Shown: positions 1 to 64,000 of the stretch, piece by piece | Numbering within the stretch: the first letter of the stretch is position 1 | Layout of the letters: each line of letters starts with the position of its first letter | NCBI RefSeq assembly: GCF_056746865.1 | Contig: NZ_CM163382.1 | Reading direction: 5' to 3' (one strand) | DNA length: 64,000 nt | Position numbers and translations under genes: made by a program | Notes under the pieces: generated by a model | What the model saw: only the letters and a program-made list of their open reading frames with translations | What the model was told of the DNA's origin: nothing | Database searches by the model: none

Positions 1-8461: not shown

Positions 8462-8941
8462 GTAAGACAACCACGAAGGGTGTTGCTTTATAGCGTCTTC
8501 GATACCGGTATCGCCTTCGGTTGTTAGTGTGTATTAGATAAGCATGTTTTTCCGCCCGGAAATTTAAAGAGAGTGAATTATTCGACAGAAACGCTCACTT
8601 CTGGAAACGAACGACAAGCATATAACGTCCACCAAAGCCTCAACCAACACGCAAAACCCAGCCCCCAACAATCAACTTAAAAATCAATCGGATATTAAAA
8701 TCCCTTCCATATCAACTTCATCACCACTCTTTTTGCGCCTTCCCCTTCGCGCAAAAAATCAAAATCCTCAACAAACCCAATCACCTACCCCACCAATTAC
8801 AAGGACGCCAGCCAATCATGATTGGACGGTGCAAGGACAACACCAACAAAAACAGGAAGTTAGCAGTCTCAGCAAGACACCGACCAGACGGTGAGGAGAC
8901 ATAAAAGGATACGCAAAGGAGCCGCGGCTCCTGGTGATATG

Positions 8942-8965
8942 AAAGCCCACAGATGTGGGCTTTTT
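8942..8965. terminator. Rho-independent terminator-like hairpin immediately 3' of the autotransporter gene
   Basis: aaagcccac / gtgggcttt stem followed by a T-run on the + strand. Confidence 0.5.
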
Positions 8966-8974
8966 CGTTGATGG

Positions 8975-11900
8975 TCAGAACGACCAGTTCACACCAGCCA
9001 CCGCGTTCCACGGGGATTCCACACCGGCACCATGGCTATACCCCACCCCGAGATGTCCGCTTAACGTACTGCTGAATGAGGCTTTAATACCTGCCTGGTA
9101 TATTCCACGTCTGCCCGACAAATCATTGACGAAATTACCGTCATTATTCACCTTCACCCGGTTATCATCGACAAATTCTTTGCGCACAGCCGCCTTCAGC
9201 CACGGCTCAATTTCCATACCGTTCCCCAGACGCATGTTGTAACTCAGCGTTGCGCCCAGTTCACGATATATACTGCGGGTATCGACTGATTTCGATTCCA
9301 TGCCATTGGATAAATGATATTCGGGGTTATCAGCGGTGAACCCCGTTAACGATGCATACGGCGTCAGGTTCCAGTTACCATCCGTAAATCGCATCCCGGT
9401 TTCAATGTGACCGCCCAGCCCGTTGCTGCGATAACTGCCGTTGGCGGCTCCACCGCTGCTCATTTTACCGGCTACGTTACTTTCAAAGCGGTTCAGCTTC
9501 ACGATACCGTCCAGATAGAAACCACTTTCATGTTCCCAGCTGGCATAGCCCCCCAGAGAATAACTGCCCACACTGCCATGTCCTCCACGATCAAAACCAA
9601 TATGTGAATGGGAATAACCCATAAAAGCGCCCAGCGTCGCAATCCCCTCAGGAATATCATTACGGCTATCGATCCCCACCGTCATTCCGGTCAGCGTCTG
9701 CTCAAACCCGGCACCCGCATCGGTGGTGACATTATTACGGGTGTTATACGTCGTCCCCCAGACATTATTGTTGTGTGGACTCGCTTTCATTATGTTCAAC
9801 CGCTCGCGAATACTGTTTAGCTCAGCATCAAAGACCAACGGTAATGTTGCTGCCATATTGAGTACGGCTGCTGTAGAAGGCGTGATGCGATTCTCCGGGA
9901 CGGGTGTCGGCGTTGGAGCGGGAGTCGGGTCTGGTTTCGGATCCGGTTTTGGGTCTGGTTTTGGATCCGGTTTCGGATTTGGGTTGGGGTCCGGGTTGGG
10001 TTTGACATCATTGGTCAGGTTCCAGTTGCTGTTGCCGTCGCTTTTCAGGACATACTCATAGGTCCCAAGATCAACGAAACCGCCGGTATTACCCAGCGTA
10101 AACGAAGCATCCCCTCCCCCTGTTTTCACCAGCGTCATCGCGTCGTCAGACTGAGGGCTGACGCCGGTATCCTGAACAAAGATTTTAAAATTGCCAGTGG
10201 CGTTGTTGTTGACGACCAGTTGATCGCCCCGGGAGTCTGCAACGTTGGTATGCAGGTAGAAATTACCGCTGCCGGAAAGTTCACTGGTGGTCAGCGTATT
10301 GTAGATACCGTTAGTTGTGGCAGGCGCTGCTGTTTGTGCTGATAAATAAACATCACCGTCGTTGAGGAGTAAACTGTTTACTCTATATTCGCAGTTGCTG
10401 GTGCCTGCACAGGAATTATTGCTGTTAAGCCAGACACTGCCCCGACTGGCAGCCGTCAGGTCGGCAAGCGTCGTATCGACGCCATTTCCGATAGTTAATG
10501 TCGCGCTATCGGTAATCCGGACCACCCCTTCAAGTTTAACTGGCGTAACATTATCCCGTGGCGTCATTAACGACAGGCTTCCTGTCGCGCCACTGACCGA
10601 TGCATCCGCCAGCGTACCTGCGTAGACGATTGCCGTCCCGCCAGCGATCAGTAGATCTTCTGCCCGGGCCAGAGCCTGAAACTCATCTTTTGACCGACCG
10701 AGGGTATATTGCCCACCGGAATTAACCTTTGTGGCGAAGTCCTGACCCAGGTTTTGCATTGCCCCACCGTTGCCAACCGTGGAATCGCGAGCTTCGGTAC
10801 CTGCTAATACCAATAAATTACCGCCATTTTCCAGCAGCACATTGGTCGCTAAATTTCCGGCAATGGAAAAGGTGCCGTACTGGTGAGTACCGCTGATTTC
10901 AATACCGTTAGCCGTGCTCGTCTGGAGAGCGGCACCGCTGTTCTGGATGATATCTGTCGCTTTGCCATTATCGTTGACTGTCAGCGTACCGCCTTCATTA
11001 ATCGTTGTTTTTACTGCCTCACCGTTAGCCGAAACTGTTTGTATTCCGCCGTCGTTAATCGTTGTCTCATTCGCCACCCCCTCGACGATTTGTTCGCCGC
11101 CGGTGAGCGTCGTGCCTGTCGCAGTGGCTTTTGTTTTGACGATCTCCCGCCCGCCCGCATTGACCTGTGTTTTGGCGGAAGTGGTGTCTGACTCCACGGT
11201 TAACACGCCGCCATTTGCCAGCAGGATATTGTTCGCCGCATCCTGCTCAATGCTGAACGCGACGCCATCAGCGCGTGTCCCTGTGACCCGCGTCGCTCTG
11301 GTGGTTGCAACCAACGCGCCCTGGCTACTTTGCTGTATCCCCGTTGCGCTGCCTTTCTCCCGCACATCGAGAGTGCCGCCTTCATTAAGCACCGAGTTTT
11401 CAGCCAGACCGCCCTCATTAACTACCTGTGAACCGCCATTAATAATGGAACCTTCCGCTGTCCCGTTTACCATAATTTGTTGTAGGCCTGAGACGATATC
11501 GGTATTGATCGCCTTACCATAATTCTGAACGGTTTGCGTACCGCCATTGATGTGCGTTTTGTCTGTTGACCCACCATCAACAATTTGTTCACCACTTTCG
11601 ATATTTGCCTCAGTGGCTAAACCATATACCGTTTGCTTGCCACCTTTGATATTTGCTTTTTCAGAAGTGGCACTGGCATATATTGTTTGGGTACCAGCAC
11701 TATTAAGTACAGTACCAACATCTTTTCCATAAACATCCATTTTGCCGTTGGCATTAATAATCGTGTCAACTGCCCGGGAACCAGTGACGACTGTTAATGA
11801 GCCAGCGTTTTCCAGCACTACATTTTTAGCTTCTGAATTCCTGATGTAGAAAGCATCACCATAACTGTTGGTTCCTTCGATAAGTGTTCCGGAGGTCGTG

Positions 11901-13549
11901 GAAGCAATTAATGCGCCGCCGGATTGTTGCTCAACATGCTTAGCCTCACCACCGTCCTGAACCTCCAGAACGCCACCATTATTAAGTCTGGTGCTATCTG
12001 TTTTAGCCTCCTTCTGGACAATCAGCTTACCGCCAGCATCAATGGTAGTATTTTTCGCCGAGGTTTTAGCCATTACCGTCAGTTCGCCGGTATTTTCCAG
12101 CACAACATAATTAGCCTCTCCTCCGGTAATAGTGAAGTGAGAGAGCTTGTTGTATCCTTCGATATCAGTCCCTGCGCCCGTGTTGGCAACTAAAGCACTG
12201 CCCGTCTCCTGGTTAACCCCATGTGCAATACCGCCGGTATAGACAATCAGCGAGCCTCCGGCGCTAATATTGCTGCCAGTTGCCGTACCATCTTTCTCAA
12301 CAACCTGCCGGCTCCCAGAGGATATATTTGTCGTGTCAGCTTTCCCGCCGCTCTTGATATTTTGCGTTCCACTGTTGATATTGGTGCCCGTGGCAATACC
12401 ATGATTATTAATATTCTGTGTGCCACCATTAATTATGGTATTTGTCGCGTTTCCGGCAACATCCATAACGCCGCCATTATCTATTCGGGTCGCATCAGCT
12501 TTAGCATTCGTTAAAACTGACATTGTTCCTTTATCTTTAATAATCGTCTTATTTGCCGAACCATATGCGTTTATGTCTAAATGACCACCGTTTTCCAGCA
12601 ACACATTCTCTGCCACGTTATTGTGGATGGAGAATGCCCCTTCACTATTCGTACCGCTCACCGTCAAATCGTAAGTCGTTACTTTTAAAGCGGCTCCATC
12701 GTGCTGAGTAATATTAGTTGCCGTACCACCTCTAACATCAAGCACGCCGCCGGAATAAACTTCAATAACATCCGAGGAGCTCGTGTTATCAACAATTTGC
12801 GTACCACCAGAATAGATCTGCGTATTTTTTGCCGTTGACTTACTATTCAGAGACTGAGTTCCGCCTTCAATCGTCGTGTCCAGCGCACGGCTCTCATATA
12901 CTCTTTGCTCACCGCCATTTTTAATGGCGGTTGTTTCTACTGTGCTCTGTTCAACATACTGTCGCCCACCATTTATGGTTGTGTTCGTCGCCAGACTTCC
13001 TTGCGTGATGTCCTGATAACCAGACTTATTTATCGTCGTACCGTCAACATGCCCCTGAGTTGATACTGACTGGCCTCCACCATCAATGATTGTTCCATTT
13101 GCAGTCCCCCCCTCTATGCGTGAAGTACCGCCCTTAATTGTCGTGTCATTGCTGGTACCACCTTTATAAACATATTGATTGCCACTTTCGATTATCGTGC
13201 CAGTAGAAATTCCTCCGTACTCAATTGACTGTCTGCCTCCATTAATGGTTGTATTATTAGCTTGCCCGTTAATATCGGCATGGATTGATACTAGTTGCTC
13301 GCCACCAGTTTCAATAATACTACTATTAGATATCCCACCATAGACCTCCTGCCGGCCATGGTTGATAATATGTGTGTTATTTGTTGTACCTCGTTCATCT
13401 ACTCGTTGGTTGCCATCTACAGTCTCATCGTTTACCACACCAATAACATTAGTAGTGAAGGCCGCCATCCCGGGCTGGGCATATATTAAGGCAGATATCA
13501 ATAAGGAAAGTACTGAGCGGCGAAAATAATAGGGACTGGTCCTGTTCAT
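8975..13549 (-). CDS. ypjA: Autotransporter adhesin (type Va), YpjA-like
   Basis: Start placed at MNRTSPYYFRR (13549) with AGAGGA SD and extended signal peptide; repetitive passenger domain; Pro/Asp/Lys-rich linker; C-terminal beta-barrel ending ...GVNWSF. Confidence 0.85.
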   Translation of the reverse strand: MNRTSPYYFRRSVLSLLISALIYAQPGMAAFTTNVIGVVNDETVDGNQRVDERGTTNNTHIINHGRQEVYGGISNSSIIETGGEQLVSIHADINGQANNTTINGGRQSIEYGGISTGTIIESGNQYVYKGGTSNDTTIKGGTSRIEGGTANGTIIDGGGQSVSTQGHVDGTTINKSGYQDITQGSLATNTTINGGRQYVEQSTVETTAIKNGGEQRVYESRALDTTIEGGTQSLNSKSTAKNTQIYSGGTQIVDNTSSSDVIEVYSGGVLDVRGGTATNITQHDGAALKVTTYDLTVSGTNSEGAFSIHNNVAENVLLENGGHLDINAYGSANKTIIKDKGTMSVLTNAKADATRIDNGGVMDVAGNATNTIINGGTQNINNHGIATGTNINSGTQNIKSGGKADTTNISSGSRQVVEKDGTATGSNISAGGSLIVYTGGIAHGVNQETGSALVANTGAGTDIEGYNKLSHFTITGGEANYVVLENTGELTVMAKTSAKNTTIDAGGKLIVQKEAKTDSTRLNNGGVLEVQDGGEAKHVEQQSGGALIASTTSGTLIEGTNSYGDAFYIRNSEAKNVVLENAGSLTVVTGSRAVDTIINANGKMDVYGKDVGTVLNSAGTQTIYASATSEKANIKGGKQTVYGLATEANIESGEQIVDGGSTDKTHINGGTQTVQNYGKAINTDIVSGLQQIMVNGTAEGSIINGGSQVVNEGGLAENSVLNEGGTLDVREKGSATGIQQSSQGALVATTRATRVTGTRADGVAFSIEQDAANNILLANGGVLTVESDTTSAKTQVNAGGREIVKTKATATGTTLTGGEQIVEGVANETTINDGGIQTVSANGEAVKTTINEGGTLTVNDNGKATDIIQNSGAALQTSTANGIEISGTHQYGTFSIAGNLATNVLLENGGNLLVLAGTEARDSTVGNGGAMQNLGQDFATKVNSGGQYTLGRSKDEFQALARAEDLLIAGGTAIVYAGTLADASVSGATGSLSLMTPRDNVTPVKLEGVVRITDSATLTIGNGVDTTLADLTAASRGSVWLNSNNSCAGTSNCEYRVNSLLLNDGDVYLSAQTAAPATTNGIYNTLTTSELSGSGNFYLHTNVADSRGDQLVVNNNATGNFKIFVQDTGVSPQSDDAMTLVKTGGGDASFTLGNTGGFVDLGTYEYVLKSDGNSNWNLTNDVKPNPDPNPNPKPDPKPDPKPDPKPDPTPAPTPTPVPENRITPSTAAVLNMAATLPLVFDAELNSIRERLNIMKASPHNNNVWGTTYNTRNNVTTDAGAGFEQTLTGMTVGIDSRNDIPEGIATLGAFMGYSHSHIGFDRGGHGSVGSYSLGGYASWEHESGFYLDGIVKLNRFESNVAGKMSSGGAANGSYRSNGLGGHIETGMRFTDGNWNLTPYASLTGFTADNPEYHLSNGMESKSVDTRSIYRELGATLSYNMRLGNGMEIEPWLKAAVRKEFVDDNRVKVNNDGNFVNDLSGRRGIYQAGIKASFSSTLSGHLGVGYSHGAGVESPWNAVAGVNWSF

Positions 13550-13939
13550 AAATTTCATCCTCTGAAAAGTGAATACTGAGTAGCGTTTAAGCGACCTTAG
13601 CTTTGCTGCAACATCAGCCCACAGGCACCAGACCAGGGGATTCATCCTGAAGAGACAGCGCAAGTGTATTGTGTTCACCGCTCATCAAAGACATCATGAT
13701 GAAATGATGATATTCCGCATAAGAATGAGGCATTTTTTTAAGACATTGTGCTGAAGGATGATTGGATAAAAAAGTCAATCTTTTCAGGAAATACGGCGTA
13801 TTCTTTTCTTTCGACATTGAAGCCATCGGAAAAATAAAATGATTTACATAATCGTTTCTGATGAATATCTTCTGCTCACATAAAAATCACACAATAACAT
13901 TGAGATTGCAGATTGTTTTACTTTTACAGCTTTCGTCCC

Positions 13940-14215
13940 CTCATTGTTGGGCAAATATTGGTAGAGTCAGAGCACGAAAGTTAATACCACGTTCGCACAG
14001 CTCCTCCAACAGCACGGCAAGATGCCGCATACTGCGCCCCAGTAGGTTCAGTTTGCAGACAACCAGTGTGTCACCTACCGATAATGTCCTGAGCCGTTTG
14101 TTCAGTCCGGCCCTGCTGCCACGGTTTTACGTTGAAGTGGTAACCCTGAGCACGCAGTTCATCAGTCAGGCATGGTGCACCATAACGCTGTTGTTGCTGG
14201 GTAAGATCAAAAAAC
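13940..14215 (-). pseudogene. pinH: Serine DNA-invertase (Pin/Hin family) fragment, frameshifted remnant
   Basis: Minus-strand translation [37 protein letters not shown] matches the Hin/Gin catalytic segment GDTLVVWKLDRLGRS...ERGAHFHSLT; upstream frames are broken. Confidence 0.5.
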
Positions 14216-14482
14216 TTTCAGGCAGCTAAGGAAAGTTGAATCAGACATTAGATGAAATATTTCAACCAATTACAGCACCAATTTAAACTCAGTAAATCAC
14301 AGCGCAGATCAAGGGGTTACGTGAAAGCGTAGCCCCTTTTTCTTTGGTAGTAGCAGCAAAATGGTTGTAGTGTAAAAAATAATCCCGTTTAATCAATCAA
14401 TAATACATATTGTTTCAATCTACGTTATTATCTCTTTGTAAAACCTGCAGTTTATTTATCATTGAAAACTGCTTTTAGAACT

Positions 14483-15937
14483 TTATACAAGGGGACGATT
14501 CTCAATGGGACTATCCTCAGGGGAATTTTCCTCAGAGGAACTATCATCAAAGTCATCATCCATAGATGAAATACCATCGAATGGTGCCACGCCCGTGATT
14601 AGTTTTATTTTATTATTACGATCAGTCAAGACTCCATTTAAACCATTTTCGCTGACGGATTTTAATAATTTATCATAACTCTTATTGTCATCAGGCACAT
14701 TAAAAATACACGGAGTATCAACATCAAACAATGACGTTCCCCAGTTCACATATTGAATATCATAGTTACTGAAGTTCTGTCCAGAAAAGAAGCATCCCTT
14801 AAAATCCAATCCACGTAAATTATATAAACTACCCTCTTCTTTTGGGAGAGCAATTTTAATTCTGGCTATCTCCCAGACAAAATTGCCATTTTTGTATTTG
14901 AATACCGTTTCAAGCTCTCCTCCAGACAACTTGACTTCTGGAAATAATTTGAAATTAAACCCTACATTATTATGTGTCAACGTAGATGAACAAAAGATGG
15001 AAAAAGCTTGCAGTGCTGAATTATAGCTATCGATTTTATCTTGAGGCTGCGCTCTTGGTAAAAACTTATAGCAACACTCATAAAAATTAAGTAGAAACTC
15101 TGATGACCTTCCATTTTTATCAAATAATACCCGCTGAAAATGCTGCACAAACTTATTCGTTTTTTCTTGAATATCTATGGTGTGTTCCTTTGACTCTAAC
15201 AAAGATGAATCCTGTTGAAGTGCATTGCTCATCTGGTTGAGGAACAACTGCATTTCTTTCAACTTATCTCCATAGTGACCTTTAACTTGCTGAGAATTTT
15301 TAGTTACAGTTGAAACCTTATCTGTGTGGTTTTCATATAAATTATGTGATTCCATACAGTCATTTGGCGGCGTTTCTGAAATAACACTACGCGTTCTACC
15401 TGGCTGAAGTGAAGCAACATGAAAATCACTTTTTCTTATATTGCCGAATAGGGTCTGTTCATTTCTCTTAGCGCATTCAATAAACTGATCAACATTATTT
15501 TTATTAGATGACAGGTTAATTTCAGAAACCGCATTTTCTTTGTTCTCCAGCTTTAGTTTAACGAGAAGGTCTTCCCACACCGTTTTTTTTAAAAATACTA
15601 CGTCAGGCTCACCATCAGCAACTAACTCTTGATTATTATCAAAGTGTACGTTGTATACTTTTAATTTATTTTCATTAGCATCATATTTAATACGTTTTAA
15701 TTGTTCTCCGGCTCCCATAATGACAAAAGCATTGCCTTCATGATATTTACATTCAGACATCATTTTTTGTAAAATTTCAAGAGCACCGTTATACGTCCCT
15801 GAGGCAGCTTCTTTACAAATTAATTTTATAATACTATAAGCTAGTAACTCCATGGATTTAGAAGATTTTCTTTCATTACAATTTCCACTATTTATAAATG
15901 TGCTAGTGTTAATTTCGTTGCTTTTACTAACTAACAT
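14483..15937 (-). CDS. Hypothetical low-GC protein with pentapeptide-repeat-like C-terminal region and acidic tail; occupies the ypjB/ypjC position next to ileY
   Basis: 484-aa ORF, strongly AT-rich; C-terminal segment LRGLDFKGCFFSGQNFSNYDIQYVNW resembles pentapeptide repeats. Confidence 0.6.
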   Translation of the reverse strand: MLVSKSNEINTSTFINSGNCNERKSSKSMELLAYSIIKLICKEAASGTYNGALEILQKMMSECKYHEGNAFVIMGAGEQLKRIKYDANENKLKVYNVHFDNNQELVADGEPDVVFLKKTVWEDLLVKLKLENKENAVSEINLSSNKNNVDQFIECAKRNEQTLFGNIRKSDFHVASLQPGRTRSVISETPPNDCMESHNLYENHTDKVSTVTKNSQQVKGHYGDKLKEMQLFLNQMSNALQQDSSLLESKEHTIDIQEKTNKFVQHFQRVLFDKNGRSSEFLLNFYECCYKFLPRAQPQDKIDSYNSALQAFSIFCSSTLTHNNVGFNFKLFPEVKLSGGELETVFKYKNGNFVWEIARIKIALPKEEGSLYNLRGLDFKGCFFSGQNFSNYDIQYVNWGTSLFDVDTPCIFNVPDDNKSYDKLLKSVSENGLNGVLTDRNNKIKLITGVAPFDGISSMDDDFDDSSSEENSPEDSPIENRPLV

Positions 15938-16693
15938 TGTCTTTTCCTCAGTTAATGTCTACATGGCTATTTTTAATGTTATTATTGTTTGTCACTATAA
16001 AAAATCGCTCATTTGAGACAATTGCTGGCATTAACAGCTTCATATGCTATACATGGTACTTTTAATTAATTTAGCACAAGAATGTTAAATTTAATAAGCA
16101 AAAGGTTATTTCACTGTATGATAAAAACCACCCGTTATAATTTATTCGTGAGAATCGTTTTTTGAGTGTTAGAAATTTATATCTAAATAGCGTTGATTAA
16201 TGACCAAAGCCAGACTCCTGTAATGCTCACAAGACTCTTCTGCATTCGACGGCGGTTCTAGTCAGTAGTAGATGTTTAAGGCGTGGCAGAGACATTTCAT
16301 CCTTACTCTACAGCATTGGTCCACATACAAATCGTGGTTGTGACACTTCACTTATCATCAGTGAGCGAACAGAGAATAGTTCAGTGATTTGAGTAATTAA
16401 CCTGATTAAATGAAGAGGCATGATAAATGATAATACTCTGGCTTTATCGTTAATTACTTAATTCCACATGTAAGCAATTTGCCCGCTTGGCATAGCGGGC
16501 ATTTTTTCCAGGTACTTTTGAATGAGTACTGATGGATAAATACATTGCAGTGGCGTGCCACGTACCAAAACACCAGCCCTCATTCGAAACTACCTACCGC
16601 ACTGCTTCTTTAAAATGGCGTTAGTCGTGAAATATTGACCGCCATCGAGTCCCCCTTGTAACCTTAACTCTTCCTGATACGTGAATAATGATT

Positions 16694-16770
16694 TGGTGGC
16701 CCTTGCTGGACTTGAACCAGCGACCGGACGATTATGAGTCGTCTGCTCTAACCACTGAGCTAAAGGGCCT
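16694..16770 (-). tRNA. ileY: tRNA-Ile (anticodon CAU, lysidine-type; ileY-like)
   Basis: Reverse complement GGCCCTTTAGCTCAGTGGTTAGAGCAGACGACTCATAATCGTCCGGTCGCTGGTTCAAGTCCAGCAAGGGCCACCA closely matches K-12 ileX/ileY. Confidence 0.85.
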
Positions 16771-17328
16771 TGAGTATGCAATAACAATACTTATATACCA
16801 CGCAATAAACATGATGATCTTATGATGTAAATAACAGATTTTTATACGTTCTCATTCATCCTGGGTCGTCATTACCTGCGACATAAAACCCGACACCGAT
16901 TCCATTCACAAAGTCGATACTCTCAGTCAACAAGCAAATGCTAATACTTAGCACTATTTATAGTTACCATCGATTCAATGATAGTTTGTAATGATTTTGT
17001 ATCTAATAATATAACTTTATTACATTAACTGAAGAGTTTTCGCATCATTATGATATCTGTTACTTTTCACCCCATAAAAATAAACTTCATATAGCAATAT
17101 ATTCTTTCATAGATCTTATTCTGCTAATCATTAGTTTCGTATGAGCGATTTTTGACAGTTGCCTCTCCAGACCACATCGATAATTAAAAAAACAGATTTA
17201 AGCATTATCCTTTTCCATATAAATATTGGATAAAAGTAGGACATCTGTTTGCAATTACTTTCACAACAATTAAACATTTTTATGTTTCCGTATACACCAT
17301 ATTACTCTACCATTAGAGGAACTTTATT

Positions 17329-29095: not shown

Positions 29096-29500
29096 TTAGA
29101 TCAGGAAATCGTCGAGAGATTTACCTTCTGCCAGCGCCTGAGCGATTGGCTTCGGTGTACGGCCCTGACCGGTCCAGGTTTTAGTTTCACCGTTAACATC
29201 AGTGAATTTATATTTCGCCGGACGCGGCTGGCGTTTTTTACCAGCGCGTGGTGCAGCAGCAGAGCTATTACCCAATAACTCTTCCGGGTTAATTCCGTCA
29301 GCTTTCATCAGCTCCAGCCAGGTGCTAATTTTTTCCTGACGCTCAGCCAGTTCACGCTGCTGCTGTTCTTCTTCTTCACGTCTTTCTTTAGTGACAACCC
29401 TGAATTTTTCGAGCATTTCTTCAAGAACGTCAATGGAGAATTCGCGAGCCATCGCACGGAGAGTGCGAATGTTATTTAAACTTTGTAACATTACGGACAT
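29096..29500 (-). CDS. stpA: H-NS paralogue, DNA-binding protein StpA
   Basis: 134 aa, [21 protein letters not shown]... matches K-12 StpA. Confidence 0.95.
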
Positions 29501-30167
29501 AATAAAGAAAACCTTTTAACGCCAAAACAAAAAAGTATTTCGTCGCGTAGTGTAAGCGATCACTTATTATATTTCCACAAAATTTAATCTATTTACAGTC
29601 CTGCACGAGATTATTTCAGCTGTTATTTTCTGAAACTCTCAGAATAATTTCAAGATTATATATTAGCCATTTTGATGAGTAATTTCGGTTATTGGTGAAC
29701 AGAGCGGCGCTCTCTGCTCGCTAATTCCGCAAGCCTGACAAAACCAAAGTGAATAAAAATGCAATTTAACCGAATAAATGAAAACACCCCTCACTGGTGC
29801 TTTCTGCTGTCAATGTACATTTTCTGGCATAAAAAATGCTGAAAATGACCCGGTCACGACATACACCGAATTCTCTACGCTTATAGCGTTACCTCACCCC
29901 CAAACTTTCATTAGTGTAATTAAAGGCAGGATCATATCTAATTGATTCAATTGAAAATAAACCATATCGGCATGTAAAAATCCACAATGTACAAAAAACG
30001 CGCCGTTACGGAATATTTTATCTACAAAAACAGTTTAAATAAAAATTTTTCACTAATTGATTAGTCATAGCCAGCGATATACGCTATGCGAAAATGCAGA
30101 TGGCAATGAGATCCACTGCTTTCATCTCCATTCACATCCCATTACGCTTTTATTAAGGAGCATTAGC

Positions 30168-30617
30168 ATGTTCTCACCGCAGTCACGCTTGCGTCATGCA
30201 GTTGCAGATACGTTCGCGATGGTTGTTTACTGTTCTGTCGTGAACATGTGTATTGAAGTTTTCCTCTCCGGAATGAGCTTCGAACAGTCTTTTTATTCCA
30301 GATTGGTAGCGATTCCGGTGAACATCTTAATTGCATGGCCATACGGTATGTACCGCGATCTGTTTATGCGCGCAGCACGCAAAGTTAGCCCGTCGGGCTG
30401 GATAAAAAATCTGGCGGATATCATGGCTTATGTGACGTTCCAGTCACCGGTGTATGTGGCGATCTTGTTAGTGGTGGGCGCAGACTGGCATCAGATTATG
30501 GCGGCGGTCAGTTCAAACATCGTTGTTTCGATGTTGATGGGGGCGGTTTATGGCTACTTCCTCGATTATTGCCGCCGACTGTTTAAAGTTAGCCGTTACC
30601 AGCAGGTAAAAGCCTGA
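30168..30617 (+). CDS. alaE: L-alanine exporter AlaE (YgaW)
   Basis: Start at [15 protein letters not shown]; 149 aa; matches K-12. Confidence 0.92.
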
Positions 30618-30653
30618 CCCTTCTTTTCGCGACTGGCATCGCCAGTCGCGTCT

Positions 30654-30998
30654 TTAACTGGCTTCGCCAAATAAACCATTCAAATAACGTTCAAGCGCAA
30701 CACGCGAACTAAAGCCATGCGGGATACCGTAATGCTCATGACGTTCACCCGCTAAATAGAGCGGAAATTGTTGATAATGATCGCAAGTTTTAATATCGGA
30801 AGCGGGTTCAGCCAGTGTTGAACTACGTTCTTTTAATGTTGGATGAATCACCAGGGCGGTACGTCCCATTCGCGCTTCGCGATTAACATAGACATAATTT
30901 TCCCCACGGCGGTAACCATAAGCTTTCTGGGTTACCACATCGACAGTAAAACCGACTTTTTCAAGTACGCGCGCCACCTCGTCTGGTCGTAAATACAT
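30654..30998 (-). CDS. ygaC: DUF2002-family protein YgaC
   Basis: 114 aa, matches K-12. Confidence 0.9.
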
Positions 30999-31149
30999 AT
31001 TTGATCCTCGTTATTATCAACCGCGGGCCTACCTTACCTGATTGCGCATTCACAACGCTTTCAGAAAAGTCCATAAAGCCGCGATGAACCTCAGTTAAGA
31101 AAATTATGGTCTACACTGAAAATTACATCGAATTCTAATGGGGGATCAT

Positions 31150-31479
31150 ATGTTTAACCGACCGAACCGCAACGACGTTGATGATGGCGTGCAGGATATC
31201 CAGAATGATGTCAATCAATTAGCTGACAGCCTCGAGTCTGTGTTGAAGTCCTGGGGCAGCGACGCCAAAGGGGAAGCAGAAGCCGCTCGCAGTAAAGCGC
31301 AGGCTCTACTGAAAGAAACCAGGGCGCGAATGCATGGTCGTACTCGCGTCCAGCAAGCCGCACGCGATGCCGTTGGCTGCGCGGATTCTTTTGTTCGTGA
31401 AAGACCCTGGTGTAGCGTGGGTACAGCAGCTGCGGTAGGTATTTTTATCGGCGCACTGTTAAGCATGCGCAAATCGTAG
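31150..31479 (+). CDS. ygaM: ElaB/YqjD-family (DUF883) membrane-anchored protein YgaM
   Basis: Start at MFNRPNRND with GGGGGA SD; C-terminal transmembrane helix. Confidence 0.88.
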   Translation: MFNRPNRNDVDDGVQDIQNDVNQLADSLESVLKSWGSDAKGEAEAARSKAQALLKETRARMHGRTRVQQAARDAVGCADSFVRERPWCSVGTAAAVGIFIGALLSMRKS

Positions 31480-31510
31480 TGCAAAAATGATAATAAATAC
31501 GCGTCTTTGA

Positions 31511-31538
31511 CCCCGAAGCCTGGCTTCGGGGTTTTTTA
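31511..31538 (+). terminator. Rho-independent terminator after ygaM
   Basis: ccccgaagcc tggcttcgggg hairpin followed by TTTTTT. Confidence 0.6.
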
Positions 31539-32870
31539 GCTTAAGGCTTTACGTAATTGTTGTGCTACCTGTCGCGCCATACCTTCGTTAACGATATTAG
31601 TAAACGAGAGCAGTAATCCACCTTCCCCACTTGAACGGATACGCCAGTCGCTAAGTGCCTGCACCGCAAGGCCTGCAGCATTGGCTTTACGCGCATGGGC
31701 AATATCATCGCCTATCATTCTGATCACCATCTGGATACCACCTTTCTGCGGCACAACCTGAAATCCTTGCTGCGTCAACGCTTGCTCAATCCATTGCCGA
31801 CGTTGAGCATAATGCTGACGCATTTTCTTCAGATGCCGCCAGAAATGCCCCTCGCGAAGAAAGTCTGCCAGTGTGTTCTGCCATAGAACAGGTACCGCAC
31901 ATGGAGCCAGTGACGCCTGGTGGCGGAATTGTGCAATTTGCTTCACCGGCAACACCAGCCACGCACAGCGCAATGCAGGAAATAGCGCTTTGCTGAATGT
32001 TCCGGCATAAATTACCCGCTGCGGTGCGTCGAGACTTTTTAACGCCGGTAACGGCTTACCGTGATAGCGAAACTCACTGTCATAATCATCTTCAATAATC
32101 CATGCCTGACTACGATCTGCCCATTCCAGTATCTGATGCCTGCGCGCTAAAGAGAGCGCCACACCCAGCGGACTTTGGTGTGCTGGTGTTATCAGGGCAA
32201 AACGCGCATCAGGATAATTTTGTATTCCGCATGTGATATCCAGTCCATTGTCATCAACCGGCACAGGCAAAATTTCCACATCATGGCGAGTGACAATCGG
32301 GCGAATCAGTGGAAAGCCGGGATCTTCTATCCACATCCCGTTTCCCGGTTTCGCCAGCGCGTGCAGAATTAAAGCTATTGAGGCCGCATAACCGTGAGTG
32401 ATAAAGACCTGCTCTGGCTGACAATCAATCCCACGTGAAACGCGTAAGTAATCAACTATTGCCTCGCGCAACGCCACCTCACCGCAGACATCGCCTAACG
32501 CCAAATCAAAGCGCGTCTGGGTACGAAGGCGACGCCCCATCACCCGCGCCCACAGCTCTCGCGGAAAGAGATCGAGTGCGGGTAATCCCATTTGAAATGG
32601 CAACGGTTGCTGACTTTCACCGGCAAAAGCTACAACTTGTACAGTAGATTGTTGCGGATATATCCGCTCACTGACAAATGTGCCAGCCTGTCCCCGCCTG
32701 ATCAGCCATCCTTGCGCCACCAGCTCAGCATACGCATTTTCGACAGTGGATCGAGACACCCCCAGCTCCTGCGACCAGGTACGACTTGAAGGCAGCCTTG
32801 CGCCGGGTTTCAGTTCCCCTTGCTCAATAGCCGTTTTTAACTGACGGGCGATATCCTGATAGCGCGGCAT
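31536..32870 (-). CDS. MocR-type transcriptional regulator (GntR wHTH + PLP-dependent aminotransferase-like domain)
   Basis: 444 aa; N-terminal MPRYQDIARQLKTAIEQGELKPGARLPS... GntR-type HTH; large C-terminal aminotransferase-fold domain. Confidence 0.8.
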   Translation of the reverse strand: MPRYQDIARQLKTAIEQGELKPGARLPSSRTWSQELGVSRSTVENAYAELVAQGWLIRRGQAGTFVSERIYPQQSTVQVVAFAGESQQPLPFQMGLPALDLFPRELWARVMGRRLRTQTRFDLALGDVCGEVALREAIVDYLRVSRGIDCQPEQVFITHGYAASIALILHALAKPGNGMWIEDPGFPLIRPIVTRHDVEILPVPVDDNGLDITCGIQNYPDARFALITPAHQSPLGVALSLARRHQILEWADRSQAWIIEDDYDSEFRYHGKPLPALKSLDAPQRVIYAGTFSKALFPALRCAWLVLPVKQIAQFRHQASLAPCAVPVLWQNTLADFLREGHFWRHLKKMRQHYAQRRQWIEQALTQQGFQVVPQKGGIQMVIRMIGDDIAHARKANAAGLAVQALSDWRIRSSGEGGLLLSFTNIVNEGMARQVAQQLRKALS

Positions 32871-32957
32871 ATGGTCTGCTTTTTTAGGTAATTTATGGCT
32901 CTCTTTAGCAGTCCATTATAGTGCTACATTGCGGGCGTTAATAAGAGGAGAAACTGT

Positions 32958-33389
32958 ATGACTACATTACGTCAGCCTTACTACGAACTTAGCCCGGCAG
33001 TGTATAACGCACTAGTGCAGGCCAAAACGGCACTGGAAAATAGCACGCTGGATACCACGTTGATGGAGTTAGTTTATTTGCGCGTCTCGCAAATCAACGG
33101 CTGCGCATTTTGTCTGGAGATGCACAGCAAAGCATTGCGCAAATCCGGCGTGCCACAGCACAAACTGGACGCCCTGGCAGGTTGGCGCGTAAGCCATCAT
33201 TTTGATGAACGCGAGCGGGCGGCGCTGGCATGGGCGGAATCGGTAACCGAAATTGCCAGAACCCATGCGGAAGACGAGGTTTATCAGCCTTTGCTTGAGC
33301 ATTTCAGCGCAGCAGAGATCAGCGACTTAACGTTTGCCATCGGGCTGATGAATTGTTTTAACCGTCTGGCCGTTTCCATGCGGATGTAA
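32958..33389 (+). CDS. AhpD-like / carboxymuconolactone decarboxylase family protein
   Basis: 143 aa with CAFCLEMH (CxxCxxxH) AhpD-core motif. Confidence 0.8.
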   Translation: MTTLRQPYYELSPAVYNALVQAKTALENSTLDTTLMELVYLRVSQINGCAFCLEMHSKALRKSGVPQHKLDALAGWRVSHHFDERERAALAWAESVTEIARTHAEDEVYQPLLEHFSAAEISDLTFAIGLMNCFNRLAVSMRM

Positions 33390-33597
33390 CTTCTTGATGC
33401 CGGGTATTCACCCGGCAAAAAAACACAAAATCCCCTACCCCGTTGAGCCATTCATCGGTGGCGTAATCAATCTAAAATTCCCATATCTTGTATGGTTGAA
33501 TCTTTTTTCAACTACATCTAGTATCTCTGTATCAACAGAGAGACAACCCGACGCGTATCATCGCGCCGTATCTTCATTTTAAACGGAAATACGAATC

Positions 33598-33843
33598 ATG
33601 CGCATTACTATTTACACTCGTAACGATTGCGTTCAGTGCCACGCCACCAAACGGGCGATGGAAAACCGGGGCTTTGATTTTGAAATGATTAATGTCGATC
33701 ACGTTCCTGAAGCGGCGGAAGCGTTGCGTGCTCAGGGCTTTCGTCAGTTGCCGGTAGTGATTGCTGGCGATCTTAGCTGGTCTGGTTTCCGCCCGGACAT
33801 GATCAATCGTCTGCATCCAGCGCCACACGCGGCCAGTGCATGA
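33598..33843 (+). CDS. nrdH: Glutaredoxin-like protein NrdH
   Basis: 81 aa, [21 protein letters not shown]... matches K-12. Confidence 0.95.
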
Positions 33844-34241
33844 GCCAGCTCGTCTACTTTTCCAGTAGCTCCGAAAATACGCAGCGTTTTATCGAACGTT
33901 TAGGACTGCCCGCGGTGCGCATCCCGCTCAATGAGCGGGAACGGATTCAGGTAGACGAGCCTTACATCCTGATCGTGCCCTCTTACGGCGGCGGCGGTAC
34001 GGCTGGCGCAGTGCCACGACAGGTCATTCGCTTTTTAAACGACGAGCACAACCGGGTGTTGCTGCGCGGCGTTATTGCTTCGGGTAATCGCAACTTTGGT
34101 GAGGCGTATGGCCGCGCCGGAGATGTGATAGCCCGGAAATGCGGCGTGCCGTGGCTGTACCGCTTTGAACTCATGGGTACGCAAAGCGATATCGAAAACG
34201 TTCGTAAAGGAGTAACCGAATTTTGGCAACGACAACCGTAG
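33840..34241 (+). CDS. nrdI: Flavodoxin-like ribonucleotide reductase stimulatory protein NrdI
   Basis: [17 protein letters not shown]...; ATGA overlap with nrdH. Confidence 0.93.
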
Positions 34242-36367
34242 AACGCCTGACGCAGGAAACGATGGATTACCACGCGCTGAATGCGATGCTTAACCTTTAC
34301 GATAGCGCAGGTCGCATTCAGTTCGATAAAGATCGCCAGGCCGTTGACGCCTTTATGGCGACACATGTGCGTCCGAACAGTGTGACCTTCAGTAGCCAGC
34401 AGCAGCGCCTGAACTGGCTGGTCAACGAAGGTTACTATGATGAAAACGTCCTCAACCGCTACTCTCGCGATTTTGTCATTACGCTGTTTGCCCACGCGCA
34501 CGCCAGCGGTTTTCGTTTCCAGACATTCCTCGGAGCATGGAAGTTTTACACCAGCTATACGTTGAAGACATTCGACGGTAAGCGTTATCTGGAAGATTTT
34601 GCCGATCGAGTCACGATGGTGGCGCTGACGCTGGCACAAGGCGATGAAACTCTGGCGACGCAACTGACCGATGAGATGCTGTCAGGACGCTTTCAGCCAG
34701 CCACGCCAACATTCCTCAACTGCGGTAAGCAGCAGCGCGGCGAACTGGTTTCCTGTTTTTTGCTGCGTATTGAAGACAATATGGAGTCGATTGGTCGGGC
34801 GGTAAATTCCGCACTGCAACTGTCGAAACGCGGCGGCGGCGTAGCATTTTTGCTGTCGAATCTGCGAGAAGCGGGCGCGCCAATTAAACGTATTGAAAAT
34901 CAATCATCTGGCGTGATTCCGGTGATGAAAATGCTGGAAGACGCATTTTCCTATGCCAACCAGCTCGGCGCGCGTCAGGGTGCTGGCGCAGTCTATTTAC
35001 ATGCCCATCATCCCGATATTCTGCGTTTTCTCGATACGAAACGGGAAAATGCCGACGAGAAAATCCGCATTAAAACACTGTCGCTGGGCGTGGTGATCCC
35101 GGATATCACTTTCCATCTGGCAAAAGAGAATGCGCAGATGGCACTGTTTTCGCCTTATGACGTTGAGCGGGTTTATGGCAAGCCGTTTGCTGATATCGCC
35201 ATCAGTGAACACTATGCCGAACTGGTTGCCAATGAACGCATCCGCAAAAAATACCTCAACGCCCGTGATTTCTTCCAGCGACTGGCAGAAATCCAGTTTG
35301 AGTCCGGCTATCCCTACATCATGTATGAAGACACGGTTAACCGTGCTAACCCTATCGCCGGGCGCATAAATATGAGCAATCTCTGCTCAGAAATTTTGCA
35401 GGTTAACAGCGCCTCAGAGTATGACGAGAATCTCGACTATGCCCGCACAGGCCATGATATTTCCTGCAATTTAGGTTCGTTGAATATTGCCCACACCATG
35501 GATTCCCCCGACTTTGCCCGCACGGTAGAGACTGCCGTGCGCGGTTTAACGGCGGTGTCAGATATGAGTCATATCCGCAGCGTGCCGTCCATCGAAGCCG
35601 GAAATGCCGCCTCACACGCCATCGGACTGGGGCAGATGAATTTACACGGCTATCTGGCGCGAGAAGGCATCGCTTATGGTTCGCCGGAAGCACTGGATTT
35701 CACCAATCTCTATTTCTATACCATCACCTGGCACGCACTGCGTACCTCGATGTTGCTGGCGCGCGAACGCGGTGAAACCTTCGCCGGGTTCAAACAGTCA
35801 CGCTATGCCAGTGGTGAATATTTTAGCCAATATCTGCAAGGGAACTGGCAGCCGAAAACGGCGAAAGTTGGCGAACTGTTTACCCGTAGCGGTATTACGT
35901 TACCTACCCGTGAGATGTGGGCGCAGCTGCGCGACGACGTGATGCGCTACGGCATTTACAACCAGAATCTTCAGGCGGTGCCGCCCACCGGTTCTATCTC
36001 TTATATCAACCATGCTACGTCGAGTATTCATCCAATTGTGGCGAAAGTAGAGATACGCAAAGAGGGCAAAACAGGGCGCGTTTACTACCCTGCCCCGTTT
36101 ATGACTAACGAAAATCTGGCGCTGTATCAGGACGCTTACGAAATCGGCGCAGAAAAGATCATCGACACCTACGCGGAAGCGACTCGCCATGTCGATCAGG
36201 GGCTGTCGCTGACGCTGTTTTTCCCCGATACCGCCACCACTCGCGATATCAACAAAGCGCAGATTTACGCCTGGCGCAAGGGTATCAAAACGCTCTACTA
36301 CATCCGCCTGCGTCAGATGGCGCTGGAAGGCACTGAAATTGAAGGCTGCGTCTCCTGTGCACTTTAA
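34223..36367 (+). CDS. nrdE: Class Ib ribonucleoside-diphosphate reductase alpha subunit NrdE
   Basis: 714 aa, matches K-12. Confidence 0.95.
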
Positions 36368-37336
<969 letters not shown>

Positions 37337-37692
37337 GGGTGTTATTTTTCAAAAATATCACTACCCGCAGCAGGGAAATAATTCCCGCCAAATAGCTTTA
37401 TATCACGCAAATAATTTGTGGTGATCTACACTGATACTCTGTTGCATTATTCGCCTGAAACCACAATATTCAGGCGTTTTTTTGCTATCTTTGACAAAAA
37501 ATATCAACTTTTCTCGATTTGCTCTCAGCCCTTATATCATGGGAAATTCCGGCGATTTGCTCACATCAATATTCATGCCACATTTGCCATCAGGGGTTGC
37601 CTCAGATTCTCAGTATGTTAGGGTAGAAAAAAGTGACTATTTCCATTGGGTAATGTATCGACATAAACAAATAACAGGAATCTTTCTATTGC

Positions 37693-38895
37693 ATGGCAAT
37701 TAAATTAGAAATTAAAAATCTTTATAAAATATTTGGTGAGCATCCACAGCGAGCTTTCAAATATATCGAACAAGGACTTTCAAAAGAACAAATTCTGGAA
37801 AAAACTGGGCTATCGCTTGGCGTAAAAGACGCCAGTCTGGCCATTGAAGAAGGCGAGATATTTGTCATCATGGGATTATCCGGTTCGGGTAAATCCACAA
37901 TGGTACGCCTTCTCAATCGCCTGATTGAACCCACCCGCGGGCAAGTGCTGATTGATGGTGTGGATATTGCCAAAATATCCGACGCCGAACTCCGTGAGGT
38001 GCGCAGAAAAAAGATTGCGATGGTCTTCCAGTCCTTTGCCTTAATGCCGCATATGACCGTGCTGGACAATACTGCGTTCGGTATGGAATTGGCCGGAATT
38101 AATGCCGAAGAACGCCGGGAAAAAGCCCTTGATGCACTGCGTCAGGTCGGGCTGGAAAATTATGCCCACAGCTACCCGGATGAACTCTCTGGCGGGATGC
38201 GTCAACGTGTGGGATTAGCCCGCGCGTTAGCGATTAATCCGGATATATTATTAATGGACGAAGCCTTCTCGGCGCTCGATCCATTAATTCGCACCGAGAT
38301 GCAGGATGAGCTGGTAAAATTACAGGCGAAACATCAGCGCACCATTGTCTTTATTTCCCACGATCTCGATGAAGCCATGCGTATTGGCGACCGAATTGCC
38401 ATTATGCAAAATGGTGAAGTGGTGCAGGTTGGTACACCGGATGAAATTCTTAATAATCCGGCGAATGATTATGTCCGTACCTTCTTCCGTGGCGTCGATA
38501 TTAGCCAGGTGTTCAGTGCGAAAGATATTGCCCGTCGTACACCGAACGGCTTAATTCGTAAAACCCCCGGCTTCGGCCCGCGTTCGGCACTGAAATTATT
38601 GCAGGATGAAGATCGCGAATATGGCTACGTCATCGAACGCGGTAATAAGTTTGTCGGCGCTGTGTCTATCGATTCGCTTAAAGCCGCGTTAACGCAGCAG
38701 CAAGGTCTTGATGCGGCGCTGATTGATGCGCCGTTAGCGGTCGATGCACAAACGCCTCTTAGCGAGTTGCTCTCTCATGTCGGACAGGCCCCCTGTGCGG
38801 TGCCCGTGGTCGACGAGGACCAACAGTATGTCGGCATCATTTCGAAAGGAATGCTGCTGCGCGCTTTAGATCGTGAGGGGGTAAATAATGGCTGA
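37693..38895 (+). CDS. proV: Glycine betaine/proline ABC transporter ATPase ProV (with C-terminal CBS domains)
   Basis: 400 aa; Walker [10 protein letters not shown]; matches K-12. Confidence 0.95.
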
Positions 38896-39952
38896 TCAAA
38901 ATAATCCGTGGGATACCACGCCAGCGGCGGACAGTGCCGCACAGTCCGCAGACGCCTGGGGTACACCGGCGACTGCACCGACTGACGGCGGTGGTGCTGA
39001 CTGGCTGACCAGTACGCCAGCGCCAAACGTCGAGCATTTTAATATTCTCGATCCGTTCCATAAAACGCTGATCCCGCTCGACAGTTGGGTCACTGAAGGG
39101 ATCGACTGGGTCGTTACCCATTTCCGTCCCGTCTTCCAGGGCGTGCGCGTTCCGGTTGATTACATCCTCAACGGTTTCCAGCAATTGCTGCTGGGTATGC
39201 CCGCTCCGGTGGCGATTATCGTTTTCGCTCTCATCGCCTGGCAAATTTCCGGTGTCGGAATGGGCGTGGCGACGCTGGTTTCGCTGATTGCCATCGGCGC
39301 AATCGGTGCCTGGTCACAGGCAATGGTTACTCTGGCGCTGGTGCTAACCGCCCTGCTGTTCTGTATCGTCATCGGTTTGCCGTTGGGGATCTGGCTGGCG
39401 AGAAGTCCACGAGCGGCGAAAATTATTCGTCCACTGCTTGATGCCATGCAGACCACGCCAGCGTTTGTCTACCTGGTGCCAATCGTCATGCTGTTTGGTA
39501 TCGGTAACGTGCCGGGCGTGGTGGTGACGATCATCTTTGCGCTGCCGCCGATTATCCGTCTGACGATTCTGGGAATTAACCAGGTTCCGGCGGATCTGAT
39601 TGAAGCCTCGCGCTCATTCGGTGCCAGCCCGCGCCAGATGCTGTTCAAAGTTCAGTTACCGCTGGCGATGCCGACCATTATGGCGGGCGTTAACCAGACG
39701 CTGATGCTGGCCCTTTCTATGGTGGTCATCGCCTCGATGATTGCCGTCGGCGGGCTGGGTCAGATGGTGCTTCGCGGTATCGGTCGTCTGGATATGGGGC
39801 TTGCCACCGTTGGCGGCGTCGGGATTGTGATCCTCGCCATTATCCTCGACCGCCTGACGCAGGCCGTTGGGCGCGACTCACGCAGTCGCGGCAACCGTCG
39901 CTGGTACACCACTGGCCCTGTTGGTTTGCTGACCCGCCCATTCATTAAGTAA
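38888..39952 (+). CDS. proW: Glycine betaine/proline ABC transporter permease ProW
   Basis: 354 aa, matches K-12. Confidence 0.95.
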
Positions 39953-40008
39953 CTCTGCACTTGCCCGGTAACGCCGGGCATATCACCCTGCCAAAAAAAG
40001 GAATAACA

Positions 40009-41001
40009 ATGCGACATAGCGTACTTTTTGCGACAGCGTTTGCCACGCTTATCTCTACACAAACTTTTGCTGCCGACCTGCCGGGCAAAGGCATTACAGT
40101 TAATCCAGTTCAAAGCACCATCACCGAAGAAACCTTCCAGACACTGCTGGTCAGTCGTGCGCTGGAGAAATTAGGTTATACCGTCAATAAACCCAGCGAA
40201 GTGGATTACAACGTTGGCTACACCTCGCTTGCTTCCGGCGATGCAACCTTCACCGCCGTGAACTGGACGCCACTGCATGACAACATGTACGAAGCTGCCG
40301 GTGGCGATAAGAAATTTTATCGTGAAGGAGTATTTGTTAACGGCGCGGCACAGGGTTACCTGATCGATAAGAAAACTGCCGACCAGTACAAAATCACCAA
40401 CATCGCGCAACTTAAAGATCCGAAGATCGCCAAACTGTTCGATACCAACGGCGACGGTAAAGCGGATTTAACCGGCTGTAACCCAGGCTGGGGCTGCGAA
40501 GGTGCGATCAACCACCAGCTTGCCGCGTATGGACTGACCAATACCGTGACGCATAATCAGGGGAACTACGCAGCGATGATGGCTGACACCATCAGTCGTT
40601 ACAAAGAGGGTAAGCCGGTGTTTTACTACACCTGGACGCCGTACTGGGTGAGTAACGAACTGAAACCGGGGAAAGATGTGGTCTGGTTGCAGGTGCCGTT
40701 CTCCGCACTGCCGGGCGATAAAAATGCCGATACCAAACTGCCGAATGGCGCGAATTACGGCTTCCCGGTCAGTACCATGCATATCGTTGCCAACAAAGCC
40801 TGGGCCGAGAAAAACCCGGCAGCAGCGAAACTGTTTGCCATTATGCAGTTACCAGTGGCAGATATTAACGCCCAGAACGCCATTATGCATGACGGCAAAG
40901 CCTCAGAAGGCGATATTCAGGGCCACGTTGATGGCTGGATCAAAGCCCACCAGCAGCAGTTCGATGGCTGGGTGAATGAGGCGCTGGCAGCGCAGAAGTA
41001 A
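40009..41001 (+). CDS. proX: Glycine betaine/proline periplasmic binding protein ProX
   Basis: Start at [21 protein letters not shown] (signal peptide); 330 aa. Confidence 0.93.
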
Positions 41002-41453
41002 ATATTGATAACCGCGCAGATAATGCTCATGTGAGTAAAACAATTGCAGCGATGGTTTTAATCCCGCTGAAAATCGATGAGACGTTTTCTGAAGGCCGGG
41101 GCGACGCGCAGGGATGCGCGGCGAGGGCGCGTCTTACAGGGATGTTACCTCGCGCCCGTACCCGATAGCCGTAAGAAATAAGTCGAATGTACCGCGTAGC
41201 GGCGATTTTGTGCCAAAAGCCTGGGTCGCCAGGGTGGTGGCGACTGAGCCACCCTGGCACGTTCACCAGCAAAATAGTGACAAAGTAGCTATAATCTGGA
41301 AGTGAACGTAACATTTGCCTTAGTGGCATATTTCACCTTCAAATACCCTCTCCCCATTACCCGCACATTTTAACAATCTATCTTTCGCCCCACATTCATA
41401 AACATCCGCTATTATTGATTCCCAGCTTAATCATCACCTGATGAACAAAAATA

Positions 41454-42638
41454 ATGACTAAAACAAACCATGAGCTTAGCCCGGCGCTGATCGTGCTGAT
41501 GTCTATCGCCACCGGTCTGGCGGTAGCCAGTAACTATTACGCCCAGCCATTACTCGACACCATCGCGCGTAACTTTTCCCTTTCCGCCAGTTCGGCGGGC
41601 TTTATTGTTACCGCCGCGCAGTTGGGCTATGCCGCAGGTCTGCTGTTTCTTGTTCCCCTCGGTGATATGTTTGAACGTCGCCGCCTGATTGTCTCGATGA
41701 CCTTACTGGCGGCAGGCGGCATGTTAATTACTGCCAGCAGTCAGTCGCTGGCGATGATGATCCTCGGTACGGCATTGACCGGTTTATTCTCGGTCGTGGC
41801 ACAAATTCTGGTTCCGCTGGCAGCGACGCTGGCTTCACCAGACAAACGCGGCAAAGTGGTCGGCACCATTATGAGCGGGCTGCTGTTGGGGATCTTGCTG
41901 GCACGAACCGTTGCCGGGTTGCTGGCAAACCTCGGCGGCTGGCGCACCGTCTTTTGGGTTGCCTCGGTGTTAATGGCACTGATGGCGCTGGCATTATGGC
42001 GTGGTCTGCCACAAATGAAATCAGAAACCCACCTCAACTACCCACAGTTGCTTGGTTCCGTTTTCAGCATGTTTATCAGCGATAAAATTCTGCGCACCCG
42101 CGCGTTGCTGGGCTGCCTGACCTTTGCCAACTTCAGCATTCTCTGGACCTCAATGGCCTTTTTGCTTGCCGCTCCACCTTTTAACTACAGCGATGGTGTA
42201 ATTGGTCTGTTTGGACTTGCGGGAGCTGCCGGAGCGTTGGGCGCTCGTCCGGCGGGCGGTTTTGCCGACAAGGGCAAATCGCACCACACAACAACTTTCG
42301 GTCTGCTTCTGCTGTTACTTTCATGGCTGGCAATCTGGTTTGGTCACACTTCCGTACTGGCGCTGATTATCGGCATCCTGGTGCTGGACCTCACCGTGCA
42401 GGGCGTGCATATCACTAACCAGACGGTAATTTATCGAATACATCCTGATGCGCGTAATCGCCTGACCGCAGGTTACATGACCAGCTACTTTATTGGCGGT
42501 GCCGCCGGTTCGCTAATTTCAGCCTCAGCCTGGCAACATGGCGGTTGGGCTGGCGTTTGTCTGGCTGGCGCGACGATTGCCCTGGTTAACTTACTGGTCT
42601 GGTGGCGAGGTTTTCATCGTCAGGAAGCCGCAAATTAA
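41454..42638 (+). CDS. ygaY: MFS transporter YgaY, apparently intact
   Basis: 394-aa uninterrupted ORF with multiple hydrophobic helices; position between proX and ygaZ. Confidence 0.8.
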   Translation: MTKTNHELSPALIVLMSIATGLAVASNYYAQPLLDTIARNFSLSASSAGFIVTAAQLGYAAGLLFLVPLGDMFERRRLIVSMTLLAAGGMLITASSQSLAMMILGTALTGLFSVVAQILVPLAATLASPDKRGKVVGTIMSGLLLGILLARTVAGLLANLGGWRTVFWVASVLMALMALALWRGLPQMKSETHLNYPQLLGSVFSMFISDKILRTRALLGCLTFANFSILWTSMAFLLAAPPFNYSDGVIGLFGLAGAAGALGARPAGGFADKGKSHHTTTFGLLLLLLSWLAIWFGHTSVLALIIGILVLDLTVQGVHITNQTVIYRIHPDARNRLTAGYMTSYFIGGAAGSLISASAWQHGGWAGVCLAGATIALVNLLVWWRGFHRQEAAN

Positions 42639-42761
42639 GCAATCAGCAACCGTTTTCGTGGCTTTACACTTATAAGGGTGTTAAGAAGCCCATCAGTCTG
42701 ATAAGGTTAAGATATTCATTCAGTCTATTTATAATATTAACAATCGTTAAGCGTACACTCT

Positions 42762-43499
42762 ATGGAAAGCCCTACTCCACAGCCTGCTCCTGGTTCGGCG
42801 ACCTTCATGGAAGGATGCAAAGACAGTTTACCGATTGTTATTAGTTATATTCCGGTGGCCTTTGCGTTCGGTCTGAATGCGACCCGTCTGGGATTCTCTC
42901 CTCTCGAAAGCGTTTTTTTCTCCTGCATCATTTATGCAGGCGCGAGCCAGTTCGTCATTACCGCGATGCTGGCAGCCGGGAGTAGTTTGTGGGTTGCTGC
43001 ACTGACCGTCATGGCAATGGATGTTCGCCATGTTTTGTATGGCCCGTCACTGCGTAGCCGTATTATTCAGCGTCTGCAAAAATCGAAAACCGCCCTGTGG
43101 GCATTTGGCCTGACGGATGAGGTTTTTGCCGCCGCAACCGCAAAACTGGTACGCAATAATCGCCGCTGGAGCGAGAACTGGATGATCGGCATTGCCTTCA
43201 GTTCATGGTCATCGTGGGTATTTGGTACGGTAATAGGGGCATTCTCCGGCAGCGGCTTGCTGCAAGGATATCCCGCCGTTGAAGCAGCATTAGGTTTTAT
43301 GCTTCCGGCACTCTTTATGAGTTTCCTGCTCGCCTCTTTCCAGCGCAAACAATCTCTTTGCGTTACCGCAGCGTTAGTTAGTGCCCTTGCAGGCGTAACG
43401 CTATTTTCTATTCCCGTCGCCATTCTGGCAGGCATTGTCTGTGGCTGCCTCACTGCGTTAATCCAGGCATTCTGGCAAGGAGCGCCCGATGAGCTATGA
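42762..43499 (+). CDS. ygaZ: L-valine exporter subunit YgaZ (AzlC family)
   Basis: 245 aa, matches K-12. Confidence 0.92.
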
Positions 43500-43824
43500 G
43501 GTTCTGCTGCTTGGGTTACTGGTTGGCGCGGCGAATTATTGCTTCCGCTATTTGCCGCTGCGCCTGCGTGTGGGTAATGCCCGCCCAACCAAACGTGGCG
43601 CGATAGGCATATTGCTCGACACCATTGGCATCGCCTCGATATGCGCTCTGCTGGTTGTCTCTACCGCACCAGAAGTGATGCACGATACACGCCGTTTCGT
43701 GCCCACGCTGGTCGGCTTCGCGGTACTGGGTGCCAGTTTCTATAAAACACGCAGCATTATCATCCCAACACTGCTTAGTGCGCTGGCCTACGGGCTCGCC
43801 TGGAAAGTGATGGCGATTATATAA
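43489..43824 (+). CDS. ygaH: L-valine exporter subunit YgaH (AzlD family)
   Basis: 111 aa, overlaps ygaZ end. Confidence 0.9.
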
Positions 43825-43914
43825 CCCACAAGAATCATTTTTCTAAAACAATACATTTACTTTATTTGTCACTGTCGTTACTATATCGGCTGAAATTAAT
43901 GAGGTCATACCCAA

Positions 43915-44445
43915 ATGGATAGTTCGTTTACGCCCATTGAACAAATGCTAAAATTTCGCGCCAGCCGCCACGAAGATTTTCCTTATCAGGAGATCCTTCT
44001 GACCCGTCTTTGCATGCACATGCAAAGCAAGCTGCTGGAGAACCGCAATAAAATGCTGAAGGCTCAGGGGATTAACGAGACGTTGTTTATGGCGTTGATT
44101 ACGCTGGAGTCTCAGGAAAACCACAGTATTCAGCCTTCTGAATTGAGTTGTGCTCTTGGATCATCCCGTACCAACGCGACGCGTATTGCCGATGAACTGG
44201 AAAAACGCGGTTGGATCGAACGTCGTGAAAGCGATAACGATCGCCGCTGCCTGCATCTGCAATTAACGGAAAAAGGTCACGAGTTTTTGCGCGAGGTTTT
44301 ACCACCGCAGCATAACTGCCTGCATCAACTCTGGTCCGCGCTCAGTACAACAGAAAAAGATCAGCTCGAGCAAATCACCCGCAAATTGCTCTCCCGTCTC
44401 GACCAGATGGAACAAGACGGTGTGGTTCTCGAAGCGATGAGCTAA
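43915..44445 (+). CDS. mprA: MarR-family repressor MprA (EmrR)
   Basis: 176 aa, matches K-12. Confidence 0.95.
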
Positions 44446-44571
44446 CGCGTCATCTCGCTCAAAAATCCAGATTTATAAAAGAAAAAATGACTGGCCAGCA
44501 TCGCAACATGCTGGCCTTTTTGGCAAGCAGGTCGGCTCAGCCGATGAGTTAAGAAGATCGTGGAGAACAAT

Positions 44572-45744
44572 ATGAGCGCAAATGCGGAGACTCAAACCCC
44601 GCAGCAACCGGTAAAGAAGAGCGGCAAACGTAAGCGTCTGCTCCTCCTTCTCACCTTGCTCTTTATAATTATTGCCGTAGCGATAGGGATTTATTGGTTT
44701 TTGGTACTGCGTCATTTCGAAGAAACCGATGACGCATACGTGGCAGGGAATCAGATTCAAATTATGTCTCAGGTGTCTGGCAGCGTGACGAAAGTCTGGG
44801 CCGATAACACCGACTTTGTAAAAGAAGGCGATGTGCTGGTCACCCTCGACCCGACAGATGCTCGCCAGGCGTTTGAAAAAGCCAAAACTGCACTGGCTTC
44901 CAGCGTTCGCCAAACCCACCAGCTGATGATTAACAGCAAACAGTTGCAGGCGAATATTGAGGTGCAAAAAATCGCCCTCGCGAAAGCACAAAGCGACTAC
45001 AACCGCCGTGTGCCGCTGGGCAATGCCAACCTGATTGGTCGCGAAGAGCTGCAACACGCCCGCGACGCCGTTACCAGTGCCCAGGCACAACTGGACGTCG
45101 CTATTCAACAATACAATGCCAATCAGGCGATGATTCTGGGGACTAAACTGGAAGATCAGCCTGCCGTGCAACAGGCTGCCACCGAAGTACGTAACGCCTG
45201 GCTGGCGCTGGAGCGTACTCGTATTGTCAGTCCGATGACCGGTTATGTCTCCCGCCGCGCGGTACAGCCTGGGGCACAAATTAGCCCAACGACGCCGCTG
45301 ATGGCGGTCGTTCCAGCCACCAATATGTGGGTGGATGCCAACTTTAAAGAGACGCAGATTGCCAATATGCGTATCGGTCAGCCGGTCACTATCACCACCG
45401 ATATTTACGGCGATGATGTGAAATACACCGGTAAAGTGGTTGGTCTGGATATGGGCACAGGTAGCGCGTTCTCACTGCTTCCGGCGCAAAATGCGACCGG
45501 TAACTGGATCAAAGTCGTTCAGCGTCTGCCTGTTCGTATTGAACTGGACCAGAAACAGCTCGAGCAATACCCGCTGCGTATCGGTTTATCCACGCTGGTG
45601 AGCGTCAATACCACTAACCGTGACGGTCAGGTACTGGCAAATAAAGTACGTTCCACACCGGTAGCGGTAAGCACCGCGCGTGAAATCAGCCTGGCACCTG
45701 TCAATAAACTGATCGACGATATCGTAAAAGCTAACGCTGGCTAA
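44572..45744 (+). CDS. emrA: Multidrug efflux pump membrane fusion protein EmrA
   Basis: Start at MSANAETQTPQQPVKK; 390 aa. Confidence 0.95.
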   Translation: MSANAETQTPQQPVKKSGKRKRLLLLLTLLFIIIAVAIGIYWFLVLRHFEETDDAYVAGNQIQIMSQVSGSVTKVWADNTDFVKEGDVLVTLDPTDARQAFEKAKTALASSVRQTHQLMINSKQLQANIEVQKIALAKAQSDYNRRVPLGNANLIGREELQHARDAVTSAQAQLDVAIQQYNANQAMILGTKLEDQPAVQQAATEVRNAWLALERTRIVSPMTGYVSRRAVQPGAQISPTTPLMAVVPATNMWVDANFKETQIANMRIGQPVTITTDIYGDDVKYTGKVVGLDMGTGSAFSLLPAQNATGNWIKVVQRLPVRIELDQKQLEQYPLRIGLSTLVSVNTTNRDGQVLANKVRSTPVAVSTAREISLAPVNKLIDDIVKANAG

Positions 45745-45760
45745 TCCAGAGGTGCGTGTG

Positions 45761-47299
45761 ATGCAACAGCAAAAACCGCTGGAAGGCGCGCAACTGGTCA
45801 TTATGACGATTGCGCTGTCACTGGCGACATTCATGCAGGTGCTGGACTCCACCATTGCTAACGTGGCGATCCCCACTATCGCCGGGAATCTGGGCTCATC
45901 GCTCAGCCAGGGAACGTGGGTAATCACTTCTTTCGGGGTGGCGAATGCCATCTCGATCCCGCTTACCGGCTGGCTGGCAAAGCGCGTCGGGGAAGTGAAA
46001 CTATTCCTCTGGTCAACCATCGCCTTTGCTATTGCGTCGTGGGCGTGTGGTGTCTCCAGCAGCCTGAATATGCTGATCTTCTTCCGCGTGATTCAGGGGA
46101 TTGTCGCCGGACCGTTGATCCCGCTTTCGCAAAGTCTATTGCTGAATAACTACCCGCCAGCCAAACGCTCGATCGCGCTGGCGTTGTGGTCAATGACGGT
46201 GATTGTCGCGCCAATTTGCGGCCCGATCCTCGGCGGTTATATCAGCGATAATTACCACTGGGGCTGGATATTCTTCATCAACGTGCCAATTGGCGTGGCG
46301 GTGGTGTTGATGACACTGCAAACCCTGCGCGGACGCGAAACCCGCACCGAACGGCGGCGGATTGATGCCGTGGGGCTGGCACTGCTGGTTATTGGTATAG
46401 GCAGCCTGCAGATTATGCTCGACCGCGGTAAAGAGCTGGACTGGTTCTCATCACAGGAAATTATCATCCTTACCGTGGTGGCAGTGGTGGCTATCTGCTT
46501 CCTGATTGTCTGGGAGCTGACCGACGATAACCCGATAGTCGATCTGTCGTTGTTTAAGTCGCGCAACTTCACCATCGGCTGCTTGTGTATCAGCCTCGCG
46601 TATATGCTCTACTTCGGCGCGATTGTTCTGCTGCCGCAGTTGTTGCAGGAGGTCTACGGTTACACGGCGACCTGGGCAGGTTTGGCCTCTGCGCCGGTAG
46701 GGATTATTCCGGTGATCCTGTCGCCGATTATCGGCCGCTTCGCGCATAAACTGGATATGCGGCGGCTGGTAACCTTCAGCTTTATTATGTATGCCGTCTG
46801 CTTCTACTGGCGTGCCTATACCTTTGAACCAGGTATGGATTTTGGCGCGTCGGCCTGGCCGCAGTTTATCCAGGGTTTTGCGGTGGCCTGCTTCTTTATG
46901 CCGCTGACCACCATTACGCTGTCTGGTTTGCCACCGGAACGACTGGCGGCGGCATCGAGCCTCTCTAACTTTACGCGAACGCTGGCGGGGTCTATCGGCA
47001 CATCCATCACCACCACCATGTGGACCAACCGCGAGTCGATGCACCACGCACAGTTAACCGAGTCGGTAAACCCGTTCAACCCGAATGCCCAGGCGATGTA
47101 CAGTCAACTGGAAGGACTGGGAATGACGCAACAGCAGGCATCAGGCTGGATTGCCCAGCAGATCACCAATCAGGGGCTGATTATTTCCGCCAATGAGATC
47201 TTCTGGATGTCTGCCGGGATATTCCTCGTCTTGCTGGGGCTGGTGTGGTTTGCTAAACCGCCATTTGGCGCAGGTGGCGGCGGAGGTGGTGCGCACTAA
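45761..47299 (+). CDS. emrB: Multidrug efflux MFS transporter EmrB
   Basis: Start at MQQQKPLEGAQL; 512 aa. Confidence 0.95.
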   Translation: MQQQKPLEGAQLVIMTIALSLATFMQVLDSTIANVAIPTIAGNLGSSLSQGTWVITSFGVANAISIPLTGWLAKRVGEVKLFLWSTIAFAIASWACGVSSSLNMLIFFRVIQGIVAGPLIPLSQSLLLNNYPPAKRSIALALWSMTVIVAPICGPILGGYISDNYHWGWIFFINVPIGVAVVLMTLQTLRGRETRTERRRIDAVGLALLVIGIGSLQIMLDRGKELDWFSSQEIIILTVVAVVAICFLIVWELTDDNPIVDLSLFKSRNFTIGCLCISLAYMLYFGAIVLLPQLLQEVYGYTATWAGLASAPVGIIPVILSPIIGRFAHKLDMRRLVTFSFIMYAVCFYWRAYTFEPGMDFGASAWPQFIQGFAVACFFMPLTTITLSGLPPERLAAASSLSNFTRTLAGSIGTSITTTMWTNRESMHHAQLTESVNPFNPNAQAMYSQLEGLGMTQQQASGWIAQQITNQGLIISANEIFWMSAGIFLVLLGLVWFAKPPFGAGGGGGGAH

Positions 47300-47307
47300 G
47301 TACAACT

Positions 47308-47336
47308 AAGCCAGTTCATTTGAACTGGCTTTTTTC
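47308..47336. terminator. Bidirectional rho-independent terminator between emrB and luxS
   Basis: aagccagttca ttt gaactggctt hairpin followed by TTTTT. Confidence 0.65.
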
Positions 47337-47362
47337 AATTAATTGTGAAGATAGTTTACTGA

Positions 47363-47878
47363 CTAGATGTGCAGTTCCTGCAACTTCTCTTTCGGCAGCG
47401 CCAGTTCTTCGTTGCTGTTGATGCGTACGTCACGTTCCAGAATGCTACGCGCAATATCCTGTGCTTCCTGCAACGAGTGCATCTGGTAAGTGCCACACTG
47501 GTAGACGTTCAGTTCCGGGATCTGATTCTGATCCTGCACTTTCAGCACGTCTTCCATTGCCGCTTTCCAGGCATCAGCGACACGCTGCTCATCTGGCGTA
47601 CCAATCAGACTCATATAAAAACCGGTGCGGCAGCCCATTGGCGAGATATCGATAATCTCTACACCATTACCGTTAAGATGGTTACGCATAAAACCAGCAA
47701 ACAGGTGCTCCAGGGTATGGATCCCTCTTTCTGGCATCACTTCTTTGTTCGGCACGCAGAAGCGCAGATCGAACACGGTGATTGCGTCGCCATGCGGGGT
47801 GTTCATTGTTTTCGCCACCCGAACTGCAGGCGCTTCCATCCGGGTATGATCGACTGTGAAGCTATCTAACAACGGCAT
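47363..47878 (-). CDS. luxS: S-ribosylhomocysteine lyase LuxS
   Basis: 171 aa, matches K-12 LuxS. Confidence 0.96.
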
Positions 47879-47946
47879 TTAGCCACCTCCGGTAATTTTT
47901 TTAAAAATTTTCTGAACTCTTTCTTCCCAGGCGAGTCTGAGTATAT

Positions 47947-48019
47947 GAAAGACGCGCATTTGTTATCATCATCCCTGAATTCAGAGATGAAATTTTGGCC
48001 ACTCACGAGTGGCCTTTTT
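47947..48019 (+). ncRNA. micA: Small regulatory RNA MicA (SraD)
   Basis: GAAAGACGCGCATTTGTTATCATCATCCCTGAATTCAGAGATGAAATTTTGGCCACTCACGAGTGGCCTTTTT matches the recalled MicA sequence, including terminator hairpin; located between luxS and gshA. Confidence 0.85.
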
Positions 48020-48027
48020 CTTTTCTG

Positions 48028-49611
<1,584 letters not shown>

Positions 49612-49656
49612 TTAATTAGCATAACTGTAATGGTGACCATATGTGCAGGCCTACAA

Positions 49657-50085
49657 TTAGTGCCACCACATCATGCCCTGAACGGTCGCTGCTGCAACTG
49701 CAACATAGCGTAACGCTTTACCAAGGCACAAAAAAAAGATTACTGGCCCCCAGGAGATGCGCATCCATCCCGCTAACAGACACAGTAAATCGCCAACCAC
49801 GGGCATCCAGCTTAATAATAGCGTGACTGCACCATAGCGTTTCAGCCAGCCGGTAGCTTTCTCTTGCCAGCGCGATGTTTTACGCAATGGAAAGAAACGC
49901 CCAAGGATAACGTTAGTTAACCCTCCAAGGCTATTACCCATTGTTGCTGTTAAAACTAAAACCCAGGGATGACTGATCCCGGAAAGCAACATTGCCACCA
50001 GCACGACTTCGGAGTTGCCGGGTAATAGTGTAGCGCTGAGAAAACTACTGGCAAACAACGAGAAAAGCGATAACGCTTCACTCAC
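49657..50085 (-). CDS. yqaA: DedA/YqaA-family inner membrane protein
   Basis: 142 aa, matches K-12. Confidence 0.9.
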   Translation of the reverse strand: MSEALSLFSLFASSFLSATLLPGNSEVVLVAMLLSGISHPWVLVLTATMGNSLGGLTNVILGRFFPLRKTSRWQEKATGWLKRYGAVTLLLSWMPVVGDLLCLLAGWMRISWGPVIFFLCLGKALRYVAVAAATVQGMMWWH

Positions 50086-50648
50086 AGCAAGCGAACATCC
50101 ACGGCGTCCATACCTGCTGCACGGGCCGCCTGAATACCGAAATCGGCATCTTCAAAGACCACACACTGCGTCGGTTGCACGCCCATACGCTGCGCGCACA
50201 ACAAAAATGTGTCTGGCGCAGGTTTATGATGTTTGACGTGATCGGCAGCGACGACGGCGTCAAAATAATGGCGTAACCCCAGGTGCGCCAGCAATGCCTC
50301 AGCGATGGCGCTTTCACTCCCCGTTCCTACAGCCATTGGGCGACGACCATGCCAACTTTTCACCACTTCGACAAGAGGAAGCGGCTCGACACTATCCAGC
50401 AGCATACTTCTTACTGCTTCTGTTTTTTCACGCGCTAACGCATGCGGGTCGAGATCGGCCTGATTCAGCTCAATAATCGCCTGAGCAATACGCCAGGTGG
50501 GCGAGCCATTAAGCGCAATCATCGCCTGAACATCGTACTGAAGACCGTAGTGCCCTAATACTTCGCGCCACGCTTTACGGTGTGTAGGCTCCGTATCCAG
50601 GATTGTGCCATCCATATCAAAAATTAAACCTGCATAACGCTCGTACAT
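50082..50648 (-). CDS. yqaB: HAD-family sugar phosphatase YqaB
   Basis: 188 aa; starts with the HAD DxD motif (FDMDGT). Confidence 0.92.
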   Translation of the reverse strand: MYERYAGLIFDMDGTILDTEPTHRKAWREVLGHYGLQYDVQAMIALNGSPTWRIAQAIIELNQADLDPHALAREKTEAVRSMLLDSVEPLPLVEVVKSWHGRRPMAVGTGSESAIAEALLAHLGLRHYFDAVVAADHVKHHKPAPDTFLLCAQRMGVQPTQCVVFEDADFGIQAARAAGMDAVDVRLL

Positions 50649-50927
50649 GGTCTTCTCGCAAGTCGAAAAATATGACGCTACTTTAGCGTAATTGCTTGAT
50701 TTTGTCGCTGATGGAGAAGGAGAAGAAAATTCAGGAAATGGATAAAGTAGTTATTTAGAAATGAGATATTTTTGAAGGAAATTTTTTGGAGAATATGGGC
50801 ATCCGGGAGGATGACTCACTGGCGTTCGCCCTTCAGGCCGTTGCTGGCGCAACGTTATCCACCCAGGTGCTGGTGGTTATTACCACCATCTCTTCCATAC
50901 TTTCATTGCTGAAAGTTACGGAGAATA

Positions 50928-51004
50928 TGGTGCATCCGGGAGGATTCGAACCTCCGACCGCTCGGTTCGTAGCCGAGTACTCTATCCAGCTGAGCTACGG
51001 ATGC
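50928..51004 (-). tRNA. argQ: tRNA-Arg (anticodon ACG), copy 1
   Basis: Reverse complement GCATCCGTAGCTCAGCTGGATAGAGTACTCGGCTACGAACCGAGCGGTCGGAGGTTCGAATCCTCCCGGATGCACCA. Confidence 0.9.
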
Positions 51005-51202
51005 ATCGGGAAAATTTATTTTACTGCTGATATTGATATCGCTACTAAAGCCATATCAAGTAAGAGATGGTGCATCCGGGAGGATTACTCGCCTTGCGGC
51101 TCGCCCTTCGGGCCGTTGCTAAAGCAACGTTATCCTTCCTGGTGCCTGCGGTTAATTCCGCTACCTCTTCGATATCTTCATTGCTGAAGATTTCGGAGAA
51201 TA

Positions 51203-51279
51203 TGGTGCATCCGGGAGGATTCGAACCTCCGACCGCTCGGTTCGTAGCCGAGTACTCTATCCAGCTGAGCTACGGATGC
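51203..51279 (-). tRNA. argZ: tRNA-Arg (ACG), copy 2
   Basis: Identical 77-nt tRNA sequence. Confidence 0.9.
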
Positions 51280-51476
51280 ATCGGGAAATTTATTTTACTG
51301 CTGATATTGATACCGCTACTAAAGCCATATCAAGTAAGAGATGGTGCATCCGGGAGGATTACTCGCCTTGCGGCTCGCCCTTCGGGCCGTTGCTAAAGCA
51401 ACGTTATCCTCCCTGGTGCCTGCGGTTATTACCGCCACCTCTTCCATACCTTCATCGCTAAAGGTTACGGAGAATA

Positions 51477-51553
51477 TGGTGCATCCGGGAGGATTCGAAC
51501 CTCCGACCGCTCGGTTCGTAGCCGAGTACTCTATCCAGCTGAGCTACGGATGC
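51477..51553 (-). tRNA. argY: tRNA-Arg (ACG), copy 3
   Basis: Identical 77-nt tRNA sequence. Confidence 0.9.
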
Positions 51554-51751
51554 ATCGGGAAACTTACTTTACTGCAGATTTTTTGATACCGCTACTAAAG
51601 CCGTATCAAGTAAGAGATGGTGCATCCGGGAGGATTACTCGCCTTGCGGCTCGCCCTTCGGGCCGTTGCTAAAGCAACGTTATCCTCCCTGGTGCCTGCG
51701 GTTATTACCGCCACCTCTTCTATACCTTCATCGCTGAAAGTACGTAGAATA

Positions 51752-51828
51752 TGGTGCATCCGGGAGGATTCGAACCTCCGACCGCTCGGTTCGTAGCCGA
51801 GTACTCTATCCAGCTGAGCTACGGATGC
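51752..51828 (-). tRNA. argV: tRNA-Arg (ACG), copy 4
   Basis: Identical 77-nt tRNA sequence. Confidence 0.9.
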
Positions 51829-51831
51829 AAA

Positions 51832-51924
51832 TGGCGGTGAGGCGGGGATTCGAACCCCGGATGCAGCTTTTGACCGCATACTCCCTTAGCAGGGGAGCGC
51901 CTTCAGCCTCTCGGCCACCTCACC
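51832..51924 (-). tRNA. serV: tRNA-Ser (anticodon GCU)
   Basis: Reverse complement GGTGAGGTGGCCGAGAGGCTGAAGGCGCTCCCCTGCTAAGGGAGTATGCGGTCAAAAGCTGCATCCGGGGTTCGAATCCCCGCCTCACCGCCA. Confidence 0.9.
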
Positions 51925-52239
51925 ACACGCCTCTTACGAGTGCTTCGAAGAACTTGTTTATCGCTCATCGTCGCTGCGTGGCGCACATATTACTTTCTGA
52001 GACTTATAAGTCAAACAATTTTTCCCACACTTTTATCGTTTGCACACTTCACGCTCAATTAGTCTGTAAAAACGTCAAAAAGAGTGTTTTATCAACAAAA
52101 AAACGGAGGTCTGTCAGATAGCAGTAATGCAAAAAAATGGAGACTTAAGTTGAATGAACGGGAGTAAAGCGAAAAGACAATGGAGTGAAGAAGAAATTTT
52201 GAGGGTGCGTCTCACCGATAAAGATGAGACGCGGAAAGA

Positions 52240-52425
52240 TTAGTAACTGGACTGCTGGGATTTTTCAGCCTGGATACGCTGGTAGATCTCTTCACGGTGA
52301 ACAGAAACTTCCTTCGGGGCATTTACGCCAATACGTACCTGGTTGCCCTTTACCCCTAAAACTGTCACGGTGACCTCATCCCCAATCATGAGGGTCTCAC
52401 CAACTCGACGAGTCAGAATCAGCAT
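52240..52425 (-). CDS. csrA: Carbon storage regulator CsrA
   Basis: 61 aa, [61 protein letters not shown]. Confidence 0.97.
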
Positions 52426-52659
52426 TCTTTGCTCCTTGAAAGATTAAAAGAGTCGGGTCTCTCTGTATCCCGGCATTATCCATCATATAACGCCAAAAAG
52501 TAAGCAATGACAAACACATTACATGTAAGCAGTCATGGCATTACATTCTGTTAAACCTAAGTTTAGCCGATATACACAACTTCAACCTGACTTTATCGTT
52601 GTCGATAGCGTTAATGCGAATGCCGTGAAGCGAGTCCACGGCATTGCCTGACGCTTATA

Positions 52660-55290
52660 TTATTGCAATTTCGCGCTGACCCAGCCTTTCACACTGGCTA
52701 ACGCTGCAGGTAAGGCCGCAGCATCCGTACCACCGGCTTGCGCCATGTCAGGACGTCCACCACCCTTGCCGCCCACCTGCTGAGCGACCATACCAATCAG
52801 TTCCCCTGCTTTCACACGATCTGTGACGTCCTTAGATACGCCTGCAATCAGAGAAACCTTACCTTCGACTACCGTTGCCAGCACGATAATTGTCGACCCC
52901 AGCTGATTTTTTAAATCGTCAACCATGGTACGCAACATTTTCGGCTCAACACCGCTAAGCTCGCTAACCAACAGCTTAACACCATTAACATCAATTGCCT
53001 TACTGGAAAGATTTGCGCTCTCCTGTGCGGCAGCTTGTTCTTTAAGCTGTTGTAACTCTTTTTCCAGCTGACGCGTACGTTCCAGTACTGAGCGCACTTT
53101 ATCAGCCAGATTATTGCTATCGCCTTTCAGCAGATGCGCGACTTCGCTTAAGCGATCGCTGTCTGCATGAACGGTGGCGATAGCGCCTTCTCCGGTTACC
53201 GCTTCGATACGACGAACGCCTGCAGCAGTACCCGATTCAGAGATGATGCGGAACAGACCAATATCACCGGTGCGGCTTGCGTGAGTACCGCCACACAGCT
53301 CGGTGGAGAAATCGCCCATGCTCAGCACGCGTACGCGCTCATCATACTTCTCGCCGAACAGCGCCATCGCACCTTTCGCTTTCGCCGCTTCGAGATCCAT
53401 GATGTTGGTTTCGATCGGCAAGTTACGGCGAATCTGTGCGTTCACCAGGTCTTCGACCGCACGAATCTCTTCTGGTTTCATCGCTTCGTTGTGTGAGAAG
53501 TCGAAGCGCAGCACTTTGTCGTTAACCAGTGAACCTTTCTGCGATACATGAGTACCCAGAACCTGGCGCAGCGCAGCGTGCATCAGGTGCGTTGCGGAGT
53601 GATTCAGACGAATACGGGCGCGACGAGCTTCATCAACATCAGCCTGCACCGCGTCGCCCACTTTCAGAGAACCCGCAGCAAGTTTACCGATGTGACCAAT
53701 CGCCTGGCCGTATTTCTGCGTATCTTCCACCGCAAAGGAGAAGTTAGTGCCTTTCAGTTCGCCTTTATCACCAACCTGACCGCCGGATTCCGCATAGAAT
53801 GGCGTTTGATCCAGCACGACCACAGCTTCCTGGCCTGCATTGATGGCATCAACCGCTTTACCATCAACAAACAGCGCGGTCACTTTGCCGTTCAGTTCCA
53901 GATGGTCATAGCCTTTAAATTCAGATGCACTGTCAACACGGATCATTGCGTTGTAATCGGCACCAAAGCCGCTGGCTTCGCGCGCGCGACGACGCTGCTC
54001 TTCCATTGCTGCTTCGAAACCAGCTTCGTCAACTTTGATGTTGCGCTCACGACAAACATCAGCCGTCAGGTCAACCGGGAAGCCATAGGTGTCGTACAGA
54101 CGGAAAGCCGTTTCACCATCCAGCGTATCACCAGAAAGTTTTGCCAGCTCTTCATCCAGCAGCGCCAGACCGCGCTCCAGAGTACGGGCAAACTGCTCTT
54201 CTTCAGTCTTCAGCACCTGCTCAACCTGCGCCTGCTGGCGTTTCAGGTCTTCACCCGCAGAGCCCATTACGTCGATCAGCGGACCAACCAGTTTGTAGAA
54301 GAAGGTTTCTTTCGCGCCCAGCATATTGCCGTGACGCACTGCGCGACGAATGATACGACGCAGTACATAACCACGGTTTTCATTGGACGGCATTACGCCA
54401 TCCGCGATCAGGAACGCACAAGAACGAATGTGGTCAGCGATTACGCGCAGCGATTTATTGCTCAGATCGGTCGCGCCAGTGACTTTCGCTACCGCCTGGA
54501 TCAGCGTGCGGAACAGGTCGATGTCATAGTTAGAGTTAACGTGTTGCAGCACCGCAGCAATACGCTCCAGACCCATACCGGTATCTACAGACGGCTTCGG
54601 CAGCGGTTCCATCGTGCCATCTGCCTGGCGGTTGAACTGCATGAAGACGATGTTCCAGATCTCAATGTAGCGATCGCCGTCTTCTTCCGGACTTCCCGGA
54701 GGGCCACCCCAAATGTGGTCGCCGTGATCGTAGAAGATTTCGGTGCACGGGCCGCACGGACCAGTGTCACCCATCTGCCAGAAGTTGTCAGATGCGTATG
54801 GCGCACCTTTGTTATCGCCGATGCGAATAATACGTTCGCGCGGGATCCCTACTTCTTTTTCCCAGATTTCGTAGGCTTCGTCGTCGCTTTCATAGACGGT
54901 AACCCACAGACGCTCTTTCGGCAGGGCAAACCATTTTTCGCTGGTCAGCAGTTCCCATGCAAACTGAATGGCATCGTGTTTGAAATAGTCGCCGAAGCTG
55001 AAGTTGCCCAGCATTTCGAAGAAGGTATGGTGACGCGCGGTGTAACCGACGTTTTCCAGGTCGTTGTGTTTACCACCCGCACGCACGCAGCGTTGGGAAG
55101 TGGTAGCGCGGGAATAATTACGCTTGTCGAGCCCAAGGAACACATCCTTGAACTGGTTCATCCCGGCGTTGGTAAACAACAAAGTTGGGTCGTTATGGGG
55201 TACCAGGGAGCTGCTGGCAACTACCTGATGTCCCTTACTATGGAAAAAGTCGAGAAACGCCTGACGGATCTCAGCGGTGCTCTTGCTCAT
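52660..55290 (-). CDS. alaS: Alanine-tRNA ligase AlaS
   Basis: 876 aa, matches K-12. Confidence 0.96.
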
Positions 55291-55417
55291 AATTATCCTG
55301 AAATCAAGCTAACGAAATATCGCCACCAGCTCCAGCGTGTCTTAACCGCCGGGCTGGTAACTGAAAAGTGGGAATAAGATAAGTTTTCTTGACTGGGAAG
55401 TAAAATACCGTATGCGT

Positions 55418-55918
55418 TCAGTCGGCAAAATTTCGCCAAATATCCTGGATATCTTCCATCAGATAGCCACGATAGAGCAGAAAACGCTGGATCTTAACTT
55501 TTTCTGAAAAGACAGTTGGCAAAGGTTCGCCATATTTTCGCGTCGCCTGATCGCGCGCCAGTGCGCACCAGTCGATGTCACATTCACGCATCGCTTTTTC
55601 TGTCGCTTCGCGGGAAATACCTTTCTGATTCAGTTCCTGACGAATACGCGCAGGTCCATAACCTTTGCGGCTACGGCTGGCGATAAAGCGCGCCACAAAT
55701 CGGCTGTCATCGAGATAGCCATGTTCATGGCACCAGGCAATAACGCGCTCGTAATCTTCTGCCGTGGCATCAATCTCTTCCGGGCCATTTTTGCCCATAA
55801 TCGGTGCCGCGAGTTTACGTCGCAGTTCTTGCTCACTGTGATCGCGCACCGCCAGAATGCGTACCGCACGATCCAACAGGCGAGCATATGCCGGGCGACG
55901 GGACGTTGATTCTGTCAT
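55418..55918 (-). CDS. recX: RecA regulator RecX
   Basis: 166 aa, matches K-12. Confidence 0.94.
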
Positions 55919-55986
55919 GGCATATCCTTACAACTTAAAAAAGCAAAAGGGCCGCAGATGCGACCCTTGTGTATCAAACAAGACGA

Positions 55987-57127
<1,141 letters not shown>

Positions 57128-64000: not shown

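Follow-up and report, generated by a model that had tools for sequence, protein, structure and literature searches.

The attR junction of an ssrA island in Escherichia coli: a G-depleted terminal module related to Salmonella IsrM, joined to an orphaned tmRNA trailer and terminator

In Escherichia coli K-12, the attR of the CP4-57 prophage lies between the prophage end and ypjA, and the 14 nt found right after the prophage end are annotated as a pseudogene, psaA (b4645). Excision of CP4-57 moves attR-side bases into ssrA, which gives a tmRNA lacking U357, and it has been reported to inactivate tmRNA in K-12 (PMC10107115). In Salmonella, IsrM is a validated small RNA (sRNA) of 329 nt with a mapped start, located between STM2762 and STM2763 (PMC2330248). 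Its pairing sites have been assigned to A257-U266 for hilE and to U159-A161 for sopA (PMC3174252).

The window analyzed here is a stretch of 64,000 nt (64 kb) of contig NZ_CM163382.1. An initial annotation, made from the sequence alone, had singled out about 400 bp directly 3' of ypjA in which the plus strand is C/A-rich and G-poor, and which might mark a noncoding transcript. We find that the anomaly is real and that its explanation is an ordinary one, namely the seam between an island and the chromosome, followed by a known terminator. The anatomy is secure: the stretch is an attR in which a conserved arm of the island is followed by a pseudo-ssrA core and then by the orphaned ssrA trailer, whose terminator is shared with ypjA. 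This explanation should help annotation, as the island boundary, the psaA-like fragment of ssrA and the displaced ssrA terminator are all unannotated in the RefSeq records of these strains. The features are reported in Table 1.

Table 1. Coordinates of the features discussed (window positions, unless another genome is given)
Feature	Position	Strand	Basis or remark
Conserved noncoding terminal module, island-side arm of attR	8500..8805	+	Alignments, blastn, Rfam IsrM match
Core of G depletion	8619..8798	+	10 G in 180 nt (5.5%), C 37%, A 37%
Block ATCCCTTCCATATCAAC	8699..8716	+	CCATATCAAC part invariant in nine-sequence alignment
Conserved inverted repeat TTTTTGCGC-N10-GCGCAAAAA	8730..8757	unstranded	Stem retained in homologues, no covariation
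att core, pseudo-ssrA 3' end (equivalent of K-12 psaA)	8806..8813	+	Alignment with island-free genome and K-12
Native spacer following ssrA in island-free E. coli (pre-tmRNA 3' trailer)	8814..8940	+	3,296 of 5,426 genomes match
Bidirectional intrinsic terminator	8941..8969	both	Hairpin and T5 on +; same hairpin and UUUCAU on -
ypjA/ehaD autotransporter adhesin gene, convergent with ssrA	8975..13549	-	RefSeq annotation of identical genome; ORF list
IsrM, Salmonella enterica, RF02763	LT2 2905050-2905378		Between STM2762 and STM2763

Anatomy of the attR junction

The stretch was delimited by its matches among E. coli strains. Megablast of segment 8500-8990 against 5,426 complete E. coli genomes gave a match in 3,296 of them. 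The full query was covered in 126 genomes only, and nearly all the remaining matches started at query position ~298 to 309, that is, window ~8797 to 8808, and ran to 8990. Wherever ssrA was annotated under the match, the mature tmRNA 3' end abutted the spacer sequence. In the island-free strain MLI106K2, for example, ssrA ends at position 3006 of the locus, the match starts at 3001, and ypjA comes next on the opposite strand; this locus is 98.7% identical to window 8808-8990. A three-way alignment placed the junction at ...CCCGCCAGCTCCACCA|ATCATGATTGGACGG... in island-free ssrA, and at ...CAAGGACGCCAGCC|AATCATGATTGGACGG... in the window. On this basis, the sequence from 8814 to 8969 is the native ssrA trailer with its terminator and corresponds exactly to the DNA downstream of the mature tmRNA 3' end in island-free E. 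coli; the few nucleotides before it are a pseudo-ssrA end. Its CGCCAGC (8806-8812) corresponds to the 3' strand of the tmRNA acceptor, and 5 nt of the TCCACCA that should follow are missing (CGCCAGC-C-AATCATG).

The island side therefore ends at a copy of the 3'-terminal core of ssrA, and beyond this core the DNA is collinear with the region downstream of ssrA in genomes that lack the island. The far end of the insertion could be inspected in NZ_CP030768.1, which is identical to the window here: it carries an intact ssrA (468496-468858) and an integrase gene (469025-470272), 31 kb upstream of the junction. The block is also variably present among E. coli genomes. When conservation within the species was examined, as the initial annotation had proposed, the island part was found in 128 of the 5,426 genomes, against 3,296 for the spacer part. 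All of this is what is found at an attR.

As a consequence of the insertion, the spacer is cut off from ssrA in the window, and trailer and terminator lie 31 kb from the gene in island-bearing strains, unlike the island-free arrangement. There, ssrA uses a terminator supplied by the island right after its CCA end (AAAAAAGCCTGTAAC...GTTGCAGGCTTTTTT). No tmRNA gene was found inside the 64-kb window, ssrA being outside it, and no internal pseudo-att site that would mark the boundary of tandem islands was detected. In the arg-ser tRNA cluster of the window, the plus-strand tRNA-Arg(tcg) called by ARAGORN at 51737-51808 overlaps a tRNA-Arg(acg) at 51752-51828 on the minus strand, and is probably a mirror-strand artefact.

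The hairpin and T-run announced in the initial annotation were recovered: the ten-base arms (8942-8951 and 8954-8963) pair at every position, and T5 comes directly after them. This is the first strong hairpin with a T-run in the ssrA trailer of island-free E. coli, and its energy is -15.6 kcal/mol on the plus strand (z = -3.7) and -14.3 kcal/mol on the other strand, where it lies 6 nt after the ypjA stop codon and has a weak U tail. With such arms, its T5 and its place after ssrA in island-free genomes, it has the attributes of a rho-independent terminator, and we conclude that it is the original ssrA terminator, placed back-to-back with convergent ypjA. A simple terminator scan did not pick up this hairpin, presumably because the stem absorbs part of the T-run. 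Weak Rfam matches to isrB and rsmX at 8940-9057 (E about 0.7) were discarded, as they reflect mere resemblance of terminator hairpins.

The closest described junction is the CP4-57 attR of K-12. Both occupy the same chromosomal site, between an island end and ypjA, both have the CGCCAGC core, their downstream spacer and terminator are 96.8% identical, and their ssrA-side integrases belong to the same P4-like family (48% identity). They differ by the island-side arm, which can be aligned over no more than the ~15 nt closest to the core, by the loss at the ssrA end, which is limited to T357 in K-12 and amounts to 5 nt in the window, and by the cargo, made of sugar phosphotransferase (PTS) and hexulose-phosphate genes in the window island, as opposed to the CP4-57 genes. 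Across the collected junctions (L005-L050), the 7 nt after CGCCAGC are variously shortened to CCACCA, CACCA, ACCA, CCA, C, A or nothing, and a full TCCACCA is present at none of the junctions listed.

Composition and conservation of the terminal module

Both G-poor runs quoted in the initial annotation are present, at 8641-8676 and 8784-8803, and the depletion is indeed extreme. The core of 180 nt has the lowest G count among all 180-nt windows of the 64 kb (median 44, 0.1 percentile 16), the two longest runs devoid of G in the 64 kb start at 8752 (51 nt) and 8692 (43 nt), GC skew goes down to -0.65, and C/G amounts to 67/10 over 181 nt of the G-poor block. The skew does not, however, span the ~400 bp first proposed: G makes up 10% of 8560-8807 but 27% of 8808-8965, a part that is merely A-rich and T-poor. 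Extreme G depletion is confined to the island piece and is absent from the native spacer piece. Over the same block, G content is 5 to 9% in nine homologues in which it was measured; the island module has thus inherited its G depletion, which these nine copies share across genera.

Such a composition leaves few TAG or TGA codons, and this has to be kept in mind when a coding origin is considered. A decayed coding sequence, a small gene that escaped annotation or simply the untranslated 3' tail of ypjA is, in our view, a very improbable identity for the stretch. The plus strand does contain open stretches of 105 and 92 codons, but these stem from the absence of G, and the sole ORF listed is one of 53 aa with a TTG start, so that the initial statement that no ORF of meaningful size is present holds. 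No Pfam match was obtained at E up to 1, substitutions had no 3-nt periodicity (40/38/42, P = 0.90), and indels between homologues were 1, 2 and 7 nt long. Together with six-frame translation, these results contradict the decayed gene that the initial annotation had envisaged as the opposite outcome. As for a tail of ypjA, the region does follow the stop codon of this gene directly (8975-8977, minus strand), as had been noted, and the minus-strand hairpin has a weak U tail, but the island part is absent from 98% of the genomes that carry ypjA and therefore cannot be a ypjA feature.

The conservation of the module was analyzed with alignments A2 to A6 and an alignment of 34 sequences. About 30 distinct copies were collected, with blastn identities of 78 to 87%. 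Nearly all of them share window ~8608-8812; in fifteen copies, which form an 'extended' subfamily, sharing begins at ~8500, and segment 8500-8607 is common to these alone. The copies come from E. coli, Salmonella, Citrobacter, Raoultella, Pseudocitrobacter, Pluralibacter and metagenomes, that is, from at least six enterobacterial genera. Those of Salmonella were found by BLAST, while a 20-mer scan of species-representative genomes yielded Pluralibacter, Raoultella, Pseudocitrobacter and two Citrobacter species. Citrobacter On2M has retained the last ~40 nt of the module alone. A scan of metagenomes gave 32 further loci, five of which are chance matches in an unrelated gene. Matches of the 20-mer CCAATTACAAGGACGCCAGC in Flavobacteriales-type contigs were also attributed to chance, given that no wider similarity was present; loci L010, L019, L022, L024 and L035 were grouped with this observation. 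A MAG contig binned as Collinsella (L012) does not differ at all from the E. coli junction within the module, and its identity is 99.4% in the trailer next to it; because of this near-identity it is probably misbinned or contaminating DNA. No homologue of the module was found in phage and viral collections.

Every copy of the module ends at CGCCAGC. In the scans of genomes and metagenomes the search pattern itself imposed the last 20 nt, so that their invariance is independent solely in the BLAST-derived hits. Conservation peaks next to the core, and the surroundings vary on both sides: upstream, each locus has its own unrelated cargo (IS66, a glycoside hydrolase, a 1258-aa protein, membrane proteins), and downstream are found the E. 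coli ssrA trailer, a CP4-57-type attL arm with an IntA-like integrase (tandem islands), iroB, or others. Within the module, the inverted repeat at 8730-8757 would form an RNA hairpin of -10 kcal/mol, which is not a terminator; alternatively, it could be a protein-binding palindrome.

Relation to IsrM and possible roles of the module

An Rfam scan, one of the checks proposed in the initial annotation, matched IsrM (RF02763) to 8568-8824 on the plus strand, over model positions 20 to 272 (E = 2.4e-17, 66.5 bits). The homology is significant, yet with a gathering score of 376 bits the window copy stays far under the threshold of the family. Bona fide IsrM is found in a Salmonella locus (L008) at 3877-4205, with 421.3 bits, which fits the published position of the 329-nt RNA; blastn identity with the window is 86.7% over 135 nt. 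This locus also has isrN (RF01396, 156.9 bits) at 5752-5894, 1.5 kb downstream, as expected for the LT2 arrangement.

IsrM itself could be decomposed into three parts: a lineage-specific 5' segment of ~110 nt with its promoter (-10 box TAGAAT at L008 3866-3871), then the conserved C/A-rich arm, and last an att core followed by the terminator of the attL arm of the next element. The fragment encoding an integrase N terminus that comes after IsrM is 53% identical to the integrase of the window island. These alignments show that the body of IsrM is the conserved att-proximal arm, and that IsrM is assembled across an ssrA att junction. The window and IsrM agree in their strand with respect to the att core, and both are G-poor and C/A-rich; the conserved hairpin and the CCAUAUCAAC box are present in the window; and in both cases the sequence crosses the CGCCAGC pseudo-ssrA core and ends at the terminator of whatever lies past the junction. 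This terminator is the native ssrA one in the window, as opposed to that of the attL arm of the following integrase remnant in IsrM, and the predicted length is ~420 nt for the window version, compared to 329 nt. Unlike these shared traits, the promoter and the first ~110 nt have no relationship: no convincing alignment of the 5' parts was obtained, and the window has TTCCGCCC at the position of the -10 box. The sopA-pairing site (around nt 159-161, in CCAUAUCAAC) has an identical counterpart at window 8707-8716, which does not vary among the nine aligned sequences. In contrast, the hilE-pairing site (nt 257-266, AGCCACUUUUU) straddles the att core and junction, and it is not conserved in the window, which reads AGCCAAUCAUG. 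A modest addition is that a compositional anomaly turns out to be a divergent, unannotated relative of the body of a virulence-linked sRNA. That this body is the att-proximal arm of an ssrA-island family present in at least six enterobacterial genera, with the hilE-pairing site on the att junction itself, bears on the origin of island-borne sRNAs.

Which role the module plays was then weighed. We consider it probable that the stretch is the attR of the ~31-kb island in the 3' end of ssrA and that the module is a cis-acting, and probably relic, att arm. It would be primarily cis-acting DNA, an attachment-site arm beside the crossover core, able to bind the integrase or accessory proteins. Such a role is favored by the position of the module against the core, its persistence across differing cargo, its co-occurrence with the integrase and its core-proximal conservation. 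In E. coli, the module was found in 128 genomes and the integrase with an attL arm in 136; strain E04, where the right-end cargo is another one (an IS66 element), has retained both an arm (84% identical) and an integrase (95.8% identical). In the lineage of the window the arm would probably be a relic, or inert, since the core has lost 5 nt and no attP-type or tandem junction was found in any of the 5,426 complete E. coli genomes.

Candidate arm sites were searched for. Three TTWGCACCAYG-like repeats are present next to the start codon of the integrase gene of the window island. Comparison of the window arm with the integrase-proximal repeat gave one 7-of-8 match, which is not significant (P = 0.38), and matches to the IHF consensus in this arm were at chance level. 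In CP4-57, TAGGCCCAA-like repeats lie next to intA, and two matching copies are found in the attR arm, 60 to 90 nt from the core; because this arm motif recurs next to intA, arm sites flanking the core on either side may be used in this family. The TAGG(C/A)CCAA-type motifs, found three times (once inverted) upstream of the intA start (L016 3889-3912) and twice in the attR-side arm (L018 790-845), are candidate arm-type sites of the CP4-57 integrase. The STM2763-like fragment is preceded by a GGCACCC/GGGTCCC set.

The lack of a significant repeat match, of an IHF consensus above chance and of any attP junction in the 5,426 genomes counts against an att arm, and so do two further observations. 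The module persists in Salmonella Senftenberg with no integrase annotated nearby, in a gene table that is incomplete. More importantly, a strand skew with 5% G over 180 nt is not predicted by protein-binding DNA, and fits an RNA-level or single-strand constraint better; this conserved skew is the main observation that an att arm leaves unexplained, and it keeps RNA-level readings alive. One of them is that the module is part of an expressed IsrM-like sRNA, read from the plus strand from near 8549 (the equivalent of the IsrM start) to ~8965, which would pair with mRNAs through C/U-rich anti-Shine-Dalgarno boxes such as CCCUUCC. We regard this possibility, pairing included, as less probable than an att arm. 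Besides the G depletion retained in the nine measured homologues, the Rfam and blastn similarity and the conserved sopA-pairing box, it is favored by the fact that IsrM is validated, with a mapped start (PMC2330248; PMC3174252). A same-strand terminator is always found downstream of the module, because every ssrA needs one, and the 5' stem at 8568-8602 is mostly retained, with one compensatory G-C to A-U change.

On the other hand, the bit score is low, the IsrM promoter and 5' segment have no homologue here, and no convincing sigma-70-like promoter was found on either strand of 8300-9100, by consensus scan or by a relaxed -10/-35 scan. At the aligned position of the IsrM -10 box, 9 of the 15 extended homologues have TACAGT, which the window has not. 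hilE and sopA are Salmonella genes, and the hilE-pairing site is lost at the junction. Covariation support is minimal: RNAalifold found 0 compensatory pairs on 9 and on 15 homologues, the sole conserved stem of the G-poor block (8730-8757) never varies, and an explicit three-helix model, whose stems are otherwise invariant, gave a single compensatory event, the G-C to A-U change, which two related sequences share. The RNA fold of 8549-8968 is modestly better than shuffles (z = -2.6), with structure mostly in the ssrA trailer. Of the single noncoding transcript initially suggested, what stands is the homology to IsrM, the same-strand terminator downstream and the fact that the stretch is not a decayed gene; what does not is its unity, as it is made of two pieces of different origin, and the score, the 5' end, the promoter scan and the covariation analysis all speak against it.

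Rho has a preference for untranslated RNA that is rich in C and poor in G, and it silences DNA acquired by horizontal transfer. The composition of the module (67/10 for C/G, with almost no predicted structure other than one hairpin of 8-9 bp) is that of a rut site, for which at least ~80 nt of unstructured RNA with C in excess of G are needed, and it is retained in the nine homologues measured. The module might then be an insulator at the island boundary, where plus-strand RNA would load Rho and read-through from island genes would be stopped, either into the chromosome (antisense to ypjA) or, in an excised circle, towards the core and int; the downstream hairpins could serve as pause sites. 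We regard both parts of this proposal as unlikely. Unlike at rut sites, no transcript obviously arrives at the stretch: the adjacent upstream gene (8132-8461) is on the opposite strand, so that little plus-strand transcription is expected. Moreover, other 78-nt stretches of the 64-kb window have an even higher C/G, and in Salmonella full-length IsrM crosses the homologous region up to an intrinsic terminator (PMC2330248). A function as a sponge for the G/U-rich seed of GcvB was rejected, the best duplex (-26.8 kcal/mol) being at the 29th percentile of the genomic background.

With the module as a cis-acting arm, a plus-strand transcript entering it would be an unstructured, C-rich, G-poor RNA, to be stopped by Rho or by the orphaned ssrA terminator, and IsrM-type RNA would arise likewise in Salmonella, where a promoter happens to lie upstream. 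Since every ssrA has a terminator past the core, any promoter near the right end of an island would give a chimeric RNA, composed of the arm, a pseudo-tmRNA 3' end and a borrowed terminator. It is a rather doubtful proposal that IsrM is one expressed case of a widespread tmRNA-island module and that ST69-type E. coli make their own ~420-nt version. If true, this RNA would end at the orphaned ssrA terminator and have regulatory targets of its own.

The loss in the attR core also has a predicted effect on excision. Following the same logic as for CP4-57, and because the attR core lacks 5 nt, precise excision of the window island would yield an ssrA ending in ...CGCCAGCCAATC, without the CCA-bearing acceptor end. 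Excision is thus predicted to destroy tmRNA, a harsher version of the excision switch of CP4-57 in K-12, and for this reason the island may be trapped in place, or selection may act against its loss.

Distribution and gene content of the island

The island end (8480-8807) was found in the 128 genomes at an identity of at least 99% in 126 cases. The carriers look like essentially one lineage, and ST69 is the label of several matching records. In eight genomes, such as that of strain 118UI, the island integrase and attL are present without the C/A-rich right end, so that this end has been lost or replaced in some strains.

In NZ_CP030768.1, ssrA is followed by a 415-aa P4-like integrase, an AlpA-family regulator, a DUF927 protein, helicases and sugar-PTS genes, then by a hxlAB-ptsG-sgrR cargo, an IS3 fragment, an integrase fragment, two hypothetical genes, and finally the C/A-rich stretch. 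At 5961-6641 on the minus strand of the window, 2 kb inside the island end, a 226-aa fragment of a tyrosine recombinase is present, which is unrelated to P4-like integrases. The DNA that adjoins it (6800-8100) has a GC content of 29 to 38%, consistent with mosaic foreign DNA.

A block made of hxlA, hxlB, an isomerase-like gene, ptsG and a gene of the sgrR family is common to the E. coli island (L004 31300-41300) and to Citrobacter sedlakii. In the LT2-like Salmonella locus, the visible part, ptsG-sgrR, matches the block of the E. coli island (L017 1-2311 and L015 794-6284 for the two loci outside E. coli). As in E. coli, these genes, hxlAB-ptsG-sgrR in C. sedlakii and ptsG-sgrR in the LT2-like Salmonella, are located upstream of the C/A-rich module. 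Because the shared block precedes the module in all three loci, this suggests one island family with a variable right-hand segment.

Follow-up and report, generated by a model that had tools for sequence, protein, structure and literature searches.

The 64,000-nucleotide stretch of DNA analysed here (referred to below as the window) carries an autotransporter gene whose product contains a run of proline dipeptides, and the locus raises the question of whether this run is a simple-sequence tract at which slipped-strand mispairing alters the length of the protein between strains, as a preliminary description had proposed. Window positions 6197-16261, within which the gene lies, were found to match, at 100% identity, a RefSeq region whose annotation reads 'ypjA: adhesin-like autotransporter YpjA/EhaD' and in which ypjA adjoins ypjCB; the annotation of this identical locus (CDS 5376..9950, WP_001082377.1) supplied the start codon. 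Judged by this identity, the gene at 8975..13549 is the ypjA ortholog itself and not a paralogue; the earlier label 'YpjA-like' named the right family but was too loose, since the identical region is ypjA. The features to which the text refers are as follows.

8975..13549, minus strand: ypjA/ehaD coding sequence (open reading frame; 1524 amino acids plus stop), encoding an AIDA-I-type (type Va) autotransporter adhesin
10013..10381, minus strand: pertactin-type autochaperone domain at the C-terminal end of the passenger (amino acids 1057-1179; PF03212, ORF residues 1100-1222)
9896..10003, minus strand: (X-Pro)18 linker KPNPDPNPNPKPDPKPDPKPDPKPDPTPAPTPTPVP (amino acids 1183-1218, 36 residues; from the translation, with no solved homologue spanning the tract)
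9977..9988, minus strand: 12-nt unit CCCAACCCAAAT (Pro-Asn-Pro-Asn), present in one copy in the window allele (codon-level comparison)
9929..9976, minus strand: (Pro-Lys-Pro-Asp)x4 block, whose 12/24-nt repeat is imperfect, with synonymous codons that vary
9896..9928, minus strand: Pro-Thr/Ala/Val tail PTPAPTPTPVP (allele table)
9788..9880, minus strand: predicted alpha-helical segment between tract and barrel (amino acids 1224-1254; AlphaFold helix, fragment residues 220-250)
8981..9766, minus strand: C-terminal outer-membrane beta-barrel (amino acids 1262-1523; PF03797 and TIGR01414; beta-strands at fragment residues 258-519 with high pLDDT)

The protein gave Pfam matches to AIDA (E=5e-142), Pertactin (E=5e-45) and Autotransporter (E=6e-46), and its N-terminus, MNRTSPYYFRRSVLSLLISALIYAQPGMA, looks like an extended Sec signal peptide and is a putative one. 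AIDA-type repeats build the beta-helical passenger (PF16168, E=5e-142, in 8 stretches; TIGR04415 in 11), so that the passenger, described previously as highly repetitive, is indeed so at the protein level but not at the DNA level, as Tandem Repeats Finder run on the whole gene reported no further tandem repeat in ypjA outside 9925-10001.

The dipeptide-repeat peptide proved to be real. NWNLTNDVKPNPDPNPNPKPDPKPDPKPDPKPDPTPAPTPTPVPENRITPST was present in the minus-strand translation of window positions 8975-13678; the peptide as first described corresponds to residues 1184-1216 (window 9902-10000), the whole run being slightly longer. Within the 36-residue tract there are 18 prolines, compared to 14 in the remaining 1488 residues (18 of the 32 in the protein; 50% versus 0.9% proline content), and the longest (XP)n run among 2000 residue shuffles of YpjA was 4, as against 18 observed; the run far exceeds chance. 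A Pfam hit to Trypan_PARP, at 30 bits where the cut-off is 100, was rejected as a composition artefact of the proline-rich tract and not homology. On the plus strand, the open reading frame at 9723-10061 (112 amino acids) does no more than mirror the tract as a Gly-rich sequence.

Placement of the tract at the passenger-to-barrel junction was also upheld, as it takes up the interval separating the Pertactin/autochaperone domain (ORF residues 1100-1222) from the barrel (ORF residues 1306-1545 in Pfam), and homologues of solved structure agreed with the AlphaFold model on this point. The autochaperone domain aligned to the C-terminal passenger ends in the crystal structures of pertactin, IgA1 protease and Hap, which extended up to residue 176-188 of the modelled YpjA fragment, and the last passenger beta-strand in the AlphaFold model stopped at fragment residue 175; the translocator structures of Vag8 and BrkA aligned from fragment residues 213 and 238, respectively. 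The model had a mean pLDDT of 83.9 and fell below 50 only at fragment residues 68-76 and 181-214, the latter being the tract, which was predicted to have no DSSP secondary-structure elements. Alternating X-Pro is incompatible with helix or sheet, and composition together with the low-confidence region of the model suggests an extended, polyproline-II-like form. The tract probably joins the autochaperone end of the folded beta-helical passenger to the outer-membrane anchor (alpha-helix plus beta-barrel), and in such a form may act as a stand-off and be the first part to emerge during passenger secretion. Taking 3.1 A per residue, its full extension over 36 residues would be about 11 nm at most, and one XP unit would shift this reach by roughly 0.6 nm, a change so small that its effect on function is probably close to neutral.

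Close relatives with the same architecture are entirely without the tract, which is thus dispensable in them: YejO (50% identical) and a 771-amino-acid paralogue have a maximum of 2 prolines in any 30-residue window. Homologues in E. albertii, Citrobacter, Salmonella and Klebsiella carry unrelated XP tracts at an equal distance (about 305-330 amino acids) from the C-terminus. The homologue search scored the 8000 candidates with the most words in common; it yielded mainly partial sequences and YejO-type relatives and serves for family comparison only.

At the DNA level, Tandem Repeats Finder detected a repeat at 9925-10001 with periods of 12 (4.5 copies, 80% matches) and 24 nt (3.2 copies, 78% matches). 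The term 'simple-sequence tract' therefore holds in that a repeat is present, but at 78-80% matches it is imperfect and no pure microsatellite.

The tract region was matched in about 2,525 of 5,426 complete E. coli genomes, ypjA being missing from about 53%, with the caveat that the best match in genomes without ypjA may be the ycgI-locus paralogue described below. Lengths were obtained from identity bands and systematic samples of these roughly 2,525 genomes. In a systematic sample of 58 rows, alleles with 18, 19 and 20 XP units (231-, 237- and 243-nt classes) made up about 31, 52 and 17%, respectively, and a rare 22-unit form (255-nt class) was found in O55:H7 and in a small number of further strains. 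Identity-band counts concur (window type, 401 at >=99% and 359 at 95-99%; K-12 type, 1267; O157 type, 268 and 109). The expectation that linker length varies between strains was accordingly confirmed, where one identical repeat length in all alleles would have refuted it. All differences were whole 6- or 12-nt units and kept the reading frame: CCCAACCCAAAT is present once in the window allele, twice in O157:H7 and O145:H28 and three times in O55:H7, while the unit CCAGAC, inside the (Pro-Lys-Pro-Asp)x4 block, is present once in the K-12 lineage and twice in an O9:H10 strain. The PTPAPTPTPVP tail did not vary in length and showed nothing but point substitutions (A, D or E at a single position). 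K-12-type rows sampled were all of 237 nt and the O157:H7 rows listed were all of 243 nt, except strain TX 265-1, which retains three CCCAACCCAAAT units; the tract thus looks stable within clones. It was also observed that ypjA is a pseudogene in several fetched strains and that several alleles are annotated as frameshifted; since many strains have lost the gene or carry it as a pseudogene, linker length may be under no selection at all.

Two pairs of alleles bear most directly on how the lengths arose. O157:H7 and O55:H7 differed by a single 12-nt gap with 0 mismatches in 903 nt, and K-12 and the O9:H10 strain by a single 6-nt gap with 0 substitutions in about 900 nt; a lone unit indel on an otherwise identical background is the signature of slippage, which is read here from its products, the sequences of the alleles. 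The indels duplicate the adjacent unit exactly (CCCAACCCAAAT x1/x2/x3; CCAGAC x1/x2). Occasional replication slippage on the imperfect 6/12/24-nt repeat would therefore gain or lose whole units with the frame preserved, giving lineage-specific lengths of 18 to 22 XP units, and as every change is in frame, linker length alone is altered and expression never. The word 'prone' nevertheless overstated the case for ypjA, where nearly all genomes fall into three length classes. The longest perfectly periodic stretch, which in the window allele is 20 nt (12-nt period; less than two copies), reaches 40 nt in the O55:H7 allele and from 51 to 99 nt in the paralogue, and no perfect tandem duplication was found in the window allele, which by its sequence is a contracted, impure form expected to be the least slippage-prone. 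Instability would thus follow repeat purity, being low in ypjA, lowest in the window allele and high in the ycgI-locus paralogue.

This paralogue sits between ymgJ and minE; in K-12 the locus is annotated ycgI and holds a 344-nt pseudogene remnant, whereas ycgH is a different autotransporter gene, flanked by ymgF and ymgD. The paralogue resembles YpjA in having 77% identity over 1043 amino acids, the same architecture, a tract at the same site and a common ...PDPTPEPTPTPVP tail, but has a shorter passenger (1128-1156 amino acids), and its (Asn-Pro)22-38 linker, for which near-pure CCAAAT and CCGAACCCAAAT arrays code, varies far more in length than the ypjA tract. Among the 40 listed genomes there were 11 length classes (NP x22-38), with variation confined to the pure sub-arrays. 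The (Asn-Pro)38 sequence of ETEC4075 was considered as an extreme ypjA allele and rejected, its neighbourhood being the different locus beside minCDE. PGAP/RefSeq names the paralogue 'ypjA' too, and the shared name may mix two genes in surveys of adhesin presence/absence and alleles.

The strongest competing explanation is that the lengths are old allele lineages spread by homologous recombination, with occasional gene conversion from the paralogue and no slippage. Every length class has its own identity band and tracks sequence haplotype, and GPT24-02 and O55:H7, both of 22 units, differ at 14 sites; indeed, length differences between strains mostly segregate together with SNP haplotypes, which indicates that most were inherited or recombined and did not newly arise. 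In the ypjA allele of strain KE55, moreover, the (Pro-Lys-Pro-Asp)x4 block is replaced by (CCAAAT)10, identical to the paralogue array, between ypjA-type flanks. Point mutation would require 13 substitutions to produce this array, and the allele looks to have been converted from the paralogue; when sought as a length-variable family, the KE55 type proved to be a singleton, and short-patch conversion of this kind would alter the ypjA tract more rarely than slippage. What recombination alone does not predict is the unit-only difference, seen in the two pairs identical over about 900 nt apart from one exact unit. The inserted units also copy their neighbours, and the paralogue changes only in its pure sub-arrays (ETEC4075 and ETEC4068 are one 6-nt unit apart). 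Recombination and slippage are not exclusive, and recombination without slippage is considered improbable, at perhaps one chance in four.

Diversifying or adaptive selection on the linker, through antigenic escape or through matching of adhesin reach to O-antigen or capsule thickness, is rather less probable. The tract is expected to be surface exposed, pertactin R1/R2 repeat numbers vary among alleles (PMC8931430), the XP sequences that other genera carry at this site are unrelated, which implies fast evolution, and the change from three units to two coincides with the transition from O55:H7 to O157:H7. Three units are kept, however, in O157:H7 TX 265-1, the steps are tiny (at most about 1.2 nm per 12-nt unit), an unconstrained spacer would equally be expected to diverge fast, and the gene is a pseudogene in several of the fetched strains and missing from about 53% of genomes. 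A more elaborate proposal, that ypjA and the paralogue form a two-gene system in which the hypervariable (Asn-Pro)n array of the paralogue is a reservoir, copied into ypjA by gene conversion as in KE55, and length is selected for O-antigen/capsule depth, is regarded as a long shot.

Phase variation, with slipped-strand mispairing toggling YpjA expression as at a contingency locus, is very unlikely. The tract does lie within an adhesin gene of which several alleles are annotated as frameshifted, but it is internal to the coding sequence, all length differences are multiples of 6 nt, CRE389, the one frameshifted allele looked at here, keeps an intact tract, the window allele is without perfect tandem duplication (12-nt periodicity of at most 20 nt), and sampled clonal groups were uniform in length (TX 265-1 being the O157:H7 exception). 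Sequencing or assembly artefact can be dismissed for practical purposes: long-read assemblies are error-prone at repeats and CRE389 differs by 1 nt in a 701-nt span, but the same lengths recur across hundreds of independent complete genomes, the differences are exact in-frame units and a 108-nt tract is easily spanned by any read.

The tract is a slowly evolving in-frame repeat polymorphism in a real yet ordinary linker; in full, it is probably an unstructured proline-rich spacer subject to slow in-frame slippage and rarer gene conversion, with no phase-variation switch. Contingency loci and ypjA have in common repeat tracts in surface-protein genes altered by slipped-strand mispairing, but in ypjA the 6/12-nt units keep the frame and purity and rate are low, giving length polymorphism and not on/off switching. 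In TonB, a (Glu-Pro)n(Lys-Pro)n region of charged, alternating X-Pro forms an extended, rather rigid spacer between functional parts and spans the periplasm; TonB is not an autotransporter, and its likeness to the YpjA tract is a compositional analogy without homology.

Closer parallels exist among autotransporters. TibA, the self-associating autotransporter of E. coli H10407, has an additional proline-rich domain (residues 627-677), described as lying between the junction region and the C-terminal domain embedded in the membrane (PMC3835316). Likened by described layout, the two proteins are both of AIDA-I type and the TibA domain has the same position and a similar size (about 50 amino acids), the YpjA tract being a strict X-Pro alternation. 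The YpjA tract qualifies as a TibA-type spacer by location, high proline content and predicted lack of regular secondary structure; alignments between low-complexity tracts such as these would tell little. Bordetella pertactin alleles vary in how many proline-rich repeat units they carry (R1/R2; PMC8931430), and the C-terminus of the pertactin passenger is homologous to the YpjA domain just upstream of the tract. On comparison of allele sequences, YpjA shares the trait of differing by whole in-frame repeat units. The pertactin units, however, are described as loops of the passenger beta-helix and have other motifs, unlike the autochaperone-to-helix spacer of YpjA, and it is their variation that is discussed in connection with immune selection. 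In kind, the YpjA linker polymorphism is to be classed with the TibA proline-rich domain and the polymorphic pertactin repeats. A description of it was not found in the literature on ypjA/EhaD, ycgH and proline-rich autotransporter linkers, coverage of which was partial, so that this is weak evidence.

The significance is modest: the YpjA/EhaD linker is documented as an in-frame repeat polymorphism with few stable length classes. Its length could serve as a minor typing marker (e.g. three units in O55:H7 versus two in O157:H7), and the dispensability of the tract in relatives suggests that the linker may be freely shortened or lengthened in surface display via YpjA-type translocators. If the two-gene proposal were true, the linker would become a tunable 'reach' for short adhesins. 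The impure ypjA tract and the pure paralogue tract, carried in the same genomes, provide a natural illustration that the purity of a repeat, and not its presence, sets its instability.

The minus-strand ORF ending at window position 8975 lies within a region (window 6197-16261) that is 100% identical to a RefSeq region carrying a CDS, adjoining ypjCB, annotated as 'ypjA: adhesin-like autotransporter YpjA/EhaD' with a product of 1524 amino acids (WP_001082377.1); on the basis of this identity the coding sequence was placed as follows, together with its X-Pro tract.

8975-13549, minus strand: ypjA coding sequence, start taken from the RefSeq annotation of the 100%-identical region
9896-10003, minus strand: full alternation (X-Pro)18, residues 1183-1218, translated as ...NWNLTNDV-KPNPDPNPNPKPDPKPDPKPDPKPDPTPAPTPTPVP-ENRITPST...
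9902-10000, minus strand: peptide of the preliminary description, residues 1184-1216, by translation

The preliminary description had read the tract as a dipeptide-repeat linker, and at the protein level this was confirmed: 18 prolines fall within the 36-residue tract compared to 14 in the other 1488 residues of YpjA, and 2000 shuffles of the protein gave no (XP)n run longer than 4, compared to (X-Pro)18 in the real sequence. At the DNA level, however, the repeat is imperfect, with 12- and 24-nt periods and 78-80% matches at window 9925-10001 (Tandem Repeats Finder); no further tandem repeat was detected by this program anywhere in ypjA. A 112-codon antisense ORF (window 9723-10061, plus strand) reads GSGFGSGFGSGFG... 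in its middle part. This Gly-rich stretch is the X-Pro repeat seen from the opposite strand and follows mechanically from it; nothing marks the ORF as a gene.

Near ypjA, window 4889-6196 (1308 nt) is inserted relative to strain 2017C-4173W12, which is otherwise 100% identical and 5 nt of whose sequence is repeated at the two ends of the insertion. It encodes a 108-amino acid HTH_Tnp_1 protein and a 296-amino acid rve-integrase protein, as in IS3-family elements, and it splits a tyrosine-recombinase gene annotated in 2017C-4173W12.

The location at the passenger-to-barrel junction was borne out by domain searches, solved structures and modelling. Pfam placed AIDA repeats in eight stretches of the YpjA ORF, a Pertactin domain at residues 1100-1222 and the autotransporter barrel at 1306-1545, and NCBIfam concurred. 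A search among solved structures matched the last 520 residues of YpjA to passengers from pertactin, IgA1 protease and Hap at their C-terminal ends, the alignments reaching fragment residues 176-188 (numbered within these 520 residues), while alignment to the Vag8 and BrkA translocators started at residues 213 and 238, respectively; no match in this search covered the tract (fragment residues 179-214). An AlphaFold model of the fragment (28 homologues, mean pLDDT 83.9, pTM 0.76) gave beta-helix strands to residue 175, no secondary structure at 181-214 (pLDDT <50), then a helix at 220-250 followed by the barrel strands. Taken together, the alignments and the model predict that the tract is a disordered spacer running from the autochaperone end of the passenger to the pre-barrel helix. 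From what is established for X-Pro sequences, the tract would be extended and polyproline-II-like, rising ~3.1 Å per residue; in this form it would span at most ~11 nm for 36 residues and ~14 nm for 44. It would act as a stand-off between the barrel and the folded passenger, and would emerge before any other segment when the protein is secreted.

Homologues were compared over the C-terminal 520 residues of YpjA. Those of E. albertii carry NPDPKPDP-type tracts of 9-16 units, while those of Citrobacter, Salmonella, Klebsiella and several others carry unrelated Pro-rich tracts (e.g. IPEPEPTPEPEPNP, DPVPDPAPQP), all ~305-330 residues from the C-terminus. The tract is dispensable in relatives: YejO (50% identical to YpjA) and a 771-amino acid E. 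coli autotransporter have no more than 2 prolines in any 30-residue window. As the tract is absent from these two and unrelated in sequence in homologues of other genera, the Pro-rich insert is optional and fast-evolving, which fits a spacer with few sequence constraints. A tract alike in position and similar in size is known from TibA, an AIDA-I-type E. coli autotransporter with 'an additional proline-rich domain' (residues 627-677) between the junction region and the membrane-embedded domain (PMC3835316). YpjA itself has been classed with the biofilm-forming self-associating autotransporters in a review which notes that no structural study of it has been published (PMC9289746).

Allele lengths were surveyed with each allele's own tract plus 60-nt flanks as query, using identity bands and systematic samples of genomes; any in-frame indel drops a genome below the ≥99% band. 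Of 5,426 complete E. coli genomes, about 2,525 had a match to the tract region and ~53% had none; in genomes without ypjA, the best-placed match may be the paralogue described below.

231 nt: window-type allele, 401 genomes at ≥99% and 359 at 95-99%, with a length of 231 nt in every row sampled from either band
237 nt: K-12-type allele, 1267 genomes at ≥99%
243 nt: O157-type allele, 268 genomes at ≥99% and 109 at 95-99%
243 nt: second allele, from ETEC O169:H41, 7 genomes
255 nt: O55:H7 strains, O157:H7 TX 265-1, three pigeon/poultry strains and isolate GPT24-02

In an evenly spaced sample the three main classes (231, 237 and 243 nt) accounted for 31%, 52% and 17%, respectively. Linker length thus differs between strains, as had been proposed, with 18, 19, 20 or 22 XP units (6 nt each) per ypjA allele; as all differences are multiples of 6 nt, the reading frame is never lost.

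Codon-level comparison showed differences of whole units: the window allele has a single copy of CCCAACCCAAAT, O157:H7 and O145:H28 have two and O55:H7 has three, and CCAGAC is doubled in an O9:H10 strain relative to K-12. O157 180-PT54 and O55:H7 CB9615 differed by one 12-nt gap with 0 substitutions over 903 aligned nt, and K-12 and the O9:H10 strain by one 6-nt gap with 0 substitutions over 897 nt. The tract therefore changes faster than its flanks collect substitutions, and slippage would be expected to leave just such indels of whole units in sequences that are identical otherwise. The expectation of a slippage-prone tract was nevertheless upheld only in part, since ypjA is near-stable: all sampled K-12-type rows, many laboratory derivatives among them, were 237 nt, and every O157:H7 row listed had 243 nt, the one exception being TX 265-1, which matches the O55:H7 allele exactly over its 915-nt region. 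Perfect 12-nt periodicity extends over at most 20 nt in the window allele, which is under two copies, compared to 28 nt in the O157 allele and 40 nt in that of O55:H7; the window allele is the poorest slippage substrate of those compared. The ypjA tract does not appear to be very unstable, and by the defining tests it did not behave as a phase-variable contingency locus.

An apparent outlier, (Asn-Pro)38 in ETEC4075, was ruled out as a ypjA allele by its neighbourhood (hlyE ... minCDE - gene - ymgJ ymgI ymgG ymgD). It belongs to a YpjA paralogue of 1128-1156 amino acids, 77% identical to YpjA across 1043 residues, at a position where K-12 has the 344-nt pseudogene remnant ycgI; KE55 carries both genes.

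ETEC4075 locus 6206-9676 and KE55 locus 6204-9590, outside the window: YpjA paralogue, between ymgJ and minE

RefSeq also names the paralogue ypjA, which could confound studies of ypjA presence/absence and alleles. A 39-codon ORF (MPHSYAEYHHFIMMSLMSGEHNTLALSLQDESPGLVPVG; window 13614-13733, minus strand; RefSeq hypothetical) lies 64 nt upstream of ypjA, and a closely similar ORF lies at equal distance upstream of the ETEC4075 paralogue (9741-9860 of its locus); the pair may represent a small ORF conserved as a leader or regulator, or merely conserved 5' sequence.

In the paralogue the linker is encoded by CCAAAT and CCGAACCCAAAT arrays that are nearly pure, perfect periodicity extending over 51-99 nt, and among the 40 best-matching genomes it fell into 11 length classes, from NP x22 to x38. 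In six read directly (38, 37, 32, 30, 24 and 22 copies) the differences were confined to pure sub-arrays, and a single 6-nt unit was the sole difference between ETEC4075 and ETEC4068. That two sister genes differ in this way at one site, the impure tract being near-stable and the pure one highly variable, supports a slippage rate set by repeat purity. In the KE55 ypjA allele (NZ_CP141061.1 1174706-1175242; a singleton in the genome collection) both flanks are ypjA-type and (CCAAAT)10, matching the terminal array of the paralogue, replaces the (Pro-Lys-Pro-Asp)4 block. Point mutation would need 13 substitutions; the most economical account, and probably the correct one, is a single event of short-patch gene conversion between the paralogues, although no marker specific to the paralogue was transferred along with the array from outside the repeats.

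No description of ypjA linker polymorphism was found in the literature searched, and it represents a new but unremarkable case of a known kind of feature. The gene is often decayed in related genomes: O55:H7 CB9615, O157:H7 TX 265-1 and CRE389 have frameshifted copies, while those of O145:H28 RM13514, JX21CE8, PT62 and an O9:H10 strain are truncated. This frequent pseudogenisation, along with the absence of ypjA from other genomes, argues that variation in tract length is mostly neutral.

Follow-up and report, generated by a model that had tools for sequence, protein, structure and literature searches.

Organization of the locus

Between ssrA and glaH, the window (by which we mean the whole stretch of 64,000 nucleotides that was analysed, from contig NZ_CM163382.1) carries ypjA, pinH', ypjCB, a conserved non-coding block, ileY and ygaQ, in that order (Table 1). 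According to the RefSeq annotation, it is collinear, gene for gene, with K-12 and six further genomes. The segment is the already annotated K-12-type stretch ypjA–pinH remnant–ypjCB–ileY–ygaQ and is largely ordinary. It is part of the standard K-12 annotation, variation is known both at ileY and in the ssrA-glaH interval, and the locus itself adds little to this.

A sequence-only reading of positions 13940-16770 had described an old island next to ileY. The genes that it listed are all there: the low-GC 484-aa gene 3' of ileY is the intact ORF of ypjCB (34.2% GC), the Pin/Hin-type invertase fragment with broken frames is the two-frame serine-recombinase remnant pinH', and the ypjA-like autotransporter further on is ypjA. 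However, its remark that the 484-aa protein has no confirmable K-12 counterpart was wrong, as K-12 carries the pseudogene ypjCB (ypjC plus ypjB, with an internal stop). The same reading would have given up the island if the locus matched K-12 gene for gene and was invariant across Escherichia; the match to K-12 is indeed complete, but the invariance does not hold.

Table 1. Features of the ssrA-glaH interval and its borders (window coordinates; +, plus strand; -, minus strand)
Feature	Position	Strand	Basis
Left anchor, 154 nt after ssrA	8812..8965		89% identity to the post-ssrA sequence of APEC O2-211
ypjA, adhesin-like autotransporter (YpjA/EhaD)	8975..13549	-	ORF and collinear RefSeq loci
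39-aa hypothetical ORF and leader upstream of ypjA	13614..13733	-	RefSeq WP_001120794.1
pinH', remnant of a Gin/Pin-type serine DNA invertase	13943..14217	-	Translations, Pfam, nucleotide identity
Orphan intrinsic-terminator-like hairpin between pinH' and the ypjCB 3' end	14311..14345	+	12-bp stem followed by a T-run
ypjCB, intact, 484 aa	14483..15937	-	NCBIfam NF050179; Pfam PF17612 and PF17621
Conserved non-coding block, common to E. albertii	16388..16600	+	Alignments, terminator, folds
ileY, tRNA-Ile2 gene	16694..16769	-	ARAGORN, Rfam, RefSeq tRNA-Ile annotation
ygaQ-type alpha-amylase-family protein, intact, 750 aa	17329..19581	+	ORF, Pfam
Right anchor, glaH upstream region	19718..19916		Homology with genomes without ypjA..ygaQ restarts here

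The left anchor includes a hairpin and T-run, read from the sequence, just ahead of the ypjA stop codon. To the left of this anchor, at about 8795-8830, lies a degenerate copy of the ssrA 3' end, which is the right end of the ssrA-integrated island of this strain. Positions 13600-13928 have a paralogue at another place in the E. coli chromosome, the ymgJ region, with an 84-87% match in most genomes. No plus-strand gene lies upstream of the terminator-like hairpin between pinH' and ypjCB. At the right anchor, positions 3100-3500 of APEC O2-211 match window positions 19718-20119 at 93%.

Distribution, boundaries and age

At least 80% of the stretch 13600-17400 was found in 2,923 of 5,426 complete E. 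coli genomes, and the ileY flank is present as a single copy in 3,100 genomes; the segment is thus carried by about 54-57% of complete E. coli genomes. In another 1,104 genomes, ypjA..ygaQ is replaced by a 333-nt filler, which shows no similarity to the segment. Among the carriers of this filler are UTI89, JJ1886 and an ST95 isolate, which are known to belong to phylogroup B2. The distance between ssrA and glaH is about 680 nt in 712 genomes. Comparison with APEC O2-211, a strain without ypjA..ygaQ, places the indel boundaries at window positions 8966 and 19717. This presence/absence unit contains both ileY and ygaQ, and therefore the tRNA gene is not at its boundary; the segment is gained or lost as a unit that includes ileY. 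Between about 14250 and 19800, to either side of the tRNA gene, GC content is 0.29-0.40; the flanking core has 0.53-0.60. An atypical composition and a presence that varies between strains, two properties of tRNA-targeted islands, are therefore both found here.

The segment is decaying gene by gene, by nonsense mutation, frameshift and IS insertion. In a convenience sample that includes related strains, ypjCB is intact in 20 of 61 loci and disrupted in the other 41, with at least 10 different lesions, and ygaQ is intact in 12 of 43 loci. Strain AF206 has an IS1 inside ypjCB, and two strains have IS elements inside ypjA.

In E. albertii, the order is ssrA, ykgR/ykgM/ykgO, ileY, a ygaQ homologue and glaH, without ypjA-pinH'-ypjCB. 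Together with the counts given above, this confirms that the DNA is accessory. Its proposed old age is confirmed as well. Within E. coli, the synonymous divergence (dS) of ypjCB (0.14-0.18), ypjA (0.13-0.15) and ygaQ (about 0.15) equals that of the flanking core genes glaH and lhgO (0.10-0.23), and the segment therefore predates the split of the carrier lineages. Between E. coli and E. albertii, dS is 2.2 for ygaQ, a saturated value, against 0.18-0.35 for glaH, lhgO, gabD and gabT. Thus, the E. coli and E. albertii versions of ygaQ diverged long before the species did, and the ileY-ygaQ module exists in two deeply diverged versions. The two ileY genes are identical at 69 of 76 positions. By these divergences, the E. 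albertii version is too diverged for simple use as an outgroup.

Such a saturated ygaQ, next to ordinary core genes, would also be expected if the filler strains represented the ancestral empty site. In that case, ypjA..ygaQ was gained once by the ancestor of the other lineages, and E. albertii independently received a distant relative of ileY-ygaQ at the same hot spot. The 333-nt filler, being unlike the segment, fits this scenario too. However, E. albertii also lacks the filler, and it is less parsimonious for two species to have received related modules independently, at one position and in one orientation, than for the module to have been retained with replacement. We consider the empty-site scenario possible but less probable than not; the filler strains may have lost the segment or may never have had it.

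The tRNA gene ileY and its neighbour ygaQ

The single tRNA gene of the region has a CAU anticodon and was labelled tRNA-Met by ARAGORN (Rfam tRNA score, 73.7 bits), whereas in all E. coli genomes inspected RefSeq annotates it as tRNA-Ile. It is identical to K-12 ileY at 72 of 76 positions, and a compensatory change in the anticodon stem has produced A28-U42 here versus G28-C42 in K-12. The anticodon, the cloverleaf and the identity with annotated ileY all agree with tRNA-Ile2 of the ileX/ileY type. The CAU anticodon of tRNA-Ile2 reads AUA after lysidine modification. Modification by TilS and charging with isoleucine are predicted for the ileY tRNA.

The frequency of AUA per 1000 codons is 28 in ygaQ, 12 in ypjCB and 11 in ypjA, compared with 0-7 in core genes. 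In ygaQ, AUA makes up 33% of all Ile codons. AUA is therefore used much more in ygaQ, and to a lesser degree in ypjCB and ypjA, than in the flanking core. Codon counts alone thus suggest that ileY may be cargo that suits its AT-rich neighbours. The ygaQ gene has 37.7% GC and a dN/dS of 0.10-0.26, and its product matches Pfam Alpha-amylase_C with 28 bits and the Alpha-amylase catalytic domain with 21.4 bits, just under the cut-off of 22. For ypjA, the corresponding values are 49.5% GC and a dN/dS of 0.2-0.35. H-NS-associated RNA polymerase binding sites have been mapped in both spacers flanking ileY (PMC3946193), and Hha binding near ileY and ypjC (PMC2408971).

A conserved non-coding block and a candidate small RNA

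Within the non-coding block 16388..16600, 68 nt on the plus strand (16441-16508) are identical to E. albertii at 67 positions. Identity is 0.81 in 16509-16600 and 0.43 in each of the outer flanks (16300-16387 and 16601-16693); ileY itself reaches 69/76, and ygaQ is saturated at synonymous sites. The 68 nt lie about 186-253 nt past the 3' end of ileY, in the direction of ypjC, which would correspond to about 2,785,509-2,785,576 in K-12. The 68-nt block is preceded by an invariant ATGATAAT at 16427-16434 and ends with an intrinsic terminator (16480-16508), which occurs in GCGGGC and GCAGGC alleles. The larger block also contains an invariant 11-bp inverted repeat, with its arms at about 16516-16526 and 16579-16589. 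No Rfam family matched the conserved block and no RefSeq feature is annotated there. A 21-mer scan of metagenomes returned 72 loci, all of them from E. coli or E. albertii, and a simple scan called no sigma-70 promoter.

Two small ORFs in this region were rejected as genes. The 41-aa minus-strand ORF (16458-16583) has an open frame in each of the two species, but 10 of its 41 residues differ, and where it is conserved, towards the C-terminus, it overlaps with the conserved hairpin block. The 30-aa plus-strand ORF (16533-16625) has lost its ATG in the O157-type allele.

Tentatively, 16441-16508 could encode a small RNA that has escaped annotation and moves together with the ileY-ygaQ module. 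If so, this 68-nt block, rather than the "island", would be the most strongly selected element in 13940-16770. A short, extremely conserved and terminator-bounded block is a lead that can be tested cheaply, and it possibly represents a small RNA missing from Rfam and RefSeq.

The YpjCB protein

In K-12, YpjCB is represented by the pseudogene pair ypjC/ypjB; the window has the intact form. Over residues 1-484 it scores 930.7 bits against NCBIfam NF050179 (cut-off 650), and it is thus a member of this family; in Pfam it matches PF17612 with 253 bits and PF17621 with 453 bits (DUF5507 plus DUF5508). The GC3 of the gene is 0.295. Ser and Asn are abundant at the N-terminus, and the protein ends in an acidic tail with many Ser residues (...MDDDFDDSSSEENSPEDSPIENRPLV). 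The acidic tail had been noticed in the sequence-only reading, together with a pentapeptide-repeat-like C-terminus, which stands in part only. There are seven pentads in residues 371-405 (YNLRG LDFKG CFFSG QNFSN YDIQY VNWGT SLFDV), but they stay below the Pfam threshold: PF00805 reaches 14.6 bits (cut-off 20.2; E = 0.024) over residues 373-391 only and gives no match in a scan of the whole protein. YpjCB is therefore not assigned to the pentapeptide-repeat family.

Neither a profile search of 1.84 billion representative proteins nor a scan of species-representative genomes revealed a YpjCB homologue outside E. coli. The protein forms a single full-length cluster among the 1.84 billion proteins. 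The remaining matches are E. coli fragments and two large proteins, one with repeated MBG_2 adhesin domains (about 32% identity per repeat) and the other a chain of GFO/IDH/MocA oxidoreductase domains, both of which were dismissed as motif-level or spurious. The only match in the species scan, from a "Planococcaceae" MAG, is 100% identical to K-12 and was rejected as contamination. Against PDB sequences nothing scored better than E = 1, and PADLOC reported nothing. An AlphaFold2 model from 12 alleles (mean pLDDT 37.7, pTM 0.29) was too poor for a fold search.

Among ungapped 484-aa alleles, pN/pS is about 0.66 overall, 0.20 in residues 371-405 and 0.65-0.9 elsewhere. The pentad region has 6 variable amino-acid columns versus 17 expected (p = 0.0016). 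YpjCB is an orphan restricted to E. coli, under weak purifying selection and with one well-constrained pentapeptide-like turn. DUF5507 and DUF5508 each represent one half of this single protein, which is intact in a minority of strains and unevenly constrained along its length. Our working guess is that YpjCB is a dispensable accessory protein outside core physiology (of a secreted or interaction type), silenced by H-NS/Hha, which some lineages have kept and most have lost.

It is also conceivable that YpjCB is functional as a secreted or effector-like protein that evolves fast, such as a type III substrate, and that its divergence reflects diversifying selection and not decay. Consistent with this, the ORF has stayed open across alleles 155-170 changes apart, for which the neutral probability is about 0.001 (for alleles chosen beforehand as intact). 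The uneven constraint, the Ser/Asn-rich N-terminus and the acidic tail point in the same direction, as does the biofilm colonisation phenotype of a K-12 ypjC mutant; the authors of that study failed to obtain the mutant in strain 55989 (PMC3646849). However, the K-12 phenotype stems from an allele that is already a pseudogene, no region of ypjCB has a pN/pS above 1, and two thirds of the sampled loci are broken by many independent lesions. Moreover, YpjCB has no detectable likeness to any effector or solved structure, and its pentapeptide match is under the threshold. An effector role is thus improbable, and a lineage-restricted effector-like protein is a weaker reading than the candidate small RNA described above.

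The pinH' remnant

Of the Pfam Resolvase profile (PF00239), the pinH' remnant matches only positions 46-100, with 35.4 bits (cut-off 23.3). Its closest solved relative is the Gin DNA invertase (52 bits, Gin residues 40-93), compared with 13-16 bits for the gamma-delta and Tn3 resolvases, and what is left of its catalytic domain is therefore nearest to the Gin/Pin/Hin invertase subgroup. At the nucleotide level it is 77-85% identical to the invertase genes of P2-like/Fels-2-type phages, and the related P2-like phage invertase genes adjoin tail-fibre genes. Strain 20AR0354 has a P2-like prophage remnant between ssrA and ileY.

The remnant is split over two frames with stops. It lacks an intact N-terminus, nothing remains past the equivalent of residue 100, so that the entire C-terminal DNA-binding domain with its helix-turn-helix is missing, and RefSeq labels it a partial pseudogene in every genome seen. 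No match was found near pinH' to AAACCNNGGTTT, which we take to be the core motif of gix/hix crossover sites. Judging by its reading frames, pinH' cannot act as an invertase. Phage tail-fibre-type invertases do not integrate islands. Since pinH' derives from an invertase and not from an integrase, it lends no support to integration at ileY.

Origin of the segment

The sequence-only reading took the region for an old tRNA-targeted island that had lost its integrase. The DNA is indeed accessory and old, with a mobile-element relic and without an integrase, but ileY as its target is not supported. A direct repeat of the ileY 3' end had been proposed as a check. The 64-kb window was searched with a 25-mer, allowing up to 3 mismatches, and with a 16-mer, allowing up to 2; it gave no second match, although an old repeat may have decayed past recognition, and no relevant repeat family was found in the window either. 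A junction made by an integrase would be expected within the tRNA gene. Instead, the indel boundaries enclose the tRNA gene, and homology to E. albertii extends from it to about 16388, approximately 300 nt past its 3' end. No tyrosine integrase or remnant of one lies beside ileY; the serine invertase fragment is the only recombinase similarity between ileY and ypjA. In the near-identical genome of AF206, RefSeq has a tyrosine recombinase, in truncated form, on the left side of ypjA, in the ssrA-linked island about 10 kb from ileY. The ssrA 3' end also faces the segment, which is therefore equally "downstream" of ssrA.

That ypjCB, pinH' and ypjA are the leftovers of one island integrated in the ileY 3' end, with integrase and att repeats lost, would agree with the low GC and variable presence, with the absence of the ypjA-ypjCB part from E. 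albertii, where ileY-ygaQ is retained, and with the ter-operon islands, which insert at the tRNA between ypjC and ygaQ and make ileY a genuine integration site for other elements (PMC8193136), but it is very unlikely given the missing repeat, the E. albertii-common sequence beyond the tRNA, an indel unit that takes in ileY and ygaQ, a sole recombinase relic that is an invertase about 2.5 kb from the tRNA, the heterogeneous GC (ypjA 49.5%, ypjCB 34%) and a ypjCB-ileY spacing that is the same as in K-12 (about 750 nt). The locus is a worked example that low-GC DNA beside a tRNA gene is not in itself evidence of tRNA-targeted integration; here the tRNA gene is inside the variable unit.

The best explanation, to which we give a probability of roughly 75%, is that we see accessory DNA that is old and composite, which occupies the variable stretch from the tmRNA gene (ssrA) to glaH and was not inserted at ileY. 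Events at the ssrA hot spot would have built up the ypjA-pinH'-ypjCB part, between ssrA and the flank of ileY, although no att repeat or integrase ties it to ssrA. One of these events may have been the arrival of a P2/Fels-2-like prophage, of which the invertase fragment would be the sole survivor. The difference in GC content suggests that ypjA may be older than ypjCB or of another origin. The ileY gene, the conserved block and ygaQ probably form a separate, deeply diverged module with its own AUA-decoding tRNA.

Comparison with known systems

With tRNA-targeted islands, such as the ter-operon islands at the same tRNA (PMC8193136), the segment shares low-GC, strain-variable DNA 3' of the tRNA. 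It differs from them in having neither att repeat nor integrase, and in that the junction is not at the tRNA, which lies within the variable unit.

Compared with the Gin/Pin/Hin/Cin invertases of P2-, Mu-, P1- and e14-type phages, pinH' retains only about 90 codons in two frames and is without the catalytic N-terminus, the DNA-binding domain and the adjacent tail-fibre genes.

YpjCB may resemble the pentapeptide-repeat type III effectors PipB/PipB2 of Salmonella and the EspX family of E. coli, in that it has low GC, a few consecutive A(D/N)LXX-like pentads and an N-terminus with much Ser and Asn. In contrast to these effectors, it has only seven pentads, below the Pfam threshold, and no sequence relative outside E. 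coli.

The closest system is the K-12 MG1655 locus, where ypjA, pinH (pseudogene), ypjB/ypjC (pseudogene, now ypjCB), ileY, ygaQ (pseudogene) and glaH (csiD) have the same order, orientation and spacing. However, the DNA between ssrA and ypjA consists of CP4-57 prophage genes in K-12 and of a different island in the window, and nucleotide identity in ypjCB is only 84-92%. K-12 ypjCB is interrupted by a stop after codon 160 and is missing 105 nt through a deletion, and K-12 ygaQ has stops, whereas both genes are intact in the window.

Gene content of the locus

The source DNA of the window is E. coli chromosome. The features that the sequence-only reading had described at the locus (open reading frames, tRNA gene, recombinase remnant and low GC) were all found, so its description was accurate. 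GC content is 0.29-0.40 across about 14250-19800, on both sides of the tRNA gene, and is back up to 0.53-0.60 from glaH onward. In RefSeq, a K-12 derivative is annotated with the order ypjA, 39-aa ORF, partial 'recombinase family protein', ypjCB, tRNA-Ile, ygaQ, glaH, lhgO and gabD; order and spacing are identical from ypjA to gabD, including the distance between ypjCB and ileY. In that genome, ypjCB is a pseudogene with an internal stop, and the alpha-amylase-family ygaQ is a pseudogene as well. Six more genomes are also collinear. This is a known, already annotated locus, and it matches K-12 gene for gene in order and spacing, one half of what the sequence-only reading had named as refuting it; the DNA is still accessory.

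Features of the ypjA-gabT region and of the left part of the window
Feature	Position	Strand	Remark
RibD_C/DHFR-family protein	1083-1622		Pfam match
CBS-domain protein	3197-4294		Pfam match; 'anti-phage' per RefSeq
IS3-family element	IRs 4887-4911 and 6172-6196		ALIL frameshift pseudoknot
ypjA	8975-13549	(-)	
39-aa ORF	13614-13733	(-)	
pinH', broken serine-recombinase remnant	about 13943-14217	(-)	
Orphan terminator	14311-14345	(+)	
ypjCB	14483-15937	(-)	intact, 484 aa
Spacer, ypjCB to tRNA			756 nt
ileY, CAU-anticodon tRNA	16694-16769	(-)	
ygaQ, alpha-amylase family	17329-19581	(+)	intact, 750 aa
glaH, lhgO, gabD, gabT	beyond ygaQ, rightward		

The ypjA leader with the 39-aa ORF (13600-13928) shares 84-87% identity with the ymgJ region, to which matches occur elsewhere in almost every E. 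coli chromosome and in some large plasmids; these regions appear to be paralogous. Elsewhere in the window, four tRNA-Arg(ACG) and one tRNA-Ser(GCT) are clustered on the (-) strand at 50928-51924, which looks like the ordinary E. coli tRNA-Arg/tRNA-Ser cluster; an overlapping (+) tRNA-Arg(TCG) call there is an artefact by its looks.

Presence, absence and age of the variable unit

The DNA from ypjA to ygaQ is clearly accessory, as had been proposed. By megablast, 13600-17400 is present at a coverage of at least 80% in 2,923 of 5,426 complete E. coli genomes. By a joined smpB-ssrA and glaH query, ssrA and glaH lie about 680 nt apart in 712 genomes. When APEC O2-211, which belongs to these 712, is compared with a carrier strain, identity ends just short of the ypjA stop codon and restarts about 135 nt after ygaQ, with a unique 333-nt filler between the two breakpoints. 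In the window, the variable unit is 8966-19717 and contains ypjA, pinH', ypjCB, ileY and ygaQ. The filler is found instead in 1,104 genomes, among them UTI89, JJ1886 and an ST95 isolate, all three of phylogroup B2. Since the ileY flank (16395-16693) occurs as a single copy in 3,100 genomes, roughly 1,200 genomes have neither state. This third state includes deletions published for strains B and W, separate events mediated by IS elements (PMC3032704), and, in one inspected genome, a P2-like prophage remnant that extends from ssrA and comes to within 46 nt of ileY.

Synonymous divergence (dS) between E. coli lineages is 0.14-0.18 in ypjCB, 0.13-0.15 in ypjA and about 0.15 in ygaQ, and 0.10-0.23 in the flanking glaH and lhgO. 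Because dS is equal inside and outside the segment, it was inherited with its flanks since before the lineages split; in this sense it is old, as had been supposed. Constraint is far from uniform: the dN/dS ratios are 0.01-0.09 for glaH and lhgO, 0.10-0.26 for ygaQ, 0.20-0.35 for ypjA and 0.73-1.02 for ypjCB.

In E. albertii, the order is ssrA - ykgR/ykgM/ykgO - ileY - ygaQ homologue - glaH. This homologue (10001-12217 of the compared locus), in the same position as ygaQ, shows only 59% protein identity and a dS of about 2.2; for the neighbouring glaH, lhgO, gabD and gabT, dS is 0.18-0.35. This indicates that the two versions diverged well before the species. E. coli and E. albertii thus carry deeply diverged versions of one ileY-ygaQ module at the same site, and simple vertical descent does not account for this. 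For this reason E. albertii is uninformative on whether the filler strains lost the unit or never had it.

Within-species polymorphism is unusual for a tRNA gene and is seen for ileY in E. coli. Among the alleles compared (that of the window, 16694-16769, and those of four other loci, L001, L003, L008 and L010), pair 28-42 of the anticodon stem occurs as G28-C42, G28-U42 and A28-U42, a compensatory series, with one A28/C42 mismatch allele in strain 103; pair 27-43 is G-U or G-C. AUA accounts for 33% of the Ile codons in ygaQ (28 per 1000), 24% in ypjCB, 18% in ypjA and 0-11% in core genes. These codon counts fit the possibility that ileY is a cargo tRNA serving its AT-rich neighbours.

Was ileY the integration target?

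The segment had been read as consistent with an island targeted to ileY; this part of the sequence-only reading does not hold, and four tests argue against ileY as the insertion site. First, no second copy of the ileY 3' end, the expected direct repeat, was found in the 64-kb window. Second, ileY lies in the interior of the indel unit and marks neither of its ends. Third, the junction of a tRNA-directed integrase is expected inside the tRNA gene, and E. coli and E. albertii stay similar from ygaQ across the tRNA as far as about 16388, some 300 nt past the 3' end of the tRNA. Fourth, the sole recombinase relic is an invertase; that the locus has no integrase had been recognized correctly. ileY is a real integration site of other elements (PMC8193136), and there is no insertion at ileY in this strain. 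The ssrA and ileY 3' ends face each other, so the intervening DNA is 'downstream' of both, and it is ssrA that is visibly used as a site here. The near-identical genome AF206 has an integrase gene and an island of about 32 kb after ssrA, and in the window a degenerate copy of the ssrA 3' end lies at about 8795-8830.

Window positions 1-8811 are the distal part of an ssrA-linked island. In AF206, RefSeq annotates a truncated tyrosine recombinase adjoining the IS; the equivalent ORF of the window, 5961-6641, gave no match in a Pfam search.

The two frames of pinH' jointly correspond to serine invertase residues 8-100, and Pfam Resolvase is matched with 35.4 bits at profile positions 46-100. The best solved relative is the Gin invertase (52 bits, versus 13-16 bits for resolvases). 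Within 13600-16693, pinH' is the only piece with phage relatives at the DNA level, and its identity to the invertase genes of P2-like and Fels-2-type phages is 77-85%; in one inspected phage record, the invertase gene adjoins tail-fibre genes. These observations suggest that pinH' is all that is left of a myovirus prophage. The strong terminator-like hairpin next to it (12-bp stem plus T-run), without a plus-strand gene upstream, may be a leftover of lost phage genes.

YpjCB

The 484-aa protein, thought to have no confirmable K-12 counterpart, does have one. The domain search matched it end to end to NCBIfam NF050179 'Ecoli_YpjCB' (930.7 bits, cut-off 650), with Pfam DUF5507 at residues 1-160 and DUF5508 at residues 234-484, the counterparts of YpjC and YpjB, the two K-12 fragments; together with the collinearity, this match shows that statement to be wrong. 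K-12-type alleles have a stop after codon 160, in agreement with the size of the '18 kDa' YpjC (PMC3646849). The pentapeptide-repeat likeness is real by eye; membership of that family was rejected, since the score is below the Pfam threshold.

No relative of YpjCB came to light outside E. coli and Shigella. Against 5.8 billion proteins, a word-indexed search gave 426 matches, and the named ones among the best 120 are all from E. coli or Shigella (77-95% identity). One full-length cluster plus fragments came out of an exhaustive profile search against 1.84 billion cluster representatives. When one genome per prokaryotic species was scanned, only K-12 contamination turned up. A 2.8-kb contig of the MAG 'Planococcaceae bacterium UBA3370' (DEQI01000374.1) is 100% identical to K-12 ypjCB-ileY DNA and is contamination in this public MAG. 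No match was found to solved structures or defence-system models, and the AlphaFold model was not usable. An internal piece of ypjCB, 14974-15436, is matched at about 90% identity by the 245-kb E. coli plasmid NZ_MN732922.1 (128163-128520); three of the top 'plasmid' matches in PLSDB are chromosome-sized records.

For five ungapped 484-aa alleles, the overall pN/pS is 0.66, with 0.91 in the Ser/Asn-rich residues 1-28 and 0.20 in residues 371-405, which form seven pentapeptide-like units. In a larger allele set, the latter region has 6 variable amino-acid columns versus 17 expected (p = 0.0016). The ORF stayed open in about 0.1% of random-substitution trials at the observed divergence, a test conditioned on picking intact alleles. 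A convenience sample made up of the window, genome loci and 72 metagenome contigs has 61 complete loci for ypjCB, 20 of them with an intact gene and the others with at least 10 different lesions; ygaQ is intact in 12 of 43 and disrupted in 31; IS elements break ypjCB or ypjA in three inspected genomes. The results say that YpjCB was functional over most of its history, under weak constraint with one constrained core, and that most strains can now do without it.

RNA polymerase binding sites associated with H-NS have been mapped to both spacers that flank ileY, towards ypjC and towards ygaQ (PMC3946193). Hha binds near ileY and ypjC, and its induction raises ypjC transcription (PMC2408971). Deletion of ypjC in K-12 has a modest biofilm colonisation phenotype (PMC3646849).

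A candidate small RNA between ypjCB and ileY

The interest of the locus lies in YpjCB as a decaying orphan gene and in a candidate sRNA, and is otherwise low. Positions 16441-16508 (+) are identical at 67 of 68 sites between E. coli and E. albertii, whereas the flanks are 43-81% identical, the tRNA matches at 69 of 76 positions and ygaQ synonymous sites are saturated. The 68-nt block has no plausible ORF, no Rfam family match even at E = 1 and no annotated RefSeq feature in any E. coli genome, which makes it a candidate sRNA. The block is carried by two species only, E. coli and E. albertii. It folds with a z-score of just -1.8, and in about half of E. coli alleles, K-12 included, the terminator stem contains a C/A mismatch. 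A simple scan called no sigma-70 promoter for the block.

A second conserved stretch, 16509-16600, is 81% identical to E. albertii, folds with z = -2.3 and has an inverted repeat of 11 bp, TTTTGAATGAG ... CTCATTCGAAA, which is invariant and whose arms are separated by about 50 nt. In the wider conserved block, 16388-16600, two overlapping small ORFs were considered and rejected as coding genes.

An invariant ATGATAAT lies a few bases before the 68-nt block, and the 3' end of the block (16480-16508) forms a (+) hairpin followed by a T-run, an intrinsic terminator. Promoter-like element, conserved body and terminator together have the layout of an sRNA gene, which counts as a lead rather than as an established result.

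What the first reader, a model, noticed from the sequence alone, without database searches (positions are those of the whole stretch)
31480..33597. MocR-type regulator plus AhpD-like gene inserted between ygaM and nrdH
In the K-12 arrangement as I recall it, ygaM is followed closely by nrdH. Here about 2.1 kb carrying a divergent pair (MocR/GntR-aminotransferase-fold regulator and an AhpD-core CxxCxxxH protein) lies in between. This looks like a strain-variable regulator-target module that may respond to a PLP-related or oxidative ligand.
Basis: partly seen in the sequence, partly recalled or inferred. Interest (0 to 1): 0.35.

Follow-up and report, generated by a model that had tools for sequence, protein, structure and literature searches.

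The report
Ancestral regulator–redox gene pair lost in K-12
Two real genes (a vitamin-B6-type sensor/regulator and a small thiol-redox protein) sit between ygaM and nrdH in this E. coli strain; they are an old, already catalogued gene pair that K-12 and about three quarters of E. coli have deleted, not a new insertion.

Summary
Window 31536-32870 (-) encodes a 444-aa MocR-type regulator (GntR wHTH plus aminotransferase fold, PLP lysine K294). Window 32958-33389 (+) encodes a 143-aa AhpD/CMD protein with C49xxC52xxxH56. K-12 lacks both genes.

The order ygaC-ygaM-mocR-CMD-nrdHIE is found in E. albertii, Pseudocitrobacter, Cedecea, Pluralibacter, Shimwellia and Rahnella. Citrobacter and a Salmonella-labelled contig have the same order without ygaM. 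Identities track phylogeny, GC is native and there are no mobile-element marks. The pair is therefore ancestral and K-12 carries a deletion.

Of 5,426 complete E. coli genomes, 1,388 keep the module. About 110 of these have a 581-bp deletion of the regulator's N-terminus.

The 87-bp divergent spacer holds a three-box operator: ATGGTCTG, N16, ATGGCTCT, N6, CAGTCCAT, followed by a TATAGT -10-like hexamer. The spacing is invariant in 23 sequences. This is the two-direct-plus-one-inverted layout known from B. clausii PdxR.

The regulator–target pair is already a predicted regulog (Spro_3719/STM2803 → COG2128; Suvorova & Rodionov 2016). PGAP's "PdxR" name looks like an over-call. Ligand and physiological role remain unknown. 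Low interest.

The parts
31509..31533 (+). ygaM terminator hairpin plus T-run. The left edge of the K-12 deletion lies just after it, and the mocR stop codon (31536-31538) overlaps its T-run.
   Evidence: Terminator scan. Sequence and K-12 alignment.
31536..32870 (-). mocR-type regulator gene, 444 aa: GntR wHTH (residues 4-66) plus fold-type-I aminotransferase-like domain. K294 lies in a TFSK motif aligned with the Schiff-base lysine K312 of GabR.
   Evidence: dN/dS is about 0.10 against the O157 and L021 alleles.
32287..32867 (-). Segment (mocR codons 1-194, wHTH and linker) deleted in about 110 E. coli genomes such as MS8320. The operator and the CMD gene are kept; PGAP marks the remainder a pseudogene.
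32871..32878 (+). Operator box 1, ATGGTCTG, abutting the mocR start codon. A conserved T-tract follows at 32880-32885.
   Evidence: Ungapped 23-sequence footprint. Fixed spacing. The composite pattern is unique in the 64-kb window, 0.01 expected.
32894..32903 (+). Operator box 2, TATGGCTCTC. It is a direct repeat of box 1, 24 bp start-to-start, and lies where a -35 element would be for the TATAGT hexamer.
32909..32916 (+). Operator box 3, CAGTCCAT. It is an inverted copy of box 1 with one mismatch, 38 bp start-to-start.
32917..32922 (+). TATAGT, a conserved -10-like hexamer for the CMD gene. The opposite strand reads TATAAT at 32920-32915, a candidate -10 for mocR.
   Evidence: The hexamer is conserved in the footprint. 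Its assignment as a promoter element is inference; the consensus scan did not call a full promoter because the -35 is poor.
32958..33389 (+). AhpD-like/CMD-family gene, 143 aa, with C49xxC52xxxH56 and E37. The SD sequence GAGGAG is at 32945-32950.
   Evidence: It is 41% identical over 141 aa to P. aeruginosa PA0269. dN/dS is 0.03-0.07.
33399..33423 (+). GC-rich hairpin GCCGGGTATTCACCCGGC followed by A7, not U. It is not a canonical terminator, and a remnant of it survives in K-12.
31538..33482 (.). The segment that differs from K-12: 1,945 bp here against 73 bp in K-12.

Best explanation
This is an ancestral, chromosomally native two-gene regulon of Enterobacterales, and the lineage leading to K-12 has deleted it. 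The named strains that retain it are, from my own knowledge of them, phylogroups B2, F and E.

The proposed mechanism is inferred by analogy. A MocR-type PLP-dependent transcription factor dimer binds a 46-bp three-box operator (two direct boxes plus one inverted box, with a T-tract after box 1). The operator fills the divergent spacer and overlaps the -35 and spacer region of the CMD promoter and the 5' end of mocR. The factor thereby autoregulates and controls the adjacent AhpD-like gene. Most likely it switches between the direct-repeat and inverted-repeat binding modes when an amino compound or PLP occupies the aminotransferase-like pocket, as in B. clausii PdxR and B. subtilis GabR.

The target is a small Cys-dependent AhpD-like redox protein related to hexameric PA0269. 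In Pseudomonas and Burkholderiales relatives the same regulator also drives an azoreductase-like flavoprotein and a GNAT acetyltransferase. This points to detoxification of a redox-active or electrophilic compound.

Shown here: the gene identities, the ancestral position, purifying selection and the conserved operator. Inferred: DNA binding, the direction of regulation, the ligand and the enzyme's substrate.
For: Position and ancestry:
- The order ygaC-ygaM-mocR-CMD-nrdHIE occurs in 17 of the 23 Enterobacterales species loci, and the same order without ygaM in three Citrobacter loci. MocR identity is 90% (E. albertii), 74-77% (Citrobacter), 62-71% (other genera) and 47% (Rahnella).
- A Salmonella-labelled protein sits in the same nrdH-adjacent slot.
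- E. marmotae has an 89% identical homologue.
- GC is 52.4% and 52.3% against 52-56% for ygaM and the nrd genes. No flanking repeats were found.
- All 21 sampled module-less genomes have the same 2,229-2,231-bp span.

Selection:
- dN/dS is 0.03-0.11 for both genes.

Operator:
- Boxes 1, 2 and 3 and the TATAGT hexamer are conserved with invariant 24-bp and 38-bp spacing in 23 sequences, while the nucleotides between them vary.
- The composite pattern occurs once in the 64 kb, with 0.01 expected, and once per related locus at the homologous place.
- The same architecture is seen in Pseudomonas, Burkholderiales, Hafnia, Budvicia and Rahnella.
- Two direct boxes plus one inverted box is the commonest MocR motif type (PMC5320631). 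It is also the B. clausii PdxR site, a 48-bp fragment with an A/T tract after motif 1 (PMC10450172).

Proteins:
- The best solved relatives of the regulator are B. clausii PdxR 7PQ9 (E 5e-62) and GabR (E 2e-54), and the PLP lysine aligns.
- The CMD protein is 41% identical to PA0269, which is hexameric and shows weak Cys-dependent H2O2 reduction.

Prior regulog and co-occurrence:
- Spro_3719/STM2803/KPN_03002/CKO_04020 → COG2128, and PFL_2191 → COG2128 + AcpD + GNAT (PMC5320631 supplement).
- Across 79 loci, a CMD gene lies within 4 kb in 65, an AzoR-like gene in 32 and a GNAT gene in 23.
Against: - There is no experimental evidence for binding, regulation, ligand or enzyme activity for this orthologue group. 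Locus-tag searches found none.
- Box 1 abuts or overlaps the mocR start codon, so part of its conservation could reflect translation initiation.
- Box 3 sits between the -35 and -10 positions. That placement would suit repression as well as activation, so the sign of regulation is open.
- About 74% of E. coli genomes do without the pair, and about 110 have inactivated the regulator. The pair is therefore dispensable.
- The mocR alleles of the window type and the O157 type differ far more (dS 0.40) than neighbouring genes (about 0.08-0.17). Some lineages may therefore have re-imported the locus by homologous recombination rather than simply retained it.
Confidence: 0.75

Rival explanations
1. 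One reading: a horizontally acquired regulator-target cassette inserted between ygaM and nrdH in this strain's lineage.
For: The pair is absent from K-12 and from 4,038 of 5,426 complete genomes. The mocR alleles within E. coli are unusually divergent (89.3% nt, dS 0.40), which could mean import.
Against: The same slot is occupied, with identity tracking phylogeny, in E. albertii, Citrobacter, a Salmonella-labelled contig and at least 10 other genera including Rahnella. GC content is native. There is no integrase, IS element, tRNA, target-site duplication or terminal inverted repeat. K-12 retains remnants of the sequence downstream of the CMD gene.
Confidence: 0.05
2. The regulator is a true PdxR, as newer PGAP annotation states: it senses PLP and controls vitamin B6 synthesis or salvage.
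For: It scores 406.7 bits on NCBIfam PLP_TF_PdxR, above the cutoff of 320. Its best solved relative is B. clausii PdxR. The operator architecture is the same.
Against: - The divergent target is an AhpD-like gene in all 23 Enterobacterales loci, and GNAT-AzoR-CMD in Pseudomonas. It is never a pdx gene.
- E. coli makes PLP by the DXP-dependent route and has no pdxST (established knowledge).
- The comparative-genomics study places the orthologues in a group of unknown function (Spro_3719), separate from its PdxR, PdxW and PdxQ groups.
- The model cutoff is permissive. The genuine PdxR scores 600.8 bits. Pseudomonas and Burkholderia regulators of CMD operons score 422.7 and 393.9 and score equally well on the rhizopine MocR model.
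Confidence: 0.1
3. The pair is a decaying relic with no current function in E. coli.
For: It has been lost from about 74% of genomes. A further 110 or so carry a 581-bp deletion that removes the DNA-binding domain.
Against: Both ORFs are intact in the 118UI, O157 Z563, Sakai, L021 and E. albertii loci compared, and 1,276 genomes hold at least 80% of the module. dN/dS is 0.03-0.11. The operator boxes are identical between the divergent B2-type and O157-type alleles.
Confidence: 0.1

Closest known systems
'Spro_3719 - Enterobacteriales' MocR regulog (STM2803 in S. Typhimurium LT2, KPN_03002, CKO_04020, Spro_3719), predicted target COG2128; Suvorova & Rodionov 2016, PMC5320631 supplementary table
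   Same: Probably the same orthologous regulator-target pair, a MocR-TF with an adjacent AhpD/CMD (COG2128) gene. A Salmonella-labelled 76%-identical homologue sits in the same nrdH-adjacent slot. I did not compare the listed genes themselves with the window protein.
   Different: That study used K-12 as its E. coli genome, so no E. coli member was listed. The regulog is purely in silico, and I could not see its published motif to compare it with the boxes found here.
Bacillus clausii PdxR-pdxST (structures 7PQ9, 7ZLA and others; PMC10450172)
   Same: MocR architecture with the best PDB sequence match (E 5e-62). The regulator gene is divergent from its target. The operator has two direct motifs plus one inverted motif in about 46-48 bp, with an A/T tract after motif 1. 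The PLP lysine is conserved.
   Different: The target here is an AhpD-like redox protein, not PLP synthase. The box sequence differs. The effector is unknown. The NCBIfam score is 407 bits against 601 bits for the real PdxR.
Pseudomonas aeruginosa PA0268 / PA0269
   Same: PA0269 is the closest solved relative of the CMD protein: 41% identity over 141 aa, with CxxC, His and Glu of the proton relay conserved. PA0268 is a MocR-TF predicted to regulate it.
   Different: The 2016 study places it in a different orthologous regulator group (PA0268, not Spro_3719). Tyr50 of the PA0269 relay is Phe51 here. Only a weak in vitro H2O2 reduction is known for PA0269, and its physiological role is unknown.
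Bacillus subtilis GabR-gabTD
   Same: A MocR-family regulator (E 2e-54) with aligned PLP lysine K312/K294. It autorepresses and is a ligand-dependent activator of a divergent target through repeats spaced by helical turns (PMC5320631 introduction).
   Different: GabR senses GABA and controls an aminotransferase/dehydrogenase operon. There is no evidence for GABA sensing here.
Mycobacterium tuberculosis AhpD
   Same: CMD/AhpD fold family with a CxxC-His-Glu proton relay.
   Different: The match is weak (TIGR00777, 30.9 bits against a cutoff of 192). In M. tuberculosis AhpD the motif is in the C-terminal half of the chain, the protein is a trimer, and it works with AhpC. No ahpC is adjacent here.

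Membership tests
MocR subfamily of GntR transcription factors | N-terminal GntR-type winged HTH | tested here: met
   Pfam GntR PF00392, residues 4-66, 63.6 bits against a cutoff of 27.
MocR subfamily of GntR transcription factors | C-terminal fold-type-I aminotransferase-like domain with the PLP Schiff-base lysine | tested here: met
   Pfam Aminotran_1_2, residues 126-386, 89 bits. K294 in TFSK aligns with FSK of PdxR and with K312 of GabR.
MocR subfamily of GntR transcription factors | Operator made of direct and/or inverted repeats spaced by helical turns, near the regulator's own gene | tested here: met
   Three conserved boxes (two direct, one inverted) with invariant 24-bp and 38-bp spacing in 23 orthologous spacers. 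Actual binding was not tested.
MocR subfamily of GntR transcription factors | Head-to-tail homodimer that binds PLP | not testable with these tools
   Needs the purified protein.
PdxR (PLP-biosynthesis regulator; NCBIfam NF052282) | Score above the curated model cutoff | tested here: met
   406.7 bits against a cutoff of 320. The cutoff also admits regulators of GNAT-AzoR-CMD operons.
PdxR (PLP-biosynthesis regulator; NCBIfam NF052282) | Controls or adjoins PLP synthesis or salvage genes (pdxST, pdxK, pdxH/pdxO) | tested here: not met
   The neighbour is a CMD gene in every Enterobacterales locus. It is GNAT/AzoR/CMD elsewhere. The published regulog lists only COG2128.
PdxR (PLP-biosynthesis regulator; NCBIfam NF052282) | PLP acts as the effector that switches DNA-binding mode | not testable with these tools
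   Needs EMSA or footprinting with and without PLP.
AhpD-like / carboxymuconolactone decarboxylase family (PF02627, COG2128) | CMD domain | tested here: met
   PF02627, 75.4 bits against a cutoff of 23. TIGR00778 AhpD core, 54.9 bits against a cutoff of 27.8.
AhpD-like / carboxymuconolactone decarboxylase family (PF02627, COG2128) | CxxC plus the His/Glu proton relay (PA0269: E36, C48, Y50, C51, H55) | tested here: met
   E37, C49, C52 and H56 are conserved. Tyr is replaced by Phe51, so 4 of 5 residues match.
AhpD-like / carboxymuconolactone decarboxylase family (PF02627, COG2128) | Thiol-dependent peroxidase or reductase activity; hexameric ring | not testable with these tools
   Known only for PA0269 in vitro (PMC3141380).
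Genomic island / mobile insertion | Mobility genes, flanking direct or inverted repeats, tRNA or att site, deviant composition, patchy non-syntenic distribution | tested here: not met
   There are no such ORFs and no boundary repeats. GC is 52.4% and 52.3%, against 52-56% for ygaM and the nrd genes. The slot is syntenic across genera.

The most novel reading that the evidence does not exclude
The MocR-COG2128 pair may be a defence of PLP chemistry itself. Across Proteobacteria the pair often expands to include an azoreductase-like flavoprotein and a GNAT acetyltransferase. In this reading the regulator uses its bound PLP as bait to sense carbonyl-reactive or redox-active xenobiotics, such as hydrazines, hydroxylamines, arylamines, or quinone and azo compounds. 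It then induces enzymes that reduce or acetylate them.

In B2, F and E strains of E. coli there is no U-tract terminator between the CMD gene and nrdH. Induction could therefore also read through into nrdHIEF. That would give these pathotypes a MocR-controlled input to the Mn-dependent ribonucleotide reductase that K-12 lacks.
Probability: 0.08. Interest if true: 0.55.

Novelty: already known. Interest (0 to 1): 0.15.

Why it matters
The practical value is mostly corrective.

- The K-12 arrangement at ygaM-nrdH is a derived deletion, so K-12 is not the reference state for this locus.
- The "pdxR" name now spreading through PGAP annotations of B2 and O157 genomes is probably wrong for this gene.
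- A concrete, testable operator (32871-32916) is available for what appears to be the commonest uncharacterised type of MocR regulon. COG2128 is listed 53 times as a regulated gene in the 2016 survey.

The pair is present in uropathogenic and neonatal-meningitis B2 strains, in O157:H7 and, according to the 2016 regulog table, in Salmonella and Klebsiella. A defined function would therefore have some medical interest. Nothing here suggests a new kind of system.

Tried and rejected
- **Mobile-element reading.** I looked for flanking direct or inverted repeats, integrase or IS ORFs and a GC deviation. None was found.
- **Non-coding RNA in the region.** An Rfam E-value scan of 29000-35000 gave no match.
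- **Terminator after the CMD gene.** The hairpin at 33399-33416 is followed by A7, not U, and was not called by the terminator scan. It is therefore not a canonical terminator.
- **Long-range pairing.** The operator spacer (32887-32909) has 12-nt and 11-nt perfect complements inside mocR. The pairing decays in E. albertii and is absent in other genera, so I treat it as chance.
- **Literature on locus tags.** ECs3534, ECs3535, STM2803, KPN_03002 and CKO_04020 gave no main-text hits. STM2804 appears only as a neutral site for a marker insertion. z3974 was pulled down on a salicylidene-acylhydrazide resin in O157, but I could not verify which gene that tag denotes, and the supplement is not held.
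- **'MocR' plus 'carboxymuconolactone decarboxylase'.** This text search gave no papers.
- **Phylogroup assignment.** I could not type all 5,426 genomes. Assignments for named strains rest on my own knowledge: IHE3034, NC101 and Nissle are B2; IAI39 is F; Sakai and O145 are E; K-12 and B are A.
Full report
**1. The observation**

Window 31536-32870 (minus strand) is a 444-aa ORF. It carries Pfam GntR (residues 4-66) and Aminotran_1_2 (residues 126-386). Window 32958-33389 (plus strand) is a 143-aa ORF with Pfam CMD and the NCBIfam AhpD-core domain.

The two genes are divergent and share an 87-bp spacer at 32871-32957. A complete genome that is 100% identical over 30500-34600 (strain 118UI, urine isolate) is annotated with the same two genes between ygaM and nrdH.

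In the K-12 derivative RP437, ygaM and nrdH are 247 bp apart with nothing between them. By blastn, homology with K-12 ends at window 31537, just after the ygaM terminator hairpin, and resumes at 33483. A K-12 remnant ('cacaaaaatccccctaccccgt') matches window 33421-33443.

**2. Insertion or deletion**

A scan of one genome per bacterial species with the MocR protein returned 79 loci. I located the flanking genes in them by tblastn.

- The order ygaC-ygaM-mocR-CMD-nrdH-nrdI-nrdE is found in these taxa (MocR identity in brackets):
  - E. albertii (90%) and a divergent 'E. coli' representative (91%).
  - Pseudocitrobacter, Cedecea, Pseudescherichia vulneris, Shimwellia, Pluralibacter and several 'Enterobacter' species (62-71%).
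  - Rahnella (47%).
- Three Citrobacter species (74-77%) have the same order without ygaM.
- A 76%-identical protein that NCBI labels Salmonella enterica lies between nrdH and ygaC, also without ygaM.
- E. marmotae has an 89%-identical homologue.

Identity falls with phylogenetic distance. GC of the two genes (52.4% and 52.3%) matches that of ygaM and the nrd genes (52-56%). There are no boundary repeats or mobility genes.

The pair is therefore ancestral at this site, and K-12 carries a deletion. All 21 module-less genomes sampled show the same 2,229-2,231-bp span. That is consistent with one deletion event that later spread.

**3. Distribution in E. coli**

The 1,945-bp module matches 1,388 of 5,426 complete genomes, always once and always on the chromosome.

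- 1,007 genomes match at 99% identity or more. These include IHE3034, NC101, Nissle 1917 and IAI39.
- 365 genomes match at about 92%. These are O157:H7 and O145.
- About 110 genomes cover only 70% of the module. In MS8320 the gap is window 32287-32867, which is mocR codons 1-194 up to the start codon. The operator and the CMD gene remain, and PGAP marks the remainder as a pseudogene.

Both genes are under purifying selection, with dN/dS of 0.03-0.11.

The mocR alleles of the window type and the O157 type are unusually far apart: 89.3% nt identity, dS 0.40. For comparison, CMD has dS 0.087, nrdH 0.077 and nrdI 0.099. The O157 allele also has a different ygaM-mocR spacer, 93 bp longer. This points to a recombination boundary near the spacer and leaves room for allele replacement by homologous recombination in some lineages.

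**4. The operator**

The 23 Enterobacterales spacers align without gaps over about 60 bp. The layout is:

| Element | Sequence | Window position |
|---|---|---|
| Box 1 | ATGGTCTG | 32871-32878 |
| T-tract | TTTTTT | 32880-32885 |
| Box 2 | TATGGCTnTC | 32894-32903 |
| Box 3 | CAGnCCAT | 32909-32916 |
| -10-like | TATAGT(G) | 32917-32923 |

The nucleotides between these elements vary freely. Box 2 is a direct repeat of box 1, and box 3 is its inverted copy.

- Box 1 to box 3 is 38 bp wherever both boxes match the search pattern (21 of the 23), and all three boxes stay in register across the 23 sequences.
- The composite 46-bp pattern occurs once in the 64-kb window, with 0.01 expected allowing 3 mismatches.
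- It occurs once in each related locus, at the homologous place.
- The same layout appears upstream of 41-48%-identical regulators in Pseudomonas, Burkholderiales, Hafnia, Budvicia and Rahnella, for example ATGGCCTA...TTGGCyCT...TAGGCCAT...TAnAGT.

Two direct boxes plus one inverted box is the most frequent MocR motif type, found in 32% of regulons (PMC5320631). It is also the experimentally and structurally characterised B. clausii PdxR site: motifs 1-3 in a 48-bp fragment, with an A/T tract after motif 1 that bends the DNA. Holo-PdxR clamps motifs 1 and 3 (PMC10450172).

Box 2 lies where a -35 element would be for the TATAGT hexamer, and no good -35 exists. Box 3 fills the spacer next to the -10. 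Box 1 abuts the mocR start codon, which has no upstream in-frame start and no Shine-Dalgarno sequence.

From this geometry I infer autoregulation plus ligand-dependent control of the CMD gene. The geometry does not fix the sign of that control.

**5. The proteins**

The best solved relatives of the regulator are B. clausii PdxR (7PQ9 and related entries, E 5e-62) and B. subtilis GabR (E 2e-54). K294 in TFSK aligns with GabR K312.

The CMD protein is 41% identical over 141 residues to P. aeruginosa PA0269 (2IJC, 2O4D, 7XW1). PA0269 is a hexameric AhpD-like protein with weak, N-ethylmaleimide-sensitive H2O2 reduction and a proton relay of E36, C48, Y50, C51 and H55 (PMC3141380). Here E37, C49, C52 and H56 are kept, and the Tyr is Phe51.

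In Pseudomonas the divergent operon is GNAT, azoreductase-like flavoprotein, CMD. Across the 79 loci, a CMD gene lies within 4 kb in 65, an AzoR-like gene in 32 and a GNAT gene in 23. This gene content suggests handling of a redox-active or electrophilic compound. That is inference only.

**6. What is already known**

The supplementary regulon table of Suvorova & Rodionov 2016 lists an orthologous group 'Spro_3719 - Enterobacteriales'. Its members are CKO_04020, Ent638_0497, ECA2654, KPN_03002, STM2803 and Spro_3719, with COG2128 as the regulated gene.

The same table lists PFL_2191 with COG2128 + AcpD + GNAT and a PA0268 group with COG2128. COG2128 is listed 53 times as a regulated gene.

The regulator-target link is therefore a published in-silico regulog of unknown function. 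K-12 was that study's E. coli genome, so no E. coli member was listed. I found no experimental work on any orthologue.

**7. The 'PdxR' label**

Newer PGAP annotations call the gene pdxR. This is because it scores 406.7 bits on NF052282, whose cutoff is 320.

As a control, I rebuilt the genuine B. clausii PdxR sequence from the alignment. It scores 600.8 bits. Pseudomonas and Burkholderia regulators of CMD operons score 422.7 and 393.9 bits, and they score equally well on the rhizopine-MocR model.

No pdx gene adjoins any of the loci, and E. coli lacks pdxST (established knowledge). I therefore do not file this gene as PdxR, although it probably works like PdxR at the DNA level.

**8. Verdict**

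The 'insertion' is in fact an ancestral state that K-12 lost. The module is annotated in more than a thousand genomes and belongs to a published predicted regulog.

The operator definition, the internal-deletion allele and the naming problem are useful details, but none is surprising. Interest is low. The unknown ligand and function of the widespread MocR-COG2128 pairing is the only open question, and this locus does not make that question easier to test than Salmonella or Pseudomonas would.

Noticed in passing
window 31536-32870: PGAP's newer name 'pdxR: MocR-like pyridoxine biosynthesis transcription factor' rests on an NCBIfam cutoff of 320 bits. That cutoff also admits regulators of GNAT-AzoR-CMD operons (394-423 bits), whereas a genuine PdxR scores 601 bits. 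The name is probably an annotation over-call.
   Followed up: yes
window 32287-32867 (L083 1942-1948 junction): About 110 complete E. coli genomes carry a 581-bp deletion. It removes mocR codons 1-194 exactly up to the start codon and leaves the operator and the CMD gene intact. These strains are natural regulator-null variants.
   Followed up: partly
window 31150-32870 vs L003 (O157 Z563): mocR (dS 0.40) and ygaM (dS 0.31) are much more diverged between the window-type and O157-type alleles than CMD, nrdH or nrdI (dS 0.08-0.10). O157 also has a different ygaM-mocR spacer, 93 bp longer. This suggests a recombination boundary near the divergent spacer.
   Followed up: partly
window 33444-33495 vs L001 2574-2625: The roughly 40 bp upstream of the conserved nrdH control region differ strongly between K-12 and this strain. 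So do 2-3 positions of the NrdR-box-like ATATCTTGTATGG (K-12: ATATATTGTGTGG). The window form is the one shared with E. albertii, Citrobacter and the Salmonella-labelled contig. nrdHIEF regulation might therefore differ slightly between the two E. coli forms.
   Followed up: partly
window 33390-33597: There is no canonical intrinsic terminator between the CMD stop codon and nrdH. The hairpin at 33399-33416 is followed by A7. Transcription from the CMD promoter could read into nrdHIEF. The CMD gene is directly upstream of and co-oriented with nrdH in 21 of the 23 Enterobacterales species loci.
   Followed up: partly
window 32887-32909 vs 32006-32016 and 32146-32157: The operator spacer has 11-nt and 12-nt perfect complements inside the mocR coding region. 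These are not conserved in E. albertii or other genera, so they are probably chance.
   Followed up: yes
L005-L007 (Citrobacter), L084/L085 (Salmonella-labelled): These loci lack ygaM between mocR and ygaC. They also carry REP-like sequence between the CMD gene and nrdH.
   Followed up: no
L023 2352-3874 and 31 other loci: In Pseudomonas, Burkholderiales and others the regulator's divergent operon is GNAT acetyltransferase, azoreductase-like flavoprotein, CMD. The enterobacterial regulon looks like a reduced version.
   Followed up: partly
L086 (Sakai ECs_3534/ECs_3535): A 2011 study pulled 'z3974' out of O157 lysate on a salicylidene-acylhydrazide affinity resin, together with Tpx and WrbA. 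By tag arithmetic z3974 may be the CMD gene. I could not verify the mapping.
   Followed up: partly

Follow-up and report, generated by a model that had tools for sequence, protein, structure and literature searches.

The window analysed here, a stretch of 64,000 nucleotides, carries at 50795-51924 on the minus strand the serV-argV-argY-argZ-argQ tRNA operon of E. coli, with csrA and yqaB on either side, and the elements in its tRNA-Arg spacers and trailer are tRNA-linked repeats (TLRs), a catalogued family whose members in this operon are named raV, raZ and raQ in K-12. The feature is real, conserved across genera and already known. We consider it highly probable that the pieces form a single picture, that of a serV-arg operon with TLRs related to RtT, which would be co-transcribed with the tRNAs and released from them, in a recombining array whose repeats are dispensable for tRNA production. 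New here are the architecture of the element, an acceptor/T-stem minihelix in which a hairpin cassette replaces the T-loop, its covariation over ten genera, the conservation of the cassette and the range of 0-3 internal copies among strains.

The locus is a 100% match to an E. coli chromosome, and the K-12 annotation runs in the order yqaB, argQ, argZ, argY, argV, serV, csrA. A consensus scan placed a putative promoter of the operon at 51987-52014 on the minus strand (TTGACT, a 16-nt spacer, TAATAT), which implies a leader of ~55 nt ahead of serV and agrees with the published serV leader of 52-56 nt (PMC7049720). The first gene, serV (51832-51924, minus strand), was identified as tRNA-Ser(GCU) by ARAGORN, by Rfam (tRNA, 56.8 bits) and by annotation of the orthologous K-12 locus. 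Downstream on the same strand are four tRNA-Arg(ACG) genes at the positions of argV (51752-51828; Rfam tRNA 67.1 bits), argY (51477-51553), argZ (51203-51279) and, as the last gene of the operon, argQ (50928-51004), each called by both ARAGORN and Rfam. The sequence-only reading had described these as four identical genes separated by near-identical spacers of ~198 bp in tandem units of ~270 bp, and this description held: the four genes are the same over all 77 nt, the spacers between them measure 198, 197 and 198 nt with pairwise identity at 180-187 of 198 positions, and Tandem Repeats Finder returned a period of 274 over 50795-51829 (3.8 copies, 93% matches, score 1756). Along the transcript each unit consists of the tRNA (77 nt), an element of 133-135 nt that ends in a copy of the tRNA end, and a leader of 62-64 nt.

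We searched the 64-kb window with a covariance model built from orthologous Arg-type elements (model R1), which detected exactly four copies at 119-149 bits (E 1e-29 to 1e-36) and no further elements. All four begin at the base directly after a tRNA-Arg CCA, on the minus strand and in the same orientation as the tRNA. Copy 1 (51618-51751, 134 nt) scored 148.1 bits with model R1 and 29.4-34.7 bits with RtT; it is the orthologue of K-12 raV, its last 19 nt (51618-51636) exactly copy the tRNA-Arg 3' end, and the spacer in which it lies differs from K-12 spacer 1 at 1 nucleotide. It is followed by the 64-nt leader of the second tRNA-Arg (51554-51617, minus strand), which can be aligned to the spacers that consist of a leader alone in K-12 and other strains. 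Copy 2 (51342-51476, 135 nt; model R1 149.2 bits, Rfam RtT 29.2 bits), with its tRNA-end copy at 51342-51360, has no counterpart in K-12, whose argY-argZ spacer consists of a 62-nt leader alone that aligns exactly to the part after CACCA; the leader behind copy 2 (51280-51341, 62 nt, minus strand) is identical to that K-12 spacer. Copy 3 (51068-51202, 135 nt; model R1 144.3 bits, Rfam RtT 27.8 bits; tRNA-end copy at 51068-51086) is the orthologue of raZ and has private substitutions in common with K-12 spacer 3, and the spacer alignment defines the 63-nt leader behind it (51005-51067, minus strand). The trailer element (50795-50927, 133 nt; model R1 119.4 bits, RtT 21.5 bits) is a diverged orthologue of raQ. 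A copy at the trailer position was found in 10/10 genera examined.

In copies 1-3 the tRNA-end copy is exact at 19/19 nt (AATCCTCCCGGATGCACCA), and in the trailer it is degenerate (CATCCTCCCGGATGC-CCA), with a 14-nt exact run and then one base deleted. A truncated tRNA 3' end is therefore present in every spacer, as had been claimed, with a length of 19 nt in place of the 16 nt quoted, and the spacer alignment likewise upheld its fusion to a GC-rich hairpin-forming segment. The trailer corresponds to what had been seen as a fifth, diverged unit without a tRNA; it has 107-113 of 135 positions in common with the internal copies.

By definition the last 18-19 bp of a TLR, at its 3' end, match the end of the preceding tRNA or rRNA gene exactly, and K-12 has 22 TLRs at 10 loci (PMC8144298). 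The present elements lie directly downstream of a tRNA of the same operon in the same orientation, with the end identity given above. The strain table of Stenum et al. 2021 names 'delta(argY/Z/Q, raQ/Z/V)' (PMC8144298); this entry matches the K-12 map, in which spacers of 198, 62 and 198 nt plus a trailer place an element after argV, argZ and argQ and none after argY, and on this match we assigned raV, raZ and raQ. Catalogue membership of the arg-operon copies rests on that paper and its supplement (PMC8144298). That the spacer repeats belong to a catalogued family had been missed by the sequence-only reading. The family was reportedly first seen in tyrT by Egan and Landy in 1978, and the tRNA-linked repeats are said to have been catalogued by Rudd in 1999 and in EcoGene.

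We also compared the elements with the RtT family of Rfam (RF00391). A search of 2.6 kb returned the four copies at 21.5, 27.8, 29.2 and 29.4 bits, and a search of one spacer alone gave a truncated match at 34.7 bits (E 1.8e-5). None of the four window copies reached the RtT gathering threshold of 45 bits, and the orthologous elements of E. coli, Enterobacter, Brenneria and Hafnia also fell below it. The counterpart in Yersinia, likewise upstream of yqaB at this position, scored 70.8 bits and lies above gathering. Conversely, model R1 found the Yersinia element and the Lys, Pro, Glu, Arg(CCG) and Tyr RtT copies at 24-70 bits. Judged by these reciprocal scores, the window elements are reduced relatives of the tyrT-operon RtT. 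The idea that they are degenerate copies of a whole tRNA-Arg was rejected for this locus: their 5' part scored 10-14 against the tRNA body, with shuffles at a mean of 12, and neither ARAGORN nor Rfam called a tRNA in the spacers. The Yersinia copy alone was significant in this comparison (48 against a shuffle maximum of 20), and this similarity may be a clue to the origin of the family.

The predicted structure of the element follows the upper part of a tRNA. The tRNA-end copy covers the 3' part of the T-loop, the 3' strands of the T-stem and acceptor stem, and ACCA, and it pairs with the 5' strand of the element (GCACC-A-GGGAGGAU) in a helix resembling an acceptor plus T-stem; a conserved three-hairpin cassette with a possible tandem G-A layout occupies the place of the T-loop. 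The minimum-free-energy fold of the whole of spacer 1 has -77 kcal/mol (z = -5.6). In the consensus structure of 24 elements from ten genera 96% of cells are paired, and 10 pairs have changed on both sides, as compared with 3.4 +/- 1.2 in shuffles (0/500 reach this number) and 0-3 in slid controls. For 13/16 Arg, 14/22 Lys and 19/24 Tyr elements the 3' strand of the cognate tRNA formed the best duplex with the 5' region, where chance predicts about 1 in 7. Duplex energies were used for this test of tRNA-matched closing stems, the longest uninterrupted helix being uninformative since all 3' strands have ATCC followed by pyrimidines; the test works for Arg, Lys, Tyr and Ser and fails for the few Pro and Glu copies. 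Next to hairpin C, GCGAG-GCC...GGC-CGAGU would permit G-A/A-G flanked by C-G and G-U in all copies; the RF00391 family has a tandem G-A motif with covariation support (CaCoFold).

The sequence of the element is unevenly conserved. An orthologous element occupies the same csrA-serV-arg-yqaB position in ten genera, and mean identity between genera is 0.85 for the cassette, 0.88 for the closing strand, 0.55 for the 5' part and 0.44 for the leader. The same cassette has been kept behind different tRNAs in several gammaproteobacterial orders, following at least 8 tRNA species, each time with the cognate end. Conservation of the element exceeds what recent duplication would predict by a wide margin, given the ten-genus synteny, the compensatory changes and a cassette at 85% where its surroundings are at 44-55%. 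Such constraint on the cassette is more suggestive of some role at the RNA level or in protein binding than of pure junk.

Within E. coli the array is variable. Comparison of unit number among strains gave 0-3 internal copies and 3-4 tRNA-Arg genes; dissected examples had 0, 1 or 2 elements inside the array, or a partial one, and array length ranged from 470 to 1039 bp across 58 spread-sampled genomes. Natural strains occur with four tRNA-Arg genes separated by leader-only spacers of 62-64 nt, among them WP3-S18-ESBL-08 (62-63 nt). One or more internal copies are missing in K-12 and many other strains, K-12 being without the middle copy through a precise loss between 19-nt direct repeats, and some trailer copies have large internal deletions. 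Expansion and contraction of the array would be driven by recombination between its direct repeats, namely the 77-nt tRNA genes, the 19-nt tRNA-end copies and short microhomologies, and such recombination would yield the observed spread in elements and genes.

These dynamics raise the possibility that the elements are neutral or selfish DNA without an RNA function, kept only by recombination between tRNA genes and tRNA-end copies that regenerates and homogenises them. Presence/absence polymorphism and the range of array lengths within one species fit such a reading, as do the precise K-12 loss, the microhomology deletions and the failure to find a function since 1978 (PMC8144298). Nevertheless, a cassette that stays at 85% between genera, in spacers whose leader and 5' part have drifted to 44-55%, is beyond what within-genome recombination can maintain, the helices still pair through compensatory changes, and the cassette is conserved behind different tRNAs in several orders. 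We regard the neutral reading as possible but rather unlikely.

A more speculative proposal, which we hold to be doubtful, is that TLR and RtT elements are functional mimics of the tRNA 'top half', with an acceptor/T-stem minihelix, a free CCA and a strongly conserved tandem-G-A hairpin cassette for a T-loop, each matched to the preceding tRNA. A factor that recognises tRNA 3' ends, be it a processing enzyme, a toxin or a sensor, could have such an RNA as its ligand or decoy, at a dosage tied to tRNA transcription. The cassette would have spread between tRNA loci with the universal T-loop sequence as its site of insertion or conversion. In the Yersinia copy the cassette lies inside a recognisable tRNA-Arg T-loop, which suggests this mode of spread. 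Two other functions were set aside. The only one claimed for rtT RNA, a stringent-response role in modulating recovery from amino-acid starvation that is repeated in several papers, was withdrawn by its authors in 1994 (PMC8144298). The adjacent csrA and the 5S-linked TLRs bring to mind a CsrA sponge, and here the published CsrA-binder prediction score is <0.01 for the 19 tRNA-operon TLRs (PMC8144298).

Returning to the operon reading, we propose that the element is co-transcribed with the tRNAs and freed by ordinary tRNA-processing enzymes. RNase E, which cleaves 1-3 nt after CCA in A/U-rich sequence, would cut in the U/A-rich stretches that directly follow the real CCA and the pseudo-CCA, after which exonuclease trimming would stop at the CCA that the helix flanks. 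This would leave a structured by-product RNA of ~130 nt, by analogy with rtT RNA. In K-12 the homologous RNA rttR is annotated as beginning 7 nt downstream of the tyrV CCA and as ending exactly on the CCA of its tRNA-end copy. The tRNA-end copy with U-rich sequence behind it could plausibly signal 3' processing of the element itself.

In that narrow sense the suggestion of the sequence-only reading that the conserved spacer structure acts in processing or termination has some merit. The wider idea, that the operon needs the spacer structure as a functional processing or termination module, we find improbable. UAUUCU directly after the tRNA CCA is an RNase E-like context, the second CCA lies in a similar one, and a copy follows the last tRNA in all ten genera. 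Against this, WP3-S18-ESBL-08 has four tRNA-Arg genes and leader-only spacers, K-12 lacks its middle copy, as many strains lack internal copies, some trailers carry large internal deletions, and a published strain table lists a K-12 derivative deleted for all 22 TLRs (PMC8144298). Given the leader-only natural strains, K-12 and the 22-TLR deletion, the element is unnecessary for tRNA maturation and individually dispensable. The frequency of natural loss, together with the trailer deletions and the same 22-TLR strain, argues that any function is weak or conditional. Termination fared no better: on the transcribed (minus) strand no terminator-like hairpin with a T run was found in the elements, the sole terminator-like site being a weak hairpin at 50689-50675 just before yqaB, and the terminator reading was rejected.

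Integration into a tRNA gene classically leaves a direct repeat from T-loop to CCA behind the intact gene, and such a repeat is present here. The tRNA 3'-end copies could in principle be attL/attR-type scars of integrative elements once inserted in tRNA-Arg genes. However, the ~116 nt between the repeats hold no integrase, cargo or ORF of note, the cassette occurs behind at least 8 tRNA species with their own ends, the copies are tandem and syntenic in ten genera, and a 5' strand complementary to the tRNA-end copy is not required of a scar. In contrast to the tRNA 3'-end duplications of genomic islands, which they resemble in the repeat itself, the repeats in the window enclose a 116-nt conserved structured RNA alone and are syntenic across genera. 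We consider an integration origin very improbable.

The overlapping ORFs of the array, already taken for repeat artefacts, are rightly so called: those on the plus strand run antisense through the tRNA genes, and a 42-aa ORF on the minus strand (51447-51319), which starts in copy 2 and continues through the cassette, has its ATG in only 2/4 copies. We give next to no credence to a small protein encoded by the spacers in analogy to tpr (a protamine-like ORF that K-12 annotation puts inside rttR in the tyrT repeat), since this 42-aa frame has ATA for ATG in copy 1 and ATC in copy 3, its start lies in a region whose sequence is unrelated to that of Enterobacter, Brenneria and Hafnia, and by inspection its frame through the shared core differs from that of tpr.

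As a finding, the array matters little, being the textbook serV-argVYZQ operon with spacer repeats catalogued in 1999. It does call for caution in annotation: RefSeq, and Rfam at its gathering threshold, leave the copies unmarked, so that a naive reader sees novelty. What interest remains lies in the covarying structure, a cassette conserved far above its surroundings, the tRNA-matched closing helix and the constant copy after the last tRNA of the operon. Strains in which the number of internal copies naturally runs from 0 to 3 are ready-made material on possible effects of the elements on tRNA-Arg supply or on anything else.

Compared with known systems, the elements share with the leuZ 3' external transcribed spacer a probable release from a tRNA precursor by tRNA-processing enzymes, described for leuZ (cited in PMC8144298) and here drawn by analogy. 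They differ from it in being structured mimics of a tRNA end instead of single-stranded seeds, with no base-pairing target or sponge activity known or predicted. RrA, RrB and RrF, the TLRs linked to 5S rRNA, belong to the same repeat family by their authors' definition and are likewise co-transcribed with a stable RNA and processed (PMC8144298). In contrast to the present elements, they copy the 3' end of 5S rRNA, lie between dual terminators, and bind Hfq and CsrA in vitro via GGA motifs (PMC8144298). The closest counterparts are raV, raZ and raQ of K-12, in the same operon, after the same tRNA-Arg(ACG) genes and with the 19-nt tRNA-end copy; copies 1, 3 and the trailer align with them and have private substitutions in common. 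The window strain differs in a fourth copy (51342-51476) where K-12 has a 62-nt leader, and in a more degenerate tRNA-end copy in its trailer. With respect to rtT RNA (RttR) and the 178-bp tyrT repeats, the Arg elements are without the two 5' hairpins of the RtT model (the GAGAACC..GGUUCGA..GAGCG.AGCGAGA segment), end as tRNA-Arg and not as tRNA-Tyr, and have no conserved tpr-like ORF. They nevertheless have in common with them the cassette AACGUUGC-loop-GCAACG-GCCCGAAGGGC-GAG-hairpin-CGAGUAAUCC, a closing helix made with a copy of the host tRNA 3' end, a position directly after the tRNA, and tandem amplification.

The array is the serV-argV-argY-argZ-argQ tRNA operon of E. coli, carried on the minus strand. 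ARAGORN placed tRNA-Ser(GCU) at 51832-51924 and tRNA-Arg(ACG) at 51752-51828, 51477-51553, 51203-51279 and 50928-51004 (all minus strand), with all four arginine genes the same at 77/77 nt. A 1.5-kb query gave 100% identity to an E. coli chromosome and matches in 5425/5426 complete E. coli genomes, and the annotated orthologous stretch of K-12 reads yqaA, yqaB, argQ, argZ, argY, argV, serV, csrA. Tandem Repeats Finder returned a period of 274 (3.8 copies, 93% matches) across 50795-51829, and along the transcript each unit comprises tRNA-Arg (77 nt), an element (134-135 nt) and a leader (62-64 nt). The element lies directly 3' of the tRNA in the same orientation, starting with UAUUCUCCG and ending with AAUCCUCCCGGAUGCACCA, 19 nt that match the tRNA 3' end exactly (the tRNA-end copy). 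The element after the last tRNA-Arg (the trailer, 50795-50927) is diverged (107-113/135 positions shared with the other elements) and carries a degenerate tRNA-end copy. The tandem units, tRNA-end copy, diverged extra unit and ORF artefacts described in the sequence-only reading were all recovered, whereas its strand and exact copy length required correction. The plus-strand ORFs run antisense through the tRNA genes, and the 42-aa minus-strand ORF has its ATG in just two of four copies. Also artefacts are a plus-strand 'tRNA-Arg(tcg)' called by ARAGORN at 51737-51808, an antisense image of the true minus-strand gene, and sub-threshold Rfam matches to Plastid-ycf2 and Plastid-psbI-rps4 (50930-51004, 51205-51279, 51479-51553, 51754-51828 and 51835-51889, plus strand), again antisense tRNA images.

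The operon is flanked by csrA (52240-52425) and by the start of yqaB (50648), both on the minus strand. A consensus match identified a promoter-like site upstream of serV (TTGACT-16-TAATAT, 52014-51987, minus strand), whose position agrees with the serV leader measured as 52-56 nt (PMC7049720). A weak hairpin with a T run lies at 50675-50689 (minus strand), between the trailer and the yqaB start. Since no terminator stronger than this was found downstream of the tRNA operon, transcriptional read-through into yqaB-yqaA seems possible.

The entire spacer folds at -77 kcal/mol (z = -5.6 versus shuffles). A consensus structure derived from 24 elements of ten genera can be divided into five: an upstream hairpin, a closing helix of 12 pairs in which GCACC-A-GGGAGGAU pairs with the tRNA-end copy, and cassette hairpins A (invariant in sequence), B (nearly invariant) and C (variable). 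This structure pairs 96% of cells. Changes on both sides were seen at ten pairs, against 3.4 +/- 1.2 in column shuffles (0/500) and 0-3 with partners slid, and 8/24 sequences carry a G-C to C-G swap in hairpin C. The flanks of hairpin C (GCGAG...CGAGU) would allow the tandem G-A motif that CaCoFold reported, with covariation support, in RtT RNA (Rfam RF00391, the repeated element of the tyrT operon).

Because the 5' strand of the closing helix repeats the T-stem 5' strand (GGAGG) and most of the acceptor 5' strand of the tRNA, the predicted helix resembles one half of tRNA-Arg, the coaxial acceptor/T-stem, with a single-stranded ACCA end and the cassette replacing the T-loop. Of the tRNA 3' strands compared, the cognate one formed the best duplex with the element's 5' region in 13/16 Arg, 14/22 Lys, 19/24 Tyr and 1/1 Ser copies, where chance is about one in seven and relatedness within a type leaves few independent events; for the few Pro and Glu copies the cognate strand was not the top partner. 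In the Yersinia copy, 35 nt of tRNA-Arg body stand directly before the cassette (anticodon-stem 3' strand, variable loop, T-stem 5' strand and UUCGA; score 48, shuffle maximum 20), which places the cassette inside a recognisable T-loop. The same alignment found no such similarity in the window's copies. At the locus of that Yersinia copy (Yersinia nurmii, L069; 1-200 nt after tRNA-Arg in transcript orientation), a terminator-like hairpin (CCTCGCTACGGCGGGG plus T run) follows the tRNA and recurs after the element.

Mean pairwise identity across nine genera was 0.95 for the tRNA-end copy, 0.88 for the closing 5' strand, 0.85 for the cassette, 0.55 for the 5' part of the element and 0.44 for the leader. 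In Hafnia and Yersinia, where the tRNA itself differs (AUCUUCCUGGGUGCACCA), the tRNA-end copy and its partner strand differ correspondingly. Together these data indicate that conservation exceeds what recent duplication predicts, the cassette being constrained relative to the leader and the copy and its partner tracking the tRNA.

A scan for the core GCAACGRCCYGAAGGGYGA, with each species represented by a single genome, yielded at least 120 loci. Among the matches listed, most are from Enterobacterales, with others in Orbales, Vibrionales, Alteromonadales and Oceanospirillales, and the remainder are scattered and chance-like. The upstream hosts of the loci listed are tRNA-Tyr, Lys, Arg(ACG), Arg(CCG), Pro(CGG), Pro(UGG), Glu and Ser(UGA), and an exact 18-20-nt copy of the preceding tRNA's 3' end terminates most of these elements. 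Core matches also lie 62-100 nt upstream of tRNA-Thr GGU (L007, L050) and tRNA-Asp GUC (L034, L035), at locus edges with the upstream gene outside, so additional host tRNA (or rRNA) types probably exist. The csrA-serV-arg-yqaB neighbourhood is kept in all Arg loci extending far enough, and the Yersinia element sits directly upstream of the yqaB homologue, the position of the window's trailer. In a Pluralibacter MAG (L116), the first arg spacer (285 nt) holds two tandem elements, the second diverged and without a tRNA-end copy.

A covariance model trained solely on the 24 Arg-type elements found the four copies in the 64-kb window (119-149 bits) and no further match there. It also recovered the Yersinia element and those of the Lys, Pro, Glu, Arg(CCG) and Tyr types (24-70 bits), with E. 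coli Lys copies (59-70 bits) scoring above Tyr copies (24-30 bits). A reduced form lacking two 5' hairpins (junction GGAT|AACGTTGC) occurs behind both tRNA-Lys(UUU) and tRNA-Arg(ACG), as seen on comparing five Lys operons (L088, L111, L052, L022, L025) with window positions 51068-51202. Taken with the Lys scores, this distribution suggests that a single deletion arose and was later carried from locus to locus, or that the deletion recurred.

When the two unique flanks were joined and used as a query against E. coli genomes, arrays of 470-1039 bp were obtained in 58 spread-sampled genomes; the main size classes were ~1034 bp in 9 (the window's form), ~900 bp in 18 (the K-12 form), ~766 bp in 6-7, ~631 bp in 7 and ~490 bp in about 8. 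The window's strain has one element more than K-12 (51342-51476). As the 62-nt argY-argZ spacer of K-12 is identical to the leader behind this copy, the only difference between the two forms is the segment bounded by the two 19-nt direct repeats; copy-number variation runs through direct repeats. Among dissected E. coli arrays, one has four tRNAs with leader-only spacers (62-63 nt), another three tRNAs with leader-only spacers, and another four tRNAs with a single element. An O157:H7 strain (L126) has a partial, 102-nt spacer of first hairpin and leader only; of two trailers with internal deletions (L127, L128), one has lost the closing-helix 5' strand and pseudo 3' end between two GCACCA hexamers, and the other 22 nt. 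These three loci represent decay routes of the repeats. In FDAARGOS_1291 (NZ_CP069980.1 828645-834016) the locus is ~1.3 kb longer between the same flanks and contains an IS4-like ISVsa5 transposase. The other genera likewise have internal spacers made of the leader alone or of an element and a leader, and the element after the last tRNA-Arg was present in every genus examined. A K-12 derivative from which all 22 tRNA-linked repeats (TLRs) have been removed is listed as constructed (PMC8144298, strain table). Given this strain and the natural leader-only arrays, internal elements are dispensable for tRNA maturation.

The sequence-only reading had proposed a role for the spacers in processing or termination. 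Termination found no support, as a terminator scan detected no intrinsic terminator signal within the elements, and a requirement in operon processing is not supported, internal elements being dispensable. Self-processing of the element has support by analogy. RNase E cleaves 1-3 nt past CCA in A/U-rich sequence, and both the true CCA (followed by UAUUCU) and the pseudo-CCA of the tRNA-end copy (followed by UCUCUUACUU) have such an RNase E-like context. The annotated K-12 rttR, the tyrT homologue, starts 7 nt past the tyrV CCA, and its 3' end coincides with the CCA of its tRNA-end copy. By analogy, the arg element is probably co-transcribed with the tRNAs and released by ordinary tRNA-processing enzymes. 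That the family acts as a mimic of the tRNA 3' half is unlikely, but we retain this reading because the cassette is well conserved despite free copy loss and one cassette stands behind many tRNAs with matching ends. The starvation-recovery effect once attributed to rtT has been withdrawn. In vitro, the 5S-linked TLRs bind both Hfq and CsrA, and their phenotypes are no more than modest; tRNA-operon TLRs are predicted non-binders of CsrA (PMC8144298).

All four elements gave weak matches to RF00391 (21.5-29.4 bits in context; 34.7 bits, E 1.8e-5, when one spacer was searched by itself), where the gathering score is 45 bits. With this cut-off, the Tyr, Arg(CCG), Pro, Lys, Ser and Glu types and the Yersinia Arg(ACG) element (70.8 bits) are called as RtT; the E. 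coli-type Arg(ACG) elements found in Escherichia, Enterobacter, Brenneria and Hafnia are not. Direct comparison with the K-12 tyrT locus revealed a common cassette: AACGUUGC-loop-GCAACG, GCCCGAAGGGC and GAG-hairpin-CGAGUAAUCC. Behind the cassette stands the tRNA-Tyr 3' end in the tyrT repeat and that of tRNA-Arg in the arg element. Judged on these similarities, the window's elements belong to the RtT/TLR lineage in a reduced form that lacks the two 5' hairpins of complete members. TLRs were described by Stenum et al. [quoted passage not shown] The supplementary strain table of that paper includes 'delta(argY/Z/Q, raQ/Z/V)' among the 22, so the arg-operon copies are already named raV, raZ and raQ. 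In exact agreement, the K-12 spacers (198, 62 and 198 nt) and trailer put elements behind argV, argZ and argQ but leave argY without one. The feature is real, but its repeat family has already been catalogued, in the most thoroughly studied of bacterial genomes.
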